A stretch of DNA of 64,000 nucleotides from Alphaproteobacteria bacterium (GTDB lineage Bacteria; Pseudomonadota; Alphaproteobacteria; Rs-D84; SZUA-605). The stretch covers positions 64,001 to 128,000 of the forward strand of contig JAVBPW010000005.1 of assembly GCA_031549385.1 (NCBI GenBank). Direction: 5' to 3'. Within the stretch, counting starts at the first letter, position 1; each line of letters begins with the position of its first letter. The notes below the pieces were generated by a model. The model had not been told where the DNA came from. It searched no databases and saw nothing but the letters and a program-made list of their open reading frames with translations. Shown piece by piece: positions 1-64,000 of this stretch. The translations under genes and the position numbers were made by a program.

Positions 1-948
1 CTTGACTCTGCTTTGATGAGACCAGGGCGTTTTGATAGACAAATCTATGTATCTCTTCCAGATGTTAAGGGTAGGGAAGCTATATTAAAAATACATGCTA
101 AAAAGATTAAGGCTGCTAATGATATAGACCTTAATGTAATTGCTAGAGGAACTGTTGGTTTTTCTGGGGCTGATTTAGCTAACCTTGTTAATGAAGCTGC
201 TTTGATTGCTGCACGTAATAACCATAAGGAAGTTACTTCACATGATTTTGATATGGCAAGAGATAAAATCTTAATGGGAGCTGAGAGAGCAACAGTACTT
301 GATCCTAAGGAATTAGAGCTTACAGCTTATCATGAAGCAGGGCATGCGTTTATTGGTACTGTGATTGAAGGGTTTGATCCTATACATAAGGCTACTATTA
401 TTCCAAGAGGTGAAGCATTGGGTATGGTACAACATTTGCCTGAAAAAGATAAAGTATCCCAAAGTTTAAAACAAATTAAGGCTGATATATCTGTTTGTTG
501 CGCTGGGAGAATTTGTGAAGAAACATTCTTTGGTAAAGAAAATGTTACTACTGGAGCTTATTCTGATATAAGACATGCTACTAATTTAGCTCGTAATGTT
601 GTTACAGTTTGTGGACTTAGTGAAAACTTAGGTTTTATAGCATATAAAGAAAATGCGCTGGGTTATGGTGAAAGTGCGCCTAAATTTAATGTGTCTAATG
701 AAACGGCATTGCTTATTGATAAGGAAGTTAAAAAACTTATTGATGATTGCTATGACGTGGCTAAGAAATTAGTTGTTAAAAATAAAGATAAAATAAAAGA
801 ATTGGCAGAAGCATTGCTTAAATATGAAACTTTAACTGGTGATGAAATCAAAGATATTATTGCTGGTAAAAAGTTGGATAAAAAAATTGTTAAAAAGCCA
901 GTTGAAGTTAAAAAGACTTCTGTTATGGATAAGGCTAAACAAATATAA
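1..948 (+). CDS. ftsH: ATP-dependent zinc metalloprotease FtsH (C-terminal part, truncated by the window start)
   Basis: The frame is open from base 1. It contains the SRH motif RPGRFDR, GFSGADLANLVNEAA and the zinc motif HEAGH. Confidence 0.97.
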   Translation, partial: LDSALMRPGRFDRQIYVSLPDVKGREAILKIHAKKIKAANDIDLNVIARGTVGFSGADLANLVNEAALIAARNNHKEVTSHDFDMARDKILMGAERATVLDPKELELTAYHEAGHAFIGTVIEGFDPIHKATIIPRGEALGMVQHLPEKDKVSQSLKQIKADISVCCAGRICEETFFGKENVTTGAYSDIRHATNLARNVVTVCGLSENLGFIAYKENALGYGESAPKFNVSNETALLIDKEVKKLIDDCYDVAKKLVVKNKDKIKELAEALLKYETLTGDEIKDIIAGKKLDKKIVKKPVEVKKTSVMDKAKQI

Positions 949-951
949 AAT

Positions 952-980
952 AAAAAAGCTCCTAAATAGGAGCTTTTTTT
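952..980. terminator. Bidirectional intrinsic terminator between ftsH and radC
   Basis: A6-GCTCCT-aaat-AGGAGC-T7 between convergent genes. Confidence 0.85.
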
Positions 981-992
981 ATCTCAGTTTTA

Positions 993-1685
993 TTACCAAG
1001 TTTTTTCCCAAAATCCTAAATCTTTAAATGTTTGGATTTCGTTTTTACCTACTATGATGTGGTCTATTAATGTTATGCCTAATGGTGATAACATATTAAA
1101 TAAATCTTTTGTTATATTAATATCATTAATTGATGGTGTTAGATTACCACTTGGGTGATTGTGAATTAATAATAATGATTTTGCTTCTGTTTCCATTGCT
1201 TGCTTGATTATATTGCGTGGATAGATTGTTGCATAATCTATTGTTCCTGATGATATTGTTTCATCTTTTATTAATGCACCTTTAGTGTCTAAATATAATA
1301 CATGAAATTCTTCATGCTTTTTATGTGATAAATGAGAAATGCAATATAATTTTAAATCATTCCAAGTTTTTAATAAAGTTTTACCTTTTATTTGTTGAGA
1401 GGTAGAAAATTTACAAATTTGTGCTACTAAATTTAATAGCGTTGCTGATTTTTCTGATATGCCTTTTGTTTTACATAATTTTGATACATCTTCATTTAAT
1501 AAATCTTGGATGCTAGGATAGTTTTTTATTAATTCTTTTGCTATTGGTTTTACGTCTATTCTTGGTATTGAAAATGTTAGTAGTAATTCTATTAATTCGT
1601 AATCAGAAAAACTTTCTGGATTTTTTTGAAATTTTTCCAAAATTCTTTGTCTGTGACCTGTATAATGTGGATCTTGTTTTTCCAT
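993..1685 (-). CDS. radC: RadC-family JAB-domain protein
   Basis: GHRQR N-terminus, DYELIELLL, HNHPSG...PS..D and IDHIIVG JAB motifs. Confidence 0.95.
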   Translation of the reverse strand: MEKQDPHYTGHRQRILEKFQKNPESFSDYELIELLLTFSIPRIDVKPIAKELIKNYPSIQDLLNEDVSKLCKTKGISEKSATLLNLVAQICKFSTSQQIKGKTLLKTWNDLKLYCISHLSHKKHEEFHVLYLDTKGALIKDETISSGTIDYATIYPRNIIKQAMETEAKSLLLIHNHPSGNLTPSINDINITKDLFNMLSPLGITLIDHIIVGKNEIQTFKDLGFWEKTW

Positions 1686-1743
1686 GAAGATAATTTTAAC
1701 ATTATTAGGAATAAAATCAAATGAAATTATTTTGATATTAAAT

Positions 1744-1772
1744 TTGACAAAGTTAGATTATTTTTATATCTT
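1744..1772 (+). promoter_or_regulatory. Sigma70-type promoter of tRNA-Val
   Basis: TTGACA (1744-1749), 17-nt spacer, TATCTT (1767-1772), 14 nt upstream of the tRNA. Confidence 0.7.
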
Positions 1773-1786
1773 GTTTGCATACATTT

Positions 1787-1863
1787 GGGTGTATAGCTCA
1801 GTTGGTTAGAGCACTACCTCGACAAGGTAGGGGTCATAAGTTCGAGTCTTATTACACCCACCA
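1787..1863 (+). tRNA. tRNA-Val(GAC)
   Basis: Cloverleaf: acceptor GGGTGTA/TACACCC, anticodon arm CTACC-TC GAC AA-GGTAG, T-loop TTCGAGT, encoded CCA. Confidence 0.96.
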
Positions 1864-1883
1864 TTTTTTGTAGATATTTAAAT

Positions 1884-1910
1884 AAAAAAGCACAACAATG
1901 TGTTGTGCTG
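1884..1910 (-). terminator. Intrinsic terminator closing ncRNA copy 1 (convergent with tRNA-Val)
   Basis: Minus strand AGCACAAC-acatt-GTTGTGCT followed by a T run. Confidence 0.75.
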
Positions 1911-1925
1911 ATAAAAAAAACAGGC

Positions 1926-2000
1926 TATGACCTCTTTTGATGTTTTATCAAATTGTAGGCGTCCCCAAAACTTTTATGCACGCCTCGTTGTGTTGTCATA
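1926..2000 (-). ncRNA. Unrecognised three-way-junction RNA, copy 1 (stand-alone gene)
   Basis: UAUGAC-AACACAACG-AGGCGU[17 nt]ACGCCU-ACAA-UUUGAU[AAAAC]AUCAAA-AGAG-GUCAUA. It has its own promoter (2012-2039) and terminator (1884-1910), no ORF, and covaries with copy 2. Confidence 0.7.
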
Positions 2001-2011
2001 AGAAGACTTTT

Positions 2012-2039
2012 ATTATATAACATTATTAAGCTAAGTCAA
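2012..2039 (-). promoter_or_regulatory. Sigma70-type promoter of ncRNA copy 1
   Basis: Minus strand TTGACT (2039-2034), 16-nt spacer, TATAAT (2017-2012). Confidence 0.6.
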
Positions 2040-2061
2040 TTATTTTAAAAATAAAGGTAAT

Positions 2062-2086
2062 AAAAAATCCTCCCTTTCGGGAGGAT
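2062..2086 (-). terminator. Intrinsic terminator of the ACP-like gene
   Basis: Minus strand ATCCTCCC-gaaa-GGGAGGAT followed by a T run. Confidence 0.85.
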
Positions 2087-2118
2087 CGCTGTCAGAGACA
2101 GACATCAAACGCAAGCTA

Positions 2119-2415
2119 CTACGAAAAGCATTGTGCGAAGCGCTTTACAGTCAAAGGCTTTTGGCCTTTATCGTACCAGCTGGAAGTTAATTCAGCTGGA
2201 GACATGGTGAACGTGGTATTTGTTACTCGTTCTATCCTTTGGGCGGCAGCTGCTACATCTAAGTAGTCAACTTCCAGGCCAGTGTAGATATCACCATTGC
2301 CTTTTCGGTAAACTGTTTTTGCTACGCATTCGGCAGTTGTGCCGGTTTCTCTTGCGAGAGCCATGTAACAGGCTCTTTCCATGTCCCTTATCGGGACTTT
2401 TCTTTGTTTGTTCAT
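2119..2415 (-). CDS. Acyl-carrier-protein-like protein (98 aa) with DYL instead of DSL
   Basis: Likely ATG at 2415, downstream of the promoter at 2447-2475. GLEVDYLDVAAAAQRIE aligns to ACP DLGADSLDTVELVMALE, and LTVKRFAQCF to TTVQAAIDYI. Ends in a double TAG stop. Confidence 0.6.
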   Translation of the reverse strand: MNKQRKVPIRDMERACYMALARETGTTAECVAKTVYRKGNGDIYTGLEVDYLDVAAAAQRIERVTNTTFTMSPAELTSSWYDKGQKPLTVKRFAQCFS

Positions 2416-2446
2416 ATATATTAAATTTTTAAGGTTTGAGCTCAAG

Positions 2447-2475
2447 ATATTACCATTTAATTTAAAAAATGTCAA
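2447..2475 (-). promoter_or_regulatory. Sigma70-type promoter of the ACP-like gene
   Basis: Minus strand TTGACA (2475-2470), 17-nt spacer, TAATAT (2452-2447). Confidence 0.7.
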
Positions 2476-2504
2476 ATATTAATTTAAAAAATTAAAATAT
2501 AAGG

Positions 2505-2538
2505 AAAAGAAAAGGGCAGATTTACTTAAAAATCTGCC
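2505..2538 (-). terminator. Intrinsic terminator of the tRNA-like/ncRNA transcript
   Basis: Minus strand GGCAGATTT-ttaagt-AAATCTGCC followed by CTTTTCTTTT. Confidence 0.8.
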
Positions 2539-2564
2539 TCAATCCTAACTGTTTCAGTTGGTGC

Positions 2565-2622
2565 ATGCAACCTCCACCTTTCGGCTTGTAGGCGTGCAAA
2601 AACGCCTCGTTATTTGTTGCAT
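2565..2622 (-). ncRNA. Unrecognised three-way-junction RNA, copy 2
   Basis: AUGCAAC-AAAUAACG-AGGCGU[UUUUGC]ACGCCU-ACAA-GCC[GAAA]GGU-GGAG-GUUGCAU. The GNRA loop and G-U pair fix the minus strand. It lies 4 nt downstream of the tRNA-Gly-like RNA. Confidence 0.7.
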
Positions 2623-2626
2623 TTTG

Positions 2627-2697
2627 AAAGGGTGACGGGCACTGATCCCGCGACCTTCTCCTAGCAAGGAGCTGCTCTACCTCTGAGCTACACCCTT
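2627..2697 (-). ncRNA. tRNA-like RNA derived from tRNA-Gly(GCC), non-canonical
   Basis: AAGGGUG/CACCCUU acceptor with U73, intact D-arm GCUC-AGAGGUA-GAGC, 6-nt anticodon loop UUGCUA, T-loop AUCAGUG, no encoded CCA. Confidence 0.75.
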
Positions 2698-2723
2698 TGT
2701 CCTATAGGGTTTTAATAACCCTG

Positions 2724-2796
2724 CGGGCATGACTGGATTTGAACCAGCTACCTGGTCGTTTAGAATGACTTGCTTTACCAAATCAGCTTCATGCCC
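2724..2796 (-). tRNA. Atypical tRNA with CUA (amber) anticodon; suppressor or pseudo-tRNA
   Basis: GGGCAUG/CAUGCCC acceptor, G73, D-loop with G18G19, loop UU-CUA-AA (anticodon at 2761-2763), T-arm GCUGG-UUCAAAU-CCAGU. Deviations: A8, two A-C mismatches in the anticodon stem, no encoded CCA. Confidence 0.7.
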
Positions 2797-2833
2797 CTTT
2801 GAATTTATATATAATTCGTAAGTAACTGAGTTA

Positions 2834-2862
2834 GTTATATGAAAGATTTTCGAATTTGTCAA
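2834..2862 (-). promoter_or_regulatory. Sigma70-type promoter of the tRNA-like cluster
   Basis: Minus strand TTGACA (2862-2857), 17-nt spacer, TATAAC (2839-2834). Confidence 0.75.
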
Positions 2863-3417
2863 TTAAAATTTTAGCGAATAACCATTATCGTCAGTTTGTA
2901 TTAAATTGGCTTGAGTTGTGAGTTCTAGCTTTTGACGAAGGTTGTAAATGTGAGTCTTCAAAGTGTTTGTTTGAATGTTTTTGTCGTATCCCCAAATATT
3001 TTTCAATATTTCATCAGGGGTTGCATAGTGATTTGGTTGTTTTAATAAGAATAATAGTAATTCTTGTTCTTTTTGAGTTAATTCTATTTCTTGTTTGTTG
3101 CAAAAGAATGTGTTGTCTTTGATTTTGAACTTATCACAAGTAAAGGAATCTTCTGAAACTAATAAATCTTTTATTTTTTGCTTTAATTCAGATGGAAGAA
3201 TAGGGAGCTTTATAAAATGTGGTCCTTCTTTTTCGTCTGAAACTACTAGGTATCTCTTTGAATTTTGAGGAATATCTTTTTCATTGATTGTTATAATAAA
3301 AGAATCTTTATCATTAGTTTTGCTTTTTGTTGTGGAAATTGTTTTAAACATACCTTTAAGTAAGGATGTTAATAACCCTTCTTCCAATTTATCAAAACCT
3401 ATTAAGATTAAATTCAT
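2863..3417 (-). CDS. OmpR/PhoB-type winged-helix regulator with a degenerate receiver domain
   Basis: C-terminal IELTQKEQELLLFL...ILKNIWGY...TNTLKTHIYNLRQKL...GY. Start moved to ATG 3417 because the longer ORF overlaps tRNA-Cys. Confidence 0.85.
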   Translation of the reverse strand: MNLILIGFDKLEEGLLTSLLKGMFKTISTTKSKTNDKDSFIITINEKDIPQNSKRYLVVSDEKEGPHFIKLPILPSELKQKIKDLLVSEDSFTCDKFKIKDNTFFCNKQEIELTQKEQELLLFLLKQPNHYATPDEILKNIWGYDKNIQTNTLKTHIYNLRQKLELTTQANLIQTDDNGYSLKF

Positions 3418-3441
3418 GCGATTTTCAATGTTTAGTGTTAG

Positions 3442-3515
3442 TGGAGGCCGGTACCGGAGTCGAACCGATCTAGAAGGATTTGCAGTCCTCTGCATAACCG
3501 CTCTGCTAACCGGCC
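3442..3515 (-). tRNA. tRNA-Cys(GCA)
   Basis: GGCCGGT/ACCGGCC acceptor, GAGGA-CT GCA AA-TCCTT anticodon arm, U73 and CCA. Confidence 0.96.
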
Positions 3516-3660
3516 TCATTTTTTAACTTGCTTAGTTTATTATATTTATATTTTTGTGTCAATTGTAAAAATGGGAGTTTTTTCAGCTTTTTTGAAAGTC
3601 AACCCTAAATTTCTGATTTTTTTAATTATTTTTTTGTTTTTTAGGTTTTTAAAAGTCTGA

Positions 3661-4761
<1,101 letters not shown>

Positions 4762-4762
4762 A

Positions 4763-5629
4763 ATGGAAATAAAAAAATTATTTGGTGGAAATTCACTTGT
4801 CAGAGATTTAAAAAAAGGTGATGCTTATTCTTTAGGTAAAAATATTTATGGAAATGAACAGACTATAGAATTAGACAATATGTCTGCATTAGATGGTTTA
4901 GCTAATCAACTTTATGCTTCTTCTAAAGAATATGACTTGAAGGAAATTGCTAAACGATATTCTGGACAAGATCCTAAAACTTTAGCTAAGATGATGGCTG
5001 TTAATACATATATGATTGGTGAAAATCTTGATAATGCAGAAGCTAAAAAAATTAATTTGAAAATGCAAAGAGAAGATTTTGCTTTTTCACAGTTGCATGG
5101 AAATCATGTTGTTAATCCTGCGGTAACTAATTTGACTACTCAATATCTTTTACAAAAGATGGGTGCAGATAGTAGAATATTCAATGGAAAAATTGGTTTT
5201 ATCGAAGATGAAGTACAAATTGAAAATACTTCTGTTGTCGTGAGAGATGAAAATGGTAATCCTATGATGTTGGATTTTAATGATGATAATATAGACCCAA
5301 TTAACGATAGGAATATTCCTATATTTAATGTTAAAGGTGGGGCTGGAAATTATGATAAACTTCTTGAACAAGGTGAAAAACAAGCAGCTTTTGTTCAATG
5401 GGATGGAGTTGGTTATAATAAGGGAAGTTACCTTTATGGAGTGGATAGAAAAAGTTCTATTGAAATTGATGAAAGAAGTATTATTGGAAATAGTGCTTTT
5501 GAAGGAAAATATAAAGCTTTCAAAAGAAAATCTGATAATCAATTTGAACAGACGTTCCAAAATACAGATGAAGAACTTCAAAGATTTATTGAATTTGCTA
5601 TTAGAAATAAATTTGAATCTCCAGAATAA
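4763..5629 (+). CDS. Hypothetical protein, possibly an inactive transglutaminase-like fold
   Basis: 288-aa ORF starting 1 nt after ccrM, host-like codon usage. The fold resemblance is weak. Confidence 0.6.
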   Translation: MEIKKLFGGNSLVRDLKKGDAYSLGKNIYGNEQTIELDNMSALDGLANQLYASSKEYDLKEIAKRYSGQDPKTLAKMMAVNTYMIGENLDNAEAKKINLKMQREDFAFSQLHGNHVVNPAVTNLTTQYLLQKMGADSRIFNGKIGFIEDEVQIENTSVVVRDENGNPMMLDFNDDNIDPINDRNIPIFNVKGGAGNYDKLLEQGEKQAAFVQWDGVGYNKGSYLYGVDRKSSIEIDERSIIGNSAFEGKYKAFKRKSDNQFEQTFQNTDEELQRFIEFAIRNKFESPE

Positions 5630-5701
5630 ATTCGTTCTTGTAATATCTTAAATATTTATGTATTATAACCTCATATTTAATTTAAAGTATGAGGTTTTAT
5701 T

Positions 5702-5935
5702 ATGAGTGAATTTAAAGATTTAACTTTCGAAGATGCTATGAAAAGATTAGATGAAATTATTGCTAAGATGGAAGGTGGTAATGTTCCTTTAGAAAAATCT
5801 GTTGAAATGTATGAGATGGGAATGAAATTAAAAGAGTTTTGCAGTACTAAACTTAATGAAGCACGTCTTAAAGTTGAACAAATTGAAAATTTGGGTGATG
5901 GAAAAGTTGCTTTAAAGGAATTTAACGTAGAATAA
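5702..5935 (+). CDS. xseB: Exodeoxyribonuclease VII small subunit
   Basis: LTFEDAMKRLDEII..MEGG.VPLEKS..YE.G..L..C..L..A; GAGG Shine-Dalgarno. Confidence 0.95.
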   Translation: MSEFKDLTFEDAMKRLDEIIAKMEGGNVPLEKSVEMYEMGMKLKEFCSTKLNEARLKVEQIENLGDGKVALKEFNVE

Positions 5936-5936
5936 T

Positions 5937-6716
5937 ATGATTGAAGAAAAACGAGCAGAAATTGTTAAGAGTGCTAAGAAGTCTTTAGGGCAAAATTTCT
6001 TACTGGATGTTGGTATTGTTGATAAGATAGCAGGGCAGTTAAAATATTTAGATAAGGTTGTTGAAATTGGACCTGGAGTTGCTACTCTTACTGAAGCAGT
6101 GTTGCGTAGAAAGCCTAAAAAAATGGTTTCTATTGAAAAAGATGAGCGATTGTCTGAATTGCTTGATGAAGTTAAAATAAAATACCCTAATTTTGATTAT
6201 AAAAATATTGATGCTTTGAAAATTAATTGGAGCAAAGATTTTGAAGGTAAATATAGTTTGATTTCTAATTTGCCTTATAATATTTCTACTGTTTTAATGG
6301 TTAGTTTTGTTTATAACTATAGTGTTTTTAATGAACTTGTTTTAATGTTTCAAAAAGAAGTTGGAATGAGGATTTTAGCTAAGTCTGGAAGTGAATATGG
6401 AAGACTTTCTGTTATGGTGCAATCTGTGTTTGATGTTAATAAAGTAATGGACTTGAAACCTGGTGCGTTTTATCCTGCACCTAAAGTTGAAAGTAGTGTT
6501 TTGTATTTTAAGCCTAATGGAAATAAATTATCTTTAAAGCAATTGGAAAGATTAGATATTATTAGTAAAGTTGCATTTGAAAATAGACGTAAAAAAGTAA
6601 TTACTGGTTTGAAAAAAATTATTCCTAATGCAGAAGAAAAATTTAATGAACTTAAAATATCTTTAGATAGTAGGGCAGAGCAAATTACTGTTGAGCAGTA
6701 TTTAAAATTAATATAA
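5937..6716 (+). CDS. rsmA: 16S rRNA adenine dimethyltransferase RsmA/KsgA
   Basis: KKSLGQNFL, VEIGPG, SNLPYNIST, MFQKEV, YGRLSV, FYPAPKVES. Confidence 0.95.
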   Translation: MIEEKRAEIVKSAKKSLGQNFLLDVGIVDKIAGQLKYLDKVVEIGPGVATLTEAVLRRKPKKMVSIEKDERLSELLDEVKIKYPNFDYKNIDALKINWSKDFEGKYSLISNLPYNISTVLMVSFVYNYSVFNELVLMFQKEVGMRILAKSGSEYGRLSVMVQSVFDVNKVMDLKPGAFYPAPKVESSVLYFKPNGNKLSLKQLERLDIISKVAFENRRKKVITGLKKIIPNAEEKFNELKISLDSRAEQITVEQYLKLI

Positions 6717-6743
6717 AAAAGCTCCTGTTTAGGAGCTTTTTTT
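6715..6743. terminator. Bidirectional terminator between rsmA and the autotransporter
   Basis: A6-GCTCCT-gttt-AGGAGC-T7. Confidence 0.85.
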
Positions 6744-6756
6744 ATTTATCTAACTA

Positions 6757-9630
6757 TTAAAATCTATATCCTAGGTCTATTCTGAATTCTTGAGATTCAT
6801 AGTTCTCTCTTACATCCATTTCAAATCCTAATCCTACTGTCGAACCGTTCTTTGTTACATAGTTTATCTTTGCTCCAAATCTTTGTGTTAAATCTCCTAA
6901 GTCATAATAATTTTCCATCATTACTATTCCTGTTTGTTGAGATACTTCAAATGTCTTTTCTAAATTATCTGACAATTCATATCCAATTTCATAGAACAAT
7001 GTTGGTAAGATTTTTGCATTGTTGCCTAGTTTAAATGCATACTTTAAATCTCCACCTAATGATAATACATTAGATACTGATGTTTCTTTTTCTATGTTTG
7101 TATAAGCATAATCATACTTTCCATACAAATCAAAGATAAAGTTTTGAACCATGAACATTCTTCCAACGATACCTTCTGCTGATAATACATAACCAGATTG
7201 ATCAGGTGTTTGAGTTAATGTATAAATGTCTGTATCAATTTTAGAATTTAAGTATCCAAAATTACCTAATGCAAACCATTTACCGTATGAGTATCCACCA
7301 TAGATATTTCCACCAACTGTTTTAGATGATGATTTATAGTCTACTGATTTTCCATCATCACCTGAATATGATAATGCAACTCCGAGTACTGCACGTCCTA
7401 CTTGTCTGTCATAACCTAATACAAATCCTTGGTAATCATTTGTGAATTTGCTTACGTTACCTTGAGCAGCATATTCTTCAGATCCATTATAGTATTGTAA
7501 CCAAAAACCATTCTTTTTGTTCTTATATGCATCGTTTAAATACGCATCATAAGTAATGTTTCTTGAGTTTTGAGCATAAGCTAATCTTAAGTCTTTTTTA
7601 AGATTGTTTGCTACAAGGTCTGTCATTTGGTTTTCGAAAATAACTCTTCCTACTCTTCTTGCACCTGCTAAACCAGATGAAGACATAGATGATGAATTGA
7701 TTTTATCTACTTCTCCTGATGGTGCTGGTGGAACATCTGGTAAATTAACAGCATCTAACCATAATTCTTTATTTCCATTTTCATATCTTAATGTATAATA
7801 TGACATATCAAGTATTACTCCGTTATTATATAAAGAAATGTAATTTCCAAATACTTGAGTATTAGAAGAGGCTAATAAATAAGATCCATCTTCCATATAC
7901 CAGTTATTTAAAGTTAAGTTAAGTTTAATATTTCCATAAGTAGAATCTCCTAATGTTAAATCACCTATATTAGAAATAATTTTTGCATGATCCATATCAA
8001 CACTTGTATAACTTAAATTAAGTTGAGTGTCTCCACCTTTATTAGAGTATTTAATACCGTTAGCTCCATTTGCTGCATTAAATTTAGTTAACATAGCTTG
8101 AGTTGCTGTCATATTAGAAAATACCCAACCTCCATCTGAATGAATAGCTCCTGTTAAAGTTCCATTTCCTTGATAATTAATACTGTTAGCTGTATTTAAA
8201 TTATAAATAGAGTGTTCACTTCCTGAAATTGTTCCAGTTGCATTATTAACAATTGCTCCTGCAAAAATAGCGCTTGCATCAAAATATATAGCTTTTTTAA
8301 ATCCTATAATATCTTTATTGTTTATAATATTTCCGTTCATAACAGGTGCAGGTTTTGTAATTTCAGTTTGCATATATATTGCATAAAGTTCATCACTTTT
8401 TATAATCCCTGAATTTAAAATACTTCCATTTATTGTAGTTTCTCCCATAATATAAATTCCATAGTTTTTAGCAGAAATTACACCTGAGTTGTTATTGATA
8501 ATGTTAAAATCATTTGCTATTACTTTAACTCTGCTAAAATAAATTCCAACTCCTTCACCTCCTCCAATACCAGTACCTGTACCAATTATTGTTCCACTGT
8601 TTTCAAAATTTCCTGATATAGCTCCGTAATTATTTGTTACAACAATGCCATTCGGTCCTGAAATTAAGGCATTTTGTGCATTTAGAATAATATAATCATT
8701 ACTAGATTTTATAAGATGATCCATTGAAATTCCAGTACTTCCTAAAGTAGTTATAGTACCGTAATTTATTATACTTCCTGCAACATTATAGATGGAAACA
8801 CCATGTCCTCTTCCTGTGTTAGAAATTATAGCTTTTGTATTATCAGATAAACCATTTGCGCTTCCATTAACTATATTAACATTAGAAAGAATTGAAAAGG
8901 AAGCAATATCAATTCCAGATGTGTAATCTGCCTCAATTTTAGCATAATTATATATATTTGTATTAGCTTTAGTTAATGCAATACCAGTACTTCCATAAAT
9001 TAAAATATTAGAATTATCAATAGAATTATCAGCTGTTCCATTAATTATATCTCCTTCAAAAAAAGTGTCCGCATAAGATCCGCTTCCTCCAATTGCAATA
9101 TGAGATATGTTTGAAACTGTATTATTACCTCTTATAATTCCATAATTTTTAATATCACCATAATAAGTACCACCAATTAAAATTGCTGCGTGAGAGAGGT
9201 TTGTCATTGCTCCTGTTATGGTTCCATAATTAATAATATTGCCATTTAAAACACTCCCTGTTCCAATATTTATTGAATATGTTCCACTAGCTAAAATACC
9301 GTTTAAATTATTTACAATATTAATATAATTAGTTCCTGAAAAATTTATGCCATAACCAAAAAAAGACGAATTTTTAATTTCATTGTTTATTTCTAATTTA
9401 GCATAGGAACTTGATAAACCAACTCCGTTTAAATTTATAAGTCCACTGTTAATACTAAGAATGTAATCATTAGCACTTGTGCAATTATATCCGTCGGCAC
9501 ATGTAAAATACCCACCTGTTGTCATTCCTGTATTATTTGTACCTGTCCAAGTTAGTTGAGCTTGGGAGTTTGTTGTTAAAAGCAATGATGAAATTGCTGT
9601 TAAATTGTATATTATCTTCTTGAATTTCAT
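6757..9630 (-). CDS. Autotransporter (type Va) with a beta-helical Asn/Gly/Ile-rich passenger
   Basis: Signal peptide, repeated I-x-N-x-G-x-I motifs, Pro-rich linker, and a C-terminal beta-barrel ending LGYRF. Confidence 0.88.
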   Translation of the reverse strand: MKFKKIIYNLTAISSLLLTTNSQAQLTWTGTNNTGMTTGGYFTCADGYNCTSANDYILSINSGLINLNGVGLSSSYAKLEINNEIKNSSFFGYGINFSGTNYINIVNNLNGILASGTYSINIGTGSVLNGNIINYGTITGAMTNLSHAAILIGGTYYGDIKNYGIIRGNNTVSNISHIAIGGSGSYADTFFEGDIINGTADNSIDNSNILIYGSTGIALTKANTNIYNYAKIEADYTSGIDIASFSILSNVNIVNGSANGLSDNTKAIISNTGRGHGVSIYNVAGSIINYGTITTLGSTGISMDHLIKSSNDYIILNAQNALISGPNGIVVTNNYGAISGNFENSGTIIGTGTGIGGGEGVGIYFSRVKVIANDFNIINNNSGVISAKNYGIYIMGETTINGSILNSGIIKSDELYAIYMQTEITKPAPVMNGNIINNKDIIGFKKAIYFDASAIFAGAIVNNATGTISGSEHSIYNLNTANSINYQGNGTLTGAIHSDGGWVFSNMTATQAMLTKFNAANGANGIKYSNKGGDTQLNLSYTSVDMDHAKIISNIGDLTLGDSTYGNIKLNLTLNNWYMEDGSYLLASSNTQVFGNYISLYNNGVILDMSYYTLRYENGNKELWLDAVNLPDVPPAPSGEVDKINSSSMSSSGLAGARRVGRVIFENQMTDLVANNLKKDLRLAYAQNSRNITYDAYLNDAYKNKKNGFWLQYYNGSEEYAAQGNVSKFTNDYQGFVLGYDRQVGRAVLGVALSYSGDDGKSVDYKSSSKTVGGNIYGGYSYGKWFALGNFGYLNSKIDTDIYTLTQTPDQSGYVLSAEGIVGRMFMVQNFIFDLYGKYDYAYTNIEKETSVSNVLSLGGDLKYAFKLGNNAKILPTLFYEIGYELSDNLEKTFEVSQQTGIVMMENYYDLGDLTQRFGAKINYVTKNGSTVGLGFEMDVRENYESQEFRIDLGYRF

Positions 9631-9850
9631 ATAAAAATCTCCTTTAAATAGAATCGTTTACAGAATCTATTATATCATAAAAGAAAATTATTTGATAGTT
9701 ATATAATTATCAAATTATTATTTAATTCAAAAAATATAATATTTTCAATGGAAGAAAATGTTTTTTTTATTTTGCCTTTTGTATTGAAATTTTTATTGCT
9801 GTTACTACATAAAGCTAAAGAATAAATAATTAAACTTAAAAATTAAATGT

Positions 9851-10102
9851 ATGACTTTTGTAATATTTTATAGCGGTGATGAAATAGCTGTGTTATATCC
9901 ATCATTTCAAAAAACAGAATTAGGTTGGGAACATAAATTTTATTCTCCAACTTATTTTATGGCTATTAGAAAATTCATTGTAGCACTTATAGCAGTGTTA
10001 ACAGATTTTAACCACAGTATAAAACCAGTTAAAATGTCCTTATTTAGAGAAGATAATGGAAATAGAGAAATCGTAAATGAAATTGTTATTCCTTCTGAGT
10101 AG
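9851..10102 (+). CDS. Small orphan protein (SD-less cassette gene)
   Basis: 83-aa ORF with an AAACTTAAAAA leader (9832-9842), followed by a terminator. Confidence 0.55.
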   Translation: MTFVIFYSGDEIAVLYPSFQKTELGWEHKFYSPTYFMAIRKFIVALIAVLTDFNHSIKPVKMSLFREDNGNREIVNEIVIPSE

Positions 10103-10136
10103 TGTGTGGAAAAAGTAGAGGTTAGTGTAAAGTTGG

Positions 10137-10164
10137 GAGTCCAGAGAAATCTGGGCTCTTTTTT
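10137..10164 (+). terminator. Intrinsic terminator
   Basis: GAGTCCAG-agaaat-CTGGGCTC-T6. Confidence 0.8.
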
Positions 10165-10225
10165 ATTCTATTTTTTACTTTATTTTAATAAATATATTAT
10201 TATAATCTTGGTTTAAGGGGAGAAA

Positions 10226-11710
10226 ATGAGGGAAATCCGCAATAAAGGTGCTGTTTTATTAGAAGTTTTATTTGTGCTTGCTGTTATGGTGCTTGCACTT
10301 CCTATTGTTGCATCTCAACGTTTTAAAATTAGTGAAGAAAATAAAATCCAAACTGTTGCTCATAAAATGAAATTATTATCTCTTGCTACTTCAAATTATC
10401 TTCAAGGCATTCCTGATGATTTAGAAGATGGGCTTAATGTTATTCAAGGTGAAGATATTTTAACTCGATTAGTTCCTTATGGATTGCCTTCTAATTTTAC
10501 TGATACTGATGCCTTTAAACAATCTTATCAAGTTCAAATAGATAAAACTGTTGATGAAACTTCTGTTAGCTTTAATGCTATTATTTTAGTTTATTCTGAT
10601 ACTAATAAGTTATCTATGCTAATAAGAAAAAAACTTGTTTCGTATCTTGGTGTGCTTGGTGGAATGAAAGAAGAAGACGGAACTATTGTTTCTGGTGCTG
10701 GACCTTGGGATGAAAAAGAATTTAATTGGAATTATTCTTTGCCTGATGATGCTATTATTGTACGTGTTAGGATTTTGAATTTCTTTAATAACTATGTTTC
10801 AAGATCAAAAACTGATAGTATTGCATCGTCTAATACTATGCTTGCTGATCTTTATATGGGGTATCATGATATTACTATGATTAATGCTTTTAGTGCTGAT
10901 AAAGTTGAAACTTTCTCCGTTTCTGGTGTTGGTAGTATGATTGTTAATGGTTTCTTTGGAATTGAAGACGAATCTAATCATTCTTCTGACTTTATAGATA
11001 AGTTGGAAGATAAATTGAAAAATGCAAAATTTGAAAATGTTATTGTGGAACAATTTGCAGGGCAACTTGCAAGTACTCAACCAGAAAAAGCTTTAGTTAT
11101 AGATAGTGAATTGAATGTTGAAAATATTTTGAAGTTTAATAAAAATGGTCCTGAAATTGATAATACTTTTTCTATTGGAACTATTAGAACTAAAAGTCTT
11201 TCTGGAGTTAAACATTTAAATTATGAAGGTAAGAAGGTCGCTGATCAACCTGCTGGGACTAAATCTGTTACTTTTGGAGTTGATCCAGTTTATAATAATG
11301 CTTCTGAAAATGTTGTTGTAAATAGAATGTATATTCTTGGGCTTTATCCTTCTGAAAAAGTATGGCCTGCAAGTATGTCTGTTATTGAAAATGATAGTGT
11401 TTATGTTTCTATTTCTAATTTTGATGTAAATGGTAATACTTCTATTTATTATAATGTATATCTTGAAAACGTTCTTAATCCAAATCCTAATTTGGTTATA
11501 CAAAATATTAATACAGATTATGTGCAATTTGATATTGATCCTGCTAAAAGAGCTTTTGAAAAATATAGAATTGACTTAATTGGAAGTAGTAGTAGGGTTT
11601 GGGATGTTAATTTAGGTGGACGTTATATTACAGATAGACTTTTAGAAATATCAGGACATTTGGAAACTATATTTAAAAAATATAGAGAAGAATTAGATAA
11701 GGGATATTAA
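10226..11710 (+). CDS. PilV-like type IV prepilin/tip adhesin 1
   Basis: Prepilin motif KG/AVLLE, FKQSY, LGG...GAGPW and NTMLADLYMGYHDI resemble the PilV (Shufflon_N) constant region. Confidence 0.7.
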   Translation: MREIRNKGAVLLEVLFVLAVMVLALPIVASQRFKISEENKIQTVAHKMKLLSLATSNYLQGIPDDLEDGLNVIQGEDILTRLVPYGLPSNFTDTDAFKQSYQVQIDKTVDETSVSFNAIILVYSDTNKLSMLIRKKLVSYLGVLGGMKEEDGTIVSGAGPWDEKEFNWNYSLPDDAIIVRVRILNFFNNYVSRSKTDSIASSNTMLADLYMGYHDITMINAFSADKVETFSVSGVGSMIVNGFFGIEDESNHSSDFIDKLEDKLKNAKFENVIVEQFAGQLASTQPEKALVIDSELNVENILKFNKNGPEIDNTFSIGTIRTKSLSGVKHLNYEGKKVADQPAGTKSVTFGVDPVYNNASENVVVNRMYILGLYPSEKVWPASMSVIENDSVYVSISNFDVNGNTSIYYNVYLENVLNPNPNLVIQNINTDYVQFDIDPAKRAFEKYRIDLIGSSSRVWDVNLGGRYITDRLLEISGHLETIFKKYREELDKGY

Positions 11711-11713
11711 TTT

Positions 11714-13195
11714 ATGAAAATTATGAATAAAAGAATTGCAGGTATGAGTATAATGGAAGTGATGATGGCACTTGCTATTATGCTTATGCTTTTACCTTTT
11801 GTTTATAAACAAGTTACTAAACAAACTTATGATGCACAAAATGTGGTTATTGCTAATACTATTAATGATGTTGCAAATGTTTCAGAAAACTATATTAAAG
11901 TTAATGAAAAAGGTTGGAAGGGTGATTATGAAGAAATGTTAGATGGGTATTATTTACTTACTAAGATGCAAGATTATGGTTTGAAGTTACCTATACCTCT
12001 TTATCCTAATTATTTTTATAATATATATTTGATGGTTTCAAAAAAGGAAAAAGAAATTAGTACTGATAAAATTGAAACATTTAATCAGGTTCAAGCTTAT
12101 TTAATATATGAATTAACTTTAGAAATGGATGATGTTAGAGCCTGGAAAATTGTTTCTTCTATTGGAGAAAAGGCTGGATTTCTTAATGAAGGTTTATTAG
12201 AAGGATTCCAAGGGTCTTGGCAGATTTCAGGTTTTGAATCTCCTGCAAAAAGAGCTATTGTTATTAGACTTTCTTATTTAAATCCTTTTAAAGAAAAGAA
12301 AAAACATCTTTATGCTAATGTTATTGGGGGTTATGTGTCAGAAGATCAACCTGTGGATACTTCTTTTAATACTATGGAAGCTGATTTGTATTTAGGAACT
12401 TATGAAAATAAATTTAATATAGACGGTGTTAGAACAGCTTATTCAAGTATCTTGAAGTTTGATACTATGTATGTTTCAAATTTAGCTTTTGATGAAAATA
12501 TCTCTGGATTACAATTTTCTGCTAAAAATGCAAAATTTGATAATGGACTTCGTGTTGGTAATTTAACTTTAAATAAATTTGAAACTGAAAAGAATATTTA
12601 TGGGGATATTAATGACATTAATGTTAAAGAACTTAAGGTGGAACAAATTAGTGTTGGGAACTTTATATTAGAGCGAGGGTTATCTATAGGTTCTTATATA
12701 CATTCATTCTCTCTTGAATTAGATAATGATATGTATGTTTATAGTAATCCACTTAATTATCTTTATTCATGTAACTTTAGAATTAGTAAATCTTTATATT
12801 TTAATGCTCAAATGTATATACAACGATTAAATATTGTTTCTGCATTAGACCAAGAAAATAAATGTACTGTGCAACGAGATGCAAATGGTAATGTTGTGTT
12901 TTTAGATGAAGCAGGGAATCCTATTGATGTTACAAGCCAAGAGTATCTTGATAACCCTGTGGATTTATATGCTGTTTGTACTGAACCTGCTGATTCTAGT
13001 GATTTAGCAGGCCAGGGGGCTGAAAAATTTGCTAAATTTACTTATTTACCAAGTAATCCTATTACAGGACATTCTTCACCTTTAATTGTTGATAAACCTT
13101 TTGTTGATGGAAAAGAAGTTTTAAATTTAAAAACTGATAATCTTTATCTTAAAGATGTTGATGTTAATACTATGTTGAATAATTTATTGAATTGA
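11714..13195 (+). CDS. PilV-like type IV prepilin/tip adhesin 2
   Basis: AG/MSIME prepilin motif, IGEKAGF...GFQGSW, NTMEADLYLG; paralog of its neighbours. Confidence 0.7.
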   Translation: MKIMNKRIAGMSIMEVMMALAIMLMLLPFVYKQVTKQTYDAQNVVIANTINDVANVSENYIKVNEKGWKGDYEEMLDGYYLLTKMQDYGLKLPIPLYPNYFYNIYLMVSKKEKEISTDKIETFNQVQAYLIYELTLEMDDVRAWKIVSSIGEKAGFLNEGLLEGFQGSWQISGFESPAKRAIVIRLSYLNPFKEKKKHLYANVIGGYVSEDQPVDTSFNTMEADLYLGTYENKFNIDGVRTAYSSILKFDTMYVSNLAFDENISGLQFSAKNAKFDNGLRVGNLTLNKFETEKNIYGDINDINVKELKVEQISVGNFILERGLSIGSYIHSFSLELDNDMYVYSNPLNYLYSCNFRISKSLYFNAQMYIQRLNIVSALDQENKCTVQRDANGNVVFLDEAGNPIDVTSQEYLDNPVDLYAVCTEPADSSDLAGQGAEKFAKFTYLPSNPITGHSSPLIVDKPFVDGKEVLNLKTDNLYLKDVDVNTMLNNLLN

Positions 13196-13203
13196 GGTTG
13201 AAT

Positions 13204-14658
13204 ATGAAAACGTTAAAACGACTTTATGGTGGAATGCTTTTAGAAATGCTCTTAATGATCGTTGTTTTGGGTTCTATTTTGCCTTTTATATATCGTCAAA
13301 ATATTGCTAAGAATGAAAATATTGAAAACGCTGCTGTGGCTTCTGATTTAGTTAGAATTAAATTGGCTGTTGAAAATTATATCTCTCTAATAGACCCTCA
13401 TCAGATGACAGATGGACAGGTTAGAGATGTTGATATTCCAACTCTTTATGATTATGGTCTTCCATCTTCTATATCAAGAGTTAATAAATATGACCAACCT
13501 TATTATATAAAAATTAAAAAAGTTACTAATCCTAAGGGAGATAGTTATATTTATGGATTTGCCTATGTGCTTAGAAAAGCTAAGAGTACGGTGTTGAAAA
13601 GTTTTGATGTGTTGAAATTTACTGGTCCTTCTGGTGGAGTGTTGGAAGATGGATTTATTGTAGGAGCAGGCGGTGCTTGGATGGAAAACCCTGTTTCATG
13701 GGGAATTCCAGAGTCTTTACATGGAGCGGTATTTATTAGAATTTCACCAGCTGTTGAAAATCAGATTTATATTGTGCGTAATGGAAATGTGTCTGAAAGG
13801 ACTATGATGACTGATTTAGTATTACTTTATAAAGATATTAAAGATGCTAATCTTATTAACGGTTCAGTTTTGAATACTCCAATATTAAAATTCAAAGGTC
13901 CTGTTAGTGAAAAAGAATATAATATTGATAGTTTGCTTTTAGAAGGTATTTCATCAGATGATATTAATATTAGAGCTTATATAGAAAATATGACTGCAAC
14001 TAATTTAGTAGTTAATGGGAATATTTATCTTAATGGTGCTGGAAATTTTGGTGGGAATACTATTGAAGCTAAAATTTTAGAAAATGTTGGATCTATTAAT
14101 ATTTCTTCTTTAATGGATAATGAAGGTTTGTGGATTTATGCTGATAAACTTGATTGTATTGAAAGATATAATAGAAGCTATAACAATGGTTTAAAGAGTT
14201 ATATAACATCAGCTTCAGCTTATTTTTATAATAAAAATGTTAAAATAGAAGAACTTAATACATATTTGTTTTCTTACACATTTGATCCTGATAATTCACC
14301 ATATTCTATGGAATCTATTGATAATACAAATGGGAATATGGTTACTATGAGCAATACAAAACTTAGAGATATTACATTATCAAAAATTAATACATGTTTT
14401 TCTACTGATACTAATATAAGGTCTCATTGTGATATGCCTAATGATGAACAATTCAATAATTTGAAGAGAATGTTGATGTGTTGCCAAAGTTCTATGAACT
14501 ATGGAGAATGTTATGAAGCAAAGGCTGGAAATGAAAATTCTATTAAAAATGTTACTTTGGGTGAGATTTTAACTTGTCTTGAAATTCAAAAAGAGTATAA
14601 TAGTAAGTTGTGTCAGGAGATAAAAACAAAAAAAGACCCGATGTACAATTGTAACTAA
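13204..14658 (+). CDS. PilV-like type IV prepilin/tip adhesin 3 with a Cys-rich C-terminus
   Basis: YG/GMLLE motif, NKYDQPY, GPSGG...GAGGAW, RTMMTDL; ATG at 13204. Confidence 0.7.
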   Translation: MKTLKRLYGGMLLEMLLMIVVLGSILPFIYRQNIAKNENIENAAVASDLVRIKLAVENYISLIDPHQMTDGQVRDVDIPTLYDYGLPSSISRVNKYDQPYYIKIKKVTNPKGDSYIYGFAYVLRKAKSTVLKSFDVLKFTGPSGGVLEDGFIVGAGGAWMENPVSWGIPESLHGAVFIRISPAVENQIYIVRNGNVSERTMMTDLVLLYKDIKDANLINGSVLNTPILKFKGPVSEKEYNIDSLLLEGISSDDINIRAYIENMTATNLVVNGNIYLNGAGNFGGNTIEAKILENVGSINISSLMDNEGLWIYADKLDCIERYNRSYNNGLKSYITSASAYFYNKNVKIEELNTYLFSYTFDPDNSPYSMESIDNTNGNMVTMSNTKLRDITLSKINTCFSTDTNIRSHCDMPNDEQFNNLKRMLMCCQSSMNYGECYEAKAGNENSIKNVTLGEILTCLEIQKEYNSKLCQEIKTKKDPMYNCN

Positions 14659-14659
14659 A

Positions 14660-15376
14660 ATGAACCAAATAATTGATAGTGCATTATTGCTGAGAAAGGA
14701 AAATTTTTGCGAACATCATTTGTTGGCATATTTCTTTTCACAATCTCATGGGCTTGTAAAAGGTATTTTACAATATGGAGCAAATGGAAAAAATTCTGCT
14801 GATTTACAAAATTTTAATCTGTTTGAAATTCATTGGAAAGGTAAAAATGAGGATTTAGGTAAGTTGAAAGTTGGACTTGCTAGGAGTAATCAATCTAAAT
14901 TCTTGTTTTGTAAAGAACGTCTTTATATTGTTAATCTTATTAATAATCTTTTACTTGATCTTATTTGTGAGCGAGAAAATAATAGTGAAGTTTATTCTTG
15001 TACTATTAAATTTTTAGATACTTTATCTGCAAATAAAAAAGAAAATCTGAAAAATTACTATATTTATGAGGCTAATTTATTGAATCACCTTGGTTTTTCA
15101 TATGATCTTTCAAGATGTGCTTTGACAGGTTCATGTTCTGGGCTTTATTATGTATCGCCTAATACTGGGGCAGCATGCACTAAAGAAGCAGGAGATGTTA
15201 TGAAGGAAAAACTTTTTGTTCTTCCTCAGTTTTTTGTTGGGCAAGAAGATGACTTGGATCAAGACTTAAAAAATGCCGATAAACTTAATTTTTACTTTCT
15301 ACAGAAAAATTTTCACACTTTGTCAAGCGGGTTTTTGAAAAATAGATCTAATCTTTTGAAAACTTTTGGATTGTAA
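14660..15376 (+). CDS. recO: DNA repair protein RecO
   Basis: HGLVKG, LGFSYDLSRCALTG and LYYVSPNTG match alphaproteobacterial RecO. Confidence 0.9.
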   Translation: MNQIIDSALLLRKENFCEHHLLAYFFSQSHGLVKGILQYGANGKNSADLQNFNLFEIHWKGKNEDLGKLKVGLARSNQSKFLFCKERLYIVNLINNLLLDLICERENNSEVYSCTIKFLDTLSANKKENLKNYYIYEANLLNHLGFSYDLSRCALTGSCSGLYYVSPNTGAACTKEAGDVMKEKLFVLPQFFVGQEDDLDQDLKNADKLNFYFLQKNFHTLSSGFLKNRSNLLKTFGL

Positions 15377-15424
15377 TTTATTTTTAAATTAGTAAAATGT
15401 CCTAGTAAATAATTAGGATAGAAA

Positions 15425-17650
15425 ATGTCAGAACAAAACAAATTAGATATAAAAGAAGAACAATTATTAGATGCATTATCTAAAAGATATTTAGATTATG
15501 CTATTTCGACTATTGTAGATCGTGCTTTACCTGATGTGCGTGATGGTTTAAAGCCTGTGCACCGAAGACTTTTATATGCTATGAGAGTTCTTAGACTTAA
15601 TCCTAAAACTGCTTTTAAAAAGTGTGCCAGAGTTGTTGGTGATGTTATTGGTAAATATCATCCTCATGGGGATGTTGCTGTTTATGAAGCTATGGTACGT
15701 TTAGCGCAAAATTTCTCTGTAAGATATCCTCTTGTTGATGGACAAGGTAATTTTGGAAATATCGATGGAGATAGTGCTGCTGCTATGCGATATACAGAAG
15801 CACGTCTTACTGAAGCTGGCGAAGTTTTAATGAGAGATTTGGATAAAGATACTGTGGACTTTATCGATAATTATGATGGTTCAGAAGAAGAGCCTGTTGT
15901 AATGCCTGCTGCTTTTCCTAATTTGTTGGCTAATGGTGCTATGGGGATTGCTGTGGGGATGGCGACTAATATTCCTCCACATAATGTAGATGAATTATGT
16001 ACCGCTCTTACACATTTGATTAAAAATCCAGATATGACTGTTGCTAAATTGGTTGATTACGTTAAAGGTCCTGATTTTCCAACTGGTGGAACTGTTATTG
16101 ATAAAAAAGCTCATATCGTTAATATATATGAAAAAGGAATGGGTGCTTTTACTATTAGAGCTAAATGGGAAAAAGAAGAACTTTCTTATGGAAATTATCA
16201 AATTGTTATAACTGAAATTCCTTATGGAGTTGTTAAATCTAAATTAATTGAAAAAATTGCAGATTTGATGGAGCAAAAAAAACTTCCGTTCATCAATGAC
16301 ATTAGAGATGAATCTGCTGAAGATGTAAGAATTGTTATTGAACCTAAAAATAGAACTATTGAAGTTGATATTTTAATGGCTCATTTGTTTAAAACTACTG
16401 ATTTAGAATCTAAGTTTAATATGAATATGAATGTTCTTGATGCACAATCTGTTCCTCGTGTTATGAACTTAAAAGAAGTATTAGTTGAATTTTTAGCTCA
16501 CAGACGTATTGTTTTGACAAGAAAATCTAATTTCAGATTGAAAAATATTGAAAATAGACTTGAAGTGTTAGATGGGTTCTTAAAGGCTTATCTTAATTTA
16601 GATAGAGTTATTGCTATTATCAGGGAGAATGATGAACCTAAACCACTTCTTATAAAAGAATTTGAATTAACTGATACTCAAGCTGATGCTATACTTGATA
16701 TGAAGTTGCGTTCTCTTCGTAAATTGGAAGAAATGGAACTTAAAAATGAACATGCTAAACTTTCTAAAGAAAGAAAAGAACTTTTGGAATTACTTGGTTC
16801 TGATTTGAAAATAGATGAAGCATTAATTGCTGAATTTGATGAAATCAAAGAAATTATGGGAAAGAAAACTAAGTTTGGAAAAAGAAGAACTCAGTTGCAA
16901 GAAGCAGATACAGATATTGTTATCGATGAAAATGCTTTTATTGAAAAAGAGCCTATTACAGTTTTACTTTCAAAGCGAAATTGGATAAGGGCAGTTAAAG
17001 GCCATCAAGATTTGAATGAAAAATTTCCTGCTAAAGAAGGTGATGAAAATAAATTTGCTTTCCATGTTATGACTAATGAAAAGATTTTAATTGCTGCTAA
17101 TAATGGTAAGTTTTATACAATTGGAGCAGATAAAATTAGTCGAGGTAAGGGATTTGGAGAGCCTATTTCATTATTGATAGATATTGAAGATGGTGTGGAA
17201 ATTCTTGATGCATTCAAATATGAAGAAGGTCAAAAATTATTGCTTGTTAATGATAACGGTGTTGGTTTTGTGACTAATACAGATAATGTCTTGGCTGTTA
17301 CAAAAACAGGGCGTATTGTATTTAACCTAAACATATCAGAAAAATTAGAAAAAATATTTAAAATTACTGATGGCGATGATAAAGTTGCTATTATTAGTGA
17401 TGATAGAAAACTTTTAATCTTTAATTTAGAAGAAATACCAGAACTTTCAAAAGGAAAGGGTGTTATCTTACAAAAATATCGTGAAAATAAAATGTCAGAT
17501 GTGATTACTTTTAACAGTAAAGAAGGGTTATACTGGATTACTGGAAGAGGAAAGACTGTGGTTGATAATTATGTACTTTGGGAAAGTAAACGTGCTAACC
17601 AAGGGTATTTTGCGATGCCAAATTTTCCAAAATCCAATAAGTTTATCTAA
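15425..17650 (+). CDS. parC: DNA topoisomerase IV subunit A
   Basis: [34 protein letters not shown]; 741 aa with no GyrA box. Confidence 0.95.
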
Positions 17651-17757
17651 TTTGCTGCAAGCCAAAAGGATTCAAAATTTTAAGACACATCACGTATTTT
17701 AATACACTCAGGTCTAAAATTTTAAATACTTTCGTTTTCACTAAACTATCTAAACTT
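17639..17757. repeat. Long imperfect inverted repeat (about 119 bp) between parC and zapA
   Basis: Arms aagtttatctaatttg...caaaattttaagac and gtctaaaattttaaat...ctatctaaactt around the loop acatcacgtattttaatacactcag. Confidence 0.65.
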
Positions 17758-17769
17758 GTTTAAAATTTG

Positions 17770-18093
17770 TTATATTTTTAAAGACATGATGTCGATTTTG
17801 TCTTTTAAATTTTGAATTTTTTCATTTAAATTTTCTACTTCCCTTGGGTCGAGTTGTGGAGCAGTTGGTTCTGATGGTTTGATTTGTTCTTTTGCTGCTG
17901 TTAGTTCGTCTGATAATACTATTGACAACATCACAAGTAACATTTCATGAGTTATATTTCCATGAAAAGCTTGGAAAATTTCAGCTTCTTTTTTAGAAAT
18001 TAAAGATTGTAATTGCATTAATCTTTCTTCTTGGCCTTCTTTGCAAGATATTGGATATGTCTTTGAATTTATTTGAAAATTTACTTGTGGCAT
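17770..18093 (-). CDS. zapA: Cell division protein ZapA
   Basis: MPQVNFQINSKTYPISCKEGQEERL...LLVMLSIVLSDEL. Confidence 0.88.
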   Translation of the reverse strand: MPQVNFQINSKTYPISCKEGQEERLMQLQSLISKKEAEIFQAFHGNITHEMLLVMLSIVLSDELTAAKEQIKPSEPTAPQLDPREVENLNEKIQNLKDKIDIMSLKI

Positions 18094-18095
18094 GA

Positions 18096-18305
18096 TTAAA
18101 ATCCTCTTTCTAATTCTTCTATCTTTGATAAAAGGGAATTGATTATTATTAATGCTTTAGCTTTGCTTCTTTTGAAGTTTTGAATTTGTTCTTTAATTTC
18201 ATCATAATCAGATGTGTCTTCTTTTGGTTTTAAAGAAATTTTTCTTTCAAGTTGTGATAATGAATTTTCAAGAAGTTGTAATGATTGATTTAATTCTTCT
18301 AACAT
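18096..18305 (-). CDS. Small coiled-coil protein upstream of zapA (DUF4164-like)
   Basis: 69-aa heptad-rich ORF in the usual alphaproteobacterial position before zapA. Confidence 0.55.
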   Translation of the reverse strand: MLEELNQSLQLLENSLSQLERKISLKPKEDTSDYDEIKEQIQNFKRSKAKALIIINSLLSKIEELERGF

Positions 18306-19465
18306 TTTTTATCCCATCCTTTTGTTAATAATTCATTATACAAATCTAATGTTTCTTGGCATTTTTCATCCATAGAAAAATATTTTGCACGCTCTTTGCA
18401 ATTTTTTTGTAGTTTCTCGTATTCCTTTGCTGGTAAGTTTAACACATAGTCTAATGCTTTTGCAAGACTTTCTGTGTCATCAGGTTTAATTAACCAGCCT
18501 GACTTGTTCTCTTGGATTATTTCTCTTGGTCCACCTATGTTTGTGCAAATACATGGAACGCCTGTTGCAAATGATTCTACTATTGTTCTTCCAAAAGTTT
18601 CTTCAGTTGTTGCTGCATTAATAGATACATAAGCAAATGGAAATAAATATTCTGGTTGAGATGACATTTGAGAGTTAAAGAAAACTTTGTCTTCAAGTTT
18701 TAAATCTTTTACTAATTTTTTTACTTCATCATAGTACTCTTGATTTTTTAATTTTCCTACATTGATTATGCAGTAATAATTTCCTTTTAATTTTGCCATT
18801 GCTTTTATTATAGTATGTGAACCTTTTACTCGTGAAAAACGAGAAGGATTTACTATTACTTTTGCGTCTTTTGGAATTTTGAAATACTGTCTATATTCTT
18901 CCAATTTTTTCTTGTCTAAATTTTTAGAATCGTATTTTTCAAGGTCTACCCAACGGTAAATTACTTTTAAATTACAAGGTTTTACTCCATAATTCTCAGC
19001 TATAAAATTTTTTGTATATTTAGACGGAGTGATTGTTGGAATACTTGTACACATTATTGAGTTATAATACTTTTTAAAGAATCTTAAAATCGAATTTTTA
19101 GGTAAATTTCCAGCTCCATGAAATGTTGTTAAAAATTTTGCATTTGTTCCTTTTGAGGCCCAATAAGATGCCCATGCTGGAGCTCTTGATCTTGCGTGTA
19201 TTATATCTACATCATAATCTTTGATTAATTGTTTTAATTTTCGAGAATTAAGCCACATTTTAATTGGATTTTTTGAACCAACTTGCATTTGAATATGTTT
19301 TACACCTGTATTATCAAGTTCATGTAACCAAACACCACCATTTGAAATCACTATTGAATTGCAATTATGTTTTGCTAAAAATTTTGAAAGGTCTATTGTG
19401 CCACGTTCTACGCCACCTTGATTTAAAGATGGAAGAACTTGCATGATTGTTAGTTTTTTGTTCAT
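18299..19465 (-). CDS. Glycosyltransferase family 4
   Basis: QVLPSLNQGGVERGT, HARSRAPAW, ETFGRTIVE; ATG at 19465. Confidence 0.92.
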   Translation of the reverse strand: MNKKLTIMQVLPSLNQGGVERGTIDLSKFLAKHNCNSIVISNGGVWLHELDNTGVKHIQMQVGSKNPIKMWLNSRKLKQLIKDYDVDIIHARSRAPAWASYWASKGTNAKFLTTFHGAGNLPKNSILRFFKKYYNSIMCTSIPTITPSKYTKNFIAENYGVKPCNLKVIYRWVDLEKYDSKNLDKKKLEEYRQYFKIPKDAKVIVNPSRFSRVKGSHTIIKAMAKLKGNYYCIINVGKLKNQEYYDEVKKLVKDLKLEDKVFFNSQMSSQPEYLFPFAYVSINAATTEETFGRTIVESFATGVPCICTNIGGPREIIQENKSGWLIKPDDTESLAKALDYVLNLPAKEYEKLQKNCKERAKYFSMDEKCQETLDLYNELLTKGWDKKC

Positions 19466-19466
19466 T

Positions 19467-20375
19467 TTAATTCCCATATGCTTTTGCTTCTTTACCAAAT
19501 GTACCTTTGAAATATCCAAAAGTTTTTGCTATTTTACATAATCTTTTATATAAAGTATGTTTTTGAAAAATACTTATTGGTAATAATACTATATAAAATA
19601 ACATAGCTAAAAGGTTTTGTAAATTTTTTAATATCACTTTTGAGGGTGTATATTTTTTTGTTTTGATTGCTCTGTTGTTACCTATACGAAAATCGCGTTT
19701 TAAAACGTATTTAAGAGTACAGCGTTCTGCTGGAATTATTTCATAAGCAAGAGCTTTTTGATTGTGCAGAATTAATCCTTTAGCATCATAAACTGATTTG
19801 AAAAAATCTGTGTCTTCTCCACCACAAAAATTAAATCGTGGGTCGAATTTTAAATTGTGTTTTCGTACAAAATCTAGATCGAGAGCGAAGTTTCCACCTG
19901 CAGAAGTTTTTAGAGGTCTTTTATCTTCCTTTTTATCTGATAATTTGAAGAATTTTCCCTTAATTATCCATCTTGGACAATTAGCTGGAAGTATTGATAG
20001 TGTTGGACCAGAGGAAACTGTGCAATTATTTTTTATTAAAAATTCTAAATGGTTTTTAATCCAATCTTTTTCTACTACTTCATCATCATCAAATGATAGT
20101 AAATATTTTGCTTTTAAAAGAGTTGCTTCTGATAAAATTTTGTTCCTTACATTTACTAGACCAGGAGATGGTTCGCTTACATAATGAATAGTTGTTTTTA
20201 CATCTCTTTTTAAACTTTCAACTGCATCGTATGCTGATTTTTGTGGATCATTGTCGACTATTAAAATTTCTATGTTTAGATTTGATAGTTCTTTATTGTG
20301 TGATAACGATTCAACTGCCTTTTGAACTCCAAAAGGTCTTTTATATGTTGGAATTGAAATTATTATTTTATCCAT
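19467..20375 (-). CDS. Glycosyltransferase family 2 (ExoM-like)
   Basis: IPTYKRP, IVDND, FDDDE, GGEDTDFF. Confidence 0.9.
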   Translation of the reverse strand: MDKIIISIPTYKRPFGVQKAVESLSHNKELSNLNIEILIVDNDPQKSAYDAVESLKRDVKTTIHYVSEPSPGLVNVRNKILSEATLLKAKYLLSFDDDEVVEKDWIKNHLEFLIKNNCTVSSGPTLSILPANCPRWIIKGKFFKLSDKKEDKRPLKTSAGGNFALDLDFVRKHNLKFDPRFNFCGGEDTDFFKSVYDAKGLILHNQKALAYEIIPAERCTLKYVLKRDFRIGNNRAIKTKKYTPSKVILKNLQNLLAMLFYIVLLPISIFQKHTLYKRLCKIAKTFGYFKGTFGKEAKAYGN

Positions 20376-20376
20376 T

Positions 20377-21189
20377 TTACCACCAAAAGCATTTTACCCA
20401 TAAAGTAGGGCGAATATGTTTATAAATCTTCTTAAATCCTTTTGGATATTTACGATCTGTTTTTGGTCCCCATTGACCTATTACAGCTTCTGCCATGCTT
20501 GGAAGTCCATGGAATGAAATCATTTGAAGTCCATCCCAATTTGGAATTGATGGTGTTATAAACCAACGTAAAATTCCAATTGGCATACAATGAAAACGAA
20601 ATGATGCTACCCAGTTTTCTGGCCAGAAATTTAATTTTCCATATTTTTCTATTACTTTTGCTGATAGGTATTCTTGAGATGCTGTGTAGTACTTTTCAAA
20701 TACTGGTTTTGCATTCTTTTCAAAATATGTTTTTGCAAATCCTAATGTTCCTACTACCCATGAATATAATGATGCTTGTCCAACTGAACCGTCTTTATGT
20801 GCCCAATCTTTAATTATATAAAATTTATCTTCTATTGGGTAAGAAAATAATGGATCTAGGTTTCCTATGATTACTGTATCAAGGTCGAAAAAGAAAACAC
20901 GTTGTCCATTTAATCCACCTAAATTATCGTCGCATAATCCTGCTTCTTTTCTGTATGCCCATTTGCAATCTGCCATGTCCATATGCATAACTGGAAGAGG
21001 ATGAACATTTACATCGCTATCTAATCCTTCTGATACCTCAGTAAAACAATGAAAGTTTACATTGTAGTTAGTATTCCTTTTTATCATATTTTTTAATTTA
21101 TTTACATATTCTGGGCCATATAGTGTTCCCCATTTAATACAAATAACATTTACTTCTTTATCGTTTTTTTTAATTTGATTGTGTGACAT
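20377..21189 (-). CDS. Putative glycosyltransferase (ICxKWG family)
   Basis: VICIKWGTLYGPEYVNKL, DxD motif FFDLDTVI, SFHGLP. Confidence 0.8.
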   Translation of the reverse strand: MSHNQIKKNDKEVNVICIKWGTLYGPEYVNKLKNMIKRNTNYNVNFHCFTEVSEGLDSDVNVHPLPVMHMDMADCKWAYRKEAGLCDDNLGGLNGQRVFFFDLDTVIIGNLDPLFSYPIEDKFYIIKDWAHKDGSVGQASLYSWVVGTLGFAKTYFEKNAKPVFEKYYTASQEYLSAKVIEKYGKLNFWPENWVASFRFHCMPIGILRWFITPSIPNWDGLQMISFHGLPSMAEAVIGQWGPKTDRKYPKGFKKIYKHIRPTLWVKCFWW

Positions 21190-21190
21190 G

Positions 21191-22087
21191 CTATTTCCCT
21201 TTTATTTGTACATATTGAACTTTGTTTTCTCTGTATCCATCAACTCTTCCATGTGTAAAGATTCCTGTTGGAACTGCTATTTTAAAATGTTGATTACGCC
21301 ACCAGTCATTGTTTAAAATTATTTCTGGAACTTGGAACCCATTTAGTGTTCTTGAACTTGGATGTTCATTTATATATTTACAAATTACATTCAAAAAGAA
21401 ATCTCTTTTCATCATGAATGGTTGTTCTGAATAGTTTATGCAACATGAGTCAACTATAAATGTGTCGTCTATTTTCTTTATGTATTTTGGAAACAATAGA
21501 GCAGGATTGTCTTCAATGAAAACGGAACGTCCTAATAACTTTTTTGCTTTTGATGGGCGAATTAATCTTTTGAAAAATTTAAGTGGATTGTATTTTAAAT
21601 CTTTTTCACATATAGGGTGAGCTTGAGTTATAAATCTTTTAGATATTTTTTGAACATTATAATATTTTAAATACTTTTTTACATCAGAAAAAGATTCACC
21701 AACTTGATAGCGGTGGCGGAGGCGGACTATATCAGCTTGTCCTGTTTTTAACAAATTTTCAGCAAAATCAAGTTGTTCTTTTATTTCTTTTTTATCTTGA
21801 ACATATAATGGACAATCATTTTGAAGTATTACTATATAATCTGTGTTTAAACTTTGTGCTATATTTTCTTCTGCTACAAAACATAGATTTCTTTCATCCC
21901 CAAATGGTGTGTAACCATATTTTTTTGCTATTTTATCGTCTTCCTCAGTTCTTTCGTTAAACCATATGATTTTTTCATCAAAAAATGATGTTAATTGTCC
22001 TTCTTCGTATGAATTTAGTGTGGAAATTAGAGTTTGGTGAGATTTCCAGCTTAAAATGCCTACACCTTTTGTTTTTTTATTTTGCAA
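21191..22087 (-). CDS. Hypothetical GT-A-fold protein
   Basis: First gene of the glycosyltransferase operon; ILQND motif; GGAG Shine-Dalgarno before a TTG start. Confidence 0.6.
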   Translation of the reverse strand: MQNKKTKGVGILSWKSHQTLISTLNSYEEGQLTSFFDEKIIWFNERTEEDDKIAKKYGYTPFGDERNLCFVAEENIAQSLNTDYIVILQNDCPLYVQDKKEIKEQLDFAENLLKTGQADIVRLRHRYQVGESFSDVKKYLKYYNVQKISKRFITQAHPICEKDLKYNPLKFFKRLIRPSKAKKLLGRSVFIEDNPALLFPKYIKKIDDTFIVDSCCINYSEQPFMMKRDFFLNVICKYINEHPSSRTLNGFQVPEIILNNDWWRNQHFKIAVPTGIFTHGRVDGYRENKVQYVQIKGK

Positions 22088-22172
22088 GCTATCTCTCCTT
22101 TTTCTTGAAAATATATAATTCTGAGTATAGAATGAATTGGTAAAAAATCAATATAAAAAAGGTTTTTAGATT

Positions 22173-23516
22173 ATGTTTGAAAATTTAACAAAAAAAATTA
22201 GTGGTATTTTTAATGTTTTTGCTTCTTCTACTATTACAGAGGAAGTGTTGGAAAAGGCTTTGAGAGAAATAAAAATTGCTCTTTTGGAAGCTGATACTTC
22301 TTTGGAAGTTGTTAAAAGTATTATAGATGAGATAAAAGAGAAAACTTTGGGAACTTCTGCAGTTAAGGGAGTGGATAGAGCTGATTACATCATAAAAGTT
22401 GTTAATGATGCATTAGTCGAGAAACTGGGTTCAGAAAATAATGAACTTAATTTGTCTGGAAAACCTGCTGTTATATTGATGGTTGGGTTACAAGGTAGTG
22501 GAAAGACTACAACTGCTGGAAAACTGGCTAATTTTTTGAAAACTAAAAAAGATAAAAAGGTTTTACTTGCTTCAACTGACATTTATAGACCTCAAGCTCG
22601 TGAACAATTGTCTATATTGGCTGAGAGAGCAGGTGTTGAGAGTTTAGAAATCAAAGAAAAAGAAAGTGTTGAAGATATTACTAAGAGGGCTCTAAAATCT
22701 GGAAAAGATTATGATTGTTTGATTATTGATACAGCGGGACGATTGCAAATTGATGATGCTATGATGAAAGAAATAGCAGAAATAAAGAAGATTAGTAAGC
22801 CTGATAACGTTGTTTTATGTGTTGATGCTGTTATGGGACAGGAAAGTGTTAATGTTGCTAAAGCTTTTCATGATGCGCTAAATATTACTGGGATTATTAT
22901 GACACGCGCAGATGGTGATGCGAGAGGTGGTGCATTGCTTTCTATGAAAATGGTTTCTGGGGCTAGTATCTTATTCCTTGGAGTTGGAGAAAAGATTTCT
23001 GATTTGGAAGTTTTCCACAGAGAACGTATGGCGCAAAGAATTCTTGGAATGGGGGATATTGTTTCCCTTGTTGAACAGGCTCAAGAAAAAATGGACAGTC
23101 AGGAAGTTGAAAAAGTTTCAAATCGTATGATGTCTGGACAATTTGACTTTAATGATATGCTATCTCAATTTAAACAAATGAAAAAAATGGGCAATATTAA
23201 AGGAATTTTAAAGTATATTCCTGGAATTTCTGGAGTGATGGATAAGATTAATTCTATGGGGCTTGCTGATGATAATACATTTAAGAAACAGGAAGCTATT
23301 ATATTGTCTATGACTGAGAAGGAAAGGGCTAACCCAAAGTTGCTTTATTTATCACGTAAAGAAAGGATTGCTAAAGGATCTGGGACTTCACTTAAAGATG
23401 TTGATTCTTTGATTAAACAATATGAAAAAATGCGTGATATGATGAATAAAATGAATTCATTAGGCGGAATTGAAGGTATGCAAAAAATGATGGAAGAAAT
23501 GCAGAATAAGAAATAA
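22173..23516 (+). CDS. ffh: Signal recognition particle protein Ffh
   Basis: GLQGSGKTTT, DTAGRL, RILGMGD and a Met-rich M domain. Confidence 0.97.
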   Translation: MFENLTKKISGIFNVFASSTITEEVLEKALREIKIALLEADTSLEVVKSIIDEIKEKTLGTSAVKGVDRADYIIKVVNDALVEKLGSENNELNLSGKPAVILMVGLQGSGKTTTAGKLANFLKTKKDKKVLLASTDIYRPQAREQLSILAERAGVESLEIKEKESVEDITKRALKSGKDYDCLIIDTAGRLQIDDAMMKEIAEIKKISKPDNVVLCVDAVMGQESVNVAKAFHDALNITGIIMTRADGDARGGALLSMKMVSGASILFLGVGEKISDLEVFHRERMAQRILGMGDIVSLVEQAQEKMDSQEVEKVSNRMMSGQFDFNDMLSQFKQMKKMGNIKGILKYIPGISGVMDKINSMGLADDNTFKKQEAIILSMTEKERANPKLLYLSRKERIAKGSGTSLKDVDSLIKQYEKMRDMMNKMNSLGGIEGMQKMMEEMQNKK

Positions 23517-24785
23517 TTATCTTTCTTTTTCTTGTTGGTTTTCTTTATGCGTTTTGATGTTTTCTAATATATTTAAAAGAACTAAAGCTTTTTGCAATTT
23601 TTGTTTTTCTTTCTTTCGTTTTATATAATTTGCATTGTTTATTCGATTTCTTTCTTTGAGTGCTTCTGCTTGTTCAGGTGTCATATTTGCTTTTCTTTTA
23701 TTATAACTTTCTTTTTTGCTTTTGCTAACTTTTTCTTTATTGTTTTCACGATAGTTTTTTTCATATTGTAGTCTAGATTCCAAGTTGTCTTGTCTGTATT
23801 GTTCTTGATATTCAGCTATTTGTTCAAAATGATTTTTATAGTATTTTTTGTTTACTTTATCAACTTTACTTTTGTTGTTTTTATAATAATTTACTTTGTA
23901 ATTATGAGATTCTTCCTTGTGTTGATTTTCGTATTCTCTTTGTTTCAAAATAAGAGCTTCTCTGTTTTTCTTATAATACTTTTTTCTACGAATTGTTTTT
24001 TCTAATTCTTTTATTTCATCTAATATTTTTATAGATAAATTGATTTTGTACTTATTTTTTAAGTAAATTACTTTCTTTCTTAAAGAAATTATATTTTTAT
24101 TAATTGTTCTATAATTTTTTTCATATTGTAACAAAAATTCAAGATTTTCCTGCCTGTATTCTTTTCTGTAAGTAGTCATTTTTTCTGGATTTTCTTGTGC
24201 GTATTTTTTTGACCTTTGTGCATAAGCATCTTTGTTATTTATGTAATGATTGTGTCTTTTTTCTTTTAAAGCTTCTTTATTATTTTCTCTGTAATTTTTT
24301 CCGTGTTCTTTAATTTTTTCTTTTATTTCTCTGTTTTTCTTTTGAATTCTGCTATTTGTTTGTATTTCTACTTTTTTTTCATCTGTTTCGTAAAGATATG
24401 ACTTTCTGTTTAATTCTATTTTAGAACTTAAATATTTTACTTTGCTTGCAGTTATTGGAATTGGAGATGATGCTGCTATTAATTCACAAAGGTTTTCAGA
24501 AAGGAAAACTTTTTCATTTAAAATATCAAGAAAGGCTTTTTCAGAGAAAATGTTTTCTAAATTTTCAGATTTGAGGAAGTCTGAAATTGATTTTTCTTTA
24601 GATGAATCATATAAATACCACTCTGTGAACAGTTCAGGAAGAGAATTTATTGATTTACGAACACTTTCTTTTGAAATATAAATACTATTAAAACCACTTG
24701 TAAATTCTTGATAAACTGAATCATTTGAAGAAGTAGTTTCTTCAAATATATCTAATATTTCAGTGTCTAAATTATCATAAGGCAT
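23517..24785 (-). CDS. Orphan protein with approximately 15-aa Y-x-x-x-N-K-E repeats
   Basis: Repeats such as YRENNKE, YRQENLE and YKKNRE; no catalytic motif seen. Confidence 0.65.
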   Translation of the reverse strand: MPYDNLDTEILDIFEETTSSNDSVYQEFTSGFNSIYISKESVRKSINSLPELFTEWYLYDSSKEKSISDFLKSENLENIFSEKAFLDILNEKVFLSENLCELIAASSPIPITASKVKYLSSKIELNRKSYLYETDEKKVEIQTNSRIQKKNREIKEKIKEHGKNYRENNKEALKEKRHNHYINNKDAYAQRSKKYAQENPEKMTTYRKEYRQENLEFLLQYEKNYRTINKNIISLRKKVIYLKNKYKINLSIKILDEIKELEKTIRRKKYYKKNREALILKQREYENQHKEESHNYKVNYYKNNKSKVDKVNKKYYKNHFEQIAEYQEQYRQDNLESRLQYEKNYRENNKEKVSKSKKESYNKRKANMTPEQAEALKERNRINNANYIKRKKEKQKLQKALVLLNILENIKTHKENQQEKER

Positions 24786-24917
24786 TAAAATTCCTTTATA
24801 TTTTATATAAAAGATAATAAATATTAATTATTTGTCAAGTTTTATTTGATTGATTATAGAAAATGGTGTGTTAATAATTGATTTAACAAATAAAAATCAA
24901 ATTTAATAAATACTTAT

Positions 24918-25670
24918 ATGAAAAATGTTATAATTGTTGGATTTGGCAGCATGGGAAAAATGATTGCCAAGAATATCTATGAGTCTGAAGATTTTAAACT
25001 CATTGATATTGTTGATCCGGAAAAAATTGAGCAAACCATTTATGGGCTGAAAGTGAAAGAAAGTATTCATGATACAGATTATGATAAAGCAAATTTGGTT
25101 ATTGATGCTAGTTTACCCAAATGTGTGTTTGAAAATTGTTTACAGTCTATTGGACTTGGGCTTGAAGTTTTGGTTGTTGCCACTGGTTTGAGTAAAGAAC
25201 AAGTTGATGAATTGGGAAAATCAAAAAGAATATTTATTTCATCAAATTATTCGATTGGAATGAATATGTTGTTCAAATCGGTTCGTCAATTAGCCCCGTT
25301 ATATGCTTATGTGGAAATTATGGAGACTCATGCAGATACAAAAGCTGAAGTGCCTTCTGGGACGGCTATTACAACATCTCGAATATTGGTAGAAGCAAAC
25401 CCTGAACTAGCCAACAGAGTTTATAAAGGTGTTGAATTATATCCTGGTTCTCTTGGGGCAAATGTCAATGGTATTCGTGTTTGTGCTCGTCGGGTTCCTC
25501 CCGGGTATCCTACCGTGCAAACTGTGAAGTTTTATTCAACAAGCGGTGAAACGTTTGAGTTGCATCATGAGGTTTTGGGGCGGGAGTCTTATTGGGATGG
25601 TATTAAAATTGCTGCTGAACATTTGCTCGAAAATGGGGGGTTTTACAGGAGCCTTGAAGAAATCCTGTAA
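24918..25670 (+). CDS. Divergent DapB-like (4-hydroxy-tetrahydrodipicolinate reductase family) protein
   Basis: GFGSMG Rossmann motif, VATG, SSNYSIG, ETHADTKAEVPSGTA. Confidence 0.8.
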   Translation: MKNVIIVGFGSMGKMIAKNIYESEDFKLIDIVDPEKIEQTIYGLKVKESIHDTDYDKANLVIDASLPKCVFENCLQSIGLGLEVLVVATGLSKEQVDELGKSKRIFISSNYSIGMNMLFKSVRQLAPLYAYVEIMETHADTKAEVPSGTAITTSRILVEANPELANRVYKGVELYPGSLGANVNGIRVCARRVPPGYPTVQTVKFYSTSGETFELHHEVLGRESYWDGIKIAAEHLLENGGFYRSLEEIL

Positions 25671-25710
25671 CTTGTTACGCTATAAATTAAGGCCTCTTTC
25701 GAGGCCTTTT

Positions 25711-26937
25711 TTAATCATATAAATTTTGAGTTGAGGAAGATTGTTTGTTTAAATCTTTTCCACGAAGTTTTGCTCTTTTATTTATTTCTATTTGAACCTT
25801 TGCTTGAATAGATTCAATTATTTCTGGTTTGTTAGCAAAACGTGTATTCATTTGATTTGTTTCTCTTACGCATTGTGTTTGTATAATATTGTCTATTTCT
25901 GATTGGAAAGAACAATTGCTCCAATTTAAATCACAGATTTCTGCTACACATGTTACTATTTTATCTGTGTATTCTTTAATGTCTGCATCTTCCATATCGT
26001 CTGATAATTTTTGAACGGTTCTTAAAGTTGCTGAGAAATTACCGTTTACACTTGTTAGTAAATCTTGAAATGCTAATTCAAAGTTTTCTTTTCCACATTT
26101 TTGACCTATTTCAGCAAAAACACGAGTTTTACGGTCTTGGAAATTTTTTTGAACTTCTTTTTTACATGTGTCTTCTGAATTTACACTTGTGCATTTAATA
26201 CAATTCTTATAATCAAATCCACTGCATTCACGAACATAGAATTCTTTTAATTTGTTTGAACATGTTAGAATATTATATGATCCGCCAATTGCTAAATCTT
26301 TGTATGATTTTTTCATTTTTTTAGCTTGCATATTGTCATATGCTATTGTTTCTTCTTCTTTATTTAAGTGGTCTAAATAATCATTACATGTATCGTTGAT
26401 TCTTGATTTATAGCTTTCTAAAATCTTTGTTGCATTTGTGCTTGAACATGATTTTGCTATTTTCTCACATGCATTTTTTGCTTTTGTGTATAATGATGTA
26501 CCTTTTTCAAGAAAATCACCAGTTTTTCCAGCTGTGTTTATTGTTATAGCACTGTATGTCATTTCAAATTCTTCATCATCATCACCCCAAGCTCCTGCTT
26601 GTTTTAATGTAGCTTTTTGAGTTTTTAATTTTGGAATGTCTGTATTTATTATTTTTTCTGTTTCTTCTTGCATTTTTAATAGTTTGCTTCTTTTTGGCAT
26701 GATTGTATTTTCAAAGTATGAAGCACAGATACAACGTCCTGTTTTAGAGTTATTACAAATTTCATCCATACAATCTGTAACTTTTTCTAAACAGAGGGCG
26801 TCTTGTTGGATATCAAGTGAAACACTATCAAAAGCATTTTGAATTTTTGCTTTTTTTGCTTCTATATCAACTAAATCATCAGCTGCAAATGAATAAGAGC
26901 TCGCAATTAATGTCAATAATAATAGAATTTTCTTCAT
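25711..26937 (-). CDS. Secreted Cys-rich hypothetical protein
   Basis: Signal peptide ending SYSFA; about 18 Cys. Confidence 0.7.
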   Translation of the reverse strand: MKKILLLLTLIASSYSFAADDLVDIEAKKAKIQNAFDSVSLDIQQDALCLEKVTDCMDEICNNSKTGRCICASYFENTIMPKRSKLLKMQEETEKIINTDIPKLKTQKATLKQAGAWGDDDEEFEMTYSAITINTAGKTGDFLEKGTSLYTKAKNACEKIAKSCSSTNATKILESYKSRINDTCNDYLDHLNKEEETIAYDNMQAKKMKKSYKDLAIGGSYNILTCSNKLKEFYVRECSGFDYKNCIKCTSVNSEDTCKKEVQKNFQDRKTRVFAEIGQKCGKENFELAFQDLLTSVNGNFSATLRTVQKLSDDMEDADIKEYTDKIVTCVAEICDLNWSNCSFQSEIDNIIQTQCVRETNQMNTRFANKPEIIESIQAKVQIEINKRAKLRGKDLNKQSSSTQNLYD

Positions 26938-27078
26938 GTTTCCTTCCTCACTTTGCTTAGTATATCACAAAATTGATTTAAAAAAAAGTGTTTTTTGTTT
27001 GAGATTTGTTTTTTTATATCTATATAAGTTATATAGTTTAGAGTATAATTAATGTGTAGTAAAAAAAGGAGTAATGTT

Positions 27079-27396
27079 ATGTCTATATTTAATATTTCAG
27101 GGTCTTTTGATTTAGGGTCTTTAGCAGAATTAACAAAAATGGAGGTTGAACAACATCTTTTTAAATATGGTGAAAAAAAACCAGAAAAAGTAACGGTGGT
27201 TTATAAAAAAGAACATAAAGGTGACTTTTCTTGCCATATGTTAATTAGATCTATGAATAAAGAATTTATTGCAGAAGAAATTGCAGTTGATCCGAAAGTA
27301 GCTTTGGGACATGCATTGGAAAATATGGAAAAACAACTTAGACGTCATCATGACAAGATTTATAATCGTAAAGAAATAAAACGTGAAGTTGTTTAA
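27079..27396 (+). CDS. hpf: Ribosome hibernation promoting factor (HPF/RaiA)
   Basis: NISG..DLG.L...MEKQLRRHHDKI; AGGAG Shine-Dalgarno before ATG 27079. Confidence 0.8.
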   Translation: MSIFNISGSFDLGSLAELTKMEVEQHLFKYGEKKPEKVTVVYKKEHKGDFSCHMLIRSMNKEFIAEEIAVDPKVALGHALENMEKQLRRHHDKIYNRKEIKREVV

Positions 27397-27473
27397 AACA
27401 ATTAAGAAAAAAATAGGCTTGATAAAAGCCTATTTTTCTTTATAATAAGTATTATCAGAGAAAAGGAAGTCAT

Positions 27474-28325
27474 ATGAATCAACAAACATTTAAAGAAGCT
27501 TTTCAAATTGAAGGTATTGGACTACATTCAGGAAAACCTGTGGTTTTAAAATTTAAACCAGCAGATTTTGATTTTGGAATTAAATTCAAAAGAATTGATT
27601 TGAAAGATCAACCTTTGATTCCTGCACTTTATTCTTCTGTTATTAATACTAAAATGTCTACTTTAGTTGGAACTTCTGCTGAAAATAGTGTTTCTACTAT
27701 TGAACATCTTATGGCTGCTCTTTGGGCCTATGGGGTGGATAATTGTGAAATAGAAATAGAATCTGTGGAAATTCCTATTATGGATGGTGGATCTTCTGCT
27801 TTTATTGAAGAATTTAAAAAAATTGGTCTTGTTGATCAAGGAGTGGCTCGAAAATATCTTAAAATCAAAAAAGAAGTTTCTTTTTCTGATGAACGTGCAA
27901 CTGTTAAGTTTTTACCTTTGAAAGAAGGTTTCGAAATTAAAACTTATATTAATTTTGAACGTAAGATGGTTGGAGAACAACAATTTGAATCTAAAATTGA
28001 TGGCAGAATTTTCGAAAAAGAAGTTGGTCCTGCTCGTACTCATGGACATGTCGATGATCATGAAAAGTTGAAATCTATGGGGCTTGCTAAAGGGGCTAGC
28101 TTGGATAATTTACTTGTTTATGATGATGAATCTATTCTTTCAACTGAAAAATTACGCTTTGTTAATGAAGTTGTAAGACATACTACACTTGATGCTATTG
28201 GTGATTTGTATACATCAGGTTATTTTATAATTGGCAGATATGAAACTTCAAAAGGTGGGCACTATTATAATAATATGGTGCTTAGAAAACTTTTCGAAGA
28301 TCCGTCAAATTATGAAATAGTTTAA
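27474..28325 (+). CDS. lpxC: UDP-3-O-acyl-GlcNAc deacetylase LpxC (divergent active site)
   Basis: GIGLHSG, TIEHLMAAL, EIPIMDG, RHTTLDAIGDL, GGH. Confidence 0.9.
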   Translation: MNQQTFKEAFQIEGIGLHSGKPVVLKFKPADFDFGIKFKRIDLKDQPLIPALYSSVINTKMSTLVGTSAENSVSTIEHLMAALWAYGVDNCEIEIESVEIPIMDGGSSAFIEEFKKIGLVDQGVARKYLKIKKEVSFSDERATVKFLPLKEGFEIKTYINFERKMVGEQQFESKIDGRIFEKEVGPARTHGHVDDHEKLKSMGLAKGASLDNLLVYDDESILSTEKLRFVNEVVRHTTLDAIGDLYTSGYFIIGRYETSKGGHYYNNMVLRKLFEDPSNYEIV

Positions 28326-28429
28326 TAAATTTCAAATTATTTTAACTTTTCGCTTTTATTAGACCTAATTTTGTGATATTATTAACTCACGAATATATTT
28401 TTAGGGCCTTTTTAGGGGAGGGGTTCAAG

Positions 28430-29059
28430 TTGACAGTATTTAAAAAATACTTTGTTGTATTATCTGCATTACTGCTTAGTGCTTGCGAGCCTGAGCCGGT
28501 TATGTCTTATGAAGACTTTCTTGCTAATTATCCTGAAGCTAAAAAATTTGAAATTGATGCTACACCTGAAGCTAAAATAGAATCGGTGAGCAGAAAAGAA
28601 ACAATTACATACACAGAAGATAGAGAAGAAATTAAAAATATTGAAACAAAGTATGTAGAAGAAGATAAAGGGGAAACCAAAGAAGTTGATATAAAACAAG
28701 TGGAAGTTAAAAAACTGCCAGAACCTAAACCAGATTATGCAGGTTTTCATTTTGAAGGGTTGGTTTTTCCGCATAACTCAAGGTTAGATCCAGAAAGTAC
28801 TAAGATTTATAACAAAGAATCAAAAACCTTGTGGTTTGGGCATATAAGAGCATATAGTCCTTTTAATTTAAAAGATGCTTTTGCTTTTTATGTGAATGCT
28901 ATGCCAAGAAATGGCTGGGCTATGAAAACATATATGCTTGATAAAACTAAAGGAAATTTGGTTTTTGAAAAAGAAAACCGTCTTGTTCAGATTAATTTAG
29001 AATCTGGCGGTGATAAGAGTTCTTATTTAAATATAATAGTTTCTATTTTAAAGGAGTAG
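28430..29059 (+). CDS. Lipoprotein, hypothetical
   Basis: GGAGG Shine-Dalgarno and TTG at 28430; lipobox LSAC; C-terminal domain shared with the next gene. Confidence 0.7.
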   Translation: MTVFKKYFVVLSALLLSACEPEPVMSYEDFLANYPEAKKFEIDATPEAKIESVSRKETITYTEDREEIKNIETKYVEEDKGETKEVDIKQVEVKKLPEPKPDYAGFHFEGLVFPHNSRLDPESTKIYNKESKTLWFGHIRAYSPFNLKDAFAFYVNAMPRNGWAMKTYMLDKTKGNLVFEKENRLVQINLESGGDKSSYLNIIVSILKE

Positions 29060-29072
29060 AGAAGGGGGAAGT

Positions 29073-30104
29073 ATGAGACAACAAGTAATGAGAAGAAATA
29101 TGGTAAAAGAGTTAATTCAAGATTCTGCGGTGTTTGCGGTAGTATTCTTAATGTTGATGGGAATGTATGATACATTAGTTCCTAAAAAATTAAAGAAAGC
29201 TGAGCCTGTGGTTGAAATGGTTGCTAAAAATATTGGTAGTGGAAGGGGAAGGGTTGCTGAACAGCCTAAAGCTAGGGTGGTTTCACAAGATAAGGCTGCT
29301 GTGGCTAAATCAGAACCTGTGGTTGTTTCTTATATTGCACAAGGGTCAAAGGAAGTTATGAAACCTGTTGATACTTCTGCTATTAAAAACCCACCTGTGC
29401 TTGTTAGTGAAATGGATCCAAATGCATACTTCAGAGATGTTGTGTTTCCTGGAGAATCTGCTGTAGATATGTCTTCTACAAATGTTTATAAAGATCCAAC
29501 AACTGGTGATAATTTTGGAGTTTTAACTGTTAATGCTCCTTATGCTATTACTGGATTGTTTGAATATTATATAAATCAAATGCCTGCAAATGGTTGGGAA
29601 ATGGCTTCATACCAAGTTAATGAAAGTGAAAAAGGTGAAATACACTTTATTAATCACACAAGAAAACTTGATATGGTTATGGAAGATAATGGTGCTGAAG
29701 GGACTATTATAAGAGCTCATGTTACTCCAAAAGTTGAAGATGGAAGTTCTGCAAAAGGTCTTTTACCAGTGCTTGTTCGTGATACAGATCCAAATGCTTA
29801 CTTTAAAGATGTTTTGTTTGCTAATGGTACTGTTGTTGATATGGCTAAAACACAAGTTTATAAAGACTTAAAAACTGGAGAAACATTCGGAAATATGACA
29901 GTGAAAATACCTTATGCTATTCGTGGTGTGTTTGAATTCTACTTAAATAAAATGCACATGTTTGGATGGGATTTGGATACTTACAGTGTAGAAGATGAAA
30001 AAGGTGAAATACACTATAAAGCTGGAAGCCGTAGACTTGATATAGTAATGGAAGATGCTGGATCTGAAGGTACTGTTATGAAAGTTAGCGTAAGCATACA
30101 ATAA
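29073..30104 (+). CDS. Membrane-anchored protein with a tandemly duplicated domain
   Basis: One TM helix and two approximately 120-aa repeats (DPNAYF.DV.F...VYKD..TG..FG...EGT). Confidence 0.75.
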   Translation: MRQQVMRRNMVKELIQDSAVFAVVFLMLMGMYDTLVPKKLKKAEPVVEMVAKNIGSGRGRVAEQPKARVVSQDKAAVAKSEPVVVSYIAQGSKEVMKPVDTSAIKNPPVLVSEMDPNAYFRDVVFPGESAVDMSSTNVYKDPTTGDNFGVLTVNAPYAITGLFEYYINQMPANGWEMASYQVNESEKGEIHFINHTRKLDMVMEDNGAEGTIIRAHVTPKVEDGSSAKGLLPVLVRDTDPNAYFKDVLFANGTVVDMAKTQVYKDLKTGETFGNMTVKIPYAIRGVFEFYLNKMHMFGWDLDTYSVEDEKGEIHYKAGSRRLDIVMEDAGSEGTVMKVSVSIQ

Positions 30105-30127
30105 CTTGAACTTGGGAGGGGGAAGTT

Positions 30128-31114
30128 ATGGAATTACATAATGTAAATAATGGCGGAGGCCAAAGTAATAATAACCAATCAGGAGTGGGACAAAGTGTCC
30201 CTCCTTCTGGTGGAAAGAAAAAAATTATAATACAATTGTTTTATATTTTAATGATTGTGTTTGTAATAGCTTTGTTTTGGATTTATGCGACAAAAGATAT
30301 TGGACTATCAAATTTAGATTTTGTTAAAAATACTAAGAATTTTTTCACAAAAAAATCTGGTGATACATCTTTGCCTATGAAAGGAAAAGAAGGTGGAGAT
30401 AAGAAAGTAGCAAAAGCCGAAAATTGTGATAAGACTGATAGAAAAGAAAAAGAGAAAGTTCGTGTTGCAATTTTAGTTGGTAAAAATGTAGATGAGTTTT
30501 TTGTTACTACTATGATGTGTAGTGGAAATAATATATTTAAACTTCATGAAGGTAAAACTGAATGGTATGGTGATGTTGCTATAGTTGATGCAGACAAAAT
30601 GTCTTATAACATAGATACAGAAAAGGTAATAGATTTATATTTTTCATGCTTAGATGGATTTGTCGATCAATTTCCAAATGGGATGAAGGGAGAAATACTT
30701 TATATGGTAGCTGGTGATAGTGTTTTAGGTATAATGCCAGAAAAAGGATTGGCGTTTGACTTTGAAACTATTAAACCTACTGTGCGTGGACGTGAAGTTA
30801 TGGTTAAGAATTTTAGTATAATCTATAAAGATAATGGCGAAGTTTTATATAGCCCAAAAGATATACAAATTGAACCTGTTAATAATTTTCAAGCTCCTGT
30901 TTATCAACCACCAATTCAACCTGAACCAGTAGTTGTTAATGATATGCCTTATTTTGAAGCAAATCAAAGTACTGATTATGTGGTAGATTCACAAGAAGAA
31001 TTTGATGACCAAGGTCAAGATGAGTATTATGATGAAGCTCAAGGTGAGTTTGATGATGGTGGAGATGAATATGATGATTATCCAGAAGAAGAATTAGACG
31101 AAGGTCAATATTAG
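30128..31114 (+). CDS. Membrane-anchored protein with an acidic tail
   Basis: Single TM helix; D/E/Y-rich C-terminus. Confidence 0.7.
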   Translation: MELHNVNNGGGQSNNNQSGVGQSVPPSGGKKKIIIQLFYILMIVFVIALFWIYATKDIGLSNLDFVKNTKNFFTKKSGDTSLPMKGKEGGDKKVAKAENCDKTDRKEKEKVRVAILVGKNVDEFFVTTMMCSGNNIFKLHEGKTEWYGDVAIVDADKMSYNIDTEKVIDLYFSCLDGFVDQFPNGMKGEILYMVAGDSVLGIMPEKGLAFDFETIKPTVRGREVMVKNFSIIYKDNGEVLYSPKDIQIEPVNNFQAPVYQPPIQPEPVVVNDMPYFEANQSTDYVVDSQEEFDDQGQDEYYDEAQGEFDDGGDEYDDYPEEELDEGQY

Positions 31115-31141
31115 TTTTCTTTATAAAAGAGAAAAGGGAGA

Positions 31142-31375
31142 TTAAAATCTCCCTTTTTTTGTTTTTGTATTATTTGTTATTGTATCTACAATTATTTTTG
31201 CAATAATTGCAGAAATTCCAACATATAAAAATACTGGAATTATAGTTGAAATTGTTTTTGATAGTTCTGTTTCCTGAAATTTAGGTAAAAGATTTATTAC
31301 ATAAATTGCAAATAATACAGTTACAATACTCCATACAAATAAACAAGAAAGTGTACTAACTACTTTGGTTTTCAT
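31142..31375 (-). CDS. Small two-TM membrane protein
   Basis: 77 aa with two hydrophobic segments; TTGACA promoter upstream. Confidence 0.6.
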   Translation of the reverse strand: MKTKVVSTLSCLFVWSIVTVLFAIYVINLLPKFQETELSKTISTIIPVFLYVGISAIIAKIIVDTITNNTKTKKGRF

Positions 31376-31516
31376 TTTTTAATTTTAATTTATTATTATC
31401 TGTACTTTTAATATAGTGAATAAAGCTTTATTTGTCAAGTGTTTAATATAAAATATATTGTAATAAAAAATGGCTCATATTGAGCCATTTAGTGTTTTTA
31501 TTACTGTTTTTAGAAA

Positions 31517-34168
31517 TTATTTCTTGTTTCTTATTACAGCTTGAGCTGCGGCTAGCCTCGCAACTGGAACTCTGTATGGTGAACATGATACAAAATCCAT
31601 TCCACATTTATGGAAGAAATTTATTGATTCTGGATCACCACCGTGTTCTCCACATACTCCAATATGAATATTGTGACCTTTAGTTTGACGGCCTAATTTA
31701 ACGCCTGTTTCAACTAATTTTCCTACACCTTGTTCATCAATAGATGCAAATGGGTCTGCTACATAAATGCCTTTTGTACGGTATTCGTCCAAAATAGTGC
31801 CTGTATCGTCACGGCTCATTCCTAATGTTGTTTGTGTTAAGTCGTTTGTTCCAAAGCCAAAAAAATCTGCACTTTGTGCTATTTCATCTGCTAATAATGC
31901 TGCACGTGGAAGTTCAATCATGCTTCCTACTTTATATTCGATTTTCATGCCTTTTTCTTCGAATATCTTTTGTGCTGTTGTATCGATTACTTCTTTACAT
32001 AGGTCTAATTCTTTTTTTGAACCTACTAATGGAACTTCGATTTCTGGAAGAACTTTTTTGCCTTCATTTGTTACTTCAATTGCAGCTTCAAGAATAGCAC
32101 GTGTTTGCATTGCACATATTTCTGGATATGTAATTGCTAGACGGCAACCACGATGTCCTAACATTGGGTTTGATTCATGGAGAGCGTCTGAACGTTCTTT
32201 AACTTTTTCATAAGTTGTGCCTATGTATTTTGCTAATTCCCTCATTTCTGCTTCTGTATGAGGTAAAAATTCATGTAATGGTGGGTCAAGTAAACGTACT
32301 GTTACTGGAAGTCCATCCATGATAGAAAACAAATCTTTGAAGTCTTGTTTTTGATATGGTAATAATTTTGCTAATGCGATTTGTCTGCCTTCTAAATTAT
32401 CAGCCAAAATCATTTCACGCATATCTGAAATACGAGATGGATCAAAGAACATGTGTTCTGTACGAGCTAAACCAATACCTTGTGCTCCAAATTCTCTTGC
32501 TTGTTGAGCATCTTTTGGAGTTTCTGCGTTTGTTCTGATTTCAAGAGTTTTAACTTCATCTACCCATGACATTAATTTTCCAAAATCTCCTGTCATTTCT
32601 ACTGATACTGTTGGAATTTGTCCTTGTATGATTTGACCTTTTGCACCATCAAGAGAGAGCCAATCACCTTCTTTGATTGTTGAACCTGTTACAGTTGAAA
32701 ATATCTTTTTTTCATTATCGATTTTAATATCTGAAGAACCTGATACGCATGGAAGTCCCATACCACGAGCAACTACGGCTGCATGTGATGTCATTCCACC
32801 ACGTGCTGTTACTATACCTTGTGCAGCATGCATTCCACCGATATCTTCTGGAGATGTTTCAATACGAACTAAGATAACTTTTTCACCTTTTGCTGCCCAA
32901 GATTCTGCGTCTTCTGCTGAGAATACTGCACGGCCTACGGCTGCGCCTGGAGATGCTGGAAGACCTGATGCAATTACTTTCTTTTCTGCTTTTGGGTCTA
33001 ACATTGGGTGTAATAATTGGTCAAGTTGGTCTGCACCCACTTTCATGATTGCTTCTTCTTTATTTAATAAACCTTCTTCAACCATTTCTACTGCTATACG
33101 AACTGCAGCTGCTGCTGTTCTTTTTCCATTACGTGTTTGTAACATCCAAAGTTTTTTATGTTCGATTGTGAATTCCATATCCTGCATGTCTTTGTAATGA
33201 TTTTCTAATTTCTCACGAACGTCTACTAATTCTTTGTAAACTTCTGGCATTGCTTCTTCTAATGATAATCTGCCTGAACAATCTTTTGCCATAGGTTGTG
33301 GAGTTCTGATACCTGCTACTACGTCTTCACCTTGTGCGTTAATCAAATATTCACCATAGAATTTGTTTTCACCTGTTGCTGGGTCTCTTGAAAAACATAC
33401 TCCAGTTGCACAATCTTGCCCAGCGTTTCCAAATACCATAGCTTGTACGTTTACAGCTGTACCCCAATCACCTGGAATGTTGTTCAATTTTCTGTAAGTA
33501 ATAGCTTTTTTTACCATCCATGAATTAAATACAGCGCCAATTCCTAACATTAATTGTTCCCATGGATCTTGTGGAAATTCTTTGCCTATTTGTTTGCCTA
33601 TTTCTTTATATTGAGATACAAGAGATTTTAAATCTTCCGCAGTTAATTCTGTGTCTTGTTTGTAACCTTTTTCTTCTTTCATCTTTTCAAGAGCGTGTTC
33701 GAAAAGATTGATGTCTGCTTCAAGTACTACGTCTGAGAACATCATGATAAAACGACGGTAAGAATCATAGGCAAATCTTTCATCATTTGATGATTGTGCT
33801 AATGCTTTTACTGTTTCATCATTTAAGCCTAAATTAAGAACTGTATTCATCATTCCTGGCATTGATACTCTTGCACCTGAACGAACTGAAAATAGTAGGG
33901 GATTGTTCATATCGCCAAACTTTCTGCCCATAATGCTTTCTACATAAGCTACACCTGCTTTTACTTGATCTGTCAAATCGCTTGGGTATTGTTTGTTATT
34001 TGCATAATAATGTACGCAAACTTCTGTTGTTACTGTGAATCCAGGAGGTACTGGAAGACCTACTTTATTCATTTCTGCTAGGTTGGCACCTTTACCACCT
34101 AGGAGGTTTTTCATAGAAGCGTCGCCTTCGGCTGCTCCATTACCAAATGTATAAACCCATTTACTCAT
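31517..34168 (-). CDS. ppdK: Pyruvate phosphate dikinase
   Basis: LLGGKGANLAEM, SVRSGARVSMPGMM, GGMTSHAAVVARG, CGEHGG; ATG at 34168. Confidence 0.98.
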   Translation of the reverse strand: MSKWVYTFGNGAAEGDASMKNLLGGKGANLAEMNKVGLPVPPGFTVTTEVCVHYYANNKQYPSDLTDQVKAGVAYVESIMGRKFGDMNNPLLFSVRSGARVSMPGMMNTVLNLGLNDETVKALAQSSNDERFAYDSYRRFIMMFSDVVLEADINLFEHALEKMKEEKGYKQDTELTAEDLKSLVSQYKEIGKQIGKEFPQDPWEQLMLGIGAVFNSWMVKKAITYRKLNNIPGDWGTAVNVQAMVFGNAGQDCATGVCFSRDPATGENKFYGEYLINAQGEDVVAGIRTPQPMAKDCSGRLSLEEAMPEVYKELVDVREKLENHYKDMQDMEFTIEHKKLWMLQTRNGKRTAAAAVRIAVEMVEEGLLNKEEAIMKVGADQLDQLLHPMLDPKAEKKVIASGLPASPGAAVGRAVFSAEDAESWAAKGEKVILVRIETSPEDIGGMHAAQGIVTARGGMTSHAAVVARGMGLPCVSGSSDIKIDNEKKIFSTVTGSTIKEGDWLSLDGAKGQIIQGQIPTVSVEMTGDFGKLMSWVDEVKTLEIRTNAETPKDAQQAREFGAQGIGLARTEHMFFDPSRISDMREMILADNLEGRQIALAKLLPYQKQDFKDLFSIMDGLPVTVRLLDPPLHEFLPHTEAEMRELAKYIGTTYEKVKERSDALHESNPMLGHRGCRLAITYPEICAMQTRAILEAAIEVTNEGKKVLPEIEVPLVGSKKELDLCKEVIDTTAQKIFEEKGMKIEYKVGSMIELPRAALLADEIAQSADFFGFGTNDLTQTTLGMSRDDTGTILDEYRTKGIYVADPFASIDEQGVGKLVETGVKLGRQTKGHNIHIGVCGEHGGDPESINFFHKCGMDFVSCSPYRVPVARLAAAQAVIRNKK

Positions 34169-34248
34169 TTTAATTTCACTCCCTTTTAAGTTAAAAACAG
34201 CAATTACTTTAAAGGAATTGAGAAGGGATTTCAAGGGGAAATTAGCTT

Positions 34249-35133
34249 TTATTTAATAATTTTAACTTCTTTTAAAGTGTAATGGAATTCTTCCACGTGT
34301 CTTTGAATATCGTTTAAATCTTTATAATTGCAATATCCTCCAGTTATTAAAACTCTTAAATCCTTATAAAGATTTATAGTGTTTTTTGCAAAATCAACAT
34401 ATTTAATAAGTTCATTCATAAGGTTTGTAAAATAAAAATATGGATTTGATTCTTGTTCGCTTGTTTCTGTAATATATTCGTCGTAATCACCATAATCACT
34501 AAAACCCTGCTCATGTGTCACAACAACTTCTGGTTTATCAACTACTACATTTAATCCATATAATCCAGTTCTCAATAAACTATAATGTATTTCATCTATA
34601 ATATGATTGCTAGAAAATCCATAGGATTGTTTTAATTTAGATATAATATCTTCCCATTTTTGCTTTTCTAATTTATACTGTTTAAGATCATTTTCATGTT
34701 TTTGTAAATCTTCCTTATTATATTGATAATTATATTCATACTTTTTTGGTTCTTTTGGAGCTGGATTTCTATCTTCCCATATATCCAATGCAATGACTTT
34801 TATCTCTTCATCCGATAAAGAATCTAATACATTCGCAAATCGTAAAAAATTCGGTGCTGATAGTTGTTTATTATTACCCAATCCTTGAACTAATCGACAA
34901 ATAAGACGAAAATTATTTTTTGCTGTCCCTTCAGAGATAGCTCGCCAAAGTCTGTGTGCAATTCCTATGGTGTCGTCTGTATTTATATTATCAAAAATAC
35001 CATCTCTAACTTCCATCAAGTAAATTGATTGTGCTTCTTTTATCCTTTTTTCACGCCAAGTAGATATAAGAACGTCAGCAGTTCCACCATACGGGACAAT
35101 AGAAGTTATTAAATCAATAGCATTTATACACAT
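34249..35133 (-). CDS. Accessory hypothetical protein (possibly Abi-alpha/DUF4393-like)
   Basis: 294 aa with island-like codon usage. FANVLDSLSDEEIKVI and the C-terminal YFTNLM..L resemble Abi-alpha patterns only weakly. Confidence 0.55.
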   Translation of the reverse strand: MCINAIDLITSIVPYGGTADVLISTWREKRIKEAQSIYLMEVRDGIFDNINTDDTIGIAHRLWRAISEGTAKNNFRLICRLVQGLGNNKQLSAPNFLRFANVLDSLSDEEIKVIALDIWEDRNPAPKEPKKYEYNYQYNKEDLQKHENDLKQYKLEKQKWEDIISKLKQSYGFSSNHIIDEIHYSLLRTGLYGLNVVVDKPEVVVTHEQGFSDYGDYDEYITETSEQESNPYFYFTNLMNELIKYVDFAKNTINLYKDLRVLITGGYCNYKDLNDIQRHVEEFHYTLKEVKIIK

Positions 35134-35258
35134 TTTTTATTTCTATGTTTTTTATTTTATTATAAAGTGTAAATAATTATTTTTCAATCTTTATCCAAAA
35201 TTTTCTCAAAAAGAGTCCGAAGAGAACTCTATATAATTTATGAATTTAAAATTCAGAT

Positions 35259-35285
35259 AAAAAATCGTCCTTAAGGACGTTTTTT
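35259..35285. terminator. Terminator after the outer tRNA-Thr 3' fragment
   Basis: A6-T-CGTCC-ttaa-GGACG-T6. Confidence 0.8.
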
Positions 35286-35286
35286 A

Positions 35287-35304
35287 TGGTGCCGGCACAC
35301 GGAC
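35287..35304 (-). repeat. 18-bp copy of the tRNA-Thr 3' end (second att-like scar)
   Basis: tggtgccggcacacggac is identical to 35448-35465 and 48737-48754. Confidence 0.9.
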
Positions 35305-35447
35305 GTCCTCGGTTTTTAAGAACCTGCGGGCTCCTCATACGAATTGAAAATTCTACTCGTCGGGCAAACCTGCCTAATAAGTACTTCGGGGTGAAAATTC
35401 ATGTTTGATGAAACAATAAAAAAAGCAAAATAAAGTTGCTTTTATTA

Positions 35448-35493
35448 TGGTGCCGGCACACGGACTCGAACCGCGGACCTGATGATTACAAAT
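35448..35493 (-). repeat. att site: 46-bp direct repeat of the tRNA-Thr 3' half
   Basis: Identical to 48737-48782, from CCA through the anticodon loop. Confidence 0.95.
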
Positions 35494-35598
35494 GGCGACC
35501 CCGCCATAATCCATAAAAACTCACAACAAATAATAATAGCAAAAACAAATATTTACAATATTAGTGTTTTTATATGGTTTTGGGAATTGTTATGTTTT

Positions 35599-35630
35599 TT
35601 GCCCCAAACTGTCCCAAATTTGCCCCAAAA
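35599..35630. repeat. Putative integrase arm-type sites (three tandem TGYCCCAAA)
   Basis: ttgccccaaactgtcccaaatttgccccaaaa; the 21-mer 35609-35629 is identical to 48648-48668. Confidence 0.75.
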
Positions 35631-35631
35631 T

Positions 35632-36147
35632 TTATGATATACCCAACTGTTGAATAACTGGTTTGTAGTAATTTTGTTTCTCAGTTTCAAAAATATCACA
35701 CACTATATTAGTCTTTTGTTTCCTTTGGGCTTCTAACTTCAAATTTCTAATTTTTTCTAAATCTTCATATAAAGAATTATATTTACCCGTAGGCAATTGC
35801 GCAATTGCTTTAAATTTATCTTTTGAGTGGTAAGTAATAACATCATTTATATTCAAAAAATCAGGTTTTGAAATATCTATGTAAGATGTTTTAGTTAAAT
35901 ATTTTTTAGTATCTATATTATTTTCCCATTCATGATTTTCTACAACTATTGAAGATAGTTTTATAACACTATTGGTTTTTGTCAGCACAAAAAATATCAA
36001 TACTTCATCCAATAAGATATGTTTGGAAAAAAATAATTTATATTTATCTTTTTCTTTTTTTGTATACATATCAACCGAAGACAGGTGAAAATACACTGTA
36101 TTAATTTTAATAAAATATTGAAGAAATAAATCTGGCGTAAACATCAA
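35632..36147 (-). CDS. Hypothetical protein, putative toxin partner of the Panacea antitoxin
   Basis: ATGA overlap with the upstream Panacea gene; 171 aa; no recognised motif. Confidence 0.6.
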   Translation of the reverse strand: MMFTPDLFLQYFIKINTVYFHLSSVDMYTKKEKDKYKLFFSKHILLDEVLIFFVLTKTNSVIKLSSIVVENHEWENNIDTKKYLTKTSYIDISKPDFLNINDVITYHSKDKFKAIAQLPTGKYNSLYEDLEKIRNLKLEAQRKQKTNIVCDIFETEKQNYYKPVIQQLGIS

Positions 36148-36611
36148 ACTAATGACAAATCCAATTTAACACCTATATTCTCAGTTCCACCTAATGTCGC
36201 ATTTAAAGCTCTCATAGGTGCTGTTGTATAAGTCAATTCAGTTAAATTTTTTGGACCATAGCCATGTAAACTATCCAGAACTTCTTTAACTATTTCAGAT
36301 TCTTCTTTTGAAAAAACAGTAGAATCATCTAACGCATCATTCAAAGCGTATAAAACAATCTCATCACCTCTTGGGCCAAATTCTGTATATGTTGAGATAT
36401 TACCATTTTTCTGCATTTCTTTCAAATCAATATAAACTCTTTCATCAAAAGGACCATAGTTATATCTTATATATTCAAAATTAGAAATTTTATTTTTTAA
36501 TCTCCTTGTAGCAACTAAATCTATCATATAACAAAGCTTTATTATACTTGTTATTGTTTTATCTCCATCTTTTAATATAGCAGAAATAAGACATTCATGT
36601 TTTTTGCACAT
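36144..36611 (-). CDS. Panacea/DUF4065 (SocA-like) antitoxin
   Basis: T.IIKLCYMID...Y.RYNYGPF...L.ELTY.T.PM. Confidence 0.85.
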   Translation of the reverse strand: MCKKHECLISAILKDGDKTITSIIKLCYMIDLVATRRLKNKISNFEYIRYNYGPFDERVYIDLKEMQKNGNISTYTEFGPRGDEIVLYALNDALDDSTVFSKEESEIVKEVLDSLHGYGPKNLTELTYTTAPMRALNATLGGTENIGVKLDLSLV

Positions 36612-36824
36612 AACTTTCTCCTTGATGCTGATTATATCATATTTTCACTCTCATGTAAATAGATTCAACCGACAATTGTATTTTTAATGATAATATTTAA
36701 CTTTGCAATAGGAAATTATTGCAATAAAAAAAGGTTACAGAAATCCCCATAACCAAAAAACATTATACTATAAAAATTATAAAAAGTCAAGTAAATAATT
36801 GTCTTTGACATACTTTTGCATATT

Positions 36825-37301
36825 TTATTTTGTACTTATATAAACATCTCTAATAAAAGGTAATCTTGTTGAATATCTCTTTATACAATAGAAAGTTAAA
36901 TACACAGATTTTTTTGATTTTAATAAAAATAGGATTTTGTTCATAAGAATATTAGGTAATGTTATAAATCCATCTATATTATGCTTTTGGCCATAAAAAC
37001 CACCTAGGACATAGTCATTTCTTTTATCTCTTTCCTTTTCATATTCTTCAAAACTTATAAATCTTCCCTTATCATCATCAAAATATGTGTGTTTATCTCT
37101 ATCAGACATAAATTCAGCTCTTATATAGATTTTGAATATATCTCCTATTGAAAAGCTTTTTGTTTTAAAATCATTCTCTATAAGTTCGGCCTTTAATTCA
37201 ATTCTTTCAGATATACAATCAACCCCTTCTTTCTCATACTTATTATAATCTATAGTATAATCAAAATTCCTCACAAGAAAAGTTAATTCGAAATTATTCA
37301 T
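36825..37301 (-). CDS. Hypothetical protein, paralog of 42202-42612
   Basis: Shares LGGF, LL.S.K..YL.F.CI and P.IR.VY motifs with the paralog. Confidence 0.7.
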   Translation of the reverse strand: MNNFELTFLVRNFDYTIDYNKYEKEGVDCISERIELKAELIENDFKTKSFSIGDIFKIYIRAEFMSDRDKHTYFDDDKGRFISFEEYEKERDKRNDYVLGGFYGQKHNIDGFITLPNILMNKILFLLKSKKSVYLTFYCIKRYSTRLPFIRDVYISTK

Positions 37302-37304
37302 CGT

Positions 37305-40067
37305 CTACTGAAAGCACTCTTTAAAATCTTTTTCAAATCTATTTTCTTCTTTAGAATTATAGAAAGGTATTCCTATTATTTCATATAACTGCTCTCCAAA
37401 TTCAAAAGTAATAGGCTTATTTTCAACAAACCTCTCTTTTATTGACTTAAGCATATTATTCTTCCAATCATCTTTTAATTCAATATGAGCACCTTTAGGT
37501 TCTATCAAAACTTGATATTTTACAGTCTTTTTATTCTTATCTCTCAAGAATAATAAGAAGTCAGGACAAAATCCTTCACCATCGTCAAAATTATAGATTT
37601 TATAAACTTCTTCGTTTCTAACTAAATAAATATCTGAATAACCTTTTTCTTTAAGATAACTATAAATTTTATGATCAAAAAATTTAACAAAGGCTATTTC
37701 TTCACTAGTTCCATGTAAAGAATTATAAGGGAACCATTCTTTACCTTCTACTAAGTCTTTATTATCCTTTATTCTATTATCGTCTTTTTTGATTTTTAAG
37801 GTTTTATTCGTAAATAAACCTTTTAAAAGCTCTTTTTCTTTGAAATATTCTGTCCCTTGATATAATGTAGTATATCTATCAAGTTTCTTTTCTATATCAT
37901 TTAAAAGGTACCTTAAAGCTCTAAAAATTTCAGTTTGTATGTTTTTAAATACCTTTACGCTATCAACTTCATTTTCAATAAAAAAGTCTTCACCATTTCT
38001 AATAGATTTATCATAAGCTTTAACAGCTAACAAATCAGAATTATCTCCAAAAAAACTAATATCTAAAGTATCAAGATAGTTTTTCACAAATTCCTTTGTT
38101 GATTTAATCCTAGGAAATTTTTGTTTTAAGTTATGAAAATCGTAGAAATTATTATAAAGCATAGCATTTAGCTTCAAATTCATAGACAGGTCGCTTAATT
38201 TTATATCAATAAGGCTAGTTGATAATGCTTCTCTATCAATTTCTCTTTTATCTAGCATAACTTCATCAAAAATAACACCTGAAGGTATTTTATATTCAAA
38301 ATTTCTTTTATTTTCACCATAAGGCAATCTATCCCAAAGATTAAATCGATCATATCTCTTTTTGATCTTTTTGTTTGATAGAACAATTTCTTTTCTCCAA
38401 AAATCTGTAACTGCTATCTGAGTTTTAATTGAAATTTCTTTTTCTTCATAATCATTAGGAGAATCTTCCCAGCCTTGATTTATAAGTTCTTCATGCAAAC
38501 TAGCAATAAATGAAGAATTATAAACAGAATGATAATAAAGTTCTTCAAGTATCCTTAATTCATCAGTATCTTTAGGCTTATCAAATTTTCTTCTATATTT
38601 ATCTAAATTAGAATAAACAACTTCTTCATCATTATCATCTTTAACTACAAAAGGACAATATCGTGCTCCACGACCAATAAGCTGAGCTTCCGATACAGTT
38701 TGTTTCTTAGTAACATCTTTTGTCTTAGTTAAATGAATTTCTTCGTCGTAAAGCCTTACAATATCAAAAAGATTAAGAACATCCCAACCTTCATTAAGCT
38801 TATTAACAGCAAAAATAACTCTTATCTGATTATTATCATCTTCAAGAGAATTAAGTAATTCTTCTTGATTTCTAACTTCTTCAAGTTCCTTTTGAGATTC
38901 AGATTCATTAACATTTAATTGTTTAGTTCTTCCAAAGTTCCATTTAAGAATGTCTATTAAATATCTATAATTATCTTTTTTTTCTTTAAAATAATTAAAA
39001 GCATCTTTTAATCTTACACTATCGGATTTCAATACTTCTCTTTCAATTTCTTTAATATCATCAGCAGACAAATTATAAAGGAGTTCATTAAACATATCCT
39101 GATTTGCAAAACTTTCCTTAATAGACCTGTTAGACTTAAATAATATAACAGGTTTTATATCTAATTGATTTCTCATAGCAATTTCTTGTTTATATTGGTT
39201 AAAAACAATAGCCTGAATTATAAGATTTTTCTTTTCCACATCTGATTGTAAAACTAATATTTCTTTTGAAAATCCATCATTTCTAAATTCTTTAATATCA
39301 TATTTGTAAATAACTTTGTCTTTATATTTTTTATAAATTGCAGCATTATCAAATTCAAAAGTAGCAGATAATTCAAAGAACATATTTTCACTATTTGCTT
39401 TTAAAATATCATTGATAGTATTTTCCCAATTTTTAGTATTCCATAAGTCTTGTTCTGATTTTTGTTTAGTATTTACATTAAAATGATGAGCTTCATCTCC
39501 TATAATAACCGTTTTATAATTTTTAAAATCTTCAAAAGTTATTTGATTTTCACCTACATTCTGCATTTTTGAATGGAGGCCATTGATAGTAGTAAAGCAA
39601 ATATTTATATCTTCTTCTGAAGATTTTTCAAAATTTTCTACTTCTTTTACATATACTTTTTTATTATTTATTACTATATCTGTATTAAAAAGATATTTCC
39701 TTGAAGACTTATCTAAAAAATTATCTCTTGTTTTTTCAATAATTTGACGGGCTGTAGAAAAGAATAAGAAATTTCTAAATCCTCTTTCATACATATAAAG
39801 TATAATTCCAGCCATTATCAGAGTCTTACCAGAACCAGTCGCCATATTAAAAGCCAAATGATTGCTCTTTTCAGGAAACAAAAGACCATCCTCATCTTTT
39901 TCCATATAATAAACAAGTCTTTTTAATGCTTCATTTTGATAAGCTCTTATTTCAAAATCTTGTTTTAAATTCTTTTTAACAGATAGGGGCAATTCAACCT
40001 TAGAAACAATATGTTCCCTTTCCTTGAAGGCATTATCTATTTTAAAAATAAGTTCTTGTTTAGCCAT
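37305..40067 (-). CDS. res: Type III restriction enzyme Res subunit
   Basis: MATGSGKT, GDEAHH, LNEGWDVLN, QLIGRGAR and a C-terminal PDF...IEPKG nuclease motif. Confidence 0.92.
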   Translation of the reverse strand: MAKQELIFKIDNAFKEREHIVSKVELPLSVKKNLKQDFEIRAYQNEALKRLVYYMEKDEDGLLFPEKSNHLAFNMATGSGKTLIMAGIILYMYERGFRNFLFFSTARQIIEKTRDNFLDKSSRKYLFNTDIVINNKKVYVKEVENFEKSSEEDINICFTTINGLHSKMQNVGENQITFEDFKNYKTVIIGDEAHHFNVNTKQKSEQDLWNTKNWENTINDILKANSENMFFELSATFEFDNAAIYKKYKDKVIYKYDIKEFRNDGFSKEILVLQSDVEKKNLIIQAIVFNQYKQEIAMRNQLDIKPVILFKSNRSIKESFANQDMFNELLYNLSADDIKEIEREVLKSDSVRLKDAFNYFKEKKDNYRYLIDILKWNFGRTKQLNVNESESQKELEEVRNQEELLNSLEDDNNQIRVIFAVNKLNEGWDVLNLFDIVRLYDEEIHLTKTKDVTKKQTVSEAQLIGRGARYCPFVVKDDNDEEVVYSNLDKYRRKFDKPKDTDELRILEELYYHSVYNSSFIASLHEELINQGWEDSPNDYEEKEISIKTQIAVTDFWRKEIVLSNKKIKKRYDRFNLWDRLPYGENKRNFEYKIPSGVIFDEVMLDKREIDREALSTSLIDIKLSDLSMNLKLNAMLYNNFYDFHNLKQKFPRIKSTKEFVKNYLDTLDISFFGDNSDLLAVKAYDKSIRNGEDFFIENEVDSVKVFKNIQTEIFRALRYLLNDIEKKLDRYTTLYQGTEYFKEKELLKGLFTNKTLKIKKDDNRIKDNKDLVEGKEWFPYNSLHGTSEEIAFVKFFDHKIYSYLKEKGYSDIYLVRNEEVYKIYNFDDGEGFCPDFLLFLRDKNKKTVKYQVLIEPKGAHIELKDDWKNNMLKSIKERFVENKPITFEFGEQLYEIIGIPFYNSKEENRFEKDFKECFQ

Positions 40068-41920
40068 TATTTAATCCCATAAAAATCTTTATTTAACTTT
40101 ATATCTTTATCAGACAATTCAAATTCCTTATCTTCAAGTTGAGATATAACTTGATAAAGCATATTCATATTTAAATATCTTAAAAGTAAATCTTGCAAAT
40201 CTTCAAAAGGAAGATTTTTCAAATCTCCTTTATTTCTTTCAGTTTCAACTATGTTTACATCATAATTTAAGAAAGCATTATTTTTCATATCTTCATAAAT
40301 TTTTAATAAATCTTCCTTACTTTTACATTCCTGCAACATATCAATGTAAAGCTGATTAATTTTATTCATTTCCATATAAACAAAATCTCCACCACTTTGC
40401 CAATTAACAGATTTAGAAATTCCACCTTGCTCACCATCAAGAACCTTTTCTAATCGTTTTTTAGTAACAGTTTCAATATAATCCATTTGCTCCACACCAA
40501 TCCATTGTCTTTTCATTTTATGGGCTACCGATAACGTTGTTCCAGAACCAACATGAAAATCTAAAACTATATCATTATCATTAGTAGACATTTGAATTAT
40601 ATTTTGAAGTAATTTTTCAGGTTTAGGAAAAGAAAATACTCTTTCTCCAAATAAACCTTGTATATCTCTAGCTCCTATCTGATTACTTCCATATTCAAGT
40701 CCCCATAGATCTGAAGGTATTTGCCCATCATTTAATTTTTCATCTAAATAAATTTTCCCATAAGGCTGTCCATTTTCTCCTCCAGCCCAATATAATTTAC
40801 CATTCTTTCTTAATTCACTAAAATCTTCTTCTTTTACCATCCAAGGACCAGACAATAAACCTCCTCCTGGAGTTGAAATTTTATAAGAGTATCTACCTTT
40901 GACTTTATCTAATAAAATATTTCTTCTAAAAAAACCTTTCTCATCAGAATAACGATATTCATTTTTTGCCTTATCTGATAAAGGTAATTTTGAAAAATTA
41001 TAACTTTTTTCATTTTTTGCAAAGATTGTAATATATTCCTTTACTCGTGCTATTTTTCCAATATTAGATTGGTTGTCTGTTCTTCTCCAAACAATATTTA
41101 TTATGAAGTTTTCCCTTCCAAAAATCTCATCCATTAAAATTTTTAAATAAGCCTGCTCATTATCATCACATTGAACAAAAATAGTACCATCATCCCTTAA
41201 TAATTCTTTTGCTACTTCCAATCTATTTTTCATAAACGTAAGCCACGTAGAATGATTAAAATTATCATTATATTTAAAACCATCATTTCCTGTATTGTAT
41301 GGAGGATCTATATAAATAAGCTTTACCTTTCCTCTAAACTCTTTTTTCAAAGAATGTAAGGCTAGAAGATTATTTCCCTTAATTAACAAATTATCAGTTA
41401 TAGTTCCTTCAGAGTTTCGATTAAAGCTTTTTAATTCCTCTTCTTTTCCTTCTCCAAAAATTCTTTTGAAATTAGTAAAGACCTTAGCTTCTTCTAATTT
41501 TGTAATTTCATCTCTAGCAAGAGTTATATTAAAGAAAATTTCCTTTTTTTTGTTTTCTTCATTACTTTGACCACCTTCCAGTATACAATCCTTATAAGGC
41601 CAAACTAAAACAACCTCTTTATCAAGACATTCTTTAATATTAAAGCCTATTTTATTTTTGAATTTAGTATATGAGTTATCCAAAAAGTTTTTATCTTTCA
41701 AGTAATCCATAAAGAAGTCTTGTTTGAAAATTTTTACATTATCTGCTAAATCAACAAAAAATTCTTTATTAAATTCTTTATCCTTTAAAAGTCCATTTAT
41801 TAAATCTTTATCATAAGAATAGGCATCTTTAATAACCCTATCCTTTAACAGCTTCCCTTCAGTAGATTTATATTTTTCAAAAGACATTAAAAAGTTAACT
41901 AACTTTTCATTAAAACTCAT
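40067..41920 (-). CDS. mod: Type III R-M Mod methyltransferase
   Basis: LIKGNNL, IYIDPPYNTG, FPKPEKLL, DFHVGSGTT. ATG at 41920 with an AAGGAA Shine-Dalgarno; 1-nt overlap with res. Confidence 0.92.
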   Translation of the reverse strand: MSFNEKLVNFLMSFEKYKSTEGKLLKDRVIKDAYSYDKDLINGLLKDKEFNKEFFVDLADNVKIFKQDFFMDYLKDKNFLDNSYTKFKNKIGFNIKECLDKEVVLVWPYKDCILEGGQSNEENKKKEIFFNITLARDEITKLEEAKVFTNFKRIFGEGKEEELKSFNRNSEGTITDNLLIKGNNLLALHSLKKEFRGKVKLIYIDPPYNTGNDGFKYNDNFNHSTWLTFMKNRLEVAKELLRDDGTIFVQCDDNEQAYLKILMDEIFGRENFIINIVWRRTDNQSNIGKIARVKEYITIFAKNEKSYNFSKLPLSDKAKNEYRYSDEKGFFRRNILLDKVKGRYSYKISTPGGGLLSGPWMVKEEDFSELRKNGKLYWAGGENGQPYGKIYLDEKLNDGQIPSDLWGLEYGSNQIGARDIQGLFGERVFSFPKPEKLLQNIIQMSTNDNDIVLDFHVGSGTTLSVAHKMKRQWIGVEQMDYIETVTKKRLEKVLDGEQGGISKSVNWQSGGDFVYMEMNKINQLYIDMLQECKSKEDLLKIYEDMKNNAFLNYDVNIVETERNKGDLKNLPFEDLQDLLLRYLNMNMLYQVISQLEDKEFELSDKDIKLNKDFYGIK

Positions 41921-41968
41921 AGTATTCCTTCCTTTTCTAAAATTAAAAATGTCGCTATTTTTAAGTAG

Positions 41969-42044
41969 CGACTGGAAGTTGATAACTACATTAGGGTAGC
42001 CCATCATATTTGCATAGATGCTTATTTTGACAGCCTTCCAGTCA
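41969..42044 (-). ncRNA. C4-like antisense RNA (P1/P7 c4, P4 CI type)
   Basis: Outer stem GACUGGAAG/CUUCCAGUC, GCAA-capped stem CAUC-UAU/AUA-U-GAUG, stem GGCUAC/GUAGUU with loop CCUAAU. Its CCUAAUG and AGUUAUCA segments are complementary to upstream sites at 42088-42105. Confidence 0.7.
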
Positions 42045-42079
42045 TAATAGACCAGAGGCATACAAATTTCGTTTTGTAC

Positions 42080-42167
42080 AAAAAACGCCTAATGGGGAGT
42101 TATCACGCTCCAATGCAAGAACTCCTTGCATCAAGAAAAGAGTAAAATAATTTGAATTATAAGTCAA
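42080..42167 (-). promoter_or_regulatory. Promoter and a1/b1-like antisense target sites upstream of the C4-like RNA
   Basis: TTGACT (42167-42162), 17-nt spacer, TACTCT (42144-42139), then GGAGCG-UGAUAACU-CCC-CAUUAGG-CG-U6. Confidence 0.6.
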
Positions 42168-42201
42168 TCGTTTAGTTATTTGAGATAAAATACCTAAACT
42201 A

Positions 42202-42612
42202 TCAATTCAATTTTAATCTATAATATACCTCTCTAATTGTCGGAAATTTATTACTTTCACTTATACAATGAAATACTAGATAAGGTTTCTTCTCTGAAGA
42301 TAATAGCAAAAGCAAATTTTCAAGAAATTCCTTAGAAATACTAACCATACAATCGACTATTCTTTGAGTTACACAAAATCCACCCAGCGAGTTTATATCA
42401 TTCCCATTTACACTGTTTCCTACAAATAAATTAATGTTATACAAACAACCTATATTTAACCTTTTATTCTTATAACTACTATTTATCAAATTACATTGTA
42501 GGTTTAAAGTTTCAGAACTTCTTCCTTTTCCCAAGCTTTTTATGTAATCACAACAAACATCCCAATTTTCAATCTTAAAAATCATTTCATGGTACTGAAT
42601 TTTATTTCTCAT
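42202..42612 (-). CDS. Hypothetical protein, paralog of 36825-37301
   Basis: GGAGG Shine-Dalgarno and ATG 42612; aligns end to end with 36825-37301. Confidence 0.7.
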   Translation of the reverse strand: MRNKIQYHEMIFKIENWDVCCDYIKSLGKGRSSETLNLQCNLINSSYKNKRLNIGCLYNINLFVGNSVNGNDINSLGGFCVTQRIVDCMVSISKEFLENLLLLLSSEKKPYLVFHCISESNKFPTIREVYYRLKLN

Positions 42613-43210
42613 CTTTCCCTCCATTATATTTTAAATTTTCATCATATAAAAAGCCTTTTTCAGTATACCAATACGAGGTTTCCTCTCTATTATTACCATA
42701 ACCATATTTAGGAGCTAACATATTATGCTTTTCCAACCATATTTCTTTTGAAACTTCAGATATCTTAATCTTTTCGTTTATTCCTAACCACTTCATAATC
42801 TTTTCATTGAAATGCTTAATTCTAAGCTCTTGTCTTTTCAATTTATGTATTAACTCAACTTTCCATTTCTTAGCTGCTTCCAATTTATTATTAAGACTTA
42901 TAAGCTTTTTTTTATTTTTACTAATTTCTTCAGTACTTTCTTTCTCTATTTCCAAATCTTCTATCCTTTTCTCACAAGAAGTTAATTTTTCACAAAGTTT
43001 TAGCTCTGTCATTTGCAACCTATAAAGTTTTCCTGAATAATGCTCTATCAATTCTTCTATAGATACTTGAGAAATACTTGCTTCACATTCTTTTCCTTGA
43101 ATCTTTTCTGCTTCCTGATCCAGCCACTCCTCCTTTGATTTACATTCGATTTCAGCTTTATCTTGAAGTTTATTTCTATAAAGTTCTTCTTCTGTGGGTT
43201 TAAATGCCAT
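42602..43210 (-). CDS. Coiled-coil hypothetical protein
   Basis: GGAGG Shine-Dalgarno and ATG 43210; E/K-rich heptads. Confidence 0.65.
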   Translation of the reverse strand: MAFKPTEEELYRNKLQDKAEIECKSKEEWLDQEAEKIQGKECEASISQVSIEELIEHYSGKLYRLQMTELKLCEKLTSCEKRIEDLEIEKESTEEISKNKKKLISLNNKLEAAKKWKVELIHKLKRQELRIKHFNEKIMKWLGINEKIKISEVSKEIWLEKHNMLAPKYGYGNNREETSYWYTEKGFLYDENLKYNGGKDEK

Positions 43211-43368
43211 TTCTCCCTCCTTCACGTATGCCTGTCTGTTGATTTGTAAATATTAAATATTTAAAGTAATTTTTGATTTTGTTAAATTTTAAGATAAATC
43301 TTATATAACAAGGGACATTCTGGCTTTCTAGCCATATTTTATAATTAAAATTCATGATTATCTCCTGA

Positions 43369-43578
43369 TTATATATTTGCTTTATCAACCCAGCGAAAAA
43401 AAGCTTCTACATCTATAAAAATTTTCTTTCCAATTCGTTTAATCGCTTTTAATTCTCGCAATCCATTAAATTGTTCTTTAAATATATAACTTCTCATCCC
43501 ACCCATAGTAAAAGCTGGAAAGGTTTCTATAAACTGATTTACAGTCATTAAATTTGGTAAATTATTGTTTTCTGTCAT
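43369..43578 (-). CDS. AlpA/excisionase-like DNA-binding protein
   Basis: 69 aa, LMTVNQF...IKRIGKKIFIDVEAFFRWV, downstream of the integrase. Confidence 0.75.
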   Translation of the reverse strand: MTENNNLPNLMTVNQFIETFPAFTMGGMRSYIFKEQFNGLRELKAIKRIGKKIFIDVEAFFRWVDKANI

Positions 43579-43666
43579 AATTTTTACTCCATTTATTAGT
43601 TATCAAGCAGATTCGTTATCTGTTAATTACGATTATGGAATAAAAATATTTTTTAATCTTTGGGAT

Positions 43667-44341
43667 TTAAGCTATATGTTTTTGCTGGGTTTTAGCCCAA
43701 AGTTTTCTCTTTTTAACTCTATCGCTAAATCCAATGGTTATATTATGTCCATTTTTTAAATTAGGACATTCTTTATTTATAATATTTACTATATCCTCTC
43801 CAAATTTTACAAATTTACTCTTATGAATACCTTCAATATTACCAGCAGTTGGATCTTTTCCTGTTGCTTGCTTATAAATATCCATAAGCTGTCCTGCAAA
43901 TTGCTTTTCATTTGCATTATAACTAAGAGGGGAATCTTTTGTTCTATGATTAGAAATTTCCTTTTCAATTTCTTCTATGGCTACATTTATAGCCAATCTA
44001 CATTCTTCAGATCCTTTTATTAAACTAAAGGCACTAACATCGACATTGTCTCCCCACATTCCTTTAGCTTCATTTAAAATCCTACTAAAGTGAAATACTA
44101 AATAATGATGGATATCTGGGGAATTTAATAAATCTAATAATTCATCATTGCTTTTCTTAATTTTTTTAAGTTTCTTTAAACAATTTCTTTTAGAAAAATT
44201 CTCTTTATAATAATCAATAATAAAAAAACCAATATCACTGTTTAATTCATGGTTTATTTTATTAATATCTACTTCTTTTTGAATTTCCAAAAAATCTCTT
44301 ATATCAAGGTTAAATTGAGGAATTGTATATAACCCAACCAT
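43667..44341 (-). CDS. Hypothetical protein
   Basis: 224-aa ORF starting 3 nt after the integrase stop. Confidence 0.65.
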   Translation of the reverse strand: MVGLYTIPQFNLDIRDFLEIQKEVDINKINHELNSDIGFFIIDYYKENFSKRNCLKKLKKIKKSNDELLDLLNSPDIHHYLVFHFSRILNEAKGMWGDNVDVSAFSLIKGSEECRLAINVAIEEIEKEISNHRTKDSPLSYNANEKQFAGQLMDIYKQATGKDPTAGNIEGIHKSKFVKFGEDIVNIINKECPNLKNGHNITIGFSDRVKKRKLWAKTQQKHIA

Positions 44342-44344
44342 CTT

Positions 44345-45403
44345 TTATTCTCCAAATATCTTTTTATTCATTTTTTCTACTACTGATTGCTTATGCTTGT
44401 CTGATAAATGAGCATATCGCTTAACCATAGCCAAGGTTTTATGCCCCAATATATCTGCTATTTCACCCAGCGATGCACTGTTCATTATTAAATAGCTTGC
44501 TGCTGTATGCCTTAAATCATGAAATCTGAAATCATCCAACTTAGCGTTTTCAACCGCTTTCTCCCAACTTCTCTTAATATCAAAAGGAGCTAATCCATTC
44601 TTGCTAGGAAATACATAAGGTGAATTTTTTCTTTTTTCATAAAGCTCTTGCAAAACCTTCAAGGCTGAACTTACCAATGGAATACTTCTTCGTTCTCCAT
44701 TTTTAGTATCTTGTAAAATAGCTCGCCTTTCTTCAAAATCCACATTATCCCAAGTAAGCGATAAAACTTCCATCTTGCGAGCCCCGGTAGACAACGCCAC
44801 CACAACCACAGGATATAAATAAGGATTTTCTGCTTTCTGAGCCTCTTCTAATAAAGCCTTTCGTTCCTCATCAGATAAATATCGAACTCGTCCTCTGGGC
44901 TCTGACAATTTACTAACTTTTGCCATAGGATTAACTTCTATCCATTCCAAATCCTTAAAAGTATAAGTCATAACTGAACTTAAGGCTGCCAGATAACGAT
45001 TAAGAGTAGCTGGTCCCTTAGCATGTTTATCTTTATGCTTAACTTCCGCTATCTTATTCCTACCTTCGTTTATAATAGCAGGAGTTATTTGAGATAAAGT
45101 ATAATCGCCTATAAACTTTTTCCATAATTCCAAATAAACTTTATAAAACCTTTCAAGCTTAGGTCGTTCAGGCAACTTATTTTCCATATATTTATCGATA
45201 GCTTCTGCCAAAGTATGCTGTTTGGCCTTCAAATGAGAAAAGTATTTGTCTTCTCTTATCATATTTTCAGTTTTTGCAGCCCAACTCTTAGCATCTGTCA
45301 ATTTAGAAAATGTTTGAGAAATATCAGGAGCTCCAACCATTCGGATACGAACTCTATACTGACTATCTCCATTTATCCCTTTTCTTTTTTCAATACTCGC
45401 CAT
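44345..45403 (-). CDS. int: Tyrosine recombinase/integrase
   Basis: TGARKME, FRFHDLRH, LGH and RY catalytic residues; N-terminal arm-binding domain. Confidence 0.96.
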   Translation of the reverse strand: MASIEKRKGINGDSQYRVRIRMVGAPDISQTFSKLTDAKSWAAKTENMIREDKYFSHLKAKQHTLAEAIDKYMENKLPERPKLERFYKVYLELWKKFIGDYTLSQITPAIINEGRNKIAEVKHKDKHAKGPATLNRYLAALSSVMTYTFKDLEWIEVNPMAKVSKLSEPRGRVRYLSDEERKALLEEAQKAENPYLYPVVVVALSTGARKMEVLSLTWDNVDFEERRAILQDTKNGERRSIPLVSSALKVLQELYEKRKNSPYVFPSKNGLAPFDIKRSWEKAVENAKLDDFRFHDLRHTAASYLIMNSASLGEIADILGHKTLAMVKRYAHLSDKHKQSVVEKMNKKIFGE

Positions 45404-46200
45404 TATTCAATAATCCCAGTTTGTTTTAAAGCAGCATTCCAATTATTCATCTCGTCATTTATTGGTAGATTTAAATAATCCGGGCTTCCACCAGTTGTTA
45501 TCAGTCTCATAGTTTTAAAAGCCTCTAATGTCATTTCTGTAAAATCAACCACATCTATATTTTTAACATCATAACTTCTAATTTCTATATTATGAGCAAT
45601 AGCCTTATTTCGCATTATTTTTATTTTTTTCCAAATCTCTTCTTTATTATCCTTATTTAAAATAAAATTTAAGTTTCTAAAATAAACATTCCTAGACATT
45701 CCCCAAAAAGGAAGCTTCTTAATAAAATAAGATCCCAAACCATCAATATATATCTTTTTTTTCCATTTGTTATTAGATCTATCCCTTTTAAATTTTCTAA
45801 AAATATTTGGAATAGAATTTACATCTTTGCTATTTTCTTCCCAAATTTTACATAAAATAACAGAAATATTTTGCATCATAGAACCATAAATATAATTCAA
45901 AACAAAAACGTGTTCTGAAGTTTTATTTGCATCCATAAACGAACTATATATTCTTAAAAGAGTTGAAACATTATAAATATCTCGCTCTATTTGATTTAAC
46001 ATAATTCTAATAGATTCTAAGCCTTTTTTTTGTTTTAAATTTAATGAATTATCTAACCTTATATTAGATAACCAACGAATACGTTGCTCTTTAAACCTTT
46101 CTGTATAAAAGCTTATTTCATCTTTACTTAAATCATTACTATTTATGTAAATTTTAAATTGTTTATAAGTCCAATCCATTGAAAATGATATCGACTTCAT
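45403..46200 (-). CDS. HEPN-domain protein (AbiU2-like)
   Basis: RNKAIAH (Rx5H) motif and LCKIWE...NSI; TAATG overlap with the integrase start. Confidence 0.7.
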   Translation of the reverse strand: MKSISFSMDWTYKQFKIYINSNDLSKDEISFYTERFKEQRIRWLSNIRLDNSLNLKQKKGLESIRIMLNQIERDIYNVSTLLRIYSSFMDANKTSEHVFVLNYIYGSMMQNISVILCKIWEENSKDVNSIPNIFRKFKRDRSNNKWKKKIYIDGLGSYFIKKLPFWGMSRNVYFRNLNFILNKDNKEEIWKKIKIMRNKAIAHNIEIRSYDVKNIDVVDFTEMTLEAFKTMRLITTGGSPDYLNLPINDEMNNWNAALKQTGIIE

Positions 46201-46330
46201 TTTTTACATTCCTTATATTTATTTTATATATAATAACCTACAACACAAAATAACAAATAGCAACAATAATCATAAGGCCAAATATGATAAGTCTCATAAA
46301 ATACAGCGCTTTTATGATATAATTCTTATT

Positions 46331-46350
46331 TTTGGGGCAATTTGGGACAG
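46331..46350. repeat. Internal inverted copy of the arm-type repeat
   Basis: tttggggcaatttgggacag is the reverse complement of ctgtcccaaattgccccaaa. Confidence 0.75.
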
Positions 46351-46351
46351 T

Positions 46352-47470
46352 TTATTTCAAAATCTTCTTAATTAGAGGACTGTGTATTTTATAAGAATTG
46401 ATACTTTCTTTAATCTGTTCTAATATCAATTGGGCAGATACTAATGATAAGCCTATATTTTTAGCCACAGCAAGCATATCAACTTCAGTTATATTCTTAC
46501 CTTTTCCATTTACCATAGTAGCACGTTCTCCAAAATTTAAGCTCTTTGAATAAACTAAATCATAGGCAGGTGATAATTGCCATTTATTGTCTTTATATAA
46601 GAATGCAAAGTTTTTAGAATGATCGTCTTCATTACCAGCCAACACATTAAAACACATCAAGCGATACATTTTTTCTACTTCACGCATATCTTTAGTCAAA
46701 TCAAAGGTCAATCTCATCAACTCATTATAATCCAATATAGGCGTTCTATGAGAAGAATTTAAAAGCCCCGCAACAGAAATCATAAAAACTTTTTTACCAT
46801 CAACTCTATCAAATCGTTTCGTAGCAAAATACTTATCTTCAATTAAATTTATATCACTCATTTCAATCATACAATCATGAGCCATTTGCGAATATTTAAA
46901 TTCTATTTCACCAATATTTTTGGGATCATTTGATGCTGGAAATTTAACTATCCAATCTTCACCATTGATAGGTACTAAAACTTTAGGTCTAGCACCACCA
47001 GAAGAACCACCAGCGGTTACTAATTCTTCTAACTTACCACTTTGTTCTTCATTTAAAATCTTTTCAGCTTCACGAGCCAACACATCAAAACTATCTGAAA
47101 TCTCTTTATTCGTTAAAGGCTCTGATGGTATATATTCCAAAGCACCAGCCCCAGTATTACCAACAATAGCTAATCTGTCTATAATTGACACACTCGCTGG
47201 ATCAATTCCTTGTTTTTTTAAAAGTCTATCCGTAAGCAATCGTCCCCAACCATCAGGCAAAGAGTCATTAAACACTCCAAAATTTCCATCAAATGGATAT
47301 TGCGGAGCTATAAAAACCTTCTTTTCCAAAGGCAATTGATATGGAGATATAGAAAATCCATTCACTAACCATTCAGGCGAATATTGAAAAGCACAGAGAC
47401 CATCTTTGGTTAAAGCTAACTCTCCAACCTTACGTCCATCATAAATAACAGATACAAACTTATTTTTCAT
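46352..47470 (-). CDS. hipA: HipA-family kinase toxin
   Basis: DSLPDGWGR, SSGGARPK, RFDR, NEDDHSKNF, LSPAYDL. Confidence 0.93.
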   Translation of the reverse strand: MKNKFVSVIYDGRKVGELALTKDGLCAFQYSPEWLVNGFSISPYQLPLEKKVFIAPQYPFDGNFGVFNDSLPDGWGRLLTDRLLKKQGIDPASVSIIDRLAIVGNTGAGALEYIPSEPLTNKEISDSFDVLAREAEKILNEEQSGKLEELVTAGGSSGGARPKVLVPINGEDWIVKFPASNDPKNIGEIEFKYSQMAHDCMIEMSDINLIEDKYFATKRFDRVDGKKVFMISVAGLLNSSHRTPILDYNELMRLTFDLTKDMREVEKMYRLMCFNVLAGNEDDHSKNFAFLYKDNKWQLSPAYDLVYSKSLNFGERATMVNGKGKNITEVDMLAVAKNIGLSLVSAQLILEQIKESINSYKIHSPLIKKILK

Positions 47471-47720
47471 TTATCACCTCTTCAATAGATTGATAATTCT
47501 TGCGTTTGAATAATTGATTAAAGTCATCTTCATAACCTAAAACAGAGGCTATTTTTAATAAAGAGCTTAGTGAAATTTCACCAATATTTTCAAATCTTCT
47601 GATACTGCCAAAACTAACACCGGATCTGTTAGCAAGTTCCATTTGTGAAATCTTCGCCATCTTTCTAGCTTCCTTAACCCTTTCAACCAAATTTTGCTTA
47701 ATTGCTAATATATTATACAT
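47460..47720 (-). CDS. hipB: XRE-family HTH antitoxin (HipB-like)
   Basis: RK..KISQMELANRSGVSFGSIRRFE; overlaps hipA. Confidence 0.88.
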   Translation of the reverse strand: MYNILAIKQNLVERVKEARKMAKISQMELANRSGVSFGSIRRFENIGEISLSSLLKIASVLGYEDDFNQLFKRKNYQSIEEVINEK

Positions 47721-47809
47721 TTTACCTCTTTTTATTATTCAATTGTTAATATATTATACAAAAACTATATGATAAAGTAAAGTACTATTTAATACACGAA
47801 GGAGCAGGT

Positions 47810-48538
47810 TTACAATCTACTTAACCCCGTTTTCAAATCATAGTGCTTTTCATATATGTAGGTTAAAAAGGCAATAGCTTTATCTGTTATTACAATTTTA
47901 CCTTGCTTGTCTTTAAGTATAAGATTCATATCTATCATATACGAAACCCATTTATTATAATTAACATCAATTTGCCATTTTCGTTCATTTTTTTCTTTGT
48001 TGAAAAATGAATGCATCTTATAAGCAGTAGAAGTTTTATTTTTTTCTGACATTAAAAAATCTAAGAATGCTATCTGGCTTCCAAATATAGAATAATAAAT
48101 TTGTTCAAATTCTGTAGACATTCTAAAAATAGCGTCATCTCTAATCAAAATATCTACTTCATGAAAAGGGTTTTGTTTTAATTGTTTCTTTACATCTAAT
48201 ATAACCTTTTCAAGGTATTTTTTATAATTATTTTCTGGATATGGGGGCAAATTAATCCTTTTACGATTTCTTTTTGAAGGAGCATATTCTGTTTCATTTA
48301 GTTCCCCAGGAAGAGAATCTGTTATATGCGGTCTTTGTTCTAAAGGCTCCGCAGTTATCTTTCCATCTTTGTATCCAAATTTTGTTTTGCATAAAATTGA
48401 AATTAAAGTTTTTCGCAAACAAATAAAAACAACCAATGCAACAACAGGCCAGCTTGTTAGAAGCGGAATTGCCACTCCTTTAATAAAATAATCCAATCCT
48501 TTTCCTAACTCTACAATAACGATACAGGTTTCTTCCAT
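47810..48538 (-). CDS. Hypothetical protein with an N-terminal TM helix and a probable C-terminal winged helix
   Basis: TM segment SWPVVALVVFICL; FEQIY..IFGSQI...ITDKAIAFL; AAAGGA Shine-Dalgarno. Confidence 0.65.
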   Translation of the reverse strand: MEETCIVIVELGKGLDYFIKGVAIPLLTSWPVVALVVFICLRKTLISILCKTKFGYKDGKITAEPLEQRPHITDSLPGELNETEYAPSKRNRKRINLPPYPENNYKKYLEKVILDVKKQLKQNPFHEVDILIRDDAIFRMSTEFEQIYYSIFGSQIAFLDFLMSEKNKTSTAYKMHSFFNKEKNERKWQIDVNYNKWVSYMIDMNLILKDKQGKIVITDKAIAFLTYIYEKHYDLKTGLSRL

Positions 48539-48647
48539 ATTCATTCCTTTTTTCAATTACAACTAGAATTTACAACATACATAAAAGAAAAGCAAGGTTC
48601 ATAATTAATTATACAGAGTTGTCCCATACTGTATTTTTTTACCCACA

Positions 48648-48668
48648 CTGTCCCAAATTTGCCCCAAA
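48648..48668. repeat. Putative integrase arm-type sites near tRNA-Thr
   Basis: ctgtcccaaatttgccccaaa is identical to 35609-35629. Confidence 0.75.
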
Positions 48669-48736
48669 TGATAAAGTCGCACATACAAACAAAAAATCCA
48701 AAAGTTCTTAAACTTCTGGATTTTCAATGTTTTTAG

Positions 48737-48812
<76 letters not shown>

Positions 48813-48910
48813 TTGAATTTTTTAATATCAAGGATTATAACTAAATATCTTTAAATTTGCAAGTACTTTTTTAATATACTTAAATCAAATTTTAAGGTAT
48901 AATCTTATGT

Positions 48911-49567
48911 ATGATGAAAGATGAGGTTATTTTATTAAAAGTACAGAAAATCTTGGATATTATGCATAATCCAGAGACTGGTTTTATAAATAGAAATTTA
49001 GATATTGAGAGGTTGGCTAATAATAGAGAAGAAAGACCAATAGATACTAAATTTTCATTAACAGGAAAAGAAATATTTAAAAATCAATTAGGCAAAGCTG
49101 TTGGATGTACTGGAGTTGCTAAGGTTTTTTTACATCTTGTTGATAAGAATACTCTTGATGTTATAGGTGTTGTTACTACAGCTTTAGAAGCTTATAGTAA
49201 AGGTGTGGGTAATAGTGGTCATGTTATTGTTGCTGTTAAGTTAAATGATAAAAAATACCATATGTTTGATCCAGGAAAGAAAAATTTAAAATTGTTTGGA
49301 ACTACTCCTAAGATTGGAAAAGTTATTTATCATGAGCTTTTACTAAGAATAAAAGAAAAACCATATGTGATAACTGCAATTACTAAAGATTTGGAACAAA
49401 TTAAATCATTTGAAAATATTAAGAATATTTCTCTTAGTGGCAATGTAAATAGTGATAAATTGCTTTTTAATAAGAAAAAGTTAGAAACTAAAAATCTTTT
49501 AAATAAAACCAAAAATTTATTTAAAAAGAAAATTAATCTTTTTTCAAGAAATAAAGAAAGAGAATAA
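48911..49567 (+). CDS. Transglutaminase/papain-like Cys-His-Asp protein
   Basis: GCTGVAKVF...GHVIVAV...MFDPG. Confidence 0.6.
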   Translation: MMKDEVILLKVQKILDIMHNPETGFINRNLDIERLANNREERPIDTKFSLTGKEIFKNQLGKAVGCTGVAKVFLHLVDKNTLDVIGVVTTALEAYSKGVGNSGHVIVAVKLNDKKYHMFDPGKKNLKLFGTTPKIGKVIYHELLLRIKEKPYVITAITKDLEQIKSFENIKNISLSGNVNSDKLLFNKKKLETKNLLNKTKNLFKKKINLFSRNKERE

Positions 49568-49590
49568 AAAAAAGGCCTAATTGGCCTTTT

Positions 49591-49842
49591 TTATAAAAAG
49601 AAACTGTCTTCAGGGGTGATATGTTCTTTGTAGAATAACCATTTCCCATTTAATGCCAACCCGCGAAGCTTTTTTCCACCTGCATAAGTGTCCATTGTTA
49701 CTTTATCACCTTCTTTCGGAGTGACACCTTTTAAGTCTTCTTTATCCATTGTAACAGATGAACCATCTTCGAAATATACTTCAAAAAATCGATCTAACTG
49801 AAACTTTTTTTCAACTTTTTTAATTGTATCGGTATAGGCCAT
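49591..49842 (-). CDS. Small orphan protein (SD-less cassette gene)
   Basis: 83 aa; AAACTTAAAA leader; ATGACA-17-TATATT promoter; terminator around 49566-49592. Confidence 0.6.
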   Translation of the reverse strand: MAYTDTIKKVEKKFQLDRFFEVYFEDGSSVTMDKEDLKGVTPKEGDKVTMDTYAGGKKLRGLALNGKWLFYKEHITPEDSFFL

Positions 49843-49939
49843 AATATTGATTTTAAGTTTATTTTATTATTGATTAGATTCAATATAGGATATAAATTTT
49901 GATTTGTCATTAAAAAAGCTACCATAAGGTAGCTTTTAG

Positions 49940-51010
49940 TTATTCGTTTTCTCCTTGGTCGCCATCTGGAGAGGTTAGTTTTTCATTTAAAGTGTTTGAT
50001 TTTTCCATTACTTTTGCTTTAATGTCAGCAGCAATTTCTGGATTGTCTTTTAAATATTGTTTTGCAGCTTCTTTTCCTTGGCCAATTCTTTCTGAATTGT
50101 ATGAATACCAAGCACCTGCTTTTTCTACGATATCTAATTTTACTCCAAGATCAAGAATTTCAGCTGTTTGAGAAATTCCTTCACCATAAATTATTTCGAA
50201 ATCTACTACTTTGAAAGGTGGAGCCATTTTGTTTTTTACTACTTTAACTTTTGTTTCATTTCCAATTACTTCTTCACGATCTTTGATTGCGCCAGTTCTT
50301 CTGATGTCTAATCTTACAGAAGCGTAGAACTTTAATGCGTTTCCACCAGTTGTTGTTTCTGGAGATCCAAACATTACTCCGATTTTCATTCTGATTTGGT
50401 TAATGAAAATTATTATACAGCCAGTTTTTGCAACTGATGCTGTTAGTTTTCTTAAAGCTTGTGACATTAATCTTGCTTGTTTTCCTACATGATGGTCTCC
50501 CATTTCACCTTCAAGTTCATCACGTGGGGTGAGGGCGGCTACTGAGTCAATTACTACTATATCAACTGCACCTGATCTTACTAATGTGTCTGCAATTTCT
50601 AATGCTTGTTCACCTGAGTCTGGTTGAGAGATTACTAAATCTTTTACATTTACTCCTAATTTTTGTGCATAAACAATATCAAGAGCGTGTTCTGCGTCAA
50701 TAAATCCAGCATATCCACCTGCTTTTTGTGCTTCCGCTACACAGTGTAGAGCTAATGTTGTTTTTCCTGATGATTCTGGTCCATAGATTTCTACAATTCT
50801 TCCTTTTGGTAAACCGCCAATTCCTAAGGCTATATCAAGTCCCAATGAACCTGTTGAGATTGCTGGACATTTCTCGATTTTATCCAAATCACCAAATTTC
50901 ATGATAGAGCCTTTACCAAATGATTTTTCAATTTGGGCTAGGGCTGCTTCAAGTGCTTTGTTTGATGCTTTTGATTCTGGAGCTTGTTCTTTTACTTTTT
51001 CTTTTGCCAT
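49940..51010 (-). CDS. recA: Recombinase RecA
   Basis: [42 protein letters not shown]; ATG at 51010. Confidence 0.98.
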
Positions 51011-51113
51011 GTTGTACTTCCTCTTTTTTATAATAGTGTTGATTTTAGCATTTCTAAAATAAAAAGCAAACAAAAAAAACCGCCCAAAAGGGCGGCGGTT
51101 AGTTTAGATACTA

Positions 51114-51305
51114 CTAATTGTAAAATTGTTTTTCGTTTACAGGGTTTTCGTTATACATAATGCATAAATAAAGAATTGTGTATAAAAAAAGCCATAGTTT
51201 AGTATATGGGAGTTCAAGGAATAATATTCCCCAGGTTCCTAAGACATAAATAATAATGTCTAAATTTCGGATGAAATTTTTCATCCCCTGATTAATGGTT
51301 TTCAT
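51114..51305 (-). CDS. Small hydrophobic orphan protein
   Basis: 63 aa; AAACTTAAAAA leader; double TAG stop; terminator follows. Confidence 0.5.
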   Translation of the reverse strand: MKTINQGMKNFIRNLDIIIYVLGTWGILFLELPYTKLWLFLYTILYLCIMYNENPVNEKQFYN

Positions 51306-51339
51306 ATATAATTTTTAAGTTTAATTATTAAAAAAATCT

Positions 51340-51735
51340 TTATAGCTTTTCAAGCTTGTAATTCATATCTGATTTAATTTCATTACCTTCTTGGTCTAGT
51401 TTTTCTAATGTTCTTCTGTTTACTATTTTATAAAATACATCCTCGTTTTTATCATAACCTAGTTGAATTATTTTTCCATCTTCTGATGGTGTCCATTTTC
51501 CAACTTCTGTAAATATTTCATCTGATTTACCTATGTATTGAGTTTCTAAGAAATATGTGAAGTCTTGTCTCACTGTTAATTTTGTTCTTATACCTTCACA
51601 ATCTGCACATGGAAGTACTCCTGCATAAATGCCTACTGGTGATGTTTTTGAATCTTTGATGAAAATTAAATATAGTGAGAATGCTAATAGGATTACTATT
51701 ATTACATTTAATACTTTTTTTACTTTTGGTGACAT
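51340..51735 (-). CDS. NlpE/CutF N-terminal domain protein
   Basis: G.YAGVLPCADCEGI.T.L...LDQEG..I.S..NY.L. Confidence 0.88.
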   Translation of the reverse strand: MSPKVKKVLNVIIVILLAFSLYLIFIKDSKTSPVGIYAGVLPCADCEGIRTKLTVRQDFTYFLETQYIGKSDEIFTEVGKWTPSEDGKIIQLGYDKNEDVFYKIVNRRTLEKLDQEGNEIKSDMNYKLEKL

Positions 51736-51827
51736 GGTATCTCTCCTTTACTTTTTAAAAGTATAAAATATAAAATTTTGTTTTTCAAATAAAAAAAACC
51801 GCATAATGCGGTTTTAGAAAAAGATTT

Positions 51828-52448
51828 TTAACATTTTCCATTTACTTTACTTCTGCGAACTTCAATGTCATTTGGTAACCCTTCGTATTTTGGACAATGT
51901 GTTATTTGAATATCAGTGAATGCGAAATTTGTTTTTTCAAATCCAGTGAAATTCGAACATTTCTTTACAAATACAAATGGTGCATGAAAGCCTTCCGGAA
52001 ATCTTGTGAAGTTGCTACAGTTAATAATATAAATTTTATTTACAGTATCTCTTCTTTTGCATTGGAAATAGCTTTGTCCAAGAACAAATCCTTTTGTAAA
52101 TCCTACAAAAGATTGATCGTTTTTAATTTTTACATATTCATCATTTTTGGCTATTTTGATTTTATAGTAATCAAAACATCCGTTGTGTTCAAATATATAA
52201 AAACTTCCAAGTATTGGAGAGTTCCATTCTTGATTTGCTAAAACCTTTACCATCACGGTAAGAGGGAAGTTGGCTTTTATTACAAAAAAACAAATTATAG
52301 CTACAAATGCTGTTGCTATTGTGCCAACTAATGGATTACGTTGAATTGTTAGAATGGCTAAATAAGCAACAACAAATGTTGTAGCGGAAAAGAAAATTAT
52401 GGCGAATATTTGCCATCCATCAGGTCGTAAAACTTTGTACTTTTTCAT
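51828..52448 (-). CDS. Two-TM orphan protein (SD-less cassette gene)
   Basis: ATG 52448; AAACTTAAAAA leader; TTGACA-17-TATATT promoter; C-terminal CSNFT repeats. Confidence 0.6.
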   Translation of the reverse strand: MKKYKVLRPDGWQIFAIIFFSATTFVVAYLAILTIQRNPLVGTIATAFVAIICFFVIKANFPLTVMVKVLANQEWNSPILGSFYIFEHNGCFDYYKIKIAKNDEYVKIKNDQSFVGFTKGFVLGQSYFQCKRRDTVNKIYIINCSNFTRFPEGFHAPFVFVKKCSNFTGFEKTNFAFTDIQITHCPKYEGLPNDIEVRRSKVNGKC

Positions 52449-52602
52449 TGTCGATTTTTTTAAGTTTGATTTATTAGAATTTATAAGAAATATAGTTGTG
52501 AAATTTTCTTTTGTCAAGCTAAACAAGTAACTTGACATGTTTAAATCTGATTGATATAGTGCATTGGCAAAATTGGGAATTATAAAACAAAAGGAATAAA
52601 AG

Positions 52603-53169
52603 ATGAATCCATGGCATGATATTGAAAATTTTAAAGATGTACCTGAAACTGTTAAGGCTATTATAGAAATACCTAAAGAATCTAAGGTGAAATACGAACT
52701 TGATAAAGAAACTGGGTTGTTAAAACTTGATAGAGTTTTATATTCTGCTGTGCATTATCCTGCTAATTATGGGTTTATTCCTCAAACTTATTGTGATGAT
52801 AAAGATCCTCTTGATATTTTAGTTCTTGGGGCAGAGCCTGCTATACCTCTTTGTATTATTAGAGCTAAACCTATTGGAGTTATGAAAATGGTTGATGGTG
52901 GGGAAACAGATGATAAAATTATAGCCGTAAATGTTGGGGATCCTGGATTTAATCACTATTCTCATATTGATCAACTTCCACCACATACACTTATTAATTT
53001 ACAAAGATTTTTTAAGGACTACAAAAAATTAGAAGAAAAAGATGTGAAAATCGAAATGCTTCTTGGTCCTGTGGATGCTAAACGAATTATTATTGAAGCT
53101 ATGCAACTTTACCAAAAAGAAAAAGAAAATTTGATAAAGCCTTGTTGCTGTAAAGGTGAAAAGAGCTAA
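52603..53169 (+). CDS. ppa: Family I inorganic pyrophosphatase
   Basis: KYELDK, YPANYGFIPQT, DDKDPLD, DGGETDDK. Confidence 0.95.
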   Translation: MNPWHDIENFKDVPETVKAIIEIPKESKVKYELDKETGLLKLDRVLYSAVHYPANYGFIPQTYCDDKDPLDILVLGAEPAIPLCIIRAKPIGVMKMVDGGETDDKIIAVNVGDPGFNHYSHIDQLPPHTLINLQRFFKDYKKLEEKDVKIEMLLGPVDAKRIIIEAMQLYQKEKENLIKPCCCKGEKS

Positions 53170-53264
53170 GAAATTAGCTCTTTTTTATTGCAATTTGTAA
53201 TAAGTATGGTAGAAATGTTGGTATAAACTTAAAAATCAAAATTAAAATCTAAATTTTATTATAT

Positions 53265-53756
53265 ATGAATACAAAAATGTTTCTAGCAACATCTGAAAAA
53301 CCTTTAAGAGAATGGTTATCATCTTTTTTTGATGTGAGAACTGCTTATCTTAATGATGAACTTATTGGTTCTATGGTTGATTATAGTGAATTAACCGAAG
53401 ATTTGGTTATTGGTGTGGCTAAACGGATAGAAAAAGAATTTGCTACCAGTTTTGGAAACTATTCAAACCGAGTACTTATCAAAAAAGATGGTGAAGACGA
53501 AGAGGGAGTTATTTCAACTGTTACTGTTGAGTTGAAAAGTAAGGATATTGTATTTCCTACAAACTATCCTCAATTCTTTACATTTGATAAAGATGGAAAG
53601 ACATATGCGTTTTTTGAACAGGGAAATTATAATCCTAATTATTTGCGTAATGGTGATCCTGGCTTTGAAGTTTGGTTTGATCAAGTTATGAACTTTATCA
53701 AATGTAACAAAGCCCGAATGTTCATTGGGGAATATTATAAACGTATTTATCTGTAA
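53265..53756 (+). CDS. Orphan protein (SD-less cassette gene)
   Basis: 163 aa; AAACTTAAAAA at 53225-53235; terminator at 53764-53790. Confidence 0.65.
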   Translation: MNTKMFLATSEKPLREWLSSFFDVRTAYLNDELIGSMVDYSELTEDLVIGVAKRIEKEFATSFGNYSNRVLIKKDGEDEEGVISTVTVELKSKDIVFPTNYPQFFTFDKDGKTYAFFEQGNYNPNYLRNGDPGFEVWFDQVMNFIKCNKARMFIGEYYKRIYL

Positions 53757-53832
53757 ATTTATTGCCTTTCATTTTATGAAAGGCTTTTTTTATTGAAAAC
53801 TTTTAAATTATCAATTATGTTATTGAATGTCT

Positions 53833-53920
53833 GGAAGGGTCGCATAGTGGTCTAGTGCACTCGCTTGGAAAGCGAGCAGGTGTTACAGCCTCGGAAGTTC
53901 GAATCTTCTCCCTTCCGCCA
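53833..53920 (+). tRNA. tRNA-Ser(GGA)
   Basis: CTCGC-TT GGA AA-GCGAG, long variable arm, GCCA end. Confidence 0.96.
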
Positions 53921-53980
53921 TATTTTTTGAAAAAGATGTTGATTTTTGACTTTGATAATGATATTTTATTACAAGTCTTT

Positions 53981-54057
53981 GGGTTTGTAGCTCAGTTGGT
54001 TAGAGCAGGCCGCTCATAACGGTCTGGTCGCAGGTTCGAGTCCTGCCAAACCCACCA
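53981..54057 (+). tRNA. tRNA-Ile2(CAT) (CAU anticodon, probably lysidine-modified)
   Basis: GGCCG-CT CAT AA-CGGTC; paired G1-C72 excludes the initiator; GGG start is typical of Ile2. Confidence 0.85.
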
Positions 54058-54075
54058 ATGTTTTTGTGAGGAAAC

Positions 54076-54678
54076 ATGTCTGTTATAATAAATTTCAAAA
54101 TTTGTGATAATGCTAAAGAATGTGGGAGGATTGAAGTTTGTCCTGTTAATGCTATTTATTGGAATGAAGAAAAAGAAATAATTGAAACTAATAATGATAA
54201 ATGTGTAAATTGTTCTAAATGTATTAATGCCTGTCCTGTTGGGGCAATTAAAGTTGCTAAAAATCAAAAAGAATTTGAAGAAATTAAAAGAAAAATAGAT
54301 GAAGATACAAGAAAACCTTCTGAACTTTTCGTTGATAGATATGGTGCAGTTCCTATTTTTAAAAAAATATTAAAAGATAAAAGTGAAATAAAAGATTTTT
54401 TAGTAAATCAAGAAGGTTTGGTAATTATGGAATTGTTTGATGATAGTTCTATCAATTGTTTATTGAAATCTATACCTGTTAATGAATTATTTAAAAATGA
54501 AATTTTAAGTTATATAAAAATTGAAACTGATGATAATTTATTATCGGAATATGAGATTGAGGAATTACCAGCATTAACTGTTTTTAAAGATGGAAATTTT
54601 ATTGGTAAAATAGAAGGTTATTTTGACGAAACTCAAAAGGAAGAATTAATAAATAAAATCCAAAAAATTATTTATTAG
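54076..54678 (+). CDS. 4Fe-4S ferredoxin fused to a thioredoxin-like domain
   Basis: CDNAKEC...CP and CVNCSKCINACP; C-terminal LPAL.VFKDG..IGKIEG. Confidence 0.85.
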   Translation: MSVIINFKICDNAKECGRIEVCPVNAIYWNEEKEIIETNNDKCVNCSKCINACPVGAIKVAKNQKEFEEIKRKIDEDTRKPSELFVDRYGAVPIFKKILKDKSEIKDFLVNQEGLVIMELFDDSSINCLLKSIPVNELFKNEILSYIKIETDDNLLSEYEIEELPALTVFKDGNFIGKIEGYFDETQKEELINKIQKIIY

Positions 54679-55357
54679 CTTTCCATCGTGTTGAAGCGTG
54701 GGAGTCGTTGCAAAATGGTTTGTTTTCTGAATGTCCACAACGACACAGTGTTTGACGATTGCGAACTTCATAACTTTTGCCTTCCGCTGATTCTACTCTT
54801 ATTCCTCCACGTATCCACAATGGGCCGCTGATTTTTAAATGTGGATCTTCAAGTGTACAGATCTCTTGAGGGAGTTTTTCTTCCAATACATTACCTTCTT
54901 TATCTAAGATAATTAAACGGCCAGCAGGGCACTTGCATGTTTGTCTTATTGCTTCTTCATCACTTTTTTTATCACCCATTTGAACTAGATTCCAAATTCT
55001 TCCATTAGCATCACAAAACCTTGCAAATGCACAATAATCCTAATTGTCTAATAATGTTAGATTTGGTCCTTCGATGGATTCTGCATTATTTGCTATTGGA
55101 GAAAAGCTTGCTGTTTCTGTTCCATCAAAATTTTTTGCTACATGTGCTCCATCACAAAATGGAGGAGTTTTAGAATGACCACAACGACATAATGCTACTG
55201 GGTCTGATTTTATTTCAAATGTTTGACCATCACCATATTTAACTGATATTCCATCTTCATCTGTTAGTATTATTTTTTCTGATAAATTTTTTACTCCAAA
55301 TACTAAATATGGACCATCTTTCATTACTTTTATATATGGTTGTTTTGTTTCTGACAT
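54668..55357 (-). pseudogene. CDGSH / divergent 4Fe-4S / CDGSH protein interrupted by one in-frame TAG (pseudogene or read-through gene)
   Basis: ORFs 55040-55357 and 54668-54979 share a frame. Reading through TAG at 55040-55042 gives ...LLDN*DYCAFARFCDANGRIWNLVQMGD..., 229 aa. Confidence 0.85.
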
Positions 55358-55465
55358 TTTTTATTCCTCACCTTTGATATAGTTTTATCATTTTATGATT
55401 TCAATATCAAGAAAGAAAAAAGCTACCAGAATGGTAGCTTTTCTCCTTCGTACATTTCTTTAAGC

Positions 55466-55780
55466 CTATTTTGCAGTTGTTGTGCCTGTTGACTTTGATG
55501 CTTTTGCTATTGTGATTGCAGCCATAACTATTTGTGTCATTTCATCACTTGATTCTGTTGCTTTGTCAGCTAATCTTGCTTTGCATGTTTCTGTGATTTG
55601 TTTTGCCATTGTTTTTGTTGGTAATGCTGATGTTGTTGGATTTAACATCATTACTAATGCTTGTTCTTTTGCACATGATTGGAAATCATTTTTTGCGTTT
55701 GTTGCTGATGTTTTTGCATCTTGAATAGAACATGCTGTTAATGCTAATGCAGATAATACTGCTACTGATAATGTTTTCAT
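55466..55780 (-). CDS. Lipoprotein, hypothetical
   Basis: Lipobox LTAC; AGGAG Shine-Dalgarno. Confidence 0.75.
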   Translation of the reverse strand: MKTLSVAVLSALALTACSIQDAKTSATNAKNDFQSCAKEQALVMMLNPTTSALPTKTMAKQITETCKARLADKATESSDEMTQIVMAAITIAKASKSTGTTTAK

Positions 55781-55916
55781 TTTATTTTCTCCTTTTTGTT
55801 TTCATAAGATTTTAGAAAAACATTATTAAAATGTCAACTTAAAAAAATAGCTTGTTTTTTATTCTTCAAATAACTATAATGTCCTTGGTTAACCTCATAA
55901 TATAAGGAGAAAAATT

Positions 55917-56354
55917 ATGAAAAAAATTATGGCTATAACAGCATGTGCACTATGTGTAACTTCATTTGCTCACGCTGACAACGTAGGTTGCGGATTAGGA
56001 TCAGTTCTTTTCAGCGGACAAAAGGGTTTAGCTTTTGATCTTGGTGCATCTTTTACTAATGGAATCTTTTCTAACCAAGCTTTTGGTATGACAACAGGAT
56101 CTTTTGGATGTAAAAAAGACGTAAGAATCGAAAGACGTGTTCTTTTTGCATACATGATGGAAAATTATGAACAATTTGCTATGGAAGCTGCAACAGGAAA
56201 TGATGGCGAAGCTATGAAAGGTGCTGCTAAATTAGTTAACATGGATTCAAAAGAATTAGCAAAATTAACACATGATAATTTTGATAAAATCTTTGGTCAT
56301 GGAAATGACGTTTCTGAAGTTACAGAAAATATTTATGACTTAATTGAAGCTTAA
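55917..56354 (+). CDS. DUF3015-family secreted protein
   Basis: GCGLGS.LF.GQ.G...TNG..SNQ.FGMTTG..GC. Confidence 0.85.
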   Translation: MKKIMAITACALCVTSFAHADNVGCGLGSVLFSGQKGLAFDLGASFTNGIFSNQAFGMTTGSFGCKKDVRIERRVLFAYMMENYEQFAMEAATGNDGEAMKGAAKLVNMDSKELAKLTHDNFDKIFGHGNDVSEVTENIYDLIEA

Positions 56355-56466
56355 TTAATAAAGTTTTGAAAATATATAACCCTCGAAAGAGGGTTTTTGT
56401 TTTTTTAATAGATTTTATTTAAATAAAAAACCGCCAAGATGGCAGTTTTGAAACTCTGTATTAAAA

Positions 56467-56775
56467 TTAGTTTCCTGTTACTACTGTGCAGCTTTTTGCA
56501 TATAATCCTAATACACCAAAGTTGTCTAAGCTAACAGATGATACGTTTGTGATTTTAGCATCTTTTTTAGCTGCTTCAACTGATGCGTCACCCATTACAA
56601 CTAGGCCTAAGAAATTTTCTGCGCAAGCTGTTCCTGTTTTAGATGCACCTGAATTAGATGTTGCCATTACTGGAGCTTTAGTTTGTGTAACTAATCCGCC
56701 CATTCCTGCTGGTTGTGATGTGTATGCGCAAGCGCCTAATAATGCTACTGTTGATAATATTGTTAATTTTTTCAT
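56467..56775 (-). CDS. TRL-like lipoprotein
   Basis: Lipobox LGAC; K.G.AC....LGLV..GDASVEAA...I..V.S...CT.V.G. Confidence 0.85.
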   Translation of the reverse strand: MKKLTILSTVALLGACAYTSQPAGMGGLVTQTKAPVMATSNSGASKTGTACAENFLGLVVMGDASVEAAKKDAKITNVSSVSLDNFGVLGLYAKSCTVVTGN

Positions 56776-56880
56776 GTAAATCTCCTTTAAAGTTTAACGG
56801 GCTGAATTTTACTAGAATTATTTACTATAGTCAACGGTTTTTTATTGCTTTATTCTTTTATTATTGTTATTTTACTTGGA

Positions 56881-58824
56881 ATGAGGAAAATATTTGTATT
56901 TGTTTTAGCTATGTTTTTTGTAATTCCTGCTTTTGCAAGTCAGGAAGCTGTTGATAATTTAATACAAAAAATAGAAGATCAAAAACTTTATGAAGATCCT
57001 TATTGGGCAGTTTTACTTCATTATAAAAAACTTAATTTTGGAACTTATAAAAGTACTATTGCAGATAAGACTTTCTTTTTATCAAAAGATGGAAAGTATG
57101 ATTTAAAGGCTGAAATGATTGCTACTGTTAAATCTTTTTTTGGTCCTGAAGTTAAAGAAGAAGAGGTCGAGCGAAAGTTTAAACATAATTATTCATCTAA
57201 ATATATTAAACAACATGGGCAATGTGCTTATCCTGCTCGTTTTAAATGGTTAGATTCAAAATTAAATATTTCAAAATATGTAAAAAAACAAAAATGTCCT
57301 GCTTTTAAAAAATGGTTTGATGATATGGATGGTAAGTCTGCGACTGTTGTTTTTGCGTCTAGTTATATAAATAATCCTGCTTCTATGTTTGGGCATACTT
57401 TTTTGAGAATCGATAAAGATACTAATAATGTTTATAATTCTCCTACTATTAATTATGCTGCTATTACTTCTGAAAAGCCTACTGCACTTGGTTTTGCTCT
57501 TAATGGAATATTTGGGGGTTATCCTGGAATTTACACATTCAATCCTTATTATGAAAAGATTAAAAACTATGGAGTTACTGAAAATAGAGATTTGGTTGAA
57601 TATAATTTAAACTATAATAGTGAAGAAATTGATTTTTTACTTAAGCATATGTGGGAATTGTCTTATACTTATTCAGATTATTATTTCTTTAATCATAATT
57701 GCTCTTCTGTGTTAATAGACCTTGTTGATGTTGGAAGAGGAAGTGTTGATTTAAATGATGATTTTGGATATTTTATATTGCCTATTAATACTTTGAAAAG
57801 TGCAGTGAGGCATGATATTGTTAAAGATATTAATTTTAGACCTTCTACTCAAAATAAAATTAAAAATAGATATAAACAGCTTACATCTGACGAAAGAAGA
57901 GCTGCTCATGCTTTGAATTTTAAGAAATTAGATTTAGTTGATGCTGCTGAGTATAATAAATTATCTGATCAATCTAAAGCTAATGTTTTGGACATTGTTT
58001 ACGATATGCAACAATATATGTTAGTTACTAAAAGAATTGATATTCATTCTATGCGATTTAATTCATTTGTTATTTTAAAAGAAAAAAAAGATTTAGGTAT
58101 TAATTCTAACTTTGATGATAGTGCTTTATTTGAAAGAATCGATTATGGACATAATATTAATACTTTATCATTAGAAGCTGGTTATTCTGATATAAGAGAT
58201 TCATATGTGTCTTTTTCTCTTATGCCTTTATATCATCAATTGATGGATGATGATTATGGATTTGTAAAATTTTCTGAAATAAAAGTATTGGAAGCAAAGA
58301 TAACTTATTTGTTAGAACAACAAAAATTCTATCTTGATAAATTTACTTTTTTTAGTCTTGCTTCTCTTGTAAGTAATGAAGCTTTTTTCAGATCTTGGTC
58401 TTGGAAATTAGGTTTAGATTATGAAAAATTTGAAGACTTTAAAAGATGGAATATTAATAAAGATGTATTTAATGCAACTGGAAGTTTTGGTAAAAGTTAC
58501 AATACTTTAGGTCAAAATCTTTATCTGTTACTTAATGGTGGTGTGATGTTTGGTTTTAATCAAGAACTATTTGAACAAGATGTGCTTGGTAAGCTTGGAA
58601 TTAATATTGGTTCTGCTTATAAATATAAAAAAATAAAGAATATTTTTGATTTGAAATTTGACACTTATTCTGACCCTGCTTATAACAATTATTCTGTATC
58701 AAATTCGTTTGGTTATAATTGGAATAAAAATAATAGAATTCAATTAAATTTAAAATTTCAAGGACTTTATAATATAGGTAAAGTTAATCGCGAAATTAGT
58801 ATTTCTTATTTAGCTCATTTTTAA
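56881..58824 (+). CDS. DUF4105/Lnb-like outer-membrane protein
   Basis: YPARF.WL, NPASMFGHTFLR, Y.FF..NCS, C-terminal beta-strands ending in F. Confidence 0.82.
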   Translation: MRKIFVFVLAMFFVIPAFASQEAVDNLIQKIEDQKLYEDPYWAVLLHYKKLNFGTYKSTIADKTFFLSKDGKYDLKAEMIATVKSFFGPEVKEEEVERKFKHNYSSKYIKQHGQCAYPARFKWLDSKLNISKYVKKQKCPAFKKWFDDMDGKSATVVFASSYINNPASMFGHTFLRIDKDTNNVYNSPTINYAAITSEKPTALGFALNGIFGGYPGIYTFNPYYEKIKNYGVTENRDLVEYNLNYNSEEIDFLLKHMWELSYTYSDYYFFNHNCSSVLIDLVDVGRGSVDLNDDFGYFILPINTLKSAVRHDIVKDINFRPSTQNKIKNRYKQLTSDERRAAHALNFKKLDLVDAAEYNKLSDQSKANVLDIVYDMQQYMLVTKRIDIHSMRFNSFVILKEKKDLGINSNFDDSALFERIDYGHNINTLSLEAGYSDIRDSYVSFSLMPLYHQLMDDDYGFVKFSEIKVLEAKITYLLEQQKFYLDKFTFFSLASLVSNEAFFRSWSWKLGLDYEKFEDFKRWNINKDVFNATGSFGKSYNTLGQNLYLLLNGGVMFGFNQELFEQDVLGKLGINIGSAYKYKKIKNIFDLKFDTYSDPAYNNYSVSNSFGYNWNKNNRIQLNLKFQGLYNIGKVNREISISYLAHF

Positions 58825-59802
58825 AAAATCTATTAATGATTTCATGTCACTTGGAAGAGGTGACTTATAAGACATTAATTTATGTGTTATTGGATGAGAA
58901 AATTTTAATGTTGTTGCGTGAAGCATTTGTCTTTTAACTTCTGATAATACTTCTTTTACATTTTCATCTTTTATTGTTGATAAATATTTTTCATCTTTCC
59001 CATATGTTTTATCGCCTATTATAGGGTTGTTTTGAGATGCAAGATGTAATCTTATTTGATGTGTTCTCCCAGTTTCTAATGTACAGAGTATTTGAGAAAT
59101 TTTACCATTTAAAAATGTTTTTTTTGTTTCATAGTTTGTTATTGCTTCTTTGCCTTTTTCACCAAAAGTTAACATCATCTTTTGACGATTGAATTTTGAA
59201 CGCATTATTTTGTTTTCTATGCGACCTTCTAATTGATTAGGCATTCCCCAGCTTAATGCTGTGTATTGTCTGAAAATAGAGTGCTTAGAAAACTGTTTTG
59301 ATAGGCTTGCGTAAGCCTTGTCTGTTAAGGCTGCTACCATTACTCCAGAAGTATCTTTATCAAGACGATGAACTATTCCAGGTCTTGTTGCGCCACCTAA
59401 AACTGATAGTTTGCCTTTTGTAATGTATAAAAGAGCGTTTACTATTGTTTTATCTGGATTTCCTGCACCTATGTGCATAGATATCCCTGCAGGTTTTTCA
59501 AAAACGATTATATCGTTATCTTGATAATATACGTGAAGAGGGATGTTTTGAGCTTCTATTTTAGCTTGTTGTTCTTGGATGATAGTTATTTGAACTTCGT
59601 CATTTTCTGATAGTTTTGTAGATGATTTTATGACTGTTTTATTATTTAAAAGAGTTAATCCTTCTTTGATTGCTTCTTGGATTTTAACTCTGGAAATGTC
59701 TTTTAAATTATCTTGAAGAAATTTATCTAATCTGACTTTGCTTTCAAGAGATTCTACTTTGAAATTATATGTTTTTTGGAATTGGTCTGTCATTGCACTC
59801 AT
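58810..59802 (-). CDS. rluD: RluA/RluD-family 23S rRNA pseudouridine synthase
   Basis: S4 domain RLDKFL, RPGIVHRLDKDTSG, LETGRTHQIR. Confidence 0.9.
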   Translation of the reverse strand: MSAMTDQFQKTYNFKVESLESKVRLDKFLQDNLKDISRVKIQEAIKEGLTLLNNKTVIKSSTKLSENDEVQITIIQEQQAKIEAQNIPLHVYYQDNDIIVFEKPAGISMHIGAGNPDKTIVNALLYITKGKLSVLGGATRPGIVHRLDKDTSGVMVAALTDKAYASLSKQFSKHSIFRQYTALSWGMPNQLEGRIENKIMRSKFNRQKMMLTFGEKGKEAITNYETKKTFLNGKISQILCTLETGRTHQIRLHLASQNNPIIGDKTYGKDEKYLSTIKDENVKEVLSEVKRQMLHATTLKFSHPITHKLMSYKSPLPSDMKSLIDFLKMS

Positions 59803-60214
59803 CTATTAATATTTCAAAGTTTAATTCGGATTTGTTGTCGTTTTGAACTCTTACTGGGCAATCTATTATACCTTCTGCTAATGCTGATGAAGAAAAATTA
59901 GATGGACGGTTTGAATCTTCTATCTTATATGCAAATGTTAGAGTTTCTGGACGATATACGCATTTTACTTTTAAATTTGTTGTTGAATTTTTCATTACTG
60001 TATATCTTGGATTGCTTGTTGAAGCACCTGCACCTGCTATGCAAGGAAAGGAATCAAGTGAATAAATATAAAACTTTGATTCTGATGTTGTTGTTACTTT
60101 TACATTATATGTTCTGTAACTCATTCCTGTTACTGATGGCCAATCTACAATTGGTTCTGCAAATGCTGCTGTAGGTATTAAGGCTGATGATAATAGGTAT
60201 AATAATTTCTTCAT
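59765..60214 (-). CDS. Secreted hypothetical protein
   Basis: Signal peptide ending AAFA; lies within the operon. Confidence 0.6.
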   Translation of the reverse strand: MKKLLYLLSSALIPTAAFAEPIVDWPSVTGMSYRTYNVKVTTTSESKFYIYSLDSFPCIAGAGASTSNPRYTVMKNSTTNLKVKCVYRPETLTFAYKIEDSNRPSNFSSSALAEGIIDCPVRVQNDNKSELNFEILIDECNDRPIPKNI

Positions 60215-60966
60215 TTTTGATCCTTTGCTTCAAATATTACCTTAACTTTCTTTATGTTAGTATCTTCATAGGGAAAAGTAAATGAAAAATCTACAGATGA
60301 AAGTGGGCCTATTATTTTTTTGTCTACCTCAACTGTTTTTATTGATAGAGTTTCATCCTTTTCATTCATAAACCATATTTCAATTTTTGGAATAGGGTAA
60401 ATATCATCAGTTTTGTTTACTATTTGTCCTATTGCTTTGATTTGAGGTTGACTTTCTTGTAAACTGATTTCTGTTTTTGTTAGGGCTATTGAAACATTTT
60501 GTTCTTCAACTTTAGGGCTGAATATTTTGTTTGCTATAATAAACGAAATTATAGCATAAAGGATTAGAAATCCTATGATTATAAATATCATTTTATATTT
60601 TTTAAAAAAATCTTTTAATGATACTTTGGGTTTTTCTAGTTCTTTTGTTATTAATTCATCTATTTTAAATGATGTTTTTTCTTCTTGTTCTTGCTCAGCA
60701 AAGATCTCATCTTTTAAGTCAAATTCTGTATCTGGTTCTTTGATAAATGGTTCTTCTAGTTCAGCTGATACTTTATCAAAATTTAGTTTTAAATCATTTT
60801 CTATATCAATAGATATTTGTCTTTGTGGTTCTTGAAAAAAACTTGTTTCGTCTATATTCCAAAGAGTATCACAACTGCAACATTTAACTTTCTTACCAAG
60901 AAGCTCTTCCTTGGTTTTATCCTTCATTATAAATTTTGTTTTACATTTAGGACAACGAATTATCAT
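60211..60966 (-). CDS. MJ0042 zinc-ribbon / TM / DUF3426 protein
   Basis: MIIRCPKC.T.F...KVKCCSC..W, a TM helix and an Ig-like C-terminus. Confidence 0.8.
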   Translation of the reverse strand: MIIRCPKCKTKFIMKDKTKEELLGKKVKCCSCDTLWNIDETSFFQEPQRQISIDIENDLKLNFDKVSAELEEPFIKEPDTEFDLKDEIFAEQEQEEKTSFKIDELITKELEKPKVSLKDFFKKYKMIFIIIGFLILYAIISFIIANKIFSPKVEEQNVSIALTKTEISLQESQPQIKAIGQIVNKTDDIYPIPKIEIWFMNEKDETLSIKTVEVDKKIIGPLSSVDFSFTFPYEDTNIKKVKVIFEAKDQK

Positions 60967-60975
60967 TTATTCACC

Positions 60976-63024
60976 TTAAAAAACCTGTTTTAAAATTAAA
61001 TAAATTTGAGCTAAATCTGTTTGCATATATGTTACTGTTAAAACATCTTTATGCTCACTTTGTTTTGCGGATTTTAATACTTCATCAAATGATTTTACAA
61101 AAGTTACTATATAATCTTTCAAAGTTTCATTCTTTAATACCATGGCTTTGATTTTGTCCACTTTTTCTGGTGTAAGAATTTTTGCTAAGTACTTAACAAA
61201 TATGTCTTTTTGACCATCGTAGTATTTAGTCCAAATTTCTTCTTTTATTGACGGAGTTAGAAGACGAGCTATATCAACAGATACAGTTTGAAGGTTTTCT
61301 AATATTACTCCTGCTTTTTGTGAGAATAGGTTGGTTGTTATATTTGATTCAGTTTCTTTGAATTCTTTAATCTTGTTTTGTGCAGCAACTGTTGCTTTTT
61401 CTAAGTTGCCTATTTTATCAGTGATTAAATTTTCAATTTCACTTCCTGTTTTAAGTAATTCTGATGTTTTTTGACCTAAGTCAAGAATTGATGCTTTTGA
61501 TTCATTTGCAAGAGCTTGTAGGCTTTTGTGTGCTGTTAAAGTTGTTTGTGTGAATGTTTGGCTTTCTTGTTTTAACTTTTGAGAACCGTCATACAATTCG
61601 TTAATAGATGCTTCTGACATGTCTTGTAAGTTCATTACAACATCTTTTGTGCTTTCAATTGTATTGTTTAAGTTTTCAAATAGGTTTGCAAGATTGTTGA
61701 TTGCTATTTGAATGTCATCACGTAATGTTATTACAGAATCTTGAGATTGTTTTGTAATAGCTGGTATCTTTGATATGTTTTGTGCCATGTATTCGATAAA
61801 TGGTTTTAAGTTTTCTTTTACTTTTAACATTTCATTTAAAAGAACTTGAGCTTTTTCAATAGAATTTGATATTGATGATGAAATGTTTACAGAGTCATTT
61901 TGTACATGAACTAATATTTCTTTTGATTTTGTGTATGTATCTTCAACTGTTTTTGATACAGAGTTGCCTATGTGATTTATTTCTGAATTTACTTCATTAG
62001 AGAATTTCAATAGTTCCCCAGTTGCTGATCCAATTTGACCTTTTACGTTTTCTACTTGCTTATAGAAATCATTAATATATGAAGTTAGCTTTGAAGTTTG
62101 TTTTTCAAGTGAATTTTCAGCAATTGTTATATATGTTCCAGCATGAGAACTTGCTTGTGCAAGGTTTTGGATTTGTTCTTCTAGGATTTCTTTGAATTCT
62201 ACTGCTGACTCTCTTGCTTTTTGTGATTTCTCAATTAAGAGCTCGTTTTCTTCTGCTACTAATTTATCTAGTGCTGATGTTTCTTCCAATACTTTATGTG
62301 AAGTGTTTATTAATTTATTGCAATTTGTTTCAAATAGTACATTAGCATTAGCATTTGTTGTTACTAAATCTTCTATCTTATTTATAATCATTACACTTTG
62401 TGTTTTTGAATTTTCTATGATAGTTTCTAAACGGAAACTTGCTTCGTTGATTTGATCAACCGTTGTTTTAGCTAAGTTTACTATTTGAGCTGTTTCATCT
62501 TCAAATGATGAATTCTTTATTATTGAAGCTGTTTCATTTAAATTAGATAGTTTTTTATCTAAATTAACTACAAGTTCTGCAATATTTTGTGTTATGTAGT
62601 TAGATTTTGTTGCAAGGTCTTGCATTGTTTTATCTAATGATACACCAATGTTTTGTGTTTTTGTTGTAAGTAATTCAAATGATGAAATGAATTCTTTTTG
62701 CTTCTTTGTTAATAGTTCTTCTTCTTTTGCTATTAATGTATTTAAAACTGATGCAAATCTTTTTCCTTCTATATTGTCAGGATCTTCACTTATAATAGAA
62801 AAAAATCTGCTTAGATTGTTTACTTGTTTGAATACATTAAAATATGAAACCATAAGTACATATAATGCCCATAAAAGAACAATAGGTGATAACTTTAATG
62901 CAAAATTTGATATGTCAAAAAAAGGTGCTGCGAAATTTTCATTATTTATTAAATATATTGTATAACCAATGGTTAATGCTACGAAAATAAACAAAATTAT
63001 TAGTTTTGAAATGTTCCTCTTCAT
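60976..63024 (-). CDS. TipN-like polar coiled-coil membrane protein
   Basis: Two N-terminal TM helices, a long coiled coil, and the C-terminal SVDIAR...W..Y..G...F...F..L...Y..L domain. Confidence 0.65.
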   Translation of the reverse strand: MKRNISKLIILFIFVALTIGYTIYLINNENFAAPFFDISNFALKLSPIVLLWALYVLMVSYFNVFKQVNNLSRFFSIISEDPDNIEGKRFASVLNTLIAKEEELLTKKQKEFISSFELLTTKTQNIGVSLDKTMQDLATKSNYITQNIAELVVNLDKKLSNLNETASIIKNSSFEDETAQIVNLAKTTVDQINEASFRLETIIENSKTQSVMIINKIEDLVTTNANANVLFETNCNKLINTSHKVLEETSALDKLVAEENELLIEKSQKARESAVEFKEILEEQIQNLAQASSHAGTYITIAENSLEKQTSKLTSYINDFYKQVENVKGQIGSATGELLKFSNEVNSEINHIGNSVSKTVEDTYTKSKEILVHVQNDSVNISSSISNSIEKAQVLLNEMLKVKENLKPFIEYMAQNISKIPAITKQSQDSVITLRDDIQIAINNLANLFENLNNTIESTKDVVMNLQDMSEASINELYDGSQKLKQESQTFTQTTLTAHKSLQALANESKASILDLGQKTSELLKTGSEIENLITDKIGNLEKATVAAQNKIKEFKETESNITTNLFSQKAGVILENLQTVSVDIARLLTPSIKEEIWTKYYDGQKDIFVKYLAKILTPEKVDKIKAMVLKNETLKDYIVTFVKSFDEVLKSAKQSEHKDVLTVTYMQTDLAQIYLILKQVF

Positions 63025-63158
63025 GTTCCCTGAATCCTTTTTCTCTTTTAATAGCTATATGTATAAAACAAAATACTTGATATGTAAAGATTTTTTAAAT
63101 TTTTATTTGTAAATTTTTTTTATATTCTTATAATTTGTTTCTTAAGGAGATAGTACTA

Positions 63159-63785
63159 ATGAAAAAAATTGTATTTTTTGCTTTTTTTGTTCTTATGGCT
63201 TGTTCTTTTGCACCTAAGCAATTGGATCAATCTATGTGGGATTCATCTTTAAATGGTGCTACATTTAAAGCTATGGATACTGAAGGAAAAATGACTAAGA
63301 AAAACCTTTTAAGACAAAATGGTTATTTGCCGTTGTCTCCTGAGGAAGCTAATGTTTATGTAAGAAATCAAGAAAAGATGTATGCACAAGCTTTGGAGCC
63401 GGCTGGAATTATAGTTCAAAGAGCTGGGCCTGATCTTATATTGGTGGTTTTTGATGAAATAGCTTTTATTGATAATAGATTTATTTTTAAAGATGGTTTT
63501 TATAAACAACTTGATTTCATTATAAAATCTTTAAAAGAATTTAATAGAAGCTATGTTGGTGTAATAGGATACACAGATGCTTTTGGAGAGGCTGCAGATA
63601 ATCAAAGATTGTCTGTGCTTAAAGCAAAAAGTATTGCTTCATATTTGGCTAATAATGGGATTATACCTTATAGAATTTTTGTTGATGGAAAAGGGGAGAA
63701 TTATCCAATCGCAGACAATAACTCTGTTCGAGGAAGAAGCTTGAATAAGAGAGTTGAAATAAGAATATCTCCTATATTTGAATAG
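63159..63785 (+). CDS. OmpA-family lipoprotein
   Basis: Lipobox LMAC; GYTD..G....N..LS..A...NKRVEI. Confidence 0.9.
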   Translation: MKKIVFFAFFVLMACSFAPKQLDQSMWDSSLNGATFKAMDTEGKMTKKNLLRQNGYLPLSPEEANVYVRNQEKMYAQALEPAGIIVQRAGPDLILVVFDEIAFIDNRFIFKDGFYKQLDFIIKSLKEFNRSYVGVIGYTDAFGEAADNQRLSVLKAKSIASYLANNGIIPYRIFVDGKGENYPIADNNSVRGRSLNKRVEIRISPIFE

Positions 63786-63798
63786 AGGAAGGAATTTG

Positions 63799-64000
63799 AT
63801 GAAAAATATTAAAAAACTTTTAATTGTTTTTTTACTTTCAGGATGCTTTGGTTTCCAAAAGGGTGATATTAGTAATGCTGATGTTTTCCATTGGGAAAAT
63901 GATAAAGTAACCATTGGACAATTCGTTGTTGATCATAAACAATGTCTTGGTGTTTATGGAGCTCCTGCTCAACAAAGTTCTTGGCAAAAAATGCTTTTAC
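63799..64000 (+). CDS. Lipoprotein (N-terminal part, runs off the window end)
   Basis: ATG at 63799 after AGGAAGGA; MKNIKKLLIVFLLSGC lipobox. Confidence 0.6.
   Translation, partial: MKNIKKLLIVFLLSGCFGFQKGDISNADVFHWENDKVTIGQFVVDHKQCLGVYGAPAQQSSWQKMLL

Follow-up and report, generated by a model that had tools for sequence, protein, structure and literature searches.

Extra stable RNAs in tRNA operons are familiar from the species 1 and 2 RNAs of phage T4, and tRNA-shaped handles from the mascRNA type. The exoribonuclease-resistant RNAs of flaviviruses combine a three-way junction with a pseudoknot formed by the P3 loop and the 3′ tail. Theta ribozymes are minimal HDV-like ribozymes that lie behind phage tRNAs; they are described as nearly confined to gut Caudoviricetes, and none of the only 12 bacterial hits is beside a tRNA (PMC10879173). 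For drum and similar motifs it has been argued that a terminator directly behind a motif is at odds with self-cleavage (PMC5737381).

Here we describe a locus at positions 1884-2862 of the window, which is the whole 64,000-nt stretch analysed (Alphaproteobacteria bacterium GCA_031549385.1, contig JAVBPW010000005.1, 64,001-128,000; genome size 931 kb). It contains two copies of a short structured RNA, here called the junction RNA, that comes close to theta ribozymes in its position behind tRNA-shaped genes and departs from them in its fold. We give an even chance to the explanation developed below, in which three RNA genes, each transcribed on its own, are clustered here and do not make up a tRNA/ACP system.

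The earlier note had claimed three co-oriented minus-strand units, each with a promoter and a terminator, and this layout was recovered (Table 1). The scan returned all three terminator-like hairpins and the promoter-like sites of units 2 and 3. The promoter-like site of unit 1, which was read by eye and begins 1 base past the stop codon of the upstream regulator gene, is missing from the scan list because its last base is not T, as the scan requires. Between 1700 and 3000 there are 6 terminator-like sites (0.9 ± 1.1 in shuffles) and 8 promoter-like sites (3.8 ± 1.8 in shuffles). Synteny of the locus gave no help, since the radC neighbourhood is not conserved in relatives and no empty site can be demonstrated.

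Table 1. Features of the locus, in order of transcription (positions are those of the window)
Feature	Position	Strand	Basis
Unit 1 promoter-like site	2834..2862	-	TTGACA (2862-2857), 17-nt spacer, TATAAC (2839-2834); read from sequence
tRNA-shaped gene, anticodon CUA	2723..2796	-	ARAGORN; Rfam tRNA 54.7 bits
Spacer hairpin AGGGUU-AUUAA-AACCCU between the two tRNA-shaped genes	2706..2722	-	Fold -6.8 kcal/mol, z -1.47
Second tRNA-shaped gene, 2-base 'anticodon' per ARAGORN	2626..2697	-	Rfam tRNA 44.5 bits
Junction RNA copy U1	2555..2622	-	Fold; model R1 62.5 bits; alignment A2 pair counts
Unit 1 intrinsic-terminator-like hairpin, then T-rich run	2515..2538	-	Scan
Unit 2 promoter-like site	2447..2475	-	TTGACA-17-TAATAT, TG before second hexamer; 10/12 matches, scan
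Unit 2 transcript	2079..2422	-	RNA-library contig, 344 nt, 0 differences, exact span
98-codon ORF	2119-2415	-	Open reading frame, 98 aa
Unit 2 intrinsic-terminator-like hairpin	2066..2087	-	Scan
Unit 3 promoter-like site	2012..2039	-	TTGACT-16-TATAAT; 11/12 matches, scan
Junction RNA copy U3	1916..2000	-	Fold z -3.39; model R1 63 bits
Unit 3 intrinsic-terminator-like hairpin	1889..1909	-	Scan

ARAGORN and Rfam searches of the locus place tRNA calls on the two tRNA-shaped genes and no family on the junction RNA copies, in agreement with the proposal of two atypical tRNA-like RNAs. Like canonical tRNAs, both genes exceed the cut-off of the Rfam tRNA model (RF00005, 29 bits) and fold as cloverleaves with every helix intact; unlike them, neither has an encoded CCA and neither has a regular 5-bp anticodon stem with a 7-base loop. 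The tRNA(CUA)-shaped gene, whose Rfam score resembles those of the genome's tRNA-Cys and tRNA-Ser, has canonical D and T loops and a 7-nt anticodon loop, with A at position 8, A.C mismatches at 27-43 and 31-39, and a discriminator G (2724) followed by CA. In the second gene the anticodon loop has 6 nt (UUGCUA, one model position deleted), the T loop is aberrant (AUCAGUG) and the discriminator U (2627) is followed by CAAA; its anticodon arm resembles that of the tRNA-Gly(GCC) of the same genome. All 35 other tRNA genes of the genome encode CCA, so that these two are the sole exceptions among 37. A gene of the PolyA_pol family (CCA-adding type) is present, so that CCA could in principle be added post-transcriptionally. 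An origin by recent duplication of a host tRNA was rejected, as the best identity to any tRNA of the genome is only 0.70-0.71. No close relatives of either gene were found in 40 related genomes or in the viral scan, and eight viral pattern matches to the tRNA(CUA) anticodon arm all lacked tRNA genes and were set aside as chance. The spacer hairpin is not significant taken alone.

The unknown RNA that the earlier note had seen as duplicated is indeed present twice, each copy scoring about 63 bits with model R1 from P1 to P1 (2565-2622 and 1926-2000). In U1, P1 is AUGCAAC/GUUGCAU (2622-2616 with 2571-2565), with GGCGU-UUUUGC-ACGCC as P3 and GCC-GAAA-GGU as P4; UGC in the P3 loop can pair with the 3′ tail GCA (2564-2562), and P1 begins 4 nt past the discriminator of the second tRNA-shaped gene. 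U3 has P1 UAUGAC/GUCAUA (2000-1995 with 1931-1926), P4 UUUGAU/AUCAAA, a P3 of GGCGU...ACGCC with an A/U-rich extension ending in GGGG, and a 3′ tail GCCUG that leads into a U run. P1 and P4 differ in sequence between the copies yet still pair, and all helices are intact in both.

Across its family the junction RNA spans about 60-95 nt. Its three- or four-way junction is built from a closing helix P1, a helix P2 that is not always present and has a GUA/GAA motif at its base, a helix P3 that is nearly invariant in sequence within AACGAGGCG...CGCCUACAA, the core, and a helix P4 that varies. A GAGA-type strand returns to P1, and the P3 loop pairs with a few bases just 3′ of P1. Pairing was counted in 23 three-way-junction members; the three-way model misregisters four-way members (alignment A4), which were left out of the counts. 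In the 23 members 95.6% of the cells are paired (72.0% in shuffles), and the covariation score is 0.590, against 0.166 in shuffles (0 of 500 reach the observed score) and at most 0.100 with slid partners. Compensatory changes occur at 7 of 7 pairs of P1 and 5 of 5 of P4, the covariation of P1 being partly circular because P1 pairing was a membership criterion. P2 and P4, neither of which was used for choosing members, have mean lengths of 4.28 and 3.81 bp, against 1.56 and 1.86 bp in shuffles. For pairing of the P3 loop with the 3′ tail, the longest helix has a mean length of 3.62 bp, compared with 3.09 ± 0.087 bp when tails are permuted (0/500). Within P3, pair 5 covaries, the U-A to C-G variant accounting for 22 viral matches, while the G-C to A-U variant of pair 4 has none among the viral matches. 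These results support a structured RNA under selection for pairing, as the earlier note had argued from stems that keep their pairing while the sequence changes.

An exact pattern search for AACGAGGCGU-loop-ACGCCUACAA found at least 119 genome loci and at least 119 viral contigs. Since the family was gathered with this one exact core sequence, its range and the variability of P3 are bounded by the pattern. Among the 120 genome matches listed (119 loci, L142 holding two), P1 has at least 5 bp in 72, of which 7 were dropped as chance matches in GC-rich coding DNA and 65 were kept; among the viral matches listed, a P1 of this length is found in 88 of 119. The junction RNA matches no Rfam 15 family, either in the window copies or in 28 other loci, so that for this part the failure of the earlier note to recognise a named system holds up. 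We found no description in a literature search that lay outside the supplements of the theta-ribozyme and 224-motif papers.

In phage contexts the usual partner is a CCA-less tRNA-shaped gene with an abnormal anticodon arm. A T-loop-like tRNA motif lies at most 40 nt upstream in 51 of the 88 viral copies (among the matches listed); in 41 of these 51 it is 13 or 15 nt upstream and the junction RNA starts 1-3 nt past a tRNA-like discriminator. Those 41 of 88 copies therefore take the theta-type position at the 3′ end of a CCA-less tRNA; in the window the gap is 4 nt. At viral loci ARAGORN in intron mode gives tRNA-shaped genes that are 111-174 nt long and leave 1-3 nt to P1, and most of the phage partners carry inserts of 15-102 nt. 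At two loci (L170 and L159) the junction RNA sits between the tRNA genes of an array, at L159 only 1 nt behind a tRNA with anticodon UUA; a suppressor tRNA of any kind is present at 3 of the 88 viral loci. No junction RNA match was obtained at E 1e-3 in 50,697 deposited phage records, and 13 short matches at E 10, which fell within protein genes or unannotated DNA, were rejected as none resembled the junction RNA.

Copies in CPR bacteria, DPANN archaea and relatives of this genome stand alone between their own promoter and terminator, with the promoter placed for transcription to start next to P1; a CC-containing tail and then a terminator follow in 34 of 60 cellular copies. One genus has the junction RNA in 12 of 108 genomes, as a presence/absence trait, and in 4 of 4 inspected genomes of that genus without it the ychF stop runs straight into the terminator. 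No protein neighbour recurs across the family; synteny is clade-specific only (ychF/dnaG at 12-13 loci, secA at 7).

Set against theta ribozymes, the junction RNA is likewise a small structured RNA within a few nt of the 3′ end of phage tRNAs, most of which have no encoded CCA and some of which are suppressors, and the setting is again the tRNA arrays of uncultivated phages (PMC10879173). The folds differ: the theta ribozyme is described there as an HDV-like nested double pseudoknot with its 5′ strand paired internally (PMC10879173), whereas in the junction RNA the 5′ strand and the 3′ end pair with each other and close a three- or four-way junction with covarying helices. The junction RNA also stands alone in many bacterial and archaeal genomes, unlike theta, and cmscan found no HDV-type Rfam family at E up to 10 in the window, 5 in five genome loci and 0.1 in five viral loci. 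With terminator-linked motifs it shares a multistem junction with many invariant bases, a distribution over several phyla, an intrinsic terminator after the motif and a location outside 5′ UTRs; with GOLLD and ROOL it shares the vicinity of tRNAs and occurrence in phages. It is far smaller than GOLLD and ROOL, however, and no Rfam model of these or of the terminator-linked motifs matches. By analogy with the T4 RNAs and the mascRNA-type handles, unit 1 would co-transcribe a non-tRNA RNA with tRNA-shaped units, from which tRNA-processing enzymes would presumably release it. The resemblance to flavivirus exoribonuclease-resistant RNAs (three-way junction, 5′ end beside P1, apical loop apparently pairing just 3′ of the closing helix) may be taken as analogy only; there is no sequence relation and the hosts are different.

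If this reading holds, uncultivated phages commonly carry a short RNA that is easy to recognise by a 20-base core with almost no variation, and the RNA occurs also in three very different groups of small-genome microbes, without an entry in Rfam 15. Its position 1-3 nt behind abnormal, CCA-less tRNA-shaped genes ties it to phage tRNA biology, in the niche of theta ribozymes with a different fold. It could mark phage-type tRNA arrays in bacterial chromosomes, and its length of about 60-80 nt makes it a cheap object for assays of self-cleavage, end protection and ligand binding.

As part of the explanation given at the outset, and at the same even odds, unit 1 is read as a transcript in the style of a phage tRNA array, with tRNA-shaped parts that would act as handles for processing and so set the junction RNA free. 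The transcript would run from a leader through a tRNA-shaped gene, the hairpin, the second tRNA-shaped gene and the junction RNA to the terminator, and we infer that its tRNA-shaped parts act as handles and not as decoders. RNase P would generate their 5′ ends, and cleavage past the discriminator would free a junction RNA with its 5′ end close to P1; unit 3 would obtain the same 5′ end directly from its own promoter. The freed RNA would presumably act in trans. That its junction is near-identical across bacteria, archaea and phages points to a universal partner, for example a tRNA end, the translation apparatus or a small molecule. The best match to RNase Z in the genome has 15.2 bits against a family cut-off of 292.95, which counts against the proposed cut past the discriminator.

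Contigs from an RNA library cover 2079-2422 and 2627-2785, so units 1 and 2 are present in that library; the junction RNA copies (1926-2000 and 2565-2622) fall outside the contigs, which is no evidence of their absence, and RNA run X3 has no contig on the stretch. The contig 2627-2785 stops at the discriminator of the second tRNA-shaped gene; as contig ends are not RNA ends, this hints only weakly at processing there.

Two features of the window speak against handles of the phage kind: the gap from discriminator to P1 is 4 nt where phages have 1-3 nt, and its tRNA-shaped genes are of normal size, unlike most of the insert-bearing phage partners. Homology of the handles is a candidate relation.

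Going further, we put forward tentatively, and with less confidence than the handle reading, that the junction RNA is a new biochemically active class common to phages, CPR, DPANN and some reduced alphaproteobacteria. It might be a self-cleaving or nuclease-directing maker of 3′ ends for CCA-less tRNA-like RNAs, or bind a universal partner (tRNA end, ribosome or metabolite) through its junction and pseudoknot. Phages would deliver it from their tRNA arrays, and cells with small genomes would have acquired it in the form of a gene that stands by itself. On this view unit 2 is another new RNA, abundant, about 345-360 nt long, strongly folded and also coding.

In the first of the rival explanations, which we consider unlikely, the junction RNA acts in cis in 3′-end maturation, with cleavage at its 5′ edge in the manner of theta ribozymes, whether as a self-cleaving ribozyme or as a signal for a nuclease. 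In that case tRNA(CUA) and its neighbour would both function as tRNAs and come from a phage, with low-level amber suppression by tRNA(CUA). The position of the junction RNA directly behind CCA-less phage tRNAs is that of theta ribozymes (PMC10879173), and one viral copy is 1 nt behind a tRNA with anticodon UUA. A conserved junction with a pseudoknot is also found in small ribozymes, the genome has a CCA-adding-type gene and no RNase Z over the cut-off, and the contig ending at the discriminator lends weak support. Yet unit 3 and most cellular copies have a promoter to themselves and no tRNA beside them that could be processed, 34 of 60 such copies having the CC-containing tail and then a terminator, and by the argument made for drum and similar motifs (PMC5737381) a terminator after the RNA conflicts with self-cleavage. 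The fold, with its 5′ strand paired to the 3′ end, is not HDV-like, and no Rfam ribozyme family matches. Suppressor tRNAs at only 3 of 88 viral loci, a normal TAG stop in this genome, and the 6-nt anticodon loop and broken T loop of the second tRNA-shaped gene all weigh against working tRNAs.

We rank next, and also think improbable, that the locus is decaying foreign DNA, made up of a phage tRNA array and one phage gene, in which the tRNA-shaped genes are pseudogenes, U1 is a relic and only unit 3, or nothing, is functional. In favour, the locus has a GC of 0.46-0.485 in surroundings of about 0.25-0.30, and a third-codon-position GC of 0.434 in the ORF of unit 2 against 0.169 ± 0.036 in the genome. 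Of the genomes searched, no other has the tRNA-shaped genes or the ORF, and the former have defects (A8, A.C mismatches, 6-nt loop, aberrant T loop, no CCA). Against decay, every helix of both tRNA-shaped genes and both junction RNA copies is intact, and each unit has a near-consensus promoter and a strong terminator. Units 1 and 2 are in the RNA library, the frame of the ORF has stayed open where a frame of that length arises in only 7 of 5000 dinucleotide shuffles, and a 931-kb genome would probably not retain 1 kb of junk.

Unit 2 is an independent, well expressed orphan transcript that may act as a 98-aa protein, as an RNA or as both. No Shine-Dalgarno-like motif precedes the ATG, GC is flat across codon positions and predicted folding is very strong. 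To a language model the ORF is protein-like (recognition 2587); AlphaFold on the lone sequence was uninformative (mean pLDDT 42.2). Relatives of the ORF were absent from a word search of 5.8 billion proteins, from 1.84 billion representative proteins (HMMER), from viral and metagenome contigs and from 201 genomes of the order, apart from one other match (E 0.005) with an internal stop; nor did nhmmer find it beside the junction RNA at any of the loci L002-L283. As an RNA, unit 2 has best Rfam 15 matches of at most 19 bits, far under their cut-offs. An identity as RNase P RNA was rejected (local alignment 34, shuffles 35.8 ± 6.3), and so was a housekeeping RNA identity for the locus: RNase P RNA (205 bits) and alpha tmRNA (167 bits) map elsewhere in the genome, as does an SRP-like match of 33.9 bits, below its cut-off, and 6S RNA was not found anywhere in the genome.

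The carrier serine of an ACP bears phosphopantetheine within a D-S-L motif. The ORF has the motif GLEVDYLDV, which we take to be reminiscent of the ACP motif around this serine and count in favour of an ACP; at this sole similar site (V-D-Y-L-D) Tyr stands at the carrier-serine position. PP-binding occurs in 18% of the members of a single ESM Atlas cluster, matched at 0.86 (a score below 0.9 being a lead only), but no Pfam family, PP-binding (PF00550) included, matches at E≤1 and no PDB chain at E≤10, and the label 'ACP-like' is best dropped. A self-contained system, in which a non-canonical ACP works with tRNA-like RNAs (non-ribosomal aminoacyl transfer being one example) or these RNAs lure anticodon nucleases as decoys, is in our view very improbable: an ORF unlikely to be open by chance and protein-like, with its Atlas lead, is outweighed by the missing serine, the empty family, structure and relative searches and its absence beside the junction RNA at the loci of the nhmmer search. 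Self-containment is in addition unsupported because the parts do not travel together, relatives of this genome having the junction RNA alone, the ORF having no relatives and the tRNA-shaped genes no close relatives in our searches.

The earlier suggestion of a phage-derived recoding module is right about the phage link, as the junction RNA is common behind viral tRNA-like genes, and probably wrong about recoding. TAG closes 126 of the 750 long reading frames of the genome, and read-through-like frame pairs are no commoner at TAG (9/126) than at TAA (32/552). A change of genetic code was rejected on these stop-codon counts, TAG being an ordinary stop here, and a recoding role for tRNA(CUA) is unlikely. 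The apparent amber-suppressor tRNA of this genome is thus no evidence for an altered code. Weak amber suppression by tRNA(CUA) may still occur, given its canonical D and T loops, its tRNA-like score and the CCA-adding-type gene in the genome.

Three transcription units lie in the same orientation on the minus strand, from 2862 to 1889 of the window. Units 1 and 3 each hold a copy (U1 and U3) of a compact RNA with a closing helix P1, an optional P2, a near-invariant core P3 and a variable P4, referred to here as the junction RNA. A consensus scan recovers two of the three unit promoters and all three unit terminators; its totals are 8 promoter-like sites, where shuffles give 3.8 ± 1.8, and 6 terminator-like sites, where they give 0.9 ± 1.1. 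The three-unit anatomy proposed in the earlier note is therefore correct. The unit 1 promoter begins one base beyond the stop codon of the upstream gene, a winged-helix regulator of the OmpR type (Pfam Trans_reg_C, E 1.1e-18), whose only detected domain is the DNA-binding one, with no receiver domain. The longest ORF call for this regulator gene, 2863-3519 (-), overlaps tRNA-Cys at 3442-3515 (-), and its true start is probably near 3420. Assembled RNA contigs from a metatranscriptome run, of the same study as the likely source, report on presence only and on neither ends nor levels: one of 344 nt spans exactly 2079-2422 (unit 2) with 0 differences, and one of 159 nt spans 2627-2785 (unit 1).

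Features of the three units (window positions)
Feature	Position	Strand	Basis
Unit 1 promoter	TTGACA 2862-2857, 17-nt spacer, TATAAC 2839-2834	minus	sequence
Unit 1 tRNA-shaped gene, anticodon CUA	2796-2723	minus	
Unit 1 second tRNA-shaped gene	2697-2626	minus	
Unit 1 junction RNA	2622-2565	minus	
Unit 1 terminator	2538-2515	minus	consensus scan
Unit 2 promoter	2475-2447	minus	consensus scan
Unit 2 ORF, 98 codons	2415-2119	minus	
Unit 2 terminator	2087-2066	minus	consensus scan
Unit 3 promoter	2039-2012	minus	consensus scan
Unit 3 junction RNA	2000-1926	minus	
Unit 3 terminator	1909-1889	minus	consensus scan

The two tRNA-like RNAs of unit 1, separated by a small hairpin, are recognised both by ARAGORN and by Rfam. 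In the first the D and T loops are canonical, but position 8 is A and an A.C mismatch sits at either end of the anticodon stem; in the second the anticodon loop is 6 nt long (UUGCUA) and the T loop reads AUCAGUG. ARAGORN finds 37 tRNA genes in the genome (931 kb, 8 contigs, 30% GC), of which the 35 ordinary ones serve all 20 amino acids and all encode CCA, absent from both genes of unit 1. A CCA-adding-type gene is present in the genome, and no RNase Z scores above the family cut-off. Recent copying of a host tRNA was ruled out as the origin of either gene, best identity to host tRNAs being 0.70-0.71. The CUA anticodon is no sign of an altered genetic code, since TAG is an ordinary stop, ending 126 of 750 long frames, and frames joined in phase across it are no commoner (9/126) than across TAA (32/552); the recoding once suggested for the locus is thus unlikely.

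Unit 2 is an expressed orphan transcript. The likeness of its ORF to an acyl carrier protein found no support: there is no Pfam family at E<=1 and no PDB match at E<=10, and searches of 201 genomes from the order, a word-indexed protein set, 1.84 billion representative proteins, viral contigs and metagenome contigs brought up no relative. Evidence that it codes is contradictory. Against a native gene stand this lack of relatives, an ATG with no Shine-Dalgarno-like motif ahead of it, the composition (GC by codon position is flat, 0.465/0.465/0.434, against 0.425/0.327/0.169 in the genome's long frames; codon log-likelihood per codon is -0.045 against 0.32 ± 0.13 for the genome) and the strong folding (z -5.16 for the ORF region, equalled by 0 of 200 shuffles, and -5.07 for the whole unit). 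For coding stand the frame length, since 98 codons or more from an ATG are reached in just 7 of 5000 dinucleotide-shuffled transcripts, and a language-model recognition value such as real proteins have.

Of the whole locus, only the unit 3 RNA gave BLAST matches in 40 related genomes, and it did so in three of them, where it lies downstream of ychF with its own TTGACA promoter; the expectation that the parts of the locus travel together was not borne out. The junction RNA family was collected with an exact pattern for the common core, AACGAGGCGU-loop-ACGCCUACAA, which occurs at at least 119 loci (numbered with the prefix L) in genome_contigs and at least 119 in viral_contigs; our own estimate, from the pattern's 20 fixed bases and 31 gap lengths, is that chance would give about 30-35 matches in the 596-Gb genome collection. 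Among the 120 genome-set matches listed (119 loci; L142 has two), 72 have the core enclosed by a P1 of 5 bp or more, and 65 were kept after removing 7 as chance matches in GC-rich coding DNA. By record titles (L029-L108 only), the hosts include many Saccharibacteria, Paceibacterota and other CPR bacteria, along with Woesearchaeota, Nanoarchaeota, 'Candidatus Enterousia', other Alphaproteobacteria and a few Gammaproteobacteria. Neither the window copies nor those of 28 further loci match an Rfam 15 family at gathering or E-value thresholds, and no description was found in the literature searched. A junction so nearly identical in bacteria, archaea and phages points to either a universal partner or an activity that is self-contained.

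The family plan reads P1, GUA, P2, GAAY, AACGA, P3 (GGCGU...ACGCC), UACAA, P4, RGAG(A/G) and P1', the 3' strand of P1; the GUA-P2-GAAY block is missing from the three-way form, which is the form in this genome. Among 23 three-way members, 95.6% of pairing cells are paired against 72.0% in column shuffles, 88 cells against 24.2 are changed on both sides, and the covariation score is 0.590 against 0.166 (reached by 0/500), slid partners giving at most 0.100. Compensatory changes affect 7/7 pairs of P1 and 5/5 of P4. P3 is invariant in the alignment because the search pattern fixed its sequence, and P1 pairing was our membership criterion, so independent evidence comes from P4 and P2 only: the mean length of P4 is 3.81 bp in 71 four-way members (1.86 in shuffles), and that of P2 is 4.28 bp in 64 of these (1.56 in shuffles). 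Complementarity links the P3 loop to the bases immediately 3' of P1, with a longest helix of mean 3.62 bp against 3.09 ± 0.087 when tails are permuted among 89 members (0/500), a difference that relatedness may inflate. This holds for the 38 viral members alone (0/500) and is not significant for the 51 cellular members (96/500), because most of these have GGG and CCC in common. The window copies follow the plan, with loop-tail complementarity GGGG/CCU in U3 and UGC/GCA in U1. L204:3228-3467 (-) carries two copies in tandem about 100 nt apart, with T-arm-like sequence between, and in the second P3 is GGCGC/GCGCC rather than GGCGU/ACGCC, a U-A to C-G change at the fifth pair. A variant pattern with this change gave 22 viral matches; one with G-C to A-U at the fourth pair gave none.

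Viral copies keep company with tRNA-shaped genes. Of the 119 viral matches listed, 88 could be delimited; in 51 of these a T-loop-like motif occurs no more than 40 nt upstream of P1, and in 41 it lies 13 or 15 nt upstream, so that P1 starts 1-3 nt past the discriminator base with no space for CCA. With introns allowed, ARAGORN reports tRNA-shaped genes of 111-174 nt there, with inserts of 15-102 nt in the anticodon region and inconsistent 'anticodons'; many inserts have in common two hairpins (judged by eye) with loops AUACUAGUUA and YUGAUCA, the latter resembling an anticodon loop with GAU. At L085, L059, L158, L163, L170, L238, L240 and other viral loci a branched insert replaces the anticodon arm immediately 5' of the junction RNA, and gene and RNA together make up a conserved unit about 190-220 nt long, which matches no Rfam family besides tRNA. 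At L170 and L159 the junction RNA lies inside tRNA arrays, at L159 1 nt downstream of a normal-sized tRNA with anticodon UUA; suppressor tRNAs occur in only 3/88 loci. The 'bacterial' MAG contigs L085, L059 and L042, which have the fused form, carry phage families GP88/phrog_1617, and L085 and L042 also DUF932. Viral tails after P1' are G-rich (GGUUCACA, UGGAG), and in some copies the tail might also base-pair with the upstream tRNA-like gene's 3' acceptor strand.

Cellular copies stand alone, with a promoter before and a terminator after, and CC follows P1' within 2 nt in 34/60 of them against 1/43 viral copies. Their tails can be C-rich (N-CC or CCCCC), as at L073, L136, L126 and L111 and at window 1925-1921. 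No protein gene recurs beside them beyond clade-specific synteny. By our own model the junction RNA is found in 14/151 genomes of the window's order, including this one with its two copies, and under stricter Infernal filters in 12/108 genomes of one genus. It is an accessory gene, not a housekeeping one, since in 4/4 genomes of that genus without it the ychF stop runs directly into the terminator. Three-way copies also occur outside the alphaproteobacteria (L064/L101/L196, L071, L221, L236), some followed by GGACAA and then ATG within about 40-60 nt instead of a terminator, so that a small part of the family may belong to 5' leaders of genes.

Unit 1 has the phage layout, with CCA-less tRNA-shaped genes, abnormal anticodon arms and the junction RNA a few bases on, and unit 3 the cellular one. 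Most simply, the junction RNA would be the payload and the tRNA-shaped parts would serve the tRNA-processing machinery as handles, leaving a 5' end beside P1, and stand-alone copies would receive an equivalent end from their promoter, to judge by its spacing. A rival is that the junction RNA is a cis-acting maker of 3' ends, like the theta ribozymes, minimal HDV-like ribozymes behind phage tRNAs (PMC10879173); this explains the phage context equally well but leaves the many stand-alone genes with terminators unexplained. A third view sees in the locus the decaying remains of foreign DNA. It suits the foreign base composition and the restriction of the tRNA-shaped genes and ORF to this genome among those searched, but the helices, promoters and terminators are intact and the locus is expressed.

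Elsewhere in this 97%-complete genome, 6S RNA was not found, the RNase P RNA (C7:375038-375325, 205 bits) has a short length of 288 nt, and the sole SRP RNA candidate (C2:47903-47991) scores 33.9 bits, under the Rfam cut-off of 40. Within the window, a 957-aa ORF at 6757-9630 (-) shows, by eye, many Gly/Asn/Ile-rich repeats and a C-terminal region that looks like an autotransporter barrel. Adjoining tRNA-Cys, a 362-aa ORF at 3673-4761 (+) carries DPPY and further motifs that suggest a CcrM-type N6-adenine DNA methyltransferase.

Follow-up and report, generated by a model that had tools for sequence, protein, structure and literature searches.

Two structured elements at the locus

The window, a stretch of 64,000 nt from an alphaproteobacterial genome of 931 kb, carries near one end two short elements on the minus strand, with an open reading frame (ORF, 2119-2412) between them. 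An initial annotation had presented them as two copies of an unrecognised RNA at 2000-1926 and 2622-2565, and both the positions and the three-way folds were recovered by reading the minus strand and by RNAfold. Copy 1 and its flanking sites comprise the following features.

1912..2006, minus strand: copy 1, full element, with a short 5′ leader, the three-way junction (2000-1926), a pseudoknot tail and a U-run
2000-1995 with 1931-1926, minus strand: P1, UAUGAC paired with GUCAUA
minus strand: J12, AACACAACG
1985-1980 with 1962-1957, minus strand: P2, AGGCGU paired with ACGCCU, loop of 17 nt
1963..1979, minus strand: P2 loop (L2), containing an A/U sub-helix, AAAA/UUUU
minus strand: J23, ACAA
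1952-1936, minus strand: P3, UUUGAU/AUCAAA
minus strand: J31, AGAG
1913..1925, minus strand: 3′ tail, GCCUG (1925-1921) followed by the U-run
2012..2039, minus strand: promoter-like site of copy 1, TTGACT-16-TATAAT, 11 of 12 matches
1889..1909, minus strand: terminator-like hairpin and U-run, 3′ of copy 1

Copy 2 is embedded in a unit with two tRNA genes.

2723..2796, minus strand: tRNA with anticodon CUA (amber-suppressor type), first gene of the unit (ARAGORN; Rfam tRNA 54.7 bits)
2626..2697, minus strand: aberrant tRNA-like gene directly 5′ of copy 2 (ARAGORN 'tRNA-???'; Rfam tRNA 44.5 bits)
2555..2625, minus strand: copy 2, full element, with the three-way junction (2622-2565) and a tail
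2622-2616 with 2571-2565, minus strand: P1, AUGCAAC paired with GUUGCAU
minus strand: J12, AAAUAACG
2607-2602 with 2595-2590, minus strand: P2, same helix as P2 of copy 1, loop of 6 nt
minus strand: J23, ACAA
2585-2576, minus strand: P3, GCC-GAAA-GGU
minus strand: J31, GGAG
2515..2538, minus strand: terminator-like hairpin closing the tRNA, tRNA and copy 2 unit

RNAfold returned the three-way junction for copy 1 at -17.1 kcal/mol (z -3.0; 0 of 200 shuffles as stable) and for copy 2 at -18.4 kcal/mol (z -1.8; 12 of 200 shuffles as stable). As had been annotated, P1 and P3 change in sequence between the copies with their pairing kept, and the P2 loop is 17 nt in one and 6 nt in the other. L2 of copy 1 has four G's at its 3′ end, three of which (1965-1963) pair with CCU (1924-1922), the 3′ strand of a pseudoknot. 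The annotated extent of the element therefore holds for the core and falls short at the 3′ end, where it had been drawn at P1, since the 3′ end of the P2 loop has its pairing partner in the tail 3′ of P1. For copy 2, a candidate pseudoknot read by eye joins UGC in the loop (2598-2596) to GCA in the tail (2564-2562); the best 3-bp option returned by the script differed, and the UGC:GCA pairing is a family pattern that is also present in other members. The core pattern common to both copies occurs twice in the window and in none of 100 shuffles, and the two copies are its sole occurrences in the genome. Neither copy is overlapped by an ORF of at least 40 aa, and neither is called a tRNA by ARAGORN or by the Rfam tRNA model. 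The ORF at 2119-2412 has no Pfam or PHROG match and is absent from every other family locus.

The surroundings of copy 1 agree with the earlier description of an own promoter and terminator and no downstream ORF, the two sites being promoter-like and terminator-like, and what lies beyond the terminator is a convergent tRNA-Val. P1 of copy 2 begins 3-4 nt beyond the 3′ terminus of the tRNA-like gene, which has an anticodon loop of 6 nt and a non-canonical T loop; in the CUA tRNA, two anticodon-stem pairs are mismatched. One RNA run gave contigs over ORF 2119-2412 and the two tRNAs and none over the copies, small RNAs being usually lost from such libraries. The contig at 2627-2785 covers the tRNA pair upstream of copy 2 and ends at the tRNA 3′ end (2627), hinting that this pair may be transcribed.

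Family fold, covariation and pseudoknot

Both loci belong to a single family, widespread and made up of compact small RNAs of about 60-95 nt. Its elements are ordered as P1, an optional extra arm, AACG, P2 (AGGCG:CGCCU), ACAA, P3, RGAG and P1′. Most members are four-way junctions, and the three-way form lacks the extra arm. Covariance model R1, built without copy 2, aligned with copy 1 end to end (90.2 bits) and detected copy 2 at 28.9 bits (E 8e-4). On four-way members R1 aligned locally with the core alone, and a second model, R2, was therefore built from 36 four-way sequences, none of them from the window or its order. R2 detected copy 2 at 34.1 bits (E 1.2e-7) and copy 1 at 30.6 bits (E 1.3e-6), with no further match in the window or the genome. 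Both copies were matched end to end through P1, AACG, P2, ACAA, P3, RGAG and P1′; copy 1 lacks the modelled arm, the alignment forces a poorly paired 'arm' from its 5′ leader, and its score stems from the core.

P1, P3, the arm and the pseudoknot covary, and P2 does not. In a plain MAFFT alignment of the 36 four-way members, 92.4% of cells pair versus 33-40% with partners slid, the first figure being inflated by the script selection of these sequences for a P1 of at least 5 bp and a P3 of at least 3 bp. Double-change cells numbered 221 versus 66 in shuffles, and 0 of 500 shuffles reached the observed value. Among 19 sequences of the copy 1 type (alignment A8), P1 is 100% and P3 97% paired, with five of the six pairs compensated in each. 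A MAFFT alignment that mixed three-way and four-way forms (A5) misplaced P1 and was left out of the counts. The initial annotation had seen conserved junction bases with variable stems as the mark of a structured RNA core, and the many homologs support this.

The pseudoknot is also recorded in substitutions. In alignment A8 the pair of columns 59 and 100 is GC in 12 sequences and AU in 7, that of 58 and 101 is GC in all 19, and that of 57 and 102 is GC in 10 and GU in 9. When 107 sequences were tested by permutation, the best helix averaged 3.64 versus 3.16 +/- 0.09, and 0 of 1000 permutations reached the observed average. The UUUU after the pseudoknot is unchanged in 19 of the 19 copy 1-type sequences. 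Because of this and of the invariant AAAA:UUUU sub-helix in the P2 loop, the 3′ U-tail in the copy 1 lineage could run parallel to the AAAA strand of the sub-helix, forming a U.A-U triple helix that hides the transcript 3′ end.

P2 behaves differently from the other helices. A pattern that left P2 free gave 20 matches, of which 18 were true, and AGGCG:CGCCU was present in all 18; the only P2 pair that varies is the one closing the loop (U-A in 15, C-G in 1, unpaired in 2). About 20 nucleotides are invariant across the family. Five invariant base pairs together with three invariant junction strands and a pseudoknot are unusual conservation, which implies a precise molecular job, and the invariant junction with its pseudoknot also looks like a catalytic or ligand-binding core.

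Distribution and gene neighbourhood

The core pattern was found in genome stretches (at least 119) and in viral contigs (also at least 119), and its carriers include CPR bacteria, DPANN archaea, small gut Alphaproteobacteria and many phages. It is present in 13 of 150 relatives and in one of 150 genomes sampled across the class. Five of the five CPR and DPANN genomes checked have one copy each, and none of six relatives of a CPR carrier has the element, the 6-7 genomes sampled there being too few for a rate. A housekeeping RNA, kept as a single copy in every small genome, was ruled out by this patchy distribution. Such a spread is unusual for an RNA serving a universal machine and has more the look of an accessory or mobile element, or of a small ribozyme. 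The observation made in the initial annotation is correct and understated: the wide spread, the four-way majority, the pairing of the P2 loop with the 3′ tail and the link to tRNA genes and arrays lay outside its view. In cultured phages, a BLAST search with one four-way member gave no match at E 0.01, BLAST being poorly suited to such a motif. At E 10 it gave five records with matches of 27-33 nt, three under protein-coding annotation and two (one phage under two accessions) under none, which were not taken as members.

Family members are closely associated with tRNA genes. Within 300 nt of them lie 68 tRNAs on the same strand and one on the opposite strand, and a tRNA occurs within this distance in 35 of the 238 listed loci, including 26 of the 119 viral ones. 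An ARAGORN prediction overlaps the P2 module only once across the 238. Downstream tRNAs begin at least 10 nt past P1′, which leaves space for the pseudoknot tail. Upstream, the tRNA and P1 are separated by -1 to 147 nt in 11 parsed cases, two of them within +/-5 nt and the rest at 13-147 nt; at loci L052 and L152 and at copy 2 in the window, P1 begins -1 to 4 nt from the tRNA 3′ end. Some of the neighbouring tRNAs are suppressor-like or odd. In relatives, copies between ychF and dnaG are flanked by promoter-like and terminator-like elements, the upstream promoter-like sites, read by eye, being comparable to that of copy 1.

These data bear on whether the element acts as RNA at all. An element that works as DNA, for instance as a repeat, as a recombination site or as a folded single strand, might be suspected from the perfect inverted repeat of P2 and from the mobile contexts, namely phages and the variable island in the window. 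It is hardly credible given that the helices retain G-U pairs (for example, in seven sequences at an arm pair and five at a P3 pair), which would be A-C on the other strand, that orientation with respect to tRNAs is biased 68 to 1, and that copies are framed by promoter-like and terminator-like sites. A lack of further homologs together with a lack of expression, or many dispersed copies behaving as a DNA repeat, had been named beforehand as arguments against an RNA function; homologs abound in genomes and viruses, and the source genome holds two copies only.

The flanks of 32 loci, cellular and phage, showed no downstream gene in common. When 1158 ORFs neighbouring the element at 134 loci were clustered all against all, every cluster was lineage-specific; the biggest covered 14 of the 134 loci, within one lineage, and no conserved protein partner emerged. 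An antitoxin role, suggested in the initial annotation beside a ribozyme and a protein sponge, is without support, as no neighbouring protein gene is conserved across lineages. The family appears not to be cis-regulatory, because a terminator and then a convergent tRNA lie beyond copy 1 and the loci share no downstream gene; a riboswitch would occupy the 5′ leader of a regulated gene class and carry an expression platform, and the loci do not display this arrangement, in line with the earlier view that copy 1 is no riboswitch. An aptamer for a small molecule or ion (a sponge or a trans-acting RNA), or else an orphan riboswitch using the following terminator as its expression platform, would account for the invariant junction core, the typical size and complexity, and the pseudoknot that adjoins a terminator hairpin in many cellular members. 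We consider this very unlikely, since the downstream gene is inconsistent, many members lie between tRNAs without an expression platform, and a convergent tRNA faces copy 1.

Novelty and candidate functions

At the gathering score, Rfam 15 gave seven matches in the window, every one a tRNA. With E up to 10, the matches overlapping the copies within 1850-2720 all fell well short of threshold (L20_leader, for instance, at 18.7 bits versus 58.7 and DapZ at 21.1 bits versus 56). Twelve loci with the core pattern gave tRNAs only, and two four-way members gave nothing relevant at E up to 10. The lack of a hammerhead, twister, pistol, HDV, purine or glutamine core noted in the initial annotation is thereby corroborated, and the significant Rfam hit that it had named as removing the novelty did not appear. 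Literature keyword searches gave no fitting description, where the supplementary tables of catalogues may list the family without a name, and a full-text search for four core strings gave unrelated primer-type matches only, among the matches listed. The accessible parts of PMC10690425 and bioRxiv 10.64898/2026.09.22.753630 do not describe the consensus. The family is apparently undescribed. That it is real but has an earlier description, under some name or catalogue number that escaped these searches, and hence is not new, is rather unlikely and yet deserves serious weight: it is so abundant that large comparative screens should have met it, and surveys of microbiomes and viruses have produced catalogues in which candidate structured RNAs stand unnamed by the thousand, according to the accessible part of PMC10690425; PMC8040213 is a further such catalogue. 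The Rfam results for the window copies and the four-way members, together with the literature searches, speak against this. If undescribed, a widespread structured RNA of about 60-95 nt joins the short list of those common to bacteria, archaea and their viruses.

The reading that we prefer, tentatively and with confidence somewhat short of even, is an RNA that is stable and acts in trans; it would be released from tRNA transcripts or made as a stand-alone gene, and would serve as a mimic, decoy or cofactor. The fold, its covariation, the pseudoknot, membership in the family, the tRNA link and the lack of an Rfam match are observed; for copies 1 and 2 we infer transcription, processing, stability and a partner as follows. 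The RNA would have two sources. Copy 2 and numerous phage tRNA arrays would exemplify production within tRNA transcription units, and copy 1 and the relatives' copies between ychF and dnaG would exemplify expression from a promoter and terminator of their own. Where the element lies in a tRNA unit, a stand-alone RNA would be set free by the same nucleases as trim the adjacent tRNAs. The pseudoknot of 3-5 bp, running from the 3′ end of the P2 loop to nucleotides 3′ of P1, would fold the 3′ tail in and shield it. The surface formed by the invariant junction and P2 could then be offered in trans to a partner common to bacteria, archaea and phage-infected cells, most plausibly a component of the tRNA-maturation or translation apparatus, so that the role of the RNA would be that of a mimic, decoy or cofactor and not of a cis regulator.

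The main rival to a trans-acting RNA is a new ribozyme class. In this alternative, the junction strands and P2 form the active site of a small self-cleaving or otherwise catalytic RNA, the pseudoknot locks the fold, and the RNA cuts tRNA-array transcripts. Expected of such an RNA, and seen here, are a compact fold that combines junction and pseudoknot and has about 20 invariant nucleotides, an optional extra stem that accounts for the three-way and four-way forms, and a patchy spread across domains that is heavy in phages. The same traits recall twister, hammerhead, pistol, hatchet and twister-sister ribozymes, which resemble the family in size, in combining a junction with tertiary pairing, in optional stems and in a patchy distribution rich in phages and metagenomes. 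However, the covariance models of these five score on no member tested, no Rfam ribozyme family matches, and AACG, ACAA, RGAG and AGGCG:CGCCU differ from their cores. P2 is here a five-bp helix that never covaries, which to our knowledge is atypical of small ribozyme classes, and stand-alone genes with a promoter and terminator offer nothing obvious to cleave off.

The closest parallel for a ribozyme is provided by the theta ribozymes, HDV-like RNAs of gut phages that, as stated in the accessible part of PMC10879173, adjoin phage tRNAs on the same strand, often suppressor tRNAs, with 77% lying within +/-1 nt of the tRNA 3′ end; their cleavage site, located at the ribozyme 5′ end, is expected within +/-5 nt of a tRNA 3′ end. 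The present family shares with them a small, pseudoknotted RNA that adjoins tRNAs in the same orientation and has some suppressor-like or odd tRNA neighbours; copy 2 in particular follows a tRNA-like gene by 3-4 nt in a unit with a CUA tRNA, and the short distances at L052 and L152 are of the same kind. On the other hand, the tRNA distances vary from -1 to 147 nt with only 2 of 11 within +/-5 nt, no HDV-type Rfam match was obtained, and the family has a P3 hairpin and RGAG between P2 and P1′. A nested double pseudoknot of the HDV type (P1, P1.1, P2, P3, optional P4), in which P3 leads straight into the 3′ strand of P1, was not seen, as the folds inspected have no second long-range helix. HDV-like ribozymes have a catalytic cytosine in J4/2. 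Theta ribozymes cut polycistronic transcripts, and under this alternative the present family would do likewise in tRNA arrays. Taken together, self-cleavage or another catalysis of tRNA-array transcripts appears unlikely; that an undescribed cross-domain junction-pseudoknot class with its invariant core as active site is a candidate new ribozyme, working on itself or on tRNA-related substrates, we rate slightly lower again.

A further alternative is that the element serves tRNA transcripts in cis, as a module for stability or processing: a knot resistant to nucleases would punctuate the transcript or protect the adjacent tRNAs or its 3′ end, with no role in trans. The loop-to-3′-tail pseudoknot closing the junction has a topology that we take to resemble exonuclease-resistant folds, the co-orientation with tRNAs is strict, the element takes tRNA-like slots in arrays with tRNA-like spacing, and copy 2 is the final element ahead of the terminator of its unit. 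Nevertheless, 203 of the 238 listed loci have no tRNA within 300 nt, copy 1 and the 13 relatives are stand-alone units, and a roadblock needs no 20 or so nucleotides kept invariant from archaea to phages. We therefore hold a purely cis-acting module to be improbable, and a trans-acting RNA remains the preferred reading.

That the family occurs within phage tRNA arrays and next to suppressor-type tRNAs touches on the old question of the non-tRNA RNAs found in phage tRNA clusters; for T4 species 1 and 2, GOLLD and ROOL, we know of nobody who has established a function. T4 'species 1' and 'species 2' (rnaC and rnaD; NC_000866) are likewise small stable RNAs within a phage tRNA cluster on the tRNA strand. 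They lie directly after a tRNA and are longer than the present RNA, at 119 and 139 nt as annotated. As relatives they were rejected: R2, with E up to 0.01, matched nothing in the T4 region, and there is no core in common. GOLLD and ROOL, as far as the accessible part of PMC12286853 covers them, are structured RNAs of phages and prophages, often near tRNA islands, without a known protein partner and with unexplained function; they form multimeric cages and extend over several hundred nt (GOLLD often more than 800 nt). The present RNA, at 60-95 nt, differs from them in size, and GOLLD or ROOL matched in none of the loci scanned with Rfam.

The small size of the RNA makes direct biochemical and structural work feasible and the question of its role testable. 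Models R1 and R2 find the element easily, at positions that genomes currently leave blank.

Two junction RNAs and their surroundings

Copy 1 and copy 2, the two minus-strand junction RNAs that the initial annotation had noticed from the sequence alone, proved exact in coordinates and three-way layout on minus-strand reading, and RNAfold returned the same folds. The core pattern that the two copies share matched twice in the window against 0 of 100 shuffles, and twice in the entire 931,143-base genome; no ORF of at least 40 aa overlaps either copy.

Features of the region (P, helix; J, junction strand)
2000-1926, minus: copy 1; P1 UAUGAC/GUCAUA, J12 AACACAACG, P2 AGGCGU/ACGCCU with a 17-nt loop, J23 ACAA, P3 UUUGAU/AUCAAA, J31 AGAG
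2039-2012, minus: promoter-like site of copy 1, TTGACT-16-TATAAT
1909-1889, minus: terminator-like hairpin after copy 1
2119-2412, minus: 97-aa ORF in the interval separating the copies; promoter-like and terminator-like sites of its own
2622-2565, minus: copy 2; P1 AUGCAAC/GUUGCAU, J12 AAAUAACG, P2 as in copy 1 with a 6-nt loop, J23 ACAA, P3 GCC-GAAA-GGU, J31 GGAG
2538-2515, minus: terminator-like hairpin downstream of copy 2
2626-2697, minus: aberrant tRNA in the copy 2 unit; 6-nt anticodon loop, non-canonical T loop
2723-2796, minus: amber-suppressor-type tRNA in the copy 2 unit; anticodon CUA, two mismatched anticodon-stem pairs
2863-3519, minus: protein with an OmpR-type winged-helix C-terminal domain (PHROG 731, function unknown)
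3673-5629, plus: N6/N4 DNA methylase with a RAMA domain, then a 288-aa protein without a family match

Copy 1 lies opposite a convergent tRNA-Val, and copy 2 starts 3-4 nt past a pair of co-oriented tRNA-like genes. A metatranscriptome run yielded contigs over two parts of the region, 2079-2422 and 2627-2785, neither of which covers a copy. The latter spans the two tRNA-like genes and ends at the tRNA 3′ end, indicating that the unit containing copy 2 is transcribed. The former begins close to the start codon of the small intervening ORF and extends into the terminator of that ORF, covering it end to end at a depth of 55, the highest in the region. Pfam and PHROG gave no match to this ORF, and none of the retrieved loci contains a homolog.

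The unit that the two aberrant tRNAs share with copy 2 may be of phage origin. The stop codons of the 53 long window ORFs are TAA (41), TAG (8) and TGA (4), and the host therefore seems to read TAG as stop. No receiver domain was matched in the winged-helix protein, the longest reading of which overlaps tRNA-Cys (3442-3515, minus), so that its true start is probably further downstream. The methylase and the 288-aa protein, which also lie within the variable stretch that separates radC/tRNA-Val from ksgA, may form a restriction-modification pair. Two features of copy 2 are not conserved in other members: a short hairpin, AACUG-AAA-CAGUU, between its tail and the terminator (2540-2555, minus), and an AUG 4 nt past the GGAGG of J31/P1′ that starts a 14-codon frame.

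Family membership, spread and novelty

With the P2 loop left free, the core pattern matched at least 119 genome_contigs stretches and at least 119 viral contigs. Carriers among the matches listed, by record title, were Saccharibacteria, Paceibacterota and other CPR lineages, together with Woesearchaeota, Nanoarchaeota and scattered others; copy1-type carriers among them were 'Candidatus Enterousia' and uncultured Alphaproteobacteria. Some matches with long GC-rich spacers, located in coding sequence, were due to chance. Of 226 unique matches, 105 passed a strict junction script (P1 ≥5 bp, P3 ≥3 bp) as complete junction RNAs, 62 of them four-way, 29 three-way and 14 of other form; many of the unparsed matches were also family members that the script missed.

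R2, a covariance model built from 36 four-way sequences that all lie outside the window and its order, gave 79 matches at E ≤0.01 in 99 viral loci. It scored copy 2 at 34.1 bits (E 1.2e-7) and copy 1 at 30.6 bits (E 1.3e-6), with no further match in the window or the whole genome. Homologs are numerous, and covariance models recover both copies. Copy 2 is representative of the short three-way members; UGC in its loop can pair with GCA in its tail, an option also present in other members. CPR and archaeal genomes carried one copy each in 5 of 5 checked, six genomes related to one carrier held no family member, and the RNA occurred in 1 of 150 sampled genomes of the window's class. At the phage locus L197, two diverged copies lie in tandem (3214-3310 and 3374-3469, both minus), and the window likewise has two.

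No Rfam 15 family was hit at gathering score or at E ≤10 by the window copies or the four-way members tested, so that the RNA is still to be called unrecognised. A tRNA was ruled out for both copies by tRNA model and gene-prediction searches, and T4 rnaC and rnaD are unrelated. Nor is the RNA an HDV-like theta ribozyme, whose strand order differs; the tRNA ends that theta ribozymes are reported to adjoin (PMC10879173) are abutted by only some members of the present family. A DNA repeat, the reading that the initial annotation had set against an RNA function, is rejected by the two copies per genome, G-U pairs on the RNA strand and a 68-to-1 strand bias. The literature searched contained no description of the motif. 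Large catalogues of unnamed RNAs exist, and we consider it rather unlikely that the motif is already listed somewhere; set beside the RNA classes that have been named, it stands as a new one.

A covarying junction fold with a loop-to-tail pseudoknot

The fold of the family is a junction that is conserved and covaries, with a pseudoknot linking loop and tail; the junction and P2 are invariant, and the elements follow in the order P1, optional arm, AACG, P2, L2 (the P2 loop), P2′, ACAA, P3, RGAG, P1′ and tail. The majority of members are four-way, with an extra hairpin between P1 and AACG flanked by GUA and GAAY, which resembles a bulged-G or loop-E module. In a MAFFT alignment of the 36 four-way members, to which no structure was fitted, 92.4% of cells were paired against 33-40% with slid partners. 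The P1/P3 filter that these sequences had already passed inflates the percentage paired; it does not account for how varied the pair types are. Double-change cells numbered 221 against 66 in shuffles, and compensatory change occurred in all of P1, arm and P3. For the pseudoknot between L2 and the tail, the mean best helix over 107 sequences was 3.64 against 3.16 ± 0.09 with tails swapped between sequences, and none of 1000 swaps reached the observed mean.

P2 had been fixed in the first pattern, and a second one was therefore anchored on the arm and junction with P2 free. Among its 20 matches were 18 true members, all 18 with AGGCG:CGCCU, and variation was confined to the loop-closing pair; the P2 helix is truly invariant. 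The sole compensated P2 change seen, U-A to C-G at that pair, is in the second copy of L197.

Homologs of copy 1 in same-order genomes were found first by a relaxed pattern, and five of them gave the covariance model R1, with which further ones were recovered. Among 150 relatives, R1 had a match in 13, every one of them in family f5 (13/122), the window's genome belonging to family f1, and detected copy 2 at 28.9 bits (E 8e-4) despite its absence from the building set. In most of the 13, the RNA shares the strand of ychF and lies directly 3′ of it, a convergent dnaG following downstream (Pfam check), and has its own promoter-like and terminator-like elements. When 19 copy1-type sequences were aligned with plain MAFFT (alignment A8), 100% of P1 cells and 97% of P3 cells were paired, with compensatory change at 5 of 6 pairs in each helix; overall pairing was 95% against 41-53% with slid partners. 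The 3′-terminal L2 bases pair with bases two positions past P1′, the first pair being GC in 12 and AU in 7, the second GC in all 19, and the third GC or GU in all 19.

R2 aligned the missing arm of copy 1 poorly, and the three-way reading from R1 and A8 is therefore preferred. Copy 1 represents the form specific to its lineage, in which L2 contains an inserted A/U hairpin. In this lineage, the AAAA:UUUU sub-helix of L2 shows no covariation and the UUUU run right after the pseudoknot is invariant; judged by strand geometry, this U-tail would lie parallel to the A strand, the orientation needed for a U.A-U triple helix.

Genomic setting and possible role

The RNA is found in units co-transcribed with tRNAs or in stand-alone promoter-terminator units. 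Of 238 loci, 35 have a tRNA within 300 nt, and 26 of these are among the 119 viral ones; 68 such tRNAs are on the same strand and 1 is on the opposite strand. In phage tRNA arrays it occupies a tRNA-like slot, the gap from the upstream tRNA to P1 being -1 to 147 nt and the downstream tRNA starting at least 10 nt past P1′. The CPR and archaeal copies lie between genes, next to neighbours that vary, and no neighbouring protein family common to several lineages was found. The context of the copies and of the family loci argues against a riboswitch, as the initial annotation had maintained; we regard an aptamer as highly improbable, and a cis-acting stability or processing module as improbable to a slightly lesser degree.

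The most likely reading, to which we give somewhat less than even weight, is a released, stable RNA with a pseudoknot-protected tail and an invariant surface read by a common partner. It would be freed in tRNA units by the enzymes that trim the flanking tRNAs; the pseudoknot would press the 3′ tail onto the body and so protect it, and the invariant surface would be recognised by a partner present alike in bacteria, archaea and infected cells. Because no partner gene travels with the RNA, the preferred candidate is a component of the machinery for tRNA maturation or translation. The invariant core is equally compatible with a new ribozyme class, which we consider unlikely given that spacing to tRNAs varies, that stand-alone genes exist and that the P2 helix does not covary.

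A second architecture, at viral and genome contigs (L243, L237, L022, L245, L149, L076, L257 and L181), combines the AACG / P2 / ACAA module with a conserved loop, CCAYGNA, often beside tRNAs or tRNA-like T arms; at some of these loci at least, it is a hairpin with a 4x4 internal loop and without P3 or RGAG. The module may be an autonomous recognition unit reused across scaffolds. At eight other loci (L039, L042, L065, L066, L067, L102, L119 and L131), the RNA lies near a convergent gene that, from its N-terminal sequence, looks like secA. Those with record titles seen were CPR (Saccharibacteria, Paceibacterota and relatives), and the arrangement is possibly a conserved synteny within this group.

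Follow-up and report, generated by a model that had tools for sequence, protein, structure and literature searches.

Natural suppressor tRNAs are rare in bacteria that use the standard genetic code, and almost never has one been linked to a particular interrupted gene in an organism from nature. Other atypical tRNAs include B. cereus tRNA-Other and the staphylococcal cell-wall tRNA-Gly, which are precedents for non-translational or pseudo-tRNAs. According to the accessible text of PMC13092985, suppressor tRNAs are present in 0.3% of standard-code bacterial genomes, and for the E. coli sup alleles that paper refers to the 1988 review by Eggertsson and Soll (ref. 89 in PMC13092985). The same text describes 'unpinned' tRNAs, in which positions 27 and 43 do not pair and the anticodon stem has 4 bp, and reports that an unpaired 27-43 raises read-through by CUA tRNAs; older work quoted there had put a CUA anticodon into a G27-A43 tRNA-Thr and found stronger UAG suppression than with the 5-bp version. 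The CUA anticodon is also carried by tRNA-Sup(CUA) of TAG-recoded phages (Borges et al., 10.1101/2021.08.26.457843) and by tRNA-Pyl, which has a 3-nt variable loop and a 6-bp anticodon stem (PMC7609411). As regards changes of the code itself, the bacterial reassignments known as of 2021 all involve UGA, as stated in the accessible part of PMC8629427. Our literature search returned no report of a suppressor tRNA in endosymbionts or Rickettsiales, the supplementary tables of PMC13092985 being outside its reach.

The tRNA described here was found in a 64,000-nt window (the whole stretch of DNA that was analysed) from the genome of an uncultured alphaproteobacterium:

2724..2796, minus strand: tRNA with anticodon CUA, 73 nt (ARAGORN and Rfam RF00005)

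ARAGORN called a tRNA with anticodon cta at 2723-2796 (-) and labelled it 'Pyl', a label that rests on the anticodon alone, and Rfam RF00005 matched 2724-2796 (-) over the full length of the model (1-71) with 54.7 bits (E 5e-9; gathering score 29). The 37 tRNA matches in the genome range from 44.5 to 78.3 bits, and this one ranks 31st, above five canonical tRNAs. The anticodon lies at 2763..2761 in a 7-nt loop, UU-CUA-AA (U32 U33 C34 U35 A36 A37 A38), which has what an amber suppressor loop should have, namely a UAG-complementary anticodon, U33 and a purine at position 37; U33-CUA-A37-A38 is the loop of a tRNA that reads U-starting codons. The tertiary bases are canonical (G18G19, U54U55C56, A58, A14/A21), the acceptor stem has 7 bp and the T stem 5 bp, the T-loop is UUCAAAU, the D-loop has a normal 8 nt, the variable loop has 5 nt, and position 73 is G. 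The tRNA also carries A8, where U8 is near-universal in tRNAs, together with U15/A48, G13-A22, A27-C43 and A31-C39. The last two were flagged as non-standard by cmscan, leaving three standard pairs out of five in the anticodon stem. Altogether 18 of the 21 stem pairs are standard, the lowest count among the short-arm tRNAs, as against 19-22 in the canonical ones. The cloverleaf folds at -21.3 kcal/mol compared with a minimum free energy of -27.4 kcal/mol, a gap of 6.1 that lies inside the canonical range (maximum 6.2).

The tRNA is the first of two in what appears to be a single transcription unit, referred to below as the cassette, whose further parts are as follows:

2834..2862, minus strand: promoter-like TTGACA-17-TATAAC (exact pattern match)
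2698..2723, minus strand: 26-nt spacer with a 6-bp hairpin starting one base after G73 (fold -6.9 kcal/mol, z -1.8)
2627..2697, minus strand: second aberrant tRNA (ARAGORN; Rfam 44.5 bits)
2539..2626, minus strand: 88-nt trailer between the partner tRNA and the terminator (fold -23 kcal/mol, z -2.2)
2505..2538, minus strand: terminator-like hairpin (9 pairs, 2538..2515) followed by a T tract (terminator scan)

The promoter-like site begins right after the stop codon (2865..2863) of an upstream OmpR-type regulator gene, and its pattern occurs twice in the window against an expectation of 0.01. It was not listed by a promoter consensus scan, because the scan demands a second hexamer ending in T and this one ends in C. 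Around the cassette lie RadC, tRNA-Val, the OmpR-type regulator, tRNA-Cys and a CcrM-like methylase. The partner tRNA has a 6-nt anticodon loop, UUGCUA, which ARAGORN reported as '???' with the 2-base anticodon 'gc', as well as G27-A43, a T-loop (AUCAGUG) with neither U54 nor A58, U73 and no CCA. Its nearest relatives among the genome's own tRNAs are tRNA-Gly(GCC) and tRNA-Thr(GGU), and its phage BLAST matches fall on tRNA-Thr/Val/Gly. The trailer is weakly structured: in its predicted fold a stem of 7 bp encloses two hairpins, an outline that loosely recalls a tRNA lacking the D-arm, and it matches no Rfam family.

The earlier note on this DNA had described the 73-nt cloverleaf with its UU-CUA-AA loop, G73, G18G19 and canonical T-arm, had listed A8, U15-A48, A27-C43, A31-C39 and the lack of an encoded CCA as oddities, had observed that the five canonical tRNAs of the window do encode CCA, and had placed TTGACA-17-TATAAC upstream. 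All of this was recovered by ARAGORN, by Rfam and from the sequence, the promoter-like pattern at 2862..2834 (-). The second odd tRNA at 2697..2627 is absent from that account.

Evidence for the cassette at the RNA level comes from metatranscriptome library X2 (invertebrate gut), which belongs to the study whose DNA run is the probable source of the assembly. In this library a 159-nt contig, of depth 2.4, equals 2627-2785 with 0 differences and spans both tRNAs and the spacer, a match that is not in itself proof of transcription, level, ends or CCA. The end of the contig, at 2627, is the last base of the partner tRNA, but contigs cannot show RNA ends. In the CUA tRNA the first 11 nt have no cover by RNA-library contigs, and the same is true of 2806-3615 (regulator gene) and, in X2 only, of 2428-2626 (trailer), although contigs cannot show absence.

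The 3' end of the CUA tRNA deserves separate mention. G73 is followed by CAG and not by CCA, so that neither this tRNA nor its partner encodes CCA, whereas the other tRNAs of the genome do so without exception (35/35, including the five canonical ones in the window). An encoded CCA is also missing from some phage tRNAs. A CCA-adding-type nucleotidyltransferase is encoded in the genome (96.2 bits), and the RNA-library contig stops short of the ends of the CUA tRNA; RNase Z was not found in this genome, which is rated 97% complete. Poor maturation is therefore possible, given the missing CCA, the failure to find RNase Z and the hairpin that begins one base beyond G73.

When the locus is compared with the described systems, the chromosomal suppressor tRNAs of the E. 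coli sup type are the closest, as far as these are treated in the accessible text of PMC13092985. Like them, it combines an ordinary cloverleaf and a CUA anticodon with a host that has RF1 and stops at UAG, and with a nonsense-interrupted gene in the same genome. Unlike the sup alleles, the CUA tRNA, a putative suppressor, is no one-base variant of a resident tRNA, has no encoded CCA, carries two A-C mismatches in the anticodon stem and is paired with a second aberrant tRNA; it also comes from an uncultured symbiont with a reduced genome and not from laboratory selection. It resembles the 'unpinned' tRNAs of PMC13092985 in that 27-43 is unpaired (A-C), and differs from those described in the accessible text in being fully cognate to UAG and in having a second mismatch, 31-39, that opens the bottom of the stem as well. 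With tRNA-Pyl, as described in the accessible part of PMC7609411, it shares the CUA anticodon, G73 and G1:C72. The 5-nt variable loop, the 5-position anticodon stem, the 8-nt D-loop with G18G19 and the canonical T-loop all differ from tRNA-Pyl, and no PylS was found in the genome, the best TIGR02367 match (35.7 bits against a cut-off of 178) being located in the LysRS gene. An identity as tRNA-Pyl was rejected on the geometry and the missing synthetase; the earlier note was right that tRNA-Pyl geometry is lacking, with a 5-nt variable loop and no 6-bp anticodon stem, and the ARAGORN label is wrong here. Taken together, these comparisons suggest that the CUA tRNA is probably best grouped among the natural nonsense suppressors found in bacteria with the standard code, a known and rare kind.

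A covariance model built from the CUA tRNA as a single sequence was run on 150 genomes of the order. The model scored the tRNA itself at 107 bits, the genome's own tRNA-Lys(CUU) at 67.4 bits and the best locus in the 150 genomes at 67.0 bits, and no ortholog was found among these genomes. ARAGORN classified the best 14 of the 19 non-self loci as 12 tRNA-Lys, one tRNA-Thr and one tRNA-Met. The nearest tRNAs are tRNA-Lys(CUU/UUU), and about 51 of the 73 bases are identical to those of the nearest tRNA in the same genome. Relative to the genome's own tRNA-Lys(CUU), pairs 5-68, 7-66, 28-42, 30-40 and 51-63 and the tertiary pair 15-48 have changed on both sides and are still complementary, while three pairs (13-22, 27-43 and 31-39) are broken. 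As the differences are mostly compensated, a recent single-base anticodon mutation does not account for the CUA tRNA, which does not resemble the product of random decay either. A Gln identity was also considered and rejected, since GlnRS was not found in the genome and its own tRNA-Gln has a different body and A73. Both tRNA-Gln genes, which lie outside the window (G000, C7:261447-261520 and C7:347933-348006), have A73, and with no GlnRS found Gln-tRNA is presumably made by the indirect (transamidation) route.

Other searches likewise gave no ortholog. The upstream OmpR-type regulator was matched in 16 of 60 relatives and none of the 16 loci had any tRNA; these matches are 21-40% identical, and the sites may not be orthologous. 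BLAST of the cassette DNA in 40 relatives gave only generic tRNA-Thr pieces and short flank matches. Exact-pattern scans of genome contigs (2 patterns) and of metagenome contigs (2 patterns) gave 0 matches, which cannot show absence because an exact match is required and records near this genome may be left out. The exact 25-base pattern was found in 0 viral stretches, under the same limits, and no phage or plasmid record in the BLAST searches covers at least 80% of the cassette; the sole plasmid match on the CUA tRNA is a tRNA-Lys(CUU). The anticodon loop and T-loop are common to 18 viral CUA tRNAs, which score at most 59 bits with the model as against 67 for bacterial tRNA-Lys. The uncommon A8-A9 at the start of the D-arm region (GAAGCU) recurs in a viral CUA tRNA (L052:3324-3398, minus strand), whose overall score is low at 56.6 bits.

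These searches bear on the idea, put forward in the earlier note as a captured phage tRNA-Sup, that the cassette is cargo which arrived with a phage or some other mobile element, a setting in which tRNAs without CCA and suppressor tRNAs are common, and which either serves that element or is left over from it. Such an origin would be in keeping with the absence of CCA from two tRNA genes where all the others of the genome encode it, with the raised local GC, with A8 in L052, and with a position between tRNA-Val and tRNA-Cys, given that tRNA genes may have acted here as the classic insertion sites they are. It is nonetheless very unlikely, as the 25-base pattern has no viral match, the viral CUA tRNAs score below bacterial tRNA-Lys, no phage or plasmid record covers as much as 80% of the cassette, and no integrase or phage structural gene was found within 5 kb. 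The CUA anticodon is what the tRNA has in common with the tRNA-Sup of recoded phages; unlike those described in the accessible part of Borges et al., it is chromosomal, has no phage genes nearby and is accompanied by no block of TAG-containing genes (one real interruption among 24 junctions, see below). Phage capture is not supported by these results: pattern scans and BLAST gave no relative among viruses, phages or plasmids, none of the neighbours is a phage gene, and the closest tRNAs are bacterial tRNA-Lys.

Another possibility is that the two RNAs are tRNA-like but have no role in translation, and act, perhaps with an RNA from the adjoining stretch 2079-2422, as a decoy for a tRNA-binding or tRNA-cleaving protein, as a non-ribosomal amino-acid donor or as a processing or stability element. 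The adjoining stretch (minus strand) has a GC content of 0.42 as against 0.30 for the genome, a promoter-like site at 2475..2447 and a terminator at 2087..2066, and a 344-nt RNA-library contig of depth 55 is identical to it. Its predicted fold is strong (z -5.07). Searches with the 98-codon ORF within it gave no match in Pfam, PHROG or Atlas and no homolog among 150 relatives, and the stretch itself matches no Rfam family. Identities as tmRNA or RNase P RNA were rejected, both being located elsewhere in the genome, and the stretch could be an abundant mRNA for an orphan small protein or an uncatalogued structured RNA. A non-translational role for the tRNAs is made thinkable by the joining of two unusual tRNAs in one transcript, neither of which fits normal decoding, the partner having an atypical anticodon loop and T-loop, and by their place in a lineage-specific, GC-richer stretch (0.38-0.42 as against 0.30) that also holds this orphan, strongly folding RNA or ORF. 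Precedents of this type are B. cereus tRNA-Other and the staphylococcal cell-wall tRNA-Gly, which like the present pair are extra atypical tRNA genes beside a full decoding set, and the T-loop of the partner is likewise atypical. Unlike them, the CUA tRNA keeps G18G19 and a canonical T-arm, and no associated enzyme or T-box was found. We consider this reading unlikely, as the CUA tRNA retains everything needed for decoding, the canonical T-arm included, no partner protein or target was identified, and the neighbouring ORFs have no informative family. The decoy that the earlier note had suggested for the CUA tRNA is conceivable.

The host genome comprises 931 kb in 8 contigs with 30% GC. ORFs cover about 0.89 of it, with 20 gaps of at least 600 bp, and broken genes seem few because the genome is so compact. 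TAG serves as the stop codon of 121 of the 700 ORFs of at least 150 aa in the whole genome (17%). The median in-frame distance to the next stop is 10 codons past TAG compared with 8 past TAA, so that TAG stops show no sign of adaptation, their back-up stops coming no sooner than after TAA. The prfA gene, which encodes RF1, is intact (511.7 bits), has no internal stop, and keeps the PET (PxT) and GGQ motifs; prfB is also present. The prfB match, outside the window at G000:C7:103144-104166, has one TAA within the matched frame, not the usual TGA of the programmed +1 site. A single class II LysRS makes up the lysyl-tRNA synthetase complement, and class I LysRS was not found. The CcrM-like methylase mentioned above is likewise encoded by the genome.

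UAG is not reassigned genome-wide, since RF1 is intact, PylS was not found and TAG ends 121 of the 700 long ORFs. Genome-wide reassignment was accordingly rejected, the more so as a TAG lies inside a domain at only one of 24 TAG junctions. The statement in the earlier note that this genome still stops at TAG is upheld by these counts and by the intact prfA. In the examination of synthetases and release factors that it had proposed, prfA proved intact, pylS was not found, and the lysyl-tRNA synthetases amounted to one class II LysRS with no class I enzyme.

A candidate target for a UAG-reading tRNA is found in the same window, as follows:

54671..55357, minus strand: gene for a CDGSH - Fer4_19 - CDGSH iron-sulfur protein, 229 codons (Pfam)
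55040..55042, minus strand: in-frame TAG at codon 106, followed by G (assembled sequence and tblastn alignment)

Pfam matched this gene with zf-CDGSH at 114.9 bits and with Fer4_19 at 31 bits, the latter over residues 95-152 and thus across the TAG. In a census of the whole genome, a junction was defined as an ORF of at least 80 codons, one stop and then at least 60 open codons in the same frame, and all read-through windows were compared with Pfam. This gave 120 in-frame ORF-stop-ORF junctions (24 TAG, 76 TAA and 20 TGA), and a Pfam domain crosses the stop in 1/24 TAG, 0/76 TAA and 0/20 TGA cases, the single instance being the TAG of the CDGSH/Fer4_19 gene. No cluster of in-frame TAGs was found in the genome. 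The in-frame TAG census suggested in the earlier note therefore yielded one domain-crossing TAG, while the other 23 of the 24 TAG junctions are not crossed by a Pfam domain. A random single-step nonsense change is TAG in about 17-18% of cases, so that the sole broken gene being a TAG case is weak evidence on its own (p about 0.17 by chance). A codon-usage score for a wider TAG census was found unreliable and set aside, as it flagged antisense frames; an extra TAG candidate that it gave, C5:19338, is antisense to a 2472-codon ORF.

Homologs of the gene are uninterrupted in 9 relatives, at 59-69% identity. The residue aligned to the TAG is Q in four of them, E in three, R in one and I in one, and is therefore a variable position. 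Of the 90 columns that are invariant among the 9 relatives, 83 are kept (35/36 upstream of the TAG and 48/54 downstream). Downstream losses, which include the Gly of the second CDGSH motif, thus number 6/54 as against 1/36 upstream, a difference that is not significant (p 0.24), and the excess points towards relaxed constraint, to judge from the alignment. Across the order the gene was found in 11 of 150 relatives, two of which have fragments only (L078 in G097 and L079 in G133). With no match in 139 of the 150 and fragments in two, it has been repeatedly lost, and on this distribution it is dispensable in the order.

This history brings up the possibility that the whole arrangement is an inert relic, in which two tandem CCA-less tRNAs are decaying or never functioned, being transcribed yet unused in translation, and the TAG is simply the first damage to a gene that is being lost, as it has been in other lineages of the order. 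Several observations speak for it. Both tRNAs lack the CCA present in 35 of 35 others, both have a 27-43 mismatch, and in the partner the anticodon loop measures 6 nt while U54 and A58 are missing from the T-loop; the two A-C mismatches could be what G-to-A drift produces at 30% GC. No search gave an ortholog, the TAG stops show no adaptation, and most relatives lack the CDGSH gene, two having fragments, while in the present genome its losses of invariant residues lie mainly downstream of the TAG. On the other side, a functionless 170-bp stretch equipped with a promoter-like site and a terminator would be out of the ordinary in a genome with ORF cover of about 0.89, the CUA tRNA has kept its tertiary core and 18 of 21 stem pairs, with differences from the nearest tRNA that are mostly compensated, both tRNAs are found in one RNA-library contig, and conserved genes are broken in 0/96 cases by TAA or TGA as against 1/24 by TAG. 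We regard an inert relic as the main rival to the reading given next, a real if rather doubtful possibility.

The reading that we prefer, tentatively and with somewhat less than even confidence, is that the CUA tRNA may be a lineage-specific, tRNA-Lys-like amber suppressor of low efficiency that partly rescues the CDGSH/Fer4_19 gene. Of the proposals in the earlier note, a weak or conditional amber suppressor is accordingly the one that stands as the best reading, now with a candidate target in the form of an in-frame TAG within a Pfam domain and with a presence in an RNA library; we infer its maturation, charging and decoding of UAG, with the read-through that would follow, as well as its link to this gene. 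Under a suppressor model the CUA tRNA would be transcribed as the first member of the two-tRNA transcript, RNase P and exonucleases would trim this transcript, and the resident CCA-adding enzyme would complete the 3' end. Charging with Lys by the single class II LysRS appears most likely, judging by the tRNA-Lys-like body and U35. Against this, the tRNA-Lys of this genome has A73 where the CUA tRNA has G73, and one of the anticodon contacts of LysRS is removed by A36. C34, A36 and G73 would presumably also suit TrpRS, and Trp may be the alternative charge. The charged tRNA would then compete with intact RF1, so that a minority of ribosomes might decode UAG as sense and make some full-length CDGSH/Fer4_19 product, while ordinary TAG stops would mostly still terminate. 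The weak anticodon stem, A8, the lack of CCA, the 3' hairpin and the imperfect -10 (last T missing) all suggest that suppressor activity would be low, and low activity fits a genome in which 17% of the long ORFs end in TAG without extra back-up stops.

A wider version of the suppressor reading can be imagined, in which the tandem tRNAs form an 'error-buffering' operon in a genome-reduced symbiont, as a defence against mutational decay, with the partner as a second unconventional decoder, e.g. a frameshift suppressor. That role for the partner would be only a guess, and the operon as a whole is quite improbable. If it did exist, UAG read-through would keep the CDGSH gene in service, and the pair would be a standing translational defence against the decay by mutation to which small asexual populations are prone.

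The narrower reading, as a low-efficiency suppressor, is of interest because one and the same uncultured alphaproteobacterium, with a small genome, combines a structurally sound CUA tRNA with RNA-library evidence and with a single conserved gene that is interrupted by TAG. It would offer a concrete example of the way in which a shrinking genome may tolerate nonsense mutations, and it bears on the onset of stop-codon reassignment, in that a suppressor would be present while RF1 remains. For annotation, it follows from the present analysis that the CDGSH gene needs a check before it is labelled a pseudogene. A last observation concerns the annotation tools themselves: the genome has an alpha-type two-piece tmRNA outside the window, at G000:C7:155577-155929, which was missed by ARAGORN, a blind spot of that tool, and was found with the Rfam alpha_tmRNA model at 166.8 bits.
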